22,097 nt of DNA from Chthoniobacteraceae bacterium (GTDB lineage: Bacteria > Verrucomicrobiota > Verrucomicrobiia > Chthoniobacterales > Chthoniobacteraceae). Made by a program: the position numbers and the translations under genes. Location of the stretch: the NCBI GenBank assembly GCA_031409335.1, contig JANNWY010000019.1, positions 1-22,097 of the forward strand, given 5' to 3'. Positions 1-22,097 of this stretch are shown one piece after another; positions within the stretch are counted from its first letter, which is position 1, and each line of letters opens with the position of its first letter. A model generated the notes under the pieces. The model did not search any database. It saw nothing but the letters and a program-made list of their open reading frames with translations, and had not been told where the DNA came from.

Positions 1-138
1 TCGAGGAGCATCTGCAGGTTCACAATGCCGATCCCAAACCCATCCTTTGGACGGCCGCTGCCGCAGACATACTCGAAAAGGTTAAGCGGGGTCGCCGCAA
101 ACTCGATAAAGTGCAATCTGCTTGACGGACTACACTAG
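1..138 (+). mobile_element. Right end of an IS630-family insertion sequence
   Basis: The transposase stop is followed by CGGACTACACTAG (ends 138). ...CACTAG containing the TA target (136-137) is a characteristic IS630 terminus. Confidence 0.75.
3..125 (+). CDS. C-terminal end of an IS630-family transposase (5' part outside the window)
   Basis: Not in the ORF track. Frame from nt 3 reads EEHLQVHNADPKPILWTAAAADILEKVKRGRRKLDKVQSA* (TGA 123-125), matching the typical IS630 C-terminal HN..PKP..WT...IL.K..R motif. Confidence 0.85.
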   Translation, partial: EEHLQVHNADPKPILWTAAAADILEKVKRGRRKLDKVQSA

Positions 139-144
139 CGATCA

Positions 145-330
145 CCTGCTGATGCGCAGGATACGGCTCTGCTGGAGAGCACCCGGAGCGGCGTGTCAGC
201 CCAGCGGTTGAGCCTCGCTCAACGGCCCCGCGTCGCACGCCAGTGCGGCGTGGGGCTCCTCGTTTGGCGTGGGCCTCAACCCTGGCCCAAAGCGAAAAAC
301 TCCGGGGGGTTTGGGGGGCAGCACCCCCCA
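145..330 (+). ncRNA. Putative structured RNA (multi-stem, pseudoknot) in the transposase leader
   Basis: Stems 145-149/156-160, 165-175/201-214, 225-238/243-256 (14 bp, two G-U pairs), 270-275/284-289, 312-318/324-330. Long-range perfect pairing CCCGGAG 182-188 / CTCCGGG 300-306. Confidence 0.45.
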
Positions 331-374
331 AGTGGCGTGCGCAAAGCTCAAGGCTCGTCCAGGGGACGCGCCCT

Positions 375-1570
375 ATGCCCGAAAAAAACAACGTCAACTC
401 ACCCATCGTCATGCCCCGGACTTTGTCCGCCATCTGCTCGAACTCCACCGCTCCGCGACGCTCGATACTTCCCAGGCCCGCGAGCAGCTCGGCCTGAGCA
501 AAAGCCAGTTCCATCGCCTGCGCACCTCCTATCTCCTGGCCTGTGGCACCGGGGTGCAGGATCGCTGGCAGCCTCAGAGCAGCGGCGGCGCACGCCACCC
601 GCACTGGCCCGTGCCGGCCACAGATCTCGCACGCAAACTCCTCACCGCCGACCCGCCCGCTTCCTACAGTCTCACAGCCAGCGAACTCCAGCGCCGTCTG
701 CAGTTCGAGACCGATCGCTCCAGCGTGCGCCGCTGGGCTCGGGCCAACGGCTGCGAACTGCCCGCGCGCCCCCTGGTCCGGCGGGCCAGCGTCCGCCGCT
801 GGCAGCGCCAGAGCATCGGCGAGCTGTGGCAGATGGACGCCACGCCCCATGCCTTCGTCCCAGGCTGCGACACCAAGTGGCATCTCATCGCCATCATCGA
901 TGACTGCTCGCGCGTCGTGACCGGCGCGCGGCTCTATGAGCGCGAAGTGCTGCCGAGCTACTACCACATCCTGCCCCGCGCTTTCCTCCAATATGGGCTG
1001 CCGCTCGCCCTGTATGTGGACTACCACAGCTTCTTCCACACGCACACGCCCGATGCCCTAACCGAGCTTGGAAAGGCCCTGCACTTCTACGGAGTGAGCC
1101 TGCAGTATGCCTCCACACCCCAGGCCAAAGGCAAGGTGGAGCGCCTGCACCACTACTGGCAAAACCGCCTGCCAGCGCTCTTTGCTGCCGAAGCCATCAC
1201 CCGGATCGAGCCTGCCAACGCGCTGCTGGAGGAACTGCGCGAGCACCACAACAGCAGCGAAAACCACCGCGAACTGGACATGACACCGCAGCAAGCCTGG
1301 CAGCGAGCCAAGCGAGCCAAACGCAGTGTCCTGCGTCCGTGCAAACCTGATCCGTGGTGGCATTACGTGTGGAGCAGCCGCAGCAATATCCGTGTGGGCG
1401 ACGACGGGCGGGGGCCCATCGGCAGCCAGCGACTGCGCGTGAGTGCCGCCCCCCGCACGAGGCTCGTCCACTGCCTGCACACCAACGGCTCAGTCAGTAT
1501 CCTGACAAATAGACACTGCAAAACGGAGCGCCCGAAAATCCTGCTGCACGTCGGCCAGAAGCTCGACTGA
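375..1570 (+). CDS. DDE (rve integrase-core) transposase, IS481/IS1202 (ISNCY)-like; likely start ATG 375 needing a -1 shift at the A7 run (track start: GTG 269)
   Basis: N-terminal HTH-like segment (QAREQLGLSKSQFHRLR). Catalytic motifs WQMDAT, IIDDCSR, LYVDYHS, TPQAKGKVER. AGGGG SD-like site at 361-365. Confidence 0.85.
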
Positions 1571-1575
1571 CAACT

Positions 1576-1625
1576 CGTCCCGCTTTGAGTGCTACAAACC
1601 GTCCCGTTTTGAGTGCTACACGACA
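1576..1625. repeat. Right terminus of the IS481/IS1202-like element: two 21-bp direct repeats ending in ...ACA
   Basis: CGTCCCGCTTTGAGTGCTACA (1576-1596) and CGTCCCGTTTTGAGTGCTACA (1600-1620), 1 mismatch, then CGACA (1621-1625). TGT...ACA ends with repeated transposase-binding sites are typical of this group. Confidence 0.8.
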
Positions 1626-1823
1626 TTCCAGCCTTTCAGGCTTTCCGCGTCAACGGGGTCAGCTTTAGGATCGAAAATTTTCCTCATGGTGTAAACGTTG
1701 CATGGCGGATACGGAATGGTACAAGTCACCGGAACGGCAGCCGATTCCACCGCTAAGGTTTGCCTGCGCGCTGAGTTTATCGGAAACCACTCCGGCTCAC
1801 TCGCGCCGCTACTCACCTCTTCC

Positions 1824-4800
1824 ATGAATCTCCGACAACTCATCCTCTCCACGACCGCGCTCACGCTCCTTCCCGCGCTCCATGCGGCTCCGCCGGAAAA
1901 GCTCGGATTGAAGAAAGGCGATCACGTTTCCATCATCGGCAATGAACTGGCGGATCGGATGCAGCACACGGGCTGGCTGGAGACTTTGATCGCGAAGAAG
2001 TTTGCCTCCGAGCAGATTGCGTTTCGCAACCTTTCCTCGGCCGCGGATGAAATTTCGACGTGGCATCGGTCGGAGCAGTTTGGCACGCGGAATGAGTGGC
2101 TGAAGTGGACGCAGGCGGATGTGGTTTTTGCGTTTTACGGATTTAATGAGTCGTTCAAGGGCGAGGCCGGGCTGGATAAATTCAAGGGCGATCTCGACAA
2201 GTTTTTGAAGGAGATGGCGAAGCAAAATTTCGGCGGCAAGGGTGCGCCGCGGGTGGTGCTTTTTTCACCGATCGCGAATGAAAAACACCGGAACCCGAAC
2301 TTCCCCGATCCGGCGGCGAACAACGCCAATCTACAGCTCTACACGGCGGCGATGGCCGAAGTGGCGAAGGGGAATGATACGCAATTCATTGATCTCTTTA
2401 CGCCGTCGCAGGATGTATTCAAAGAGGCTGCCGCGAAGGGACAGTCGCTGACGTTGAACGGGCTGCATTTGACCGAGGCTGGGGAAAAGGCGCTGGCACC
2501 GCTGGCGTTTCGCGCGCTGTTTGGCGAAAGCGCGCCGGAGGGCGATCTGGAAAAGCTGCGCGGGGCGGTGCTGGACAAGAGCTGGCAGTGGCATCAGCGC
2601 TACCGAACGATCGACGGCTACAATGTGTATGGCGGACGTTCCCGCGAAAAGTATGCGCCGAAGACGAAGGACGGCAAAACCGGCGAGCCGATTTTCAACA
2701 ACGTCGTGATGCAGCGCGAAATGCAGATGCGCGATGTGATGACGGCAAATCGCGATCAGCGCGTGTGGGCCGTGGCGAATGGCGGCGATCTCGTGGTGAA
2801 GGATGACAATCTGCCGCCGCGAATTCCAGTGGGGACAAACAAGCCGGGCGACAAGGACGACCTTGCGCACACGTATCCCGACGGGCAGGAGGCGATCGCG
2901 AAAATGAAGGTGAACGCGAACTGCAAAGTGAATCTCTTCGCGGATGAGAAGATGTTCCCCGAGCTGGTGAACCCGGTGCAGATGGCCTGGGACACGAAGG
3001 GCCGGCTGTGGGTGGCGGCGTGGAAGCACTATCCCGAGCGCGAACCGACTTCGAAGGATGGCGACAAGCTGCTCATTTTCGAAGACACGAATGGCGACGG
3101 GAAGGCGGACAAATGCACGACTTTCATGGACGACCTGAATGCGCCGACGGGTTTCTCTTTCTACAAAGATGGCGTGCTGGTGATGCAGGCTCCCGACCTC
3201 TGGTATGTGCCGATCGGGAAGGACGGGAAGGCGGGCGTGAAAGAGCGCTTGCTGATGGGGATGTGCAGCGCGGATTCGCATCACACGACGAATGCGCTGA
3301 ACCCAGATCCGGCGGGTGCGATTTATCCGAGCGACGGCGTGTTTCATCGCACGCAGGTCGAGACGGCAAATGGGCCGATCCGGCACTCGGATGCGATCGC
3401 GTGGCGCTTTGAGCCGCGCACGATGAAGATGGAAAAATACGCGCCTTACGGACTCGTGAATCCGCACGGCAAAGTGTGGGACCGCTGGGGCGATGACATC
3501 CTGACGAACGCGACGAGCAACGGGAACTATTTCGGGCCGGCGATCAGCGGGCATCTCGACAACGGGGATCATCCCGGCATCAAAGATTTCTGGAGCCGTC
3601 CGTCGCGTCCGTGTCCCGGGACCTGGATGCTTTCGAGTCGGCATTTCCCGGATGATTGGCAGGGGAATTTCCTGAACTGCAATGTCATCAGCGATCAGTG
3701 CATTTACCGCGTGAAGGTTTCGCAGGATGGATCGGGTTTGAAGGGGGAGACGATCGAGAAGCTCGTGTGGGCCGACCCTGCCGAGCTGCCGACCTTCCGC
3801 CCGATCTGCACAAACATCGGCCCGGATGGCGCGCTGTATTTCTGCGACTGGAGCCAGACGATCATCGGCCACTTGCAGCATCATCTCCGTGATCCGAATC
3901 GCGATCACGAGCACGGTCGCATTTATCGCATCACCTACAGCGGACGCCCGCTGCTGACGCCGCCAAAGATTGATGGCCAGCCGATCGCGGCGTTGCTCGA
4001 TGTTTTGAAAGCGCATGAAGACGACACGCGCACGCTCGCGAAGACCGAACTCGGCAAACACGACAGTGCCAAAGTCACCGCTGCGGCGAAGGCATGGGCC
4101 GCGTCGCTGGACAAGAACGACAAGGACTACGAGCACCATCGTCTCGAAGCGCTGTGGGTCCACCAGTGGCACAACGTCGTCGATACCGATCTGCTGAATC
4201 AGGTGCTCGCCTCGCCCGAGCCGCGCGCCCGTGCCGCTGCGGTGAAGGTGCTCTGCTACCAGCGCGACCGCGTGCCCGATGCGCTCGCCCTTTTGAAAAA
4301 GGCCGCTGAAGACGCGGACCCGCGCGTGCGACTGCACGCCGTCCGCGCCGCGAGTTTCTTTCGCGATTGGGCAGCCGCGGATGTGGCGCTTACTTCGTTG
4401 AAGCATCAGTCCGATTACTATCTCGACTACACATTGAAAGAGACGATGCGGCAGCTCGAGCCGTGGTGGAAAAATGCGATTTCGGCAGGCAAGCCCCTCG
4501 CGGCGGAAAATCCCGCGGGGATCGAATACATCCTCGGCACAGTGAGCACCGCCGACCTCGCAAAGATGCCGAAATCGCCCATCGTTTTCACGGCGGTGCT
4601 CACGCGCTCCGACGTCGCGCAGCCGCAACGTCTCGAAGCGCTCGGCGAACTCGCGAAAGCGAAAAACTCCACGCCAGTCGCCGCGCTGCTCGGCGTGCTC
4701 GAACCGCTCGCCGCGAAAGGCGGAAAACCCGCGGAAGACCTTTGCCGCATCGCGTTGCTCCAGCCGGCACCGGATCTCAAGCCTTCGCGTGAGGCGCTGA

Positions 4801-6281
4801 AAAGACTCGCGTCAGCCAGCAATGCCGAGTTTGTGCGCCACAGTGCCCGCGCTGCCCTGATTCTGGCCGATGGTTCGATCGACGGCCAGTGGAGCGACGC
4901 GATCAAAACTCCGGCTGCGCTAACCGATTTTCTCAATGCGCTTCCACTCGTCGCCGACTCCGCGTTGCGTTCGACCGCGTATGAAAAAGTGAAGCCGCTG
5001 CTCAGCGCGCTGCCGCCTGCGATGGCGGCCGCACTTCAAAACTCGAAGACCGCCAGCGGCAGATTCGTCCGCATCGAACTCCCGCGAAAAGGCACGCTCA
5101 CGCTCGCGGAGGTGCAGGTCTTTGTGGATGGTCGCAACATCGCGGGCTCGGGCACGGCGAAGCAGTCGAGCACATCGCACGGCGGCGACGCGCAACGCGC
5201 CGTGGACGGAAACACCGACGGCAGTTACGCGTCCGGCACCGAGACGCACACGAAGGAAAACGAAGATCGTCCGTGGTGGGAACTCGATCTCAAAACACCG
5301 CAACCGATCTCGGCCGTCGCCGTGTGGAATCGCAGCGAAAACGACGGTGGATACGTGAGCCGGCTCGAAGGCTTCGACCTGACGGTGCTGGATGCCGACC
5401 GGCATGAACTTTTCAAAAAAGCGGGCAACGCCGCACCGAAGGAATCGGTCCGGATCGAGTTGCAAAACGATGCCGCGGGCGCGGTTCGCCGCGCTGCCGT
5501 CCGCGCGGTGACGGGACTCGGCAAAGAGCCGCAGGCCGTGTTCACCGCGCTCGTCGATCTCATCAAAATGGGAGATCAGACGGCGACCGCCGCGCAATCC
5601 ATCATGCAGTTGCCGCGCTCCGCGTGGGCGAAGGAACAGGCCGCTCCCGCGGTGGATGCTCTCGTCGCGTGGGCCGGGAAGGTGCCCGCCAGCGGACGCA
5701 CCGCGCAGGAATACATCGCGACCGTGCAGGCTGCCAACGAGCTCGCTGCCTTGCTCCCGCCAGCCAGCGCGGCAAGCGCGCGCAAGGCTCTGAAGGAATT
5801 GCGCGTGAATGTCTTCGTCGTCAAAACGGTGCTCGAGCAGATGCGCTACGACACGCCGCGCCTCGTCGTCGAGGCCGGCAAGCCATTCGAGATCATCCTC
5901 GAAAACATGGACGCCATGGGGCACAACCTCGTCATCGTGAAACCCGGCACGAAAGAAAAAGTAGGCACCGCATCCAGCACGATGACGCCCGATAAACTCG
6001 ACGGCCAGGGCCGCGCTTTCCTGCCAAAAATGCCGGAAATCCTCGCCGCCACGAAAGTCGTCGAGCCCGGGCAAAAAGAGACGCTGAAATTCACCGCACC
6101 ATCCGAGGAAGGCGAATACGAATACGTCTGCACCTTGCCGGGCCACTTTGCGATCATGAATGGGAAGCTCATCGTCGCGAAAGATGTGGATGCCTATCTC
6201 CAGGCGCACCCGGTTGCAGACGCAGCGCCTGCTGGCGGATCGGTCGATCATTCAAAGCATCAACACGCCGCCGGGAAATAG
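1824..6281 (+). CDS. Large secreted PVC-type putative dehydrogenase: SGNH-like domain, beta-propeller, HEAT repeats, F-type lectin/discoidin domain, C-terminal azurin/plastocyanin-like cupredoxin
   Basis: Signal peptide from ATG 1824 (MNLRQLILSTTALTLLPALHA). SGNH blocks GNELADR/YGFNES/NGLH. Propeller motifs NPVQMAWDTKGRLWV, EDTNGDGKAD, GPDGALYFCDW, RDHEHGRIYRI. HEAT repeats (EPRARAAAV, DPRVRLHAVRA). RAVDGN..HT..PWWELDL. Type-1 Cu ligands GHN...CTLPGHFAIM. Confidence 0.88.
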   Translation: MNLRQLILSTTALTLLPALHAAPPEKLGLKKGDHVSIIGNELADRMQHTGWLETLIAKKFASEQIAFRNLSSAADEISTWHRSEQFGTRNEWLKWTQADVVFAFYGFNESFKGEAGLDKFKGDLDKFLKEMAKQNFGGKGAPRVVLFSPIANEKHRNPNFPDPAANNANLQLYTAAMAEVAKGNDTQFIDLFTPSQDVFKEAAAKGQSLTLNGLHLTEAGEKALAPLAFRALFGESAPEGDLEKLRGAVLDKSWQWHQRYRTIDGYNVYGGRSREKYAPKTKDGKTGEPIFNNVVMQREMQMRDVMTANRDQRVWAVANGGDLVVKDDNLPPRIPVGTNKPGDKDDLAHTYPDGQEAIAKMKVNANCKVNLFADEKMFPELVNPVQMAWDTKGRLWVAAWKHYPEREPTSKDGDKLLIFEDTNGDGKADKCTTFMDDLNAPTGFSFYKDGVLVMQAPDLWYVPIGKDGKAGVKERLLMGMCSADSHHTTNALNPDPAGAIYPSDGVFHRTQVETANGPIRHSDAIAWRFEPRTMKMEKYAPYGLVNPHGKVWDRWGDDILTNATSNGNYFGPAISGHLDNGDHPGIKDFWSRPSRPCPGTWMLSSRHFPDDWQGNFLNCNVISDQCIYRVKVSQDGSGLKGETIEKLVWADPAELPTFRPICTNIGPDGALYFCDWSQTIIGHLQHHLRDPNRDHEHGRIYRITYSGRPLLTPPKIDGQPIAALLDVLKAHEDDTRTLAKTELGKHDSAKVTAAAKAWAASLDKNDKDYEHHRLEALWVHQWHNVVDTDLLNQVLASPEPRARAAAVKVLCYQRDRVPDALALLKKAAEDADPRVRLHAVRAASFFRDWAAADVALTSLKHQSDYYLDYTLKETMRQLEPWWKNAISAGKPLAAENPAGIEYILGTVSTADLAKMPKSPIVFTAVLTRSDVAQPQRLEALGELAKAKNSTPVAALLGVLEPLAAKGGKPAEDLCRIALLQPAPDLKPSREALKRLASASNAEFVRHSARAALILADGSIDGQWSDAIKTPAALTDFLNALPLVADSALRSTAYEKVKPLLSALPPAMAAALQNSKTASGRFVRIELPRKGTLTLAEVQVFVDGRNIAGSGTAKQSSTSHGGDAQRAVDGNTDGSYASGTETHTKENEDRPWWELDLKTPQPISAVAVWNRSENDGGYVSRLEGFDLTVLDADRHELFKKAGNAAPKESVRIELQNDAAGAVRRAAVRAVTGLGKEPQAVFTALVDLIKMGDQTATAAQSIMQLPRSAWAKEQAAPAVDALVAWAGKVPASGRTAQEYIATVQAANELAALLPPASAASARKALKELRVNVFVVKTVLEQMRYDTPRLVVEAGKPFEIILENMDAMGHNLVIVKPGTKEKVGTASSTMTPDKLDGQGRAFLPKMPEILAATKVVEPGQKETLKFTAPSEEGEYEYVCTLPGHFAIMNGKLIVAKDVDAYLQAHPVADAAPAGGSVDHSKHQHAAGK

Positions 6282-6342
6282 GCTGGTCTGCGCCAGCACT
6301 TTTTGCTTCCTGCCCGGTCGGATTCCCTTATCCTCTGGCGAC

Positions 6343-7290
6343 ATGAAACACCCCATCCTCGTCGCGCCCATCCTTGCAGCTATCAGCTTTGCCAGCCAGT
6401 CGTTTGGCGGGCAGGCCATGTCGGATGGCAAGTCCGCCGGCAAGAAAATCATCCAGGAACCGATCGCGCCCGAGCCGGCGTGGGTGATGAATTTTCGGAC
6501 GAGCTACACCTTCGAGAGCGACTTCTCGCGTGGCCGCCAGCGTAACGCGAGCGGCGATTCCTTATACAATGGCATCTATGTTGGCCACCGCTTCCCACTC
6601 GCCGGGCTTCCGCCATTGTCGAATGACGGCGCGTGGTATCTCCGCGTCGGTGCTTCCTATGGAAGATGGGATTTTGGAAACTCCGGCGGGCTGCCAATTC
6701 CGAATCATCTGCAAAATGCCAACGCCGATATCGCGCTGGAATTTCTCGTGAAGGGAAGGACTGGATTCCTTTTGCAAACCGAGCCCGGCGTCTTTTTCGA
6801 GGACGACATTCGCGGCAACAATTTCGATGCACCAACCAAGCTCGCGCTCGCTTACCCGGTTTCGGATAACTTCGTAATCGTCGGCGGCGTTTCCTACGCA
6901 GGCCTCCGCAGCACCCAGTTCCTGCCAATCCTCGGCTTCATTTGGACCATCAATGACACATGGAGAATCCACGCGCTGCCCCCGCAGCCGCGCGTCATTT
7001 ACACCGCATCGGACAAGCTCGAATTGTGGGCCGGAGGCGAGATCGCTGGCGGTTCCTACCGCGTCGATGAACGCCAGACGCGGGAAAAGAAATCGCTCAA
7101 CAACGCCGTGCTCGACTACTCCGAATGGCGGGCGGGCGCGGGCTTCACCTACATGGTCAGCGGTTGCAAGATCGAACTCGGCGGCGGATACGCTTTTCAG
7201 CGGAAGTTCGACTACCACCGCGCCGAGGAAGGTTTCGAGACAGACGAAGGCGCCCCCTATTTGAAGTTCCAAGTCAGCGGCGCATTCTAG
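6343..7290 (+). CDS. Outer-membrane beta-barrel protein (DUF6268-like)
   Basis: Signal peptide from ATG 6343 followed by the Verrucomicrobia-type DGKS.GK segment. Alternating aromatic beta-strands, FLPILGFIW...ALPPQPRV motif, C-terminal Phe (VSGAF). Confidence 0.75.
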   Translation: MKHPILVAPILAAISFASQSFGGQAMSDGKSAGKKIIQEPIAPEPAWVMNFRTSYTFESDFSRGRQRNASGDSLYNGIYVGHRFPLAGLPPLSNDGAWYLRVGASYGRWDFGNSGGLPIPNHLQNANADIALEFLVKGRTGFLLQTEPGVFFEDDIRGNNFDAPTKLALAYPVSDNFVIVGGVSYAGLRSTQFLPILGFIWTINDTWRIHALPPQPRVIYTASDKLELWAGGEIAGGSYRVDERQTREKKSLNNAVLDYSEWRAGAGFTYMVSGCKIELGGGYAFQRKFDYHRAEEGFETDEGAPYLKFQVSGAF

Positions 7291-7437
7291 GAATTTCGCC
7301 CGCCGCTTCGCGGCACGAATTCACTGCGGCTTGTTTAGCCGCACGCGCAGGAATCCACCGGGCAAACGTTTCAGACGGCTCCGGCTTCGCCATTCCCAGA
7401 TGCTGGGCGATCTCGCGCGCCAGTCCGAGGTCACTAA

Positions 7438-8352
7438 GAAGTCGCGCAATAATAAACGGGTCAACTTGCGAAATCGGGGCACAGTGGCAGGATGCGAGCT
7501 GTGGACAGCGCAAGCGTTAAGACCAAGTATCAAAAGCTGGCACCGTTTCTCGACGAAAGGGCGCGGCGGGCTGGAGGGGAAAAACCACCCGGACCGCGCT
7601 GCGCAGTTTCGCCACATTAACGAAAAAATCGCGCGCTTTCACCAGATGGGAGCGCCCGCAGTATCCGTCGATACGAAGAAGAAAGAACTCATCGGAGTGT
7701 ATAAAAACGCGGGCCGTGAATATCATAAAAAAGGCGCGCCCCAGGAGGTGCAAGCGCATGATTTTCCAGACCCCAAGCTCGGCAAAGCGATTCCGTATGG
7801 CGTCTATGATGTGGGGGCAAACCAAGGCTGGGTGAGCGTTGGCGTCGATCACGACACCGCGGAATTTGCCACCGAGACGCTCCGGCGCTGCTGGGTGATG
7901 ATGGGCCGGAGGCGCTATCCCGACGCGAAAGAACTGCTCATCATGGCCGACGGCGGAGGCAGTAACAGCAGCCGCAGCCGGCTATGGAAAGTGTGCCTGC
8001 AAAAGCTGGCCACCGCCATCGGCTTGAAACTCACCGTGTGCCATTTTCCACCCGCGACGAGTAAATGGAACAAAATCGAACATCGGATGTTTTCTCACAT
8101 CACCCAAAACTGGCGGGGCAAGCCACTCATCAACCACGAAGTGGTGGTGCAACTCATCGGCGCGACCACGACCGGCAAGGGGCTCACAATCCAAGCCGAA
8201 CTGGATCCACAGCACTACCCGCTCAAGAAAAAAGTGACTCAACGTGAGTTGGAAGAAATTCAACTTTCGCGAGACGCGTTTCATGGCGAATGGAACTATT
8301 CCATCGACACAATCCTGCAGCAAAGCTGAACAGTTTATTGTTGCGCGACTCC
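7438..8352 (+). mobile_element. ISAzo13-family insertion sequence, internally deleted (915 bp)
   Basis: 20-bp terminal inverted repeats GAAGTCGCGCAATAATAAAC (7438-7457) and GTTTATTGTTGCGCGACTCC (8333-8352), 18/20 match. Flanked by a 3-bp TAA duplication (7435-7437, 8353-8355). Confidence 0.9.
7492..8329 (+). pseudogene. ISAzo13-family (Rhodopirellula-type DDE) transposase, broken by an internal deletion and frameshift
   Basis: N-terminus MRAVDSASVKTKYQKLAPFLDERARR (from 7492; this frame stops at TAA 7618-7620) joins out of frame at ~7570 to LEGKNHPDR..QF..SVDTKKKELIG..HDF..PYGVYD..DHDTAEFA..ADGGGSN..SKWNKIEHRMF..NWRGKPL. Confidence 0.88.
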
Positions 8353-9812
8353 TAAGCCAGCACGTCGCCGATGACGTGCCCATGCACATCGGTGAGCCGC
8401 CGCTCGATGCCATTGTGGTAGAAGCTGAGGCGCTCGTGATTGAGGCCGAGGATTTCCAAAATGGTCGCGTGAAAATCATAAACGGTCGCGACTTTCTCCA
8501 CGGCCTTGTAGCCGAACTCGTCGGTCGCCCCGCAGCTGAAGCCGTGCTTCACACCCGCGCCGGCGAGCCACGCGGTAAAACCCGCCGGATTGTGATCGCG
8601 GCCGCTCGCGCCTTTTTGAAACGTCGGCATGCGCCCGAACTCCGTACACCAAACGACGAGCGTATCTTCCAGCAGGCCGCGCTGTTTCAGGTCGGCGAGG
8701 AGCGCCGCAGTGGGTTGATCCATGACTTCGCCGTGCTTCACGTATTGCTCCGCGAGCACCTTGTGGCCGTCCCAATTGCTCACGCCTTCGCCGCCCGTTT
8801 GATACGCGCCATTGAAGAGCTGCACGAAACGCACACCGCGCTCCACGAGCCGCCGCGCGAGGATGCAATTGCGCGCGTACGCAGCCTTCAAATCTTTCAC
8901 CGGATTACCCGCCTGGTCTGCGCCATACATTTTCAGAACGTGCGCGGGCTCGCTGGAAATGTCGGCCACTTCGGGAACGGAGAGCTGCATGCGCGCGGCG
9001 AGTTCGTAGCTGGAGATGCGCGCGGCGAGTTCGGAGTCGCCGGGGAAACGCTCGAGATGATGCCGATTCAGCGTGCCGATGAAGTCGCGCGTGGCGCGGT
9101 CGGTCGTGGCCGAAAATGCGGACGGGCGGGACAGATTGCGAAGCGGCTGCGTGGCGTTGAAGTCGGTGCCTTGAAACGCGGCGGGGAGAAAACCGGGGCC
9201 CCAGAAATTGCCGGCGGATTGCGGCGCGCCGCGTGGATCGGGGATCGCGACGTAGGCGGGCAGGGTGTCGTTTTCGCTCCCGAGCGCGTAGGTCGCCCAT
9301 GCGCCCATGCTGGGAAAGCCATCGAGGGTGAAGCCCGTCGCCATGAAGTTCTCGCCGGGGCCGTGCGTGTTCGTCTTTCCGGTGAGGGAATGGATGAAGC
9401 ACATCTCGTCGGCGAGCGCGCCGAGATGCGGGACGAGGTCGGAAACCATCTTGCCGGTCTGGCCGTACGGGCGGAATTCCCACGGGCTCTTGTTCAAATT
9501 TCCCTGCGCGCCTTGAAACGTGACGAGTCCCTCGGCGCCGGGCATCGGCTGGCCGTGGCGCTTGATGAGTTCGGGCTTGAAATCAAACGTGTCCACCTGG
9601 CTCACCGCGCCGGAGCAGAAGATCATGAGCACGCGCTTCGCCCGCGGCTTGTTGTGCGGCTGGCGTGGCGCGTTCGGATTGGCGGGATTGATGTCCGGCC
9701 GAATGGGCGCGCCGAGTGCGCGATCCCGCCCGAGCAAATGCGCGAGCGCGATGCCGCCGAGCCCGGTGGCGGTGTGCGAGAGAAAATCGCGACGATTCAG
9801 GAATGGATGCAT
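8352..9812 (-). CDS. DUF1501 family protein with Tat-like N-terminus (alternative start GTG 9830)
   Basis: NRRDFLS motif; [77 protein letters not shown]. Confidence 0.92.
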
Positions 9813-9826
9813 ATCCGGTCCGCGAC

Positions 9827-10222
9827 TCACAGCCAGTCGTCCAAGCGCAATCCGTTGACCCTGCTAAATTCCGTGGTGTCGTGCGTGACAAACGCGAGCC
9901 CGAGGGAGAGTGCGTGTGCTGCCAGCAGCATGTCGTATGGGCCGACGGGATTTCCGTTGCGCTCCATTTCTGCCCGCAGCTCACCAGCTCGAATCGCGGC
10001 AGATGCGTCGAACGAAAGGACACTCATCGCCGATAGAAAACGCGTCACCTTTGCACGTTCGATTGGAGGATTCGCACATTTCCCGACTCCGACAAACAAC
10101 TCAAACACCGCCACGGTCGAGACGGCACAGTCACCCGGCGCCATTGCCGCGAGACGCGAAACCGCCTTCCCGTTTCCGCGCATGACGGCGATGCAGATGT
10201 TTGTGTCGAGCAGCGCCTTCAC
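9827..10222 (-). CDS. vapC: PIN-domain type II toxin (VapC family)
   Basis: 131 aa with [42 protein letters not shown]; the acidic PIN catalytic residues are present. Confidence 0.92.
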
Positions 10223-10446
10223 GCGTCGAGGGCGGCGATGGGCGGCGTGACGCCCTGTGGCGGACGGACAAATGCAGAATCATCAATGCGAATCTCGTCG
10301 AAAAAACCGGGAGGCCACGTTTTCGGGACGGCCTCATCGAACAGAACGATGACTCGGCACACCTGTCCAGCTGGACGCGGGAGAGGATTGCTCAAGACGA
10401 GATGCGATGGGTCTTCGAGGAGGGCGTTGGATTCGAATGCATTCAT
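10219..10446 (-). CDS. Putative antitoxin (VapB position), 75 aa
   Basis: ATG 10446; its stop overlaps the vapC GTG start (GTGA, 10219-10222). Acidic C-terminal WPPGFFDEI..D..FVRPPQG segment resembles VapB-type antitoxins. Confidence 0.72.
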   Translation of the reverse strand: MNAFESNALLEDPSHLVLSNPLPRPAGQVCRVIVLFDEAVPKTWPPGFFDEIRIDDSAFVRPPQGVTPPIAALDA

Positions 10447-10495
10447 TTGGTCGAGAATAGCGTCTGGCGAGTAAGTCTGAAAGGTCGAAGGCGGC

Positions 10496-13264
10496 TCAAA
10501 ACACGAAGAGAGATTCGCTCGTGTTAAACATCGCACGGGCAAAGGACTGGAGGCCGTGTTCGCGAATCATCGTGGCGGAAGCGGTTTGCTCCAGGGCATC
10601 TGGCTGGCGTGAATAAAAAAGTCGAAAAGCGAGGGTGGCCTGGGCTTCGGGCGAATCGCCGGCTTCGGTGGCGAGACGTTTGGCGAGGAGGTCGCTCTGC
10701 TGCATCACGAACGTGCTGTTGAACAAATTCAGCGCCTGCAGCGGCGTGTTCGAGCGGCTGCGCTTCGGCATCACGGAGCTGCCATCGGGGCAGTCGAAGG
10801 AGCCGAACACGCTGTCCGTCGTCTGCCGGATGCGAAATTGGTAAGCCATGCGCCGGAACTCCGCGGGTGTGTATTTCTCCTTCGGAAAATAGTGCATCAC
10901 ATTTTCCACCACGACATCCATCAGGTAGAAACCGGGGCCGCCCATTTTCAAATCGAGCGCGCCCGAGACGGTGAGCATCGAGTCGCGGATGGCCTCCGCC
11001 TCCAGCCGGCGCGGCGTGTAGCGCCAGAGCAGGCGGCCGCCCGCGTCCACCGCGATGGCGTCCGCGCGCGGAGCGGACGATTGCTGAAAGGCCGCGGAGA
11101 GCAAGAGCAGCCGCTGCATGTGTTTGCTGGACCAGCCGCTTTTCACGAACTCATCCGCCAGCCAGTCGAGCAGTTCGGGATGCGTCGGACTCGTGCCGTT
11201 TGCGCCGAAGTCGCTCGGCGTATCCACGAGGCCCGTGCCGAACGTGTATTGCCAGAGCCGGTTCACCATCACGCGCGCCGTCAGCGGATTTGCCGGACTC
11301 GCGATCCACTCCGCGAGTTTCATGCGACGCCGCTGCTCCGGCTCCTCCACGGCCAGGCCGAGCGTGCCGACGACGGAGAGCGCATCCGGCGCGACGACCT
11401 CGCGCTTTTGCATCGCCTCGCCGCGATAGAGCCGGTGCGTTTTTTCCGGCTGCGAGAAAGTGCCCACCCACGCATTCTCGCTGCCGGTGAGTTTGGCGAC
11501 GCGACTTTTCAAGTCGGCGAATTCACTCAAAAGCTGGCGCGCGGCGTCGGCATCCGGCTTGGAGAGCCGCGCCACGAATGCGCCTGCGTCGTCCTTTCCG
11601 GTGAAAGGCTCGCGCTCATCCGAACTGGCGAGCGTGGTCCACTTTCCCGGTTCTGCCGCGGACTCGATTTTGTATTCGGTCGCAAGGCGGTCGGCGAAAC
11701 GCCCTTCCCTCTCGCGACTCCACACGATCCGCGTGATGCGCGTCTTCGCGGGCAAATCAATCTGCACCCAGCCCTTGCCCGCAGCACTCGAAATCCAACT
11801 CCGATCGTTTCCCACCCTGCCGTCATTGATGTGCTCCAGCTTGTGAATCGCGAATCCCGCGAGCGTCCCCGACGCGCTCGGTTTTCCCGCGAGCGCGACA
11901 TTCACTCCGGCCTCGTCGTAAATCTCCAACTCGTCGATGCACGGCTCCGAGGCGTTCGTGGCGAGGATCGTGAACTTCACCGCCACCGCGTCCGTCGCCG
12001 CGAACTTCTCCTCATTCATCCGCACAGTCACCGGCGGGCGCGCCTTCTTGTCAGAGCCCGCGGCTTTCTGGCGGAAAACGTCGAGTTCCGCGCTCTTCGC
12101 CGCCTCTTCCGCCTTCAGCGAAGTCAGTGCCTTCTCCGCGCTTCCATCCAGCTTCTTGCGCAGCGGACGCTCGCCGTGATTCACCCCGGCGAAGACCGCC
12201 TGCATCGCGTAATAATCCTTCGCCAGAATCGGATCGAACTTGTGATTGTGGCAGCGCGCGCAGCCGATCGTGAGTCCGAGAAACGCGGTCCCCGTCGTGT
12301 TCACCATGTCGGCCAGTTCATCCTGCCGCTGCATCAGCGTGGTATTCACGTCCGGGCTTTTCACGATGTCGTATTGGCCCGCCACGAGGAAGCCGGTCGC
12401 CGCATCGACGCCCAGCGCATCGCCCGCGATTTGTTCCTTGATGAACTGGTCATAGGGCTTGTCCGCATTCAGCGACTCGATGAGGTAGTCGCGATAATGG
12501 AATGCCGTCTTGCGCTCGTGATTCGTCTCAAAGCCGTTGCTGTCTGCGTAGCGCACCACATCCATCCAGTGCCGCGCCCAGCGTTCACCGTAGCGCGGAC
12601 TCGCCAGCACGCGATCCACGAGCCGCGCGTAGGCCTCGGGCTGCGCGTCTTTTTGAAAATCGGCCACTTCCTGCGGCGTCGGCGGCATCCCATGCATCGT
12701 CAGATACAGTCGGCGGATGAGCGTTGCTTTTTCTGCCGGAGGCGAAAGTGTCAGTGCCTTTTCGCGCAGCTTCGCCACGATGAATTCATCGATCCCCGCG
12801 CCCGCCGGACGCTGCACCGGCTGGAACGACCAGTGATCCGTCTTCAATTTCAGCGAAGCCGCAGCTTCCTCCGCCCGCGGCATCTTTGCGCCCGAGTCGA
12901 TCCACGTCCGCAAAATCGTGATCTGCTCCGCCGTGAGCCGGTCGCCTTTCGGCGGCATCGCCTCTTTCGTATTCTCGTGCGTCACGCGCTTCAAAAGATA
13001 ACTCTCCGCGCTCTTTCCCGCGACGATCAGCGCCTCGCCCGATTCCCCGCCCCGCAAAATCCCAAGCGCCGAATCCAGCCGCAGCTTGCTCTTCTGCTTG
13101 TCCTCGCCGTGGCAGTCAAAGCAGTGGTCTTCCAGAATCGGCCGGACATCCTTTTCAAAATCCAACGCTCCCGCCGACGGCGCATCGGACGCGCTCGCGA
13201 CGCTCGCCGCCATGCAGGCGACGAGCGTGAAGAGGAACCGAAATCGAAGGAATGGAGCGGACAT
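10496..13264 (-). CDS. Planctomycete cytochrome c (PSCyt1) + DUF1549 + DUF1553 (PSD1) protein with an inserted discoidin-like domain
   Basis: Signal peptide; [113 protein letters not shown]. Confidence 0.93.
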
Positions 13265-13324
13265 GAATGCCCCGCAAAATGTACCGCGATTTGCAAAAGC
13301 GCCATTCCCGAAACGGTGGAGGCG

Positions 13325-13483
13325 GGCGTGCCAGTGTGATTAAAAGTGGTGCAAGTTGCCGGAGTGAATCGTCCTCGTCCTCCTACTCGTCCTCGATGGG
13401 AGCGCGAATTTTCGAGTAGGAGTAGGAGGACGAGGACGGAATGCCGCCCTTTGCACCACTTTCAATCACACCCCGGGCACGCC
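13325..13483. repeat. Nested palindromic element (REP/MITE-like)
   Basis: GGCGTGCC 13325-13332 / 13476-13483; GTGTGATTAAAAGTGGTGCAA 13334-13354 / 13451-13471 (20/21); inner arms of CTCGTC/CTCCTA hexamers 13370-13396 / 13412-13438 (25/27). Confidence 0.82.
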
Positions 13484-13564
13484 GCGCAGTCGAAGGATCA
13501 CTCCTGATCGCGTGTCCGAGTTTGCGCCAGCTTCAGCGGATGCGGGATATTTGTTTCCGGTTCG

Positions 13565-14416
13565 TCAGCGCTTCGCCTTTTTCGATGGCGTTTTTGCGGA
13601 CGGTTTCGCTGGGCGTGCGGCGGGTTTTTTTGGAGGCGATTTGCGCGAGGTTTTGGTGGGCGGAATGGCGGGCTTTTTCTTAGGCGCACGCACCGGCTTG
13701 GATTCCATCTCGATGTCCACGCCGAAGATTTCGCTGAGGTCGGCGTCGCCGAGTGCGTCGGCGGCGGAGCCGGGCACGATGGGTGCCGCGGCGCTGGCGC
13801 TGGCGGCGGTGATGAGATCCTGCATGTCCACGCCGCGCAGGGTGAAAAACAATTCGGGCTTGGTGTCGAGCCGCGCGCCGATTCCGTAGAGGACGGCGGC
13901 GATGTGCTTGCACATGCCCGCCGAGTCGGGACAGGAGCAGCCGAGTTTGATTTCCTTTGGCGCGGGAAAAAGACCGCTGTCCTTCGCGGTGATGTCGGCC
14001 AGGATTTCCTTCGAGAGTCGGCCTTGCAACAGGTCGAGGAGGTTGGTGACTTTGCCGGCGCAGCCGCGCGTGAACTCGCGCCAGCGCGGTGTCGGGAGCG
14101 CGGTGATGTGGATCGCGATTTTGTAGAGATCGGAGCCTTGCACGAGTGCCTCGATTTTTCCGCCGCTGATTTGCAGGTCGATCACCGAGCCGTTGCGGGC
14201 GTAGGTGCGCCCGCGTGGGAGCCGGTTTTCGTAGTCGCTGTAGGATTCGAGATTGGCGCACCAGGCCTTGCCCCAGAAGGTGCTCGCGATGGCGCGTCCG
14301 TCGATGCGGATGGGTGCGAGGGTGCGGCCTTTGCCGGCCATTTTTTTCGCGGCCTTTTCCGCTTTGCGGCGGCGTTCGGCGACGGAGACGTAGGGGCGAA
14401 AGGAATACCAGGACAT
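13565..14416 (-). CDS. SWIM zinc-finger protein with a Lys/Pro-rich C-terminal tail
   Basis: FWGKAWC..LE..NRLPRGRTYARNGSV, A.VQGS..Y, LFP..EI, CSCPD...CKHIAAVLY (SWIM), PELFF.LRG. ATG 14416 lies just after the helicase stop. Confidence 0.9.
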   Translation of the reverse strand: MSWYSFRPYVSVAERRRKAEKAAKKMAGKGRTLAPIRIDGRAIASTFWGKAWCANLESYSDYENRLPRGRTYARNGSVIDLQISGGKIEALVQGSDLYKIAIHITALPTPRWREFTRGCAGKVTNLLDLLQGRLSKEILADITAKDSGLFPAPKEIKLGCSCPDSAGMCKHIAAVLYGIGARLDTKPELFFTLRGVDMQDLITAASASAAAPIVPGSAADALGDADLSEIFGVDIEMESKPVRAPKKKPAIPPTKTSRKSPPKKPAARPAKPSAKTPSKKAKR

Positions 14417-14423
14417 GTGCGCA

Positions 14424-17114
14424 TCATTCACCGACGGCGGATTTCAAGTCGAGCGCGACGAAGCTCAACAGCTCGTCGTTGGACATTTCGGTGAGCAGTT
14501 TCTCCGCGCCGCCTTCCGCGCCGAGGACGGATTCGGCCAGCGCTTTTTTCTCCGAGATCAGCGCGTCGATGCGTTCCTCGATGGTGCCGCGGCAGACGAA
14601 TTTGTGGACGAGCACGTTCCGCTTTTGCCCGATGCGAAAGGCGCGGTCGGTGGCCTGGTTCTCGATGGCGGGATTCCACCAGCGGTCGAAGTGGATGACG
14701 TGGCTCGCGGCGGTGAGCGTGAGGCCGGTGCCGCCCGCCTTGAGCGAGAGGACGAAAAACGGCGGGCCGTCGTCGCGCTGAAATTCGGCCACGAGTTTCT
14801 GTCGCTCCTTCACGGGCGTCCCGCCGTGGAGCACGAGGCCGGGCCTTCCAAAAATGTCGCGCAGCCGCGCGGCGAGCGGTTCGGTCATCTCGCGGAATTG
14901 CGTGAAGACGAGCGCTTTTTCCTGACGCGACGCGATCTCGTCGCACAACTCCGCGAGGCGCAGAAATTTTCCGCTTTCATCCGCCCCGTACGCGCCGTCG
15001 CCGAGCCAGTGGCTCGGGTGATTGCAGATTTGTTTGAACCGCATGAGGAACGCGAGCACCAGCCCGCGACGCTGAATGCCGCTGGCGTCGTCGAGTTTCT
15101 CGGCGAGTTCGCGCACGCTCTTTTCGTAAAGGGCAGCCTGCATTTTTCCGAGCGAGCACCACGCGGTCAGTTCGGTCTTGTCCGGCAAGTCGGAGATGAT
15201 GGCGCGGTCGGTCTTGAGCCGGCGCAGGAGGTAGGGGCGCACGAGCCGGCGCAGCGGCGCGAAGTCGGGCGGCACGGCGGCTTGCAGGGCCTTCACGCAG
15301 CGGGTGAATTCGGGCGCGCTGCCGAGCAGGCCGGGGTTCAGGAAATCGTAGAGCGACCACAAATCGCCGAGGCGGTTCTCGACCGGCGTGCCGCTGAGCG
15401 CGATGCGCGCGAGACCGCGCAGGCGCTTGATCGCGCGGGTCTGCCGCGCGCCGGGATTTTTGATGGCCTGCGCCTCGTCGAGGATCACGAGCCGCCACTC
15501 GCGCGCGGCCAGCCAGTCGAGCCGCGCGACCTGTCCGTAGGTGGTGAGCACGACATCCTTTCCGGCGAGAAGTTTTTCCGCGCCCGCCGCGTCGCGCCAC
15601 TCGGCGGCGGGCGTCTCCGACGGATGGATGAATCCGGCGCGCAGGCTCGGGGCGAAGCGGGCGAGTTCGCTTTTCCAATTCGCCAGCAGCGACGCGGGCG
15701 CGACGAGGAGCGATGTCCCGGCGTCCGGTTCCTGGTGTTTCAATTGCAGCAGCAGCGAGATGACCTGGATGGTTTTGCCGAGGCCCATGTCGTCCGCGAG
15801 ACAAGCGCCGAGACCAAGGCGTTGCAGCAGCCAGAGCCACTTCACGCCCGTCGCCTGATAGGGCCGCAGCCGCGCGTTGAGATTTTTGTGCGGGTCGAAA
15901 TCCGCCGCGCCATCCGGCTGCGCGATGCCCGCCAAAGCCTCACGCAGCCAGCCTCCGGCGACCACTTCGCTCCAATCGGCAGTCTCCGCCGCGGGGTCAT
16001 CCGCCGCTGCGCCGAGCCGCACGCCCGCGAGCAGGCGCATCGCTTCGAGGAAGGAAACGCCGTCGCCTGCCGCGCCCGATTCCACGCGCCGCCAATGTTC
16101 GAGCACGCTCTGCAGTTTCTCGCGATCCACCTCGATCCACTGCCCGCGCAACGAGACGAGGCCCTCCTGCGATTTCATCAGCGCCTGCCACTCCGCGGCG
16201 GTGAGCGCCTCGCCGTCGAGCGTCGCGGCCACGGAAAAGTTCAGCATGTTTTCCAAACCCAGTCCGCCCTCGCGCCGGTCGCCCACGCTCACGCTCACCT
16301 GCGGACGCTTTCCGCGCCCGCTCTTCCACCAGTCCGGGATGCGCGCGGTGATGCCGCTGGCTTCGAGCACCGGCACCTCGCGGAGAAAGGCGTGCGCGTG
16401 CGCGGGCGTCCACGCCTGCGGGGAAAAGACGCGGCGGCTGTCCAGCAGATCGCGCGTCCATGCGCTCTGCTCCGCGGCCTTTTGCACGGGCTCCAGCAAT
16501 GAGCGGAGCGCCGCCTGATTTTTCGCGCCCGCGTATTCCTGGAGCGCGCGAGCCAGCGGCAAATGCACCGGCTTTTCCTGCGCCGAAAGCCGGTGCGTGT
16601 AGGTGGCCATGAACGCGAACGGCGTCTCCGGCGAACGCTTGTTCTCCGCGAGATGAAACGTCACTTTTCCCAGCAGATGCAGCGCCGGATTGATCGCGCC
16701 GAGCCACTCCCGCAGTCCGCCCGCCGCCCGCGCTTCCGCGTGCGCGACCGCATCCAGTTCGCTCCACAAGGTCGCGAACAAATCCGGCGACGCGTACTCC
16801 GCGCCGCGCATCGCCGGGATGCGCAGCGTGAAAGTGAAAGCAAGGCCCGGCGGCATCGCCACCGCGCCGCCGGACGCATCCGGCGCGTGAGCGAGCGCCG
16901 TGAGATACGCATCCGCAAACTCACGCCAGAATACGAACTCCGCCGGCCAGCGCGAAGACTCCCCGCGCCGCGCGGCCAGCGCCAGCAAGCCACGCGCGGA
17001 ACTTTCCGCAAACGCCGCCTCGATCAGCGCGCCCATGTCCGCGGAAAACGCCGCCTCGGCAGATTCATCGAGGAATAAACGTCCATGCGGACTGAGCGCG
17101 GGAAGGCGGGGCAT
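14424..17114 (-). CDS. SNF2-family (SWI2/SNF2) helicase/ATPase
   Basis: LRPYQ, LADDMGLGKT, LDEAQAIKN, SGTPVENRL, LRRLK, FTQF, GTGLTLTAASHVIHFDRWWNPAIENQATDRAFRIGQ. Confidence 0.95.
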   Translation of the reverse strand: MPRLPALSPHGRLFLDESAEAAFSADMGALIEAAFAESSARGLLALAARRGESSRWPAEFVFWREFADAYLTALAHAPDASGGAVAMPPGLAFTFTLRIPAMRGAEYASPDLFATLWSELDAVAHAEARAAGGLREWLGAINPALHLLGKVTFHLAENKRSPETPFAFMATYTHRLSAQEKPVHLPLARALQEYAGAKNQAALRSLLEPVQKAAEQSAWTRDLLDSRRVFSPQAWTPAHAHAFLREVPVLEASGITARIPDWWKSGRGKRPQVSVSVGDRREGGLGLENMLNFSVAATLDGEALTAAEWQALMKSQEGLVSLRGQWIEVDREKLQSVLEHWRRVESGAAGDGVSFLEAMRLLAGVRLGAAADDPAAETADWSEVVAGGWLREALAGIAQPDGAADFDPHKNLNARLRPYQATGVKWLWLLQRLGLGACLADDMGLGKTIQVISLLLQLKHQEPDAGTSLLVAPASLLANWKSELARFAPSLRAGFIHPSETPAAEWRDAAGAEKLLAGKDVVLTTYGQVARLDWLAAREWRLVILDEAQAIKNPGARQTRAIKRLRGLARIALSGTPVENRLGDLWSLYDFLNPGLLGSAPEFTRCVKALQAAVPPDFAPLRRLVRPYLLRRLKTDRAIISDLPDKTELTAWCSLGKMQAALYEKSVRELAEKLDDASGIQRRGLVLAFLMRFKQICNHPSHWLGDGAYGADESGKFLRLAELCDEIASRQEKALVFTQFREMTEPLAARLRDIFGRPGLVLHGGTPVKERQKLVAEFQRDDGPPFFVLSLKAGGTGLTLTAASHVIHFDRWWNPAIENQATDRAFRIGQKRNVLVHKFVCRGTIEERIDALISEKKALAESVLGAEGGAEKLLTEMSNDELLSFVALDLKSAVGE

Positions 17115-17221
17115 GGGTGCTAGGGAACGTCAACGGCAGCCTCAAGCGCACGCGAATTCAGCGCATTTTGGGTCTGAGTTTGCCGCTTCGGTCGAAATGA
17201 CCGTGTTTATTTTTGATGCGA

Positions 17222-17262
17222 TTGCCACTCCGTGACGTTTGTGTAACATCTTTAAGACGTCA
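17222..17262 (+). promoter_or_regulatory. Possible sigma70-type promoter with a flanking inverted repeat, upstream of the PEP-CTERM gene
   Basis: TTGCCA (17222-17227), 16 nt, TAACAT (17244-17249). TGACGT 17233-17238 / ACGTCA 17257-17262 straddle the -10 box. AT-rich divergent intergenic region. Confidence 0.3.
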
Positions 17263-17310
17263 GCCATTTCGGTTGCGCTCTTAACCCCAAAACAACCCCC
17301 AAAAAACAAC

Positions 17311-18600
17311 ATGATCACACCACGTATCCTCCTCACCTCCTGCGCCGTGCTGCTGGTGCCGCTTGCTGCCAAAGTCCACGCCCAACTGGTGCTTTCACCG
17401 GGGCTCACCTTCGCATCGCAGGGCGGCACGATTGAAATTGGAAACCTCGGGACTACGGGGACCGCGTTTGCGCTGAACCTCCTCGGGAACGGGGCATTCG
17501 CGCCGACCCACACCATTCCTAATGTGAACAACGGCACCTTCGGCAATGGGAGTTCGTGGATCGGCGATAGCGCGAACAGCTTTGTAGGCATCGGCTTTGG
17601 TGGCCCGCTGACCATCGCGAGCTTTGCGTTCGGGCGGGACAACACCGGCACCTTCGGCGACCGGGCTGTGGGCCTTTACACGGTCCAGTTTACCGCCGAC
17701 CCGAATCCCGCGGTGGATTTCCTGACGAATACGTGGACCACCATCGGCACGATCAGCCTCAACATCGATGGCGTGGCTGGCGTGACCAATCCAGCACTTC
17801 GTCACCGGTTCAATATTGACACTCCGGTGAACGCCACGGGATTCCGGCTCATCACGCCGGGAGATGGCATCGCGAGCGGGGCGGCGATCGACGAATTGGA
17901 ATTGTATTCGACCCCCGGCGTGGTCGTTCCACCCACACCGCCGATTGCCACCCATTCGGTCCCCGGTTTCTCCGTGAGCTGGGACGGCAATAATGGCGAC
18001 AACTCCAGCCCTGGCGGCGTGGTGCCCAACAATCTGGCGCTCGCCTCGAATGCCGCAGTGCCGATTTCCTCCGGGGAATTGGGGCCGCAAATCGGAATCC
18101 CTTTTCACGTCACGGCCAATATCAACGACGGGCTTTACGGAAACTCGAATTCGTGGATCGGAGGCGACGGCAATCCGCCGCCTTTCCACGCCGGGGTGCT
18201 GCTCGAAGACGTTTATGAAATCACGTCCATCGCGTGGGGCCGGGACAATACCAACACCTTTGGCGACCGCAGTCTGGGGACCTATACGATCCAGCGCACG
18301 CTGGACGGGAGTATCTGGGAAACCGTCGGCAGCGTCGATTACAACTACGGCGTGGACGGCATACTCGGCGGCGGCTTCACGCCCCACCTCCGCCATGAGT
18401 TCGAACTGAGCGACGGCGATGGCGGCATCCTAGCCTTGGGAATGCGCATCCTGGTTCCGGGCACGGGAATTTCCCCGGCTGGCACCGACATCGACGAACT
18501 CGAACTCTACGGTGCGCTGCCAGTGCCCGAGCCCGGCAGCGCGGCGCTGCTCGCCGGTGGAATGCTCTCGCTGCTCGCGGCGCGTCGGCGTCGCGCGTAG
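17311..18600 (+). CDS. PEP-CTERM surface protein with two discoidin/F5-8C-like repeats
   Basis: Signal peptide from ATG 17311 (..AAKVHAQ). Two repeats of H....N.G..GN..SWIG...GRDNT.TFGDR...IDELELY. C-terminal VPEPGSAALLAGGMLSLLAARRRRA. Confidence 0.92.
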   Translation: MITPRILLTSCAVLLVPLAAKVHAQLVLSPGLTFASQGGTIEIGNLGTTGTAFALNLLGNGAFAPTHTIPNVNNGTFGNGSSWIGDSANSFVGIGFGGPLTIASFAFGRDNTGTFGDRAVGLYTVQFTADPNPAVDFLTNTWTTIGTISLNIDGVAGVTNPALRHRFNIDTPVNATGFRLITPGDGIASGAAIDELELYSTPGVVVPPTPPIATHSVPGFSVSWDGNNGDNSSPGGVVPNNLALASNAAVPISSGELGPQIGIPFHVTANINDGLYGNSNSWIGGDGNPPPFHAGVLLEDVYEITSIAWGRDNTNTFGDRSLGTYTIQRTLDGSIWETVGSVDYNYGVDGILGGGFTPHLRHEFELSDGDGGILALGMRILVPGTGISPAGTDIDELELYGALPVPEPGSAALLAGGMLSLLAARRRRA

Positions 18601-18623
18601 GGCGCAGTATCTTTGCAATTGAC

Positions 18624-18651
18624 CGCGCCCTCCCATTCGCGGGAGGGCGCG
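18624..18651 (+). terminator. GC-rich hairpin after the PEP-CTERM gene (possible terminator or stabiliser)
   Basis: Perfect 11-bp stem CGCGCCCTCCC/GGGAGGGCGCG with a 6-nt loop; no U-tract on the + strand. Confidence 0.4.
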
Positions 18652-18750
18652 TGATATTGCGAAAAAACGCGACGGGCAGGTTGGTGATCGGCGCTGTCGC
18701 AAAACTCAGCAATTCGCATCTGTGCCGGTATGAACTCAAACACGACTTTT

Positions 18751-18944
18751 GAGGGCCAAAGGCCCGCAAACAAGCCAGCCCAGGGCAACGCCCTGGGTGC
18801 CAAATTACCACTTGATCGAGCCCTGCAAGGGCGGCGCACGACGCTGACGTTCGATTTGTCCCGCCCCTTCAGGGCTCGCTTCGCAAAAGACATCCAACCC
18901 AGGGCGTTGCCCTGGGCTGGCTTGTTTGCGGGCCTTTGGCCCTC
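18751..18944. repeat. REPIN-like long palindrome made of REP hairpins
   Basis: Perfect 48-bp inverted arms 18751-18798 / 18897-18944, each containing CCCAGGGCAACGCCCTGGG. Inner 18-bp inverted repeat 18817-18834 / 18861-18878 (16/18). Confidence 0.85.
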
Positions 18945-18960
18945 ACTCGCGACGCTCCGC

Positions 18961-21900
18961 ATGAAGATCCTCCCCCTTCTCGCCGCATCCCTCGCCTTCG
19001 CGCTCACGGTGGCGCGCGCTTCGGACACGACGACCGTCTTTAACGAGGTGATGTATCACCCGGCGGGTGTGGGTGGCGCGGAGTGGATTGAGCTGCACAA
19101 TCAGATGGCGGTGAACATGGATCTGTCGGGATGGGAGATCACCGGCGGGGTGAACTTCACTTTCCCGACGGGCACGACGATCGCGGCGGGCGGGTATCTC
19201 CTCGTTTCCAGCAATACCGCGTCCGTGCCGGGCTCGATCGGTCCGTGGACGGGCAGCCTGGACAACTCGGGGGAGACGATCCGGCTGAAAAATCTGAGCG
19301 GGCGCACGATGGATGAGCTGTCCTATGCCGACAGCGGGCTGTGGCCTCTCGGGCCGGATGGCTCGGGCGCGACGCTCTCCAAGCGCATCCCCGGCGGCAA
19401 CAGTGCGGACCCCGAAGCGTGGACGGCGAGTTGGCAGACGGGCGGCACGCCGGCCGTGCGAAATTTTCCCGATGGCCCGCTGCTCGGGCCGCCGCTGACT
19501 TTGATCGGACTCGGTGGCGGGTGGATTTATCAGCAGGGCGCGGATCTCGGCGGCGCCTGGGCGCAGACGAATTACACGGCGGGCGCGGGCGGATGGCAGG
19601 CGGGCACCGGGGCTTTTGCTTTCGATGAAACACCGCCGCCGGTCAGCGTCGGCACGGTGCTGCTCGATCCCGCGACGACGGCGAATCCGGTCTGCTATTT
19701 CCAAAAGACGTTCACCTTCACGGGCGATCCGGCGAAGACGCAATTGTCCGCGCAAATCCTGATCGACGACGGTGCGGTCGCTTACCTGAACGGGATTGAA
19801 ATCCTGCGGCAGAACATGCCCGCGGGCCCAGTGACAGCCGCGACGCGCGCGGTTTCCGCCGTGGGAAATGCCGCGCTTGCGACGATCCCGCTGCCCGCGC
19901 AGTTCCTCATCGCCGGGGCCAACACGCTCTCCGTCTCGCTGCACGACGCCCCGCCCGACGGTGCGCTGCCGCCGGTGCTCACGCGGGTGGAGGAAGGCGG
20001 GACGATGGACGCGTCGGCGAATCTCGCGCTGGCCAGCCGCGGGTCGGTGCCCTTTGCGAAGGACCTGCTGCCAGGCTACCCCGACACCCACACCATCGAT
20101 CGCCTCAACAACGGCACCTACGGCAACTCGAGCAGTTGGATCGGAAATTCGACGAACAGCTTCTGCGGCATCAATCTCGGCGCGACCCCCGTGATGGTCG
20201 CGGGCCTCGCCTTCGGTCGCGACAACACCGGCACCTTTGCCGACCGCACCAACGGCACCTACACGATCCAATACACGACGGTGCCGAATCCCTCCGCCGC
20301 CACGCCGGATGGCTCGTGGACGACGCTCAACACGCTGAACTACGCGGGAGCGTCCGCGCCCTTTTTCGACTTCCCTTCGCGGCGGCACCGCTACGAATTT
20401 CCCGCCGTCTCCGCGACCGGCTTTCGCATGATTTGTCCGGGCACCGGCATCGGCTCCGGCGCGTGTGTGGACGAGCTGGAACTCTACGGCCCGCGCCTTC
20501 CCGATCTGGTCTTCGACCTCGCGCTGAGTTCGCAGGAAATCCTGCCGCTGCCGACCGACACGCGGATCGTCATCAATGAAATCGGCGGCACCGGCGACGC
20601 CGTTTTTCGGATCGAGTTGAAAAACGAGGGAGCCTCGCCCGTCAGCCTCGTCGGGATGAAGCTCGGCGCCTTCACGCTGCCGGCCACCATGCTCGCGCCC
20701 GGCGCGTTGGTCGTCTTCGACCAGACGCAGTTGGGCTTCCGTCCCGTGGATGGCGACCGCGTTTTTCTGCTCACGTCCGGCGGCGGCACGCTGCTGGATG
20801 CCGTCGTCGCGCGCACGACCGTCCGCGCTCGTTCCGGCGGGCGAATGCTCGCGCCCACGGCGGCGACCTTCGGTGCGGAAAACACGTTCGCGTTTCAGCA
20901 GGACATCGTCTTCAGCGAGATCATGTATCACTTCCCGCCGAATCCCGGCGTGCCGGAAGTGCCCGCGGTCACTGCTTCCACGGTGGTCATTCCGCTCGAT
21001 GCCACCTGGCGTTACAACCGCAGCAATACCAACCTCGGCGCGGCGTGGGCGCAGAGCACGCATCCGGTCGGGGGCGACTGGCTGAGCGGCCAGGCGCTGC
21101 TGGGCTTCGAGAGCACGCCGCTCGTGTTGCCGGATACGCTGCGCACGCCGTTCCTCACGTCGAGTGCGCCGACTTACTATTTCGAGACCGACTTCACCCT
21201 CACCGCACAGCAGCTCGCGACGCTCACGGAATTGCGCCTGGAACACGTCATCGACGACGGCGCGGCGTTTTACATCAATGGCGTCGAGATCACGTCCGCG
21301 CGCTTCAATCTGCCTGCCGGGTTTTCTTTCGTGACGGGGACAAGTCCGAGCGTGGGCAATGCCGTGCTTAGCACGCCGATGGTCATCCCCATCGCGGGAC
21401 TGAACCTGCAAGCCGGCATCAACCGGCTCTCGATCGAGGTGCATCAGCAGGTTCCGACGAGCAACGACATGGTGTGCGGCGCGCGGCTGTCGGTCGTGTC
21501 GATCGTCACGCCCGCGGTGCCGGCTGTGCCCGTGACGGAAAATCCCGAGGAGTGGATCGAGCTGCTGAACAAAGGCGGAACGACCGTGAGTCTCGCGGGA
21601 TGGAAGCTCGATGACGCGGTGGCTTTCACCTTCCCCGCAGGCACGATGCTCGATCCCGGCGCGTATCTCGTGGTGGCAAAAAATGCGGCGGCACTGACGG
21701 CCAAGTGGCCTGAGCACAGCACGCGCATCATCGGCAATTTTTCGGGTTCACTTTCCAACAGCGGCGAACGGATCACGCTCAAGGACGCGAACGGAAATCC
21801 CGCCGACGAGACGCGCTACTACGCGGGCGGCGCGTGGCCCGAGACGGCCGATGGCGGCGGCGCTTCGCTGGAATTGCTGGACGCGCGCGCGGACAACACG

Positions 21901-22097
21901 ATCGGCTCCGCGTGGGCGGCCAGCGAGGAAAGCGGCGATGCGGCGTGGCAAAACATCAGCTACACGATCGTGGCGGGGCAGACCTTCGGGCAGACGCTTT
22001 GGAATGAATTCCGGCTCGGCCTGCACGACAGCGGCGAGTGTCTCGAGATGACGTAAGCGTCGTGCGTGTGAGCAATGCGCAGCAGCTCATCCAGGGC
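18961..22097 (+). CDS. Large secreted lamin-tail-domain (LTD) protein with carbohydrate-binding-like and discoidin-like domains; apparent frameshift at ~22045, continues past the window end
   Basis: Signal peptide from ATG 18961 (MKILPLLAASLAFALTVARA). LTD motifs NEVMYHP..EWIELHN..DLSGW, L.NSGE.I.L, WP..DG.G.SL. Two DDGA..Y.NG.EI modules. In-frame stop at 22054-22056, but the -1 frame reads DDVSVVRVSNAQQLIQG to the end. Confidence 0.85.

Follow-up and report, generated by a model that had tools for sequence, protein, structure and literature searches.

The window considered here, the whole stretch of 22,097 nt that was analyzed, carries near its start a leader (139-374) upstream of a transposase gene, and the question raised by this locus is what the leader encodes and what it may do for the mobile DNA that bears it. 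The original prediction described a pseudoknotted non-coding RNA belonging to an IS481/IS1202-like element. Folding of the 139-374 segment does stand out from shuffled sequences, more so on the plus strand (z -4.18, 0 of 200 shuffles) than on the minus strand (z -2.96, 1 of 200). The proposed start at 139 is an artefact, because positions 1-138 (plus strand) are the right end of another IS, found 100% identical at seven contig ends with differing flanks. This foreign IS, which appears IS630-like by its end and its C-terminal peptide of 39 aa (without an NCBIfam hit), occupies the place expected for the promoter of the module described below, having inserted into the left end of an IS1202-family element.

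The host element encodes an IS1202-family (ISTde1-like) DDE transposase (375-1570, plus strand, in an open frame of 269-1570), whose best NCBIfam match, ISNCY_2, scores 169.7 bits, below the cut-off of 250. The signatures IDDCSR and VERLHHYWQ in alignment A1 contain an extra DD and a Q seven residues after E. The right terminal repeats (1578-1625, plus strand) end in ACA and match the ends of homologues, whose left ends begin with TGT; the homologous elements show the TGT...ACA boundaries with internal repeats characteristic of the family. The remainder of the left end of the window's element was not found in its genome (G000), this end being unassembled. In register with homologues, positions 1626-1641 represent a presumed 16-bp target duplication, its left copy likewise unassembled, and a -35-like box (1642-1647) and a -10-like box (1666-1671) follow on the plus strand. 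Among 59 homologous insertions with a left flank, the duplication measured 16 bp in 31, 15 bp in one and was absent in 27. In the accessible part of its description, the ISTde1 subgroup of the IS1202 family has TGT ends, a 15-17 bp duplication and a DDE transposase with Q seven residues after E (10.1101/2022.12.17.520857); judged by these characters, the host element is a member of this subgroup. Transposase homologues derive mainly from records titled Verrucomicrobia. The target (1626-1643) matches part of a dispersed REP-like repeat found at about 20 places in the window's genome, often as inverted pairs, and an ISAzo13-family transposase gene lies elsewhere in the window (7331-8329).

Insertions of this clade have a characteristic flank. 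Across 73 distinct insertions (loci L001-L141), TTG occurs exactly 17 bases past the right end, directly after the duplication, in 57 (other flank positions: mean 1.6, maximum 6), and a -10 box is present 16-18 nt beyond TTG in 38 of the 73 (other windows: mean 5, maximum 11). The pattern indicates that this IS1202 clade targets the upstream edge of sigma70-type promoters, 16 bp before the -35 box, with or without the module. At the beginning of the transposase gene, the ATG at 375 is not in the transposase frame and precedes an A7 run (382-388); in 92 homologues, the ATG preceding the A-run was at +1 relative to the transposase frame in 67, at +2 in 15, in frame in none and unscored in 10. 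Such an out-of-frame start before an A-run suggests frameshifting or slippage right after the transposase start, and a -10-like box, often located 7-9 nt before the ATG (by eye), suggests a leaderless transposase mRNA. The words 'non-coding', 'hairpin' and 'frameshift' occur zero times in the main text of either IS1202 paper (10.1101/2022.12.17.520857, PMC10132070), and promoter targeting was not found in the available parts of these two sources.

The leader itself was compared using 113 distinct core copies, an alignment of 49 rows (A3) and a close clade of 18 rows; the row L088, from the unpublished genome G455, is one row in A3, in A4 and in the counts, and no conclusion depends on it alone. 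GGATA-N-GGCTC was present in the leader of 52 of the 118 homologous loci with a transposase N-terminus. The RNA core is an irregular hairpin (148-200; all module features of the window are given for the plus strand) supported by covariation, and the covariance model R1 matches it with 68 bits as the single match in the window's genome. It comprises P1 (148-157/191-200; inner P1 paired in 98% of A3), a purine-rich internal loop AGGAYA/GAGCG (158-163/186-190), P2 (164-166/183-185; 100% paired in A3), a 3x1 loop C-N-(C/A)/A (167-169/182), and P3 (170-173/178-181; 196 of 196 cells, 100%, in A3) closed by a tetraloop starting with G (GGAG here). The core is followed by P4a (201-214), the variable pairing segment of the predicted RNA, which pairs with 272-285, and by an inner hairpin (225-256), which covaries in the close clade and is terminator-like in relatives, its T-run being weak in the window. 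Next comes P4b (272-285), complementary to P4a and forming the first part of a landing pad, with P4 paired in approximately 80% of A3. The module ends with the tail AAAGCG-NN-AAA-(C)TCC (289-303), in which GCG and AA are invariant in 49 of 49 rows of A3, and a G-rich hairpin (311-331), which closes the pad and has a 3-nt loop in most relatives.

In 59 core sequences, 98.6% of 590 cells are paired, with two-sided changes at 7 of 10 pairs, a covariation score reached by 0 of 500 shuffles, and pairing of 24-44% in slid registers; these figures are inflated by prior selection of the rows for paired P1 and P3, a selection that did not involve the pair 164-185. This pair is formed in 68 of 69 copies of a smaller set and in 111 of 113 copies, as C-G, G-C, G-U or A-U, and all 11 unfiltered exact-pattern loci show it together with a 4-bp P3. 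Position 182 is C in the window and A in nearly all other copies. The two loops of the core resemble the loop-E (UA/GA) and C-loop (C-N-C/A) RNA motifs. Loops of the G-rich hairpin have 3 nt in 49 of 58 called cases, 42 of them purine-N-A; for comparison, 27 of 110 inner hairpins likewise carry 3-nt loops. A variant retaining P2, the 3x1 loop and P3, with a different outer loop and tail, occurs at L231, L232, L233, L238, L255, L258, L262 and L273. P2, the 3x1 loop and P3 also occur alone in phage intergenic regions (L257, L259, L260, L261, L268, L269, L274), and this stand-alone inner hairpin is possibly a common protein-binding element.

The fold originally drawn for the leader agrees with this architecture in part. 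In the close clade, the 14-bp stem 225-256 is upheld, with 242 of 252 cells paired and two-sided changes at 4 of 14 pairs, and the G-rich hairpin, placed at 312-330 and mapped here to 311-331, is real. Stems drawn at 145-160 (126 of 245 cells, 51%), at 207-223 (105 of 343, 31%) and, within 261-294, at 270-275/283-288 (101 of 294, 34%) do not hold in A3. Pairing of 165-175 with 201-214 is possible (383 of 441 cells) but incompatible with the better supported P3 and P4. The proposed long-range pseudoknot, 182-188/300-306, is complementary in the window's copy, yet it does not covary: 191 of 343 cells (56%) are paired in A3, the 18-row close clade has zero two-sided changes, and where 185 is C or T, just 1 of 18 scorable copies has a complementary base in the tail, as opposed to 164-185, paired in 111 of 113. 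A further candidate, an internal CTC/GAG pseudoknot, was rejected, being broken by CAA variants without compensation.

The module is not confined to the IS1202-like transposase to which it had been tied. A scan of 401 genomes from the window's phylum found its exact pattern in 7 (control 0), and a scan allowing one mismatch found it in 26 of 251 genomes of the phylum of G454 (control 4), 10 of the 30 loci listed there passing the structure filter. Model R1 matched 14 of 141 genomes of the phylum of G457, 1 of 141 of that of G456, 1 of 2 genomes of one class and 5 of 25 of another, as well as many viral contigs; repeat scans largely re-sampled the genomes of the first ones and are therefore not independent. 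Neighboring transposases belong to the IS1202, IS3, IS21, IS30, IS110, IS256 and ISL3 families, neighboring Reps to the Rep_1, Rep_trans and G2P-like types, and tyrosine integrases are also found nearby, so that the recurrence of similar segments beside several transposases, noted in the original prediction, proved correct. Relative to the gene, the module lies before it, behind it on either strand, or within it (L167). A simple regulatory switch acting in cis on transposase mRNA cannot be general, because the module frequently follows the transposase gene and is encoded on the strand opposite to it. An IS4 gene lies nearby at L190 and an IS701 gene at L176, and several copies have no mobile gene nearby. 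In the part of the source available, nine IS families are listed with circular intermediates, and all seven IS hosts of the module are among them (10.1101/2023.06.07.543989), a raw overlap in keeping with the priming role proposed below.

Plasmid searches yielded a single true carrier, HG796808; a Klebsiella plasmid match was due to chance, the window's own module had no blastn hit among plasmids, and a phage search gave chance matches only. Modules at L169, L286, L294, L296 and L300-L302 adjoin unrelated housekeeping genes, some between short terminal repeats, and are possible non-autonomous elements. At L167 (2055-3962), an IS21 istA gene contains an in-frame copy of the entire module, its promoter and an opposite-strand pad included, and at L254 (2560-4450) a group II intron is inserted into the T-run of the module's terminator.

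Comparison with Rfam 15 at the gathering threshold, a check proposed with the original prediction, gave no match in the window and none over the module at 14 other loci; the best weak match was Clostridiales-2 across the G-rich hairpin, with 20.8 bits against a threshold of 58.6. No published account of the motif was found by title or abstract, a search outside which most subscription journals lie; the supplement of PMC5737381, a source seen in part, may hold a related motif. Covariation, the promoter signal and the Rfam result support the earlier view of a conserved structured RNA or ssDNA element without a catalog entry, and the module is an uncatalogued putative structured RNA family spanning seven IS families and three Rep families.

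Transcription signals are associated with the core. A -10 box lies 21-29 nt before it (GGATA) in 85 of 110 copies, compared with a mean of 22 and a maximum of 34 in shuffled sequences and 14-31 in other windows, and 57 of those 85 have a -35 box 16-18 nt further upstream (shuffled mean 10), which places the predicted transcript start at the base of P1. Downstream of the core, a terminator-like hairpin was called in 55 of 110 copies, compared with 15 for the reverse strand and 6-13 for shuffled sequences. Since this hairpin is located inside P4, the predicted short RNA would contain the core and P4a, without P4b, the tail and the G-rich hairpin. The module is thus predicted to carry its own promoter-driven small RNA. 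Three of 24 listed runs, recorded as RNA, hold at least half of the words of element L105, which concerns the whole element and not a separate small RNA. In intact copies the -10 box starts 23-25 nt before GGATA, and the equivalent position in the window (134-136) lies inside the foreign IS. With its promoter place taken in this way, C at 182 and an inner hairpin not called terminator-like, the window's copy is probably a silent member of a working family.

The landing pad, comprising P4b, the tail and the G-rich hairpin, is separable from the core. In the 113 distinct cores, the tail was located downstream ('direct') in 87 and upstream on the opposite strand in 8, and none was called in 18, some of which are cut by contig ends or missed by the pattern. 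In direct copies, P4a pairs with its own pad at a mean of -19.8 kcal/mol, compared with -10.5 for dissimilar pads, and in 65 of 86 it pairs better with its own pad than with 95% of the dissimilar ones. For the 8 opposite-strand-pad loci, tested in a single register, 1, 27, 0, 10, 28, 6, 18 and 17 of 500 shuffles pair equally well; L286 and L294 were included, the truncated L301 and L302 (z -0.8 and -0.1 earlier) were left out, and four of the eight loci (L190, L286, L294, L300) are related. A cross table shows that the own pad is not the best partner for L188, L190 and L300. L286 and L300 carry pads on both strands; P4a differs between these two loci and both pads change along with it. L322 has a second pad 860 nt away, at the 3' end of rep, with P4b nearly unchanged.

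On a strand that bears a pad without a core, P4 cannot arise in cis, which leaves RNA from the other strand as the only partner, and with P4a-pad complementarity maintained across strands, the small RNA likely pairs with the pad in trans. At L167, L190, L286 and L300, the pad coincides with the template strand of the spacer in the module's promoter, where no opposing promoter was seen, and one pad sits within an ORF. Three-nucleotide purine-N-A hairpin loops are a DNA-type feature. Together, such loops in the G-rich hairpin and the pads on promoter-spacer template strands suggest a pad acting as DNA.

We propose, at somewhat less than even confidence, that annealing of the small RNA to a pad in displaced ssDNA helps to start second-strand synthesis. 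The promoter would drive a small RNA made of the core, P4a and the terminator; its P4a segment would find the complementary pad on a displaced single strand, on either strand; and the RNA would be trimmed, for example by RNase H, to become a primer, or would recruit host primase, PriA or RNA polymerase. The pad would act as DNA, and IS circles would need the module for their second strand. More tentatively, the module as a whole may be an RNA-guided single-strand origin with a fixed fold and a variable segment, usable on either strand and serving copy-out-paste-in IS and rolling-circle replicons across several phyla.

The arrangement in rolling-circle replicons is relevant to this proposal. 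The rep-sense strand carries the pad in HG796808, L152 and L153, at distances of 107, 88 and 118 nt, respectively, ahead of a motif resembling the nick site of pC194 or pT181. The rep-sense strand is the leading (displaced) strand of rolling-circle replicons, and the pad lies on it in L152, L153, L175, L319 and L322. In gut prophage-like contigs, the pad precedes a G2P-like rep. The larger contigs of this type (L305-L346) encode a G2P-like rolling-circle Rep and often have pads without the RNA core; a core is detectable in only 21 of 47 viral pad loci.

The leaders of IS1202 elements provide a second indication. The 69 complete leaders fall into 34 with the module, 20 with a long hairpin tipped GAGCG-N-AGCG, 9 with both and 6 that by pattern have neither, four of the last looking like worn forms by eye; module-free hairpin leaders include L002-L004, L067, L109, L129, L133 and L135. 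The hairpin-only label requires at least four changes on well-supported branches of a quick-search tree. ColE1 has the tip GAGCG-N-AGCG as well, some 135 nt behind its origin, and one like it is present in the phiX174 F-G spacer, both being places where primosome assembly sites lie. Exchange of module and hairpin, together with the likeness of the tip, makes the two leader types look interchangeable. Primosome assembly sites are known in phiX174 and ColE1, according to the available part of the source (PMC5778457); the likeness concerns this alternative leader class (20 of 69 leaders), not the window's module.

Several observations count against priming. The tail is direct in 87 of 95 copies in which it was called, and there a DNA helix P4 formed in cis would be a competitor of the RNA. 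Pads on the opposite strand are rare, and several of them belong to related loci; at three loci the own pad is not the best partner. The 3' end of the predicted RNA would be an unpaired flap requiring processing. The low share of viral pad loci with a detectable core, the IS4 and IS701 genes near two loci, the loci without a nearby mobile gene, and the 3-nt loops that also occur among inner hairpins weigh on the same side. The pad of IS30, IS1202 and G2P-Rep copies immediately precedes a start codon, which fits mRNA control.

The last point leads to the most probable alternative, in which the small RNA pairs with the pad as RNA, in transposase or rep leaders or in read-through transcripts, and sets translation, termination or decay. 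Besides the position of the pad before start codons, the overlap of the terminator with P4 and the resemblance of the core loops to RNA motifs speak for such control. ISPpu9 provides small RNAs of a similar kind, Asr9 and Ssr9, in the part of the report available (PMC12288879). We nevertheless regard this alternative as unlikely, since in the IS3, IS21, IS110, IS256 and ISL3 copies the pad frequently lies at the 3' end of the transposase gene in antisense orientation, and neither the pads on the template strand of the promoter spacer nor the pad inside an ORF fits it.

Somewhat less probable again is a plain single-strand origin, in which the module would fold in cis as ssDNA and be read by host RNA polymerase or primase, the promoter being part of the signal and the free RNA incidental. 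Cis folding is possible in the direct copies, many pads persist without a core, and known single-strand origins adopt promoter-like structures, as described in the available part of PMC4595007. On the other hand, opposite-strand and double pads remain complementary to P4a, the terminator-like signal is strand-specific, and the -35 and -10 boxes lack a complementary fold-back arm (by inspection).

A ribozyme, with core and tail forming an active site that cuts or joins the pad strand, appears improbable. The helix order P1-P2-P3-P1'-P4-joiner-P2' recalls HDV-like ribozymes, unpaired bases of the core and tail are invariant whereas P4 is variable, and a possible GGA/YCC pairing would clamp the tail between two arms. 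HDV-like ribozymes have a 7-bp P1, an L3 loop with P1.1, and a catalytic C joiner. The module has a P1 of about 10 bp and neither L3 nor P1.1, and its tail can be found on the other strand, which lowers the HDV-like reading; moreover, no Rfam ribozyme matched, GGA/YCC shows no two-sided change on inspection of the alignment, and the predicted transcript begins at P1, leaving nothing to cut off. We give equally little weight to a selfish or anti-host passenger RNA riding mobile DNA with no replication role: L286, L294, L296 and L300-L302 lie beside unrelated genes without a nearby mobile gene, one copy sits inside the istA frame, and hitchhiking has been proposed for Ssr9 (PMC12288879, available part), but the module's constant location ahead of nick-like sites and its interchange with PAS-like hairpins suggest that it serves the host element. 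Finally, a bridge- or seek-type guide RNA directing the transposase to its target, the role in target choice envisaged in the original prediction, is largely refuted and very improbable, despite a structured RNA at an IS end and the unusually long target duplications of the host family, because identical leaders occur at unrelated targets (L093/L094, L033/L034) without any match of variable loops to insertion targets, module-free elements make the same 16-bp duplication at the same type of site, and the module is common to unrelated enzymes.

Second-strand priming by a trans-acting RNA, the reading we prefer, has a close parallel in ColE1 RNA II, a promoter-made structured RNA that initiates synthesis by pairing with the DNA of its own replicon, with a G-run and a primosome site nearby; the words GGATAAGGC, GAGCG and AAAGCG occur in RNA II in the same order as in the module. 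The module's predicted RNA would differ in being about 100 nt long, terminated, capable of pairing with either strand, and carried by IS and rolling-circle replicons. Model R1 run over ColE1 RNA II with filters off gave no match, the two sharing short words only. Priming through an RNA-DNA hybrid as in RNA II is predicted here from trans-complementarity. A G4-type primase origin was rejected, with no R1 match and no likeness by eye to the G4 complementary-strand origin. Single-strand origins (ssoA/U/T/W/L, ICEBs1 sso1) share the rolling-circle leading strand, the folding and the proposed job (PMC4595007, PMC5703833), whereas their primer, in the available parts of these sources, is made on ssDNA by RNA polymerase or primase, and the module predicts a separately transcribed RNA with a covarying segment. 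GEBRO, ARRPOF and PAGEV are also complex structured motifs near plasmid origins, as RNA or ssDNA, GEBRO lying between sso and dso (PMC5737381, seen in part); they are plasmid motifs, unlike the module with its seven IS families and no Rfam match at the gathering score. The IS110 bridge RNA or seekRNA and ISPpu9 Asr9 and Ssr9 are likewise small RNAs in non-coding ends of IS (PMC12288879, PMC11187229, both in part), whereas the module lacks target-matching loops, is associated with several transposases, and has its partner site inside the element. In its action the module would thus resemble ColE1 RNA II or an sso, yet homology tests fail for RNA II, the G4 origin and all Rfam families.

The second strand of circular IS copies has been little studied, and the rolling-circle priming routes described in the available parts of the literature cited above all make the primer on the template. 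If the proposal is true, a trans-pairing small RNA with a re-programmable pad would represent a further priming route and a compact, portable origin. Promoter targeting, in turn, offers a testable answer to the question of target choice in the long-duplication subgroup. Even if the proposed mechanism is wrong, the module would remain an uncatalogued putative structured RNA family associated with seven families of IS and three of Reps, and one amenable to tests by defined mutations.
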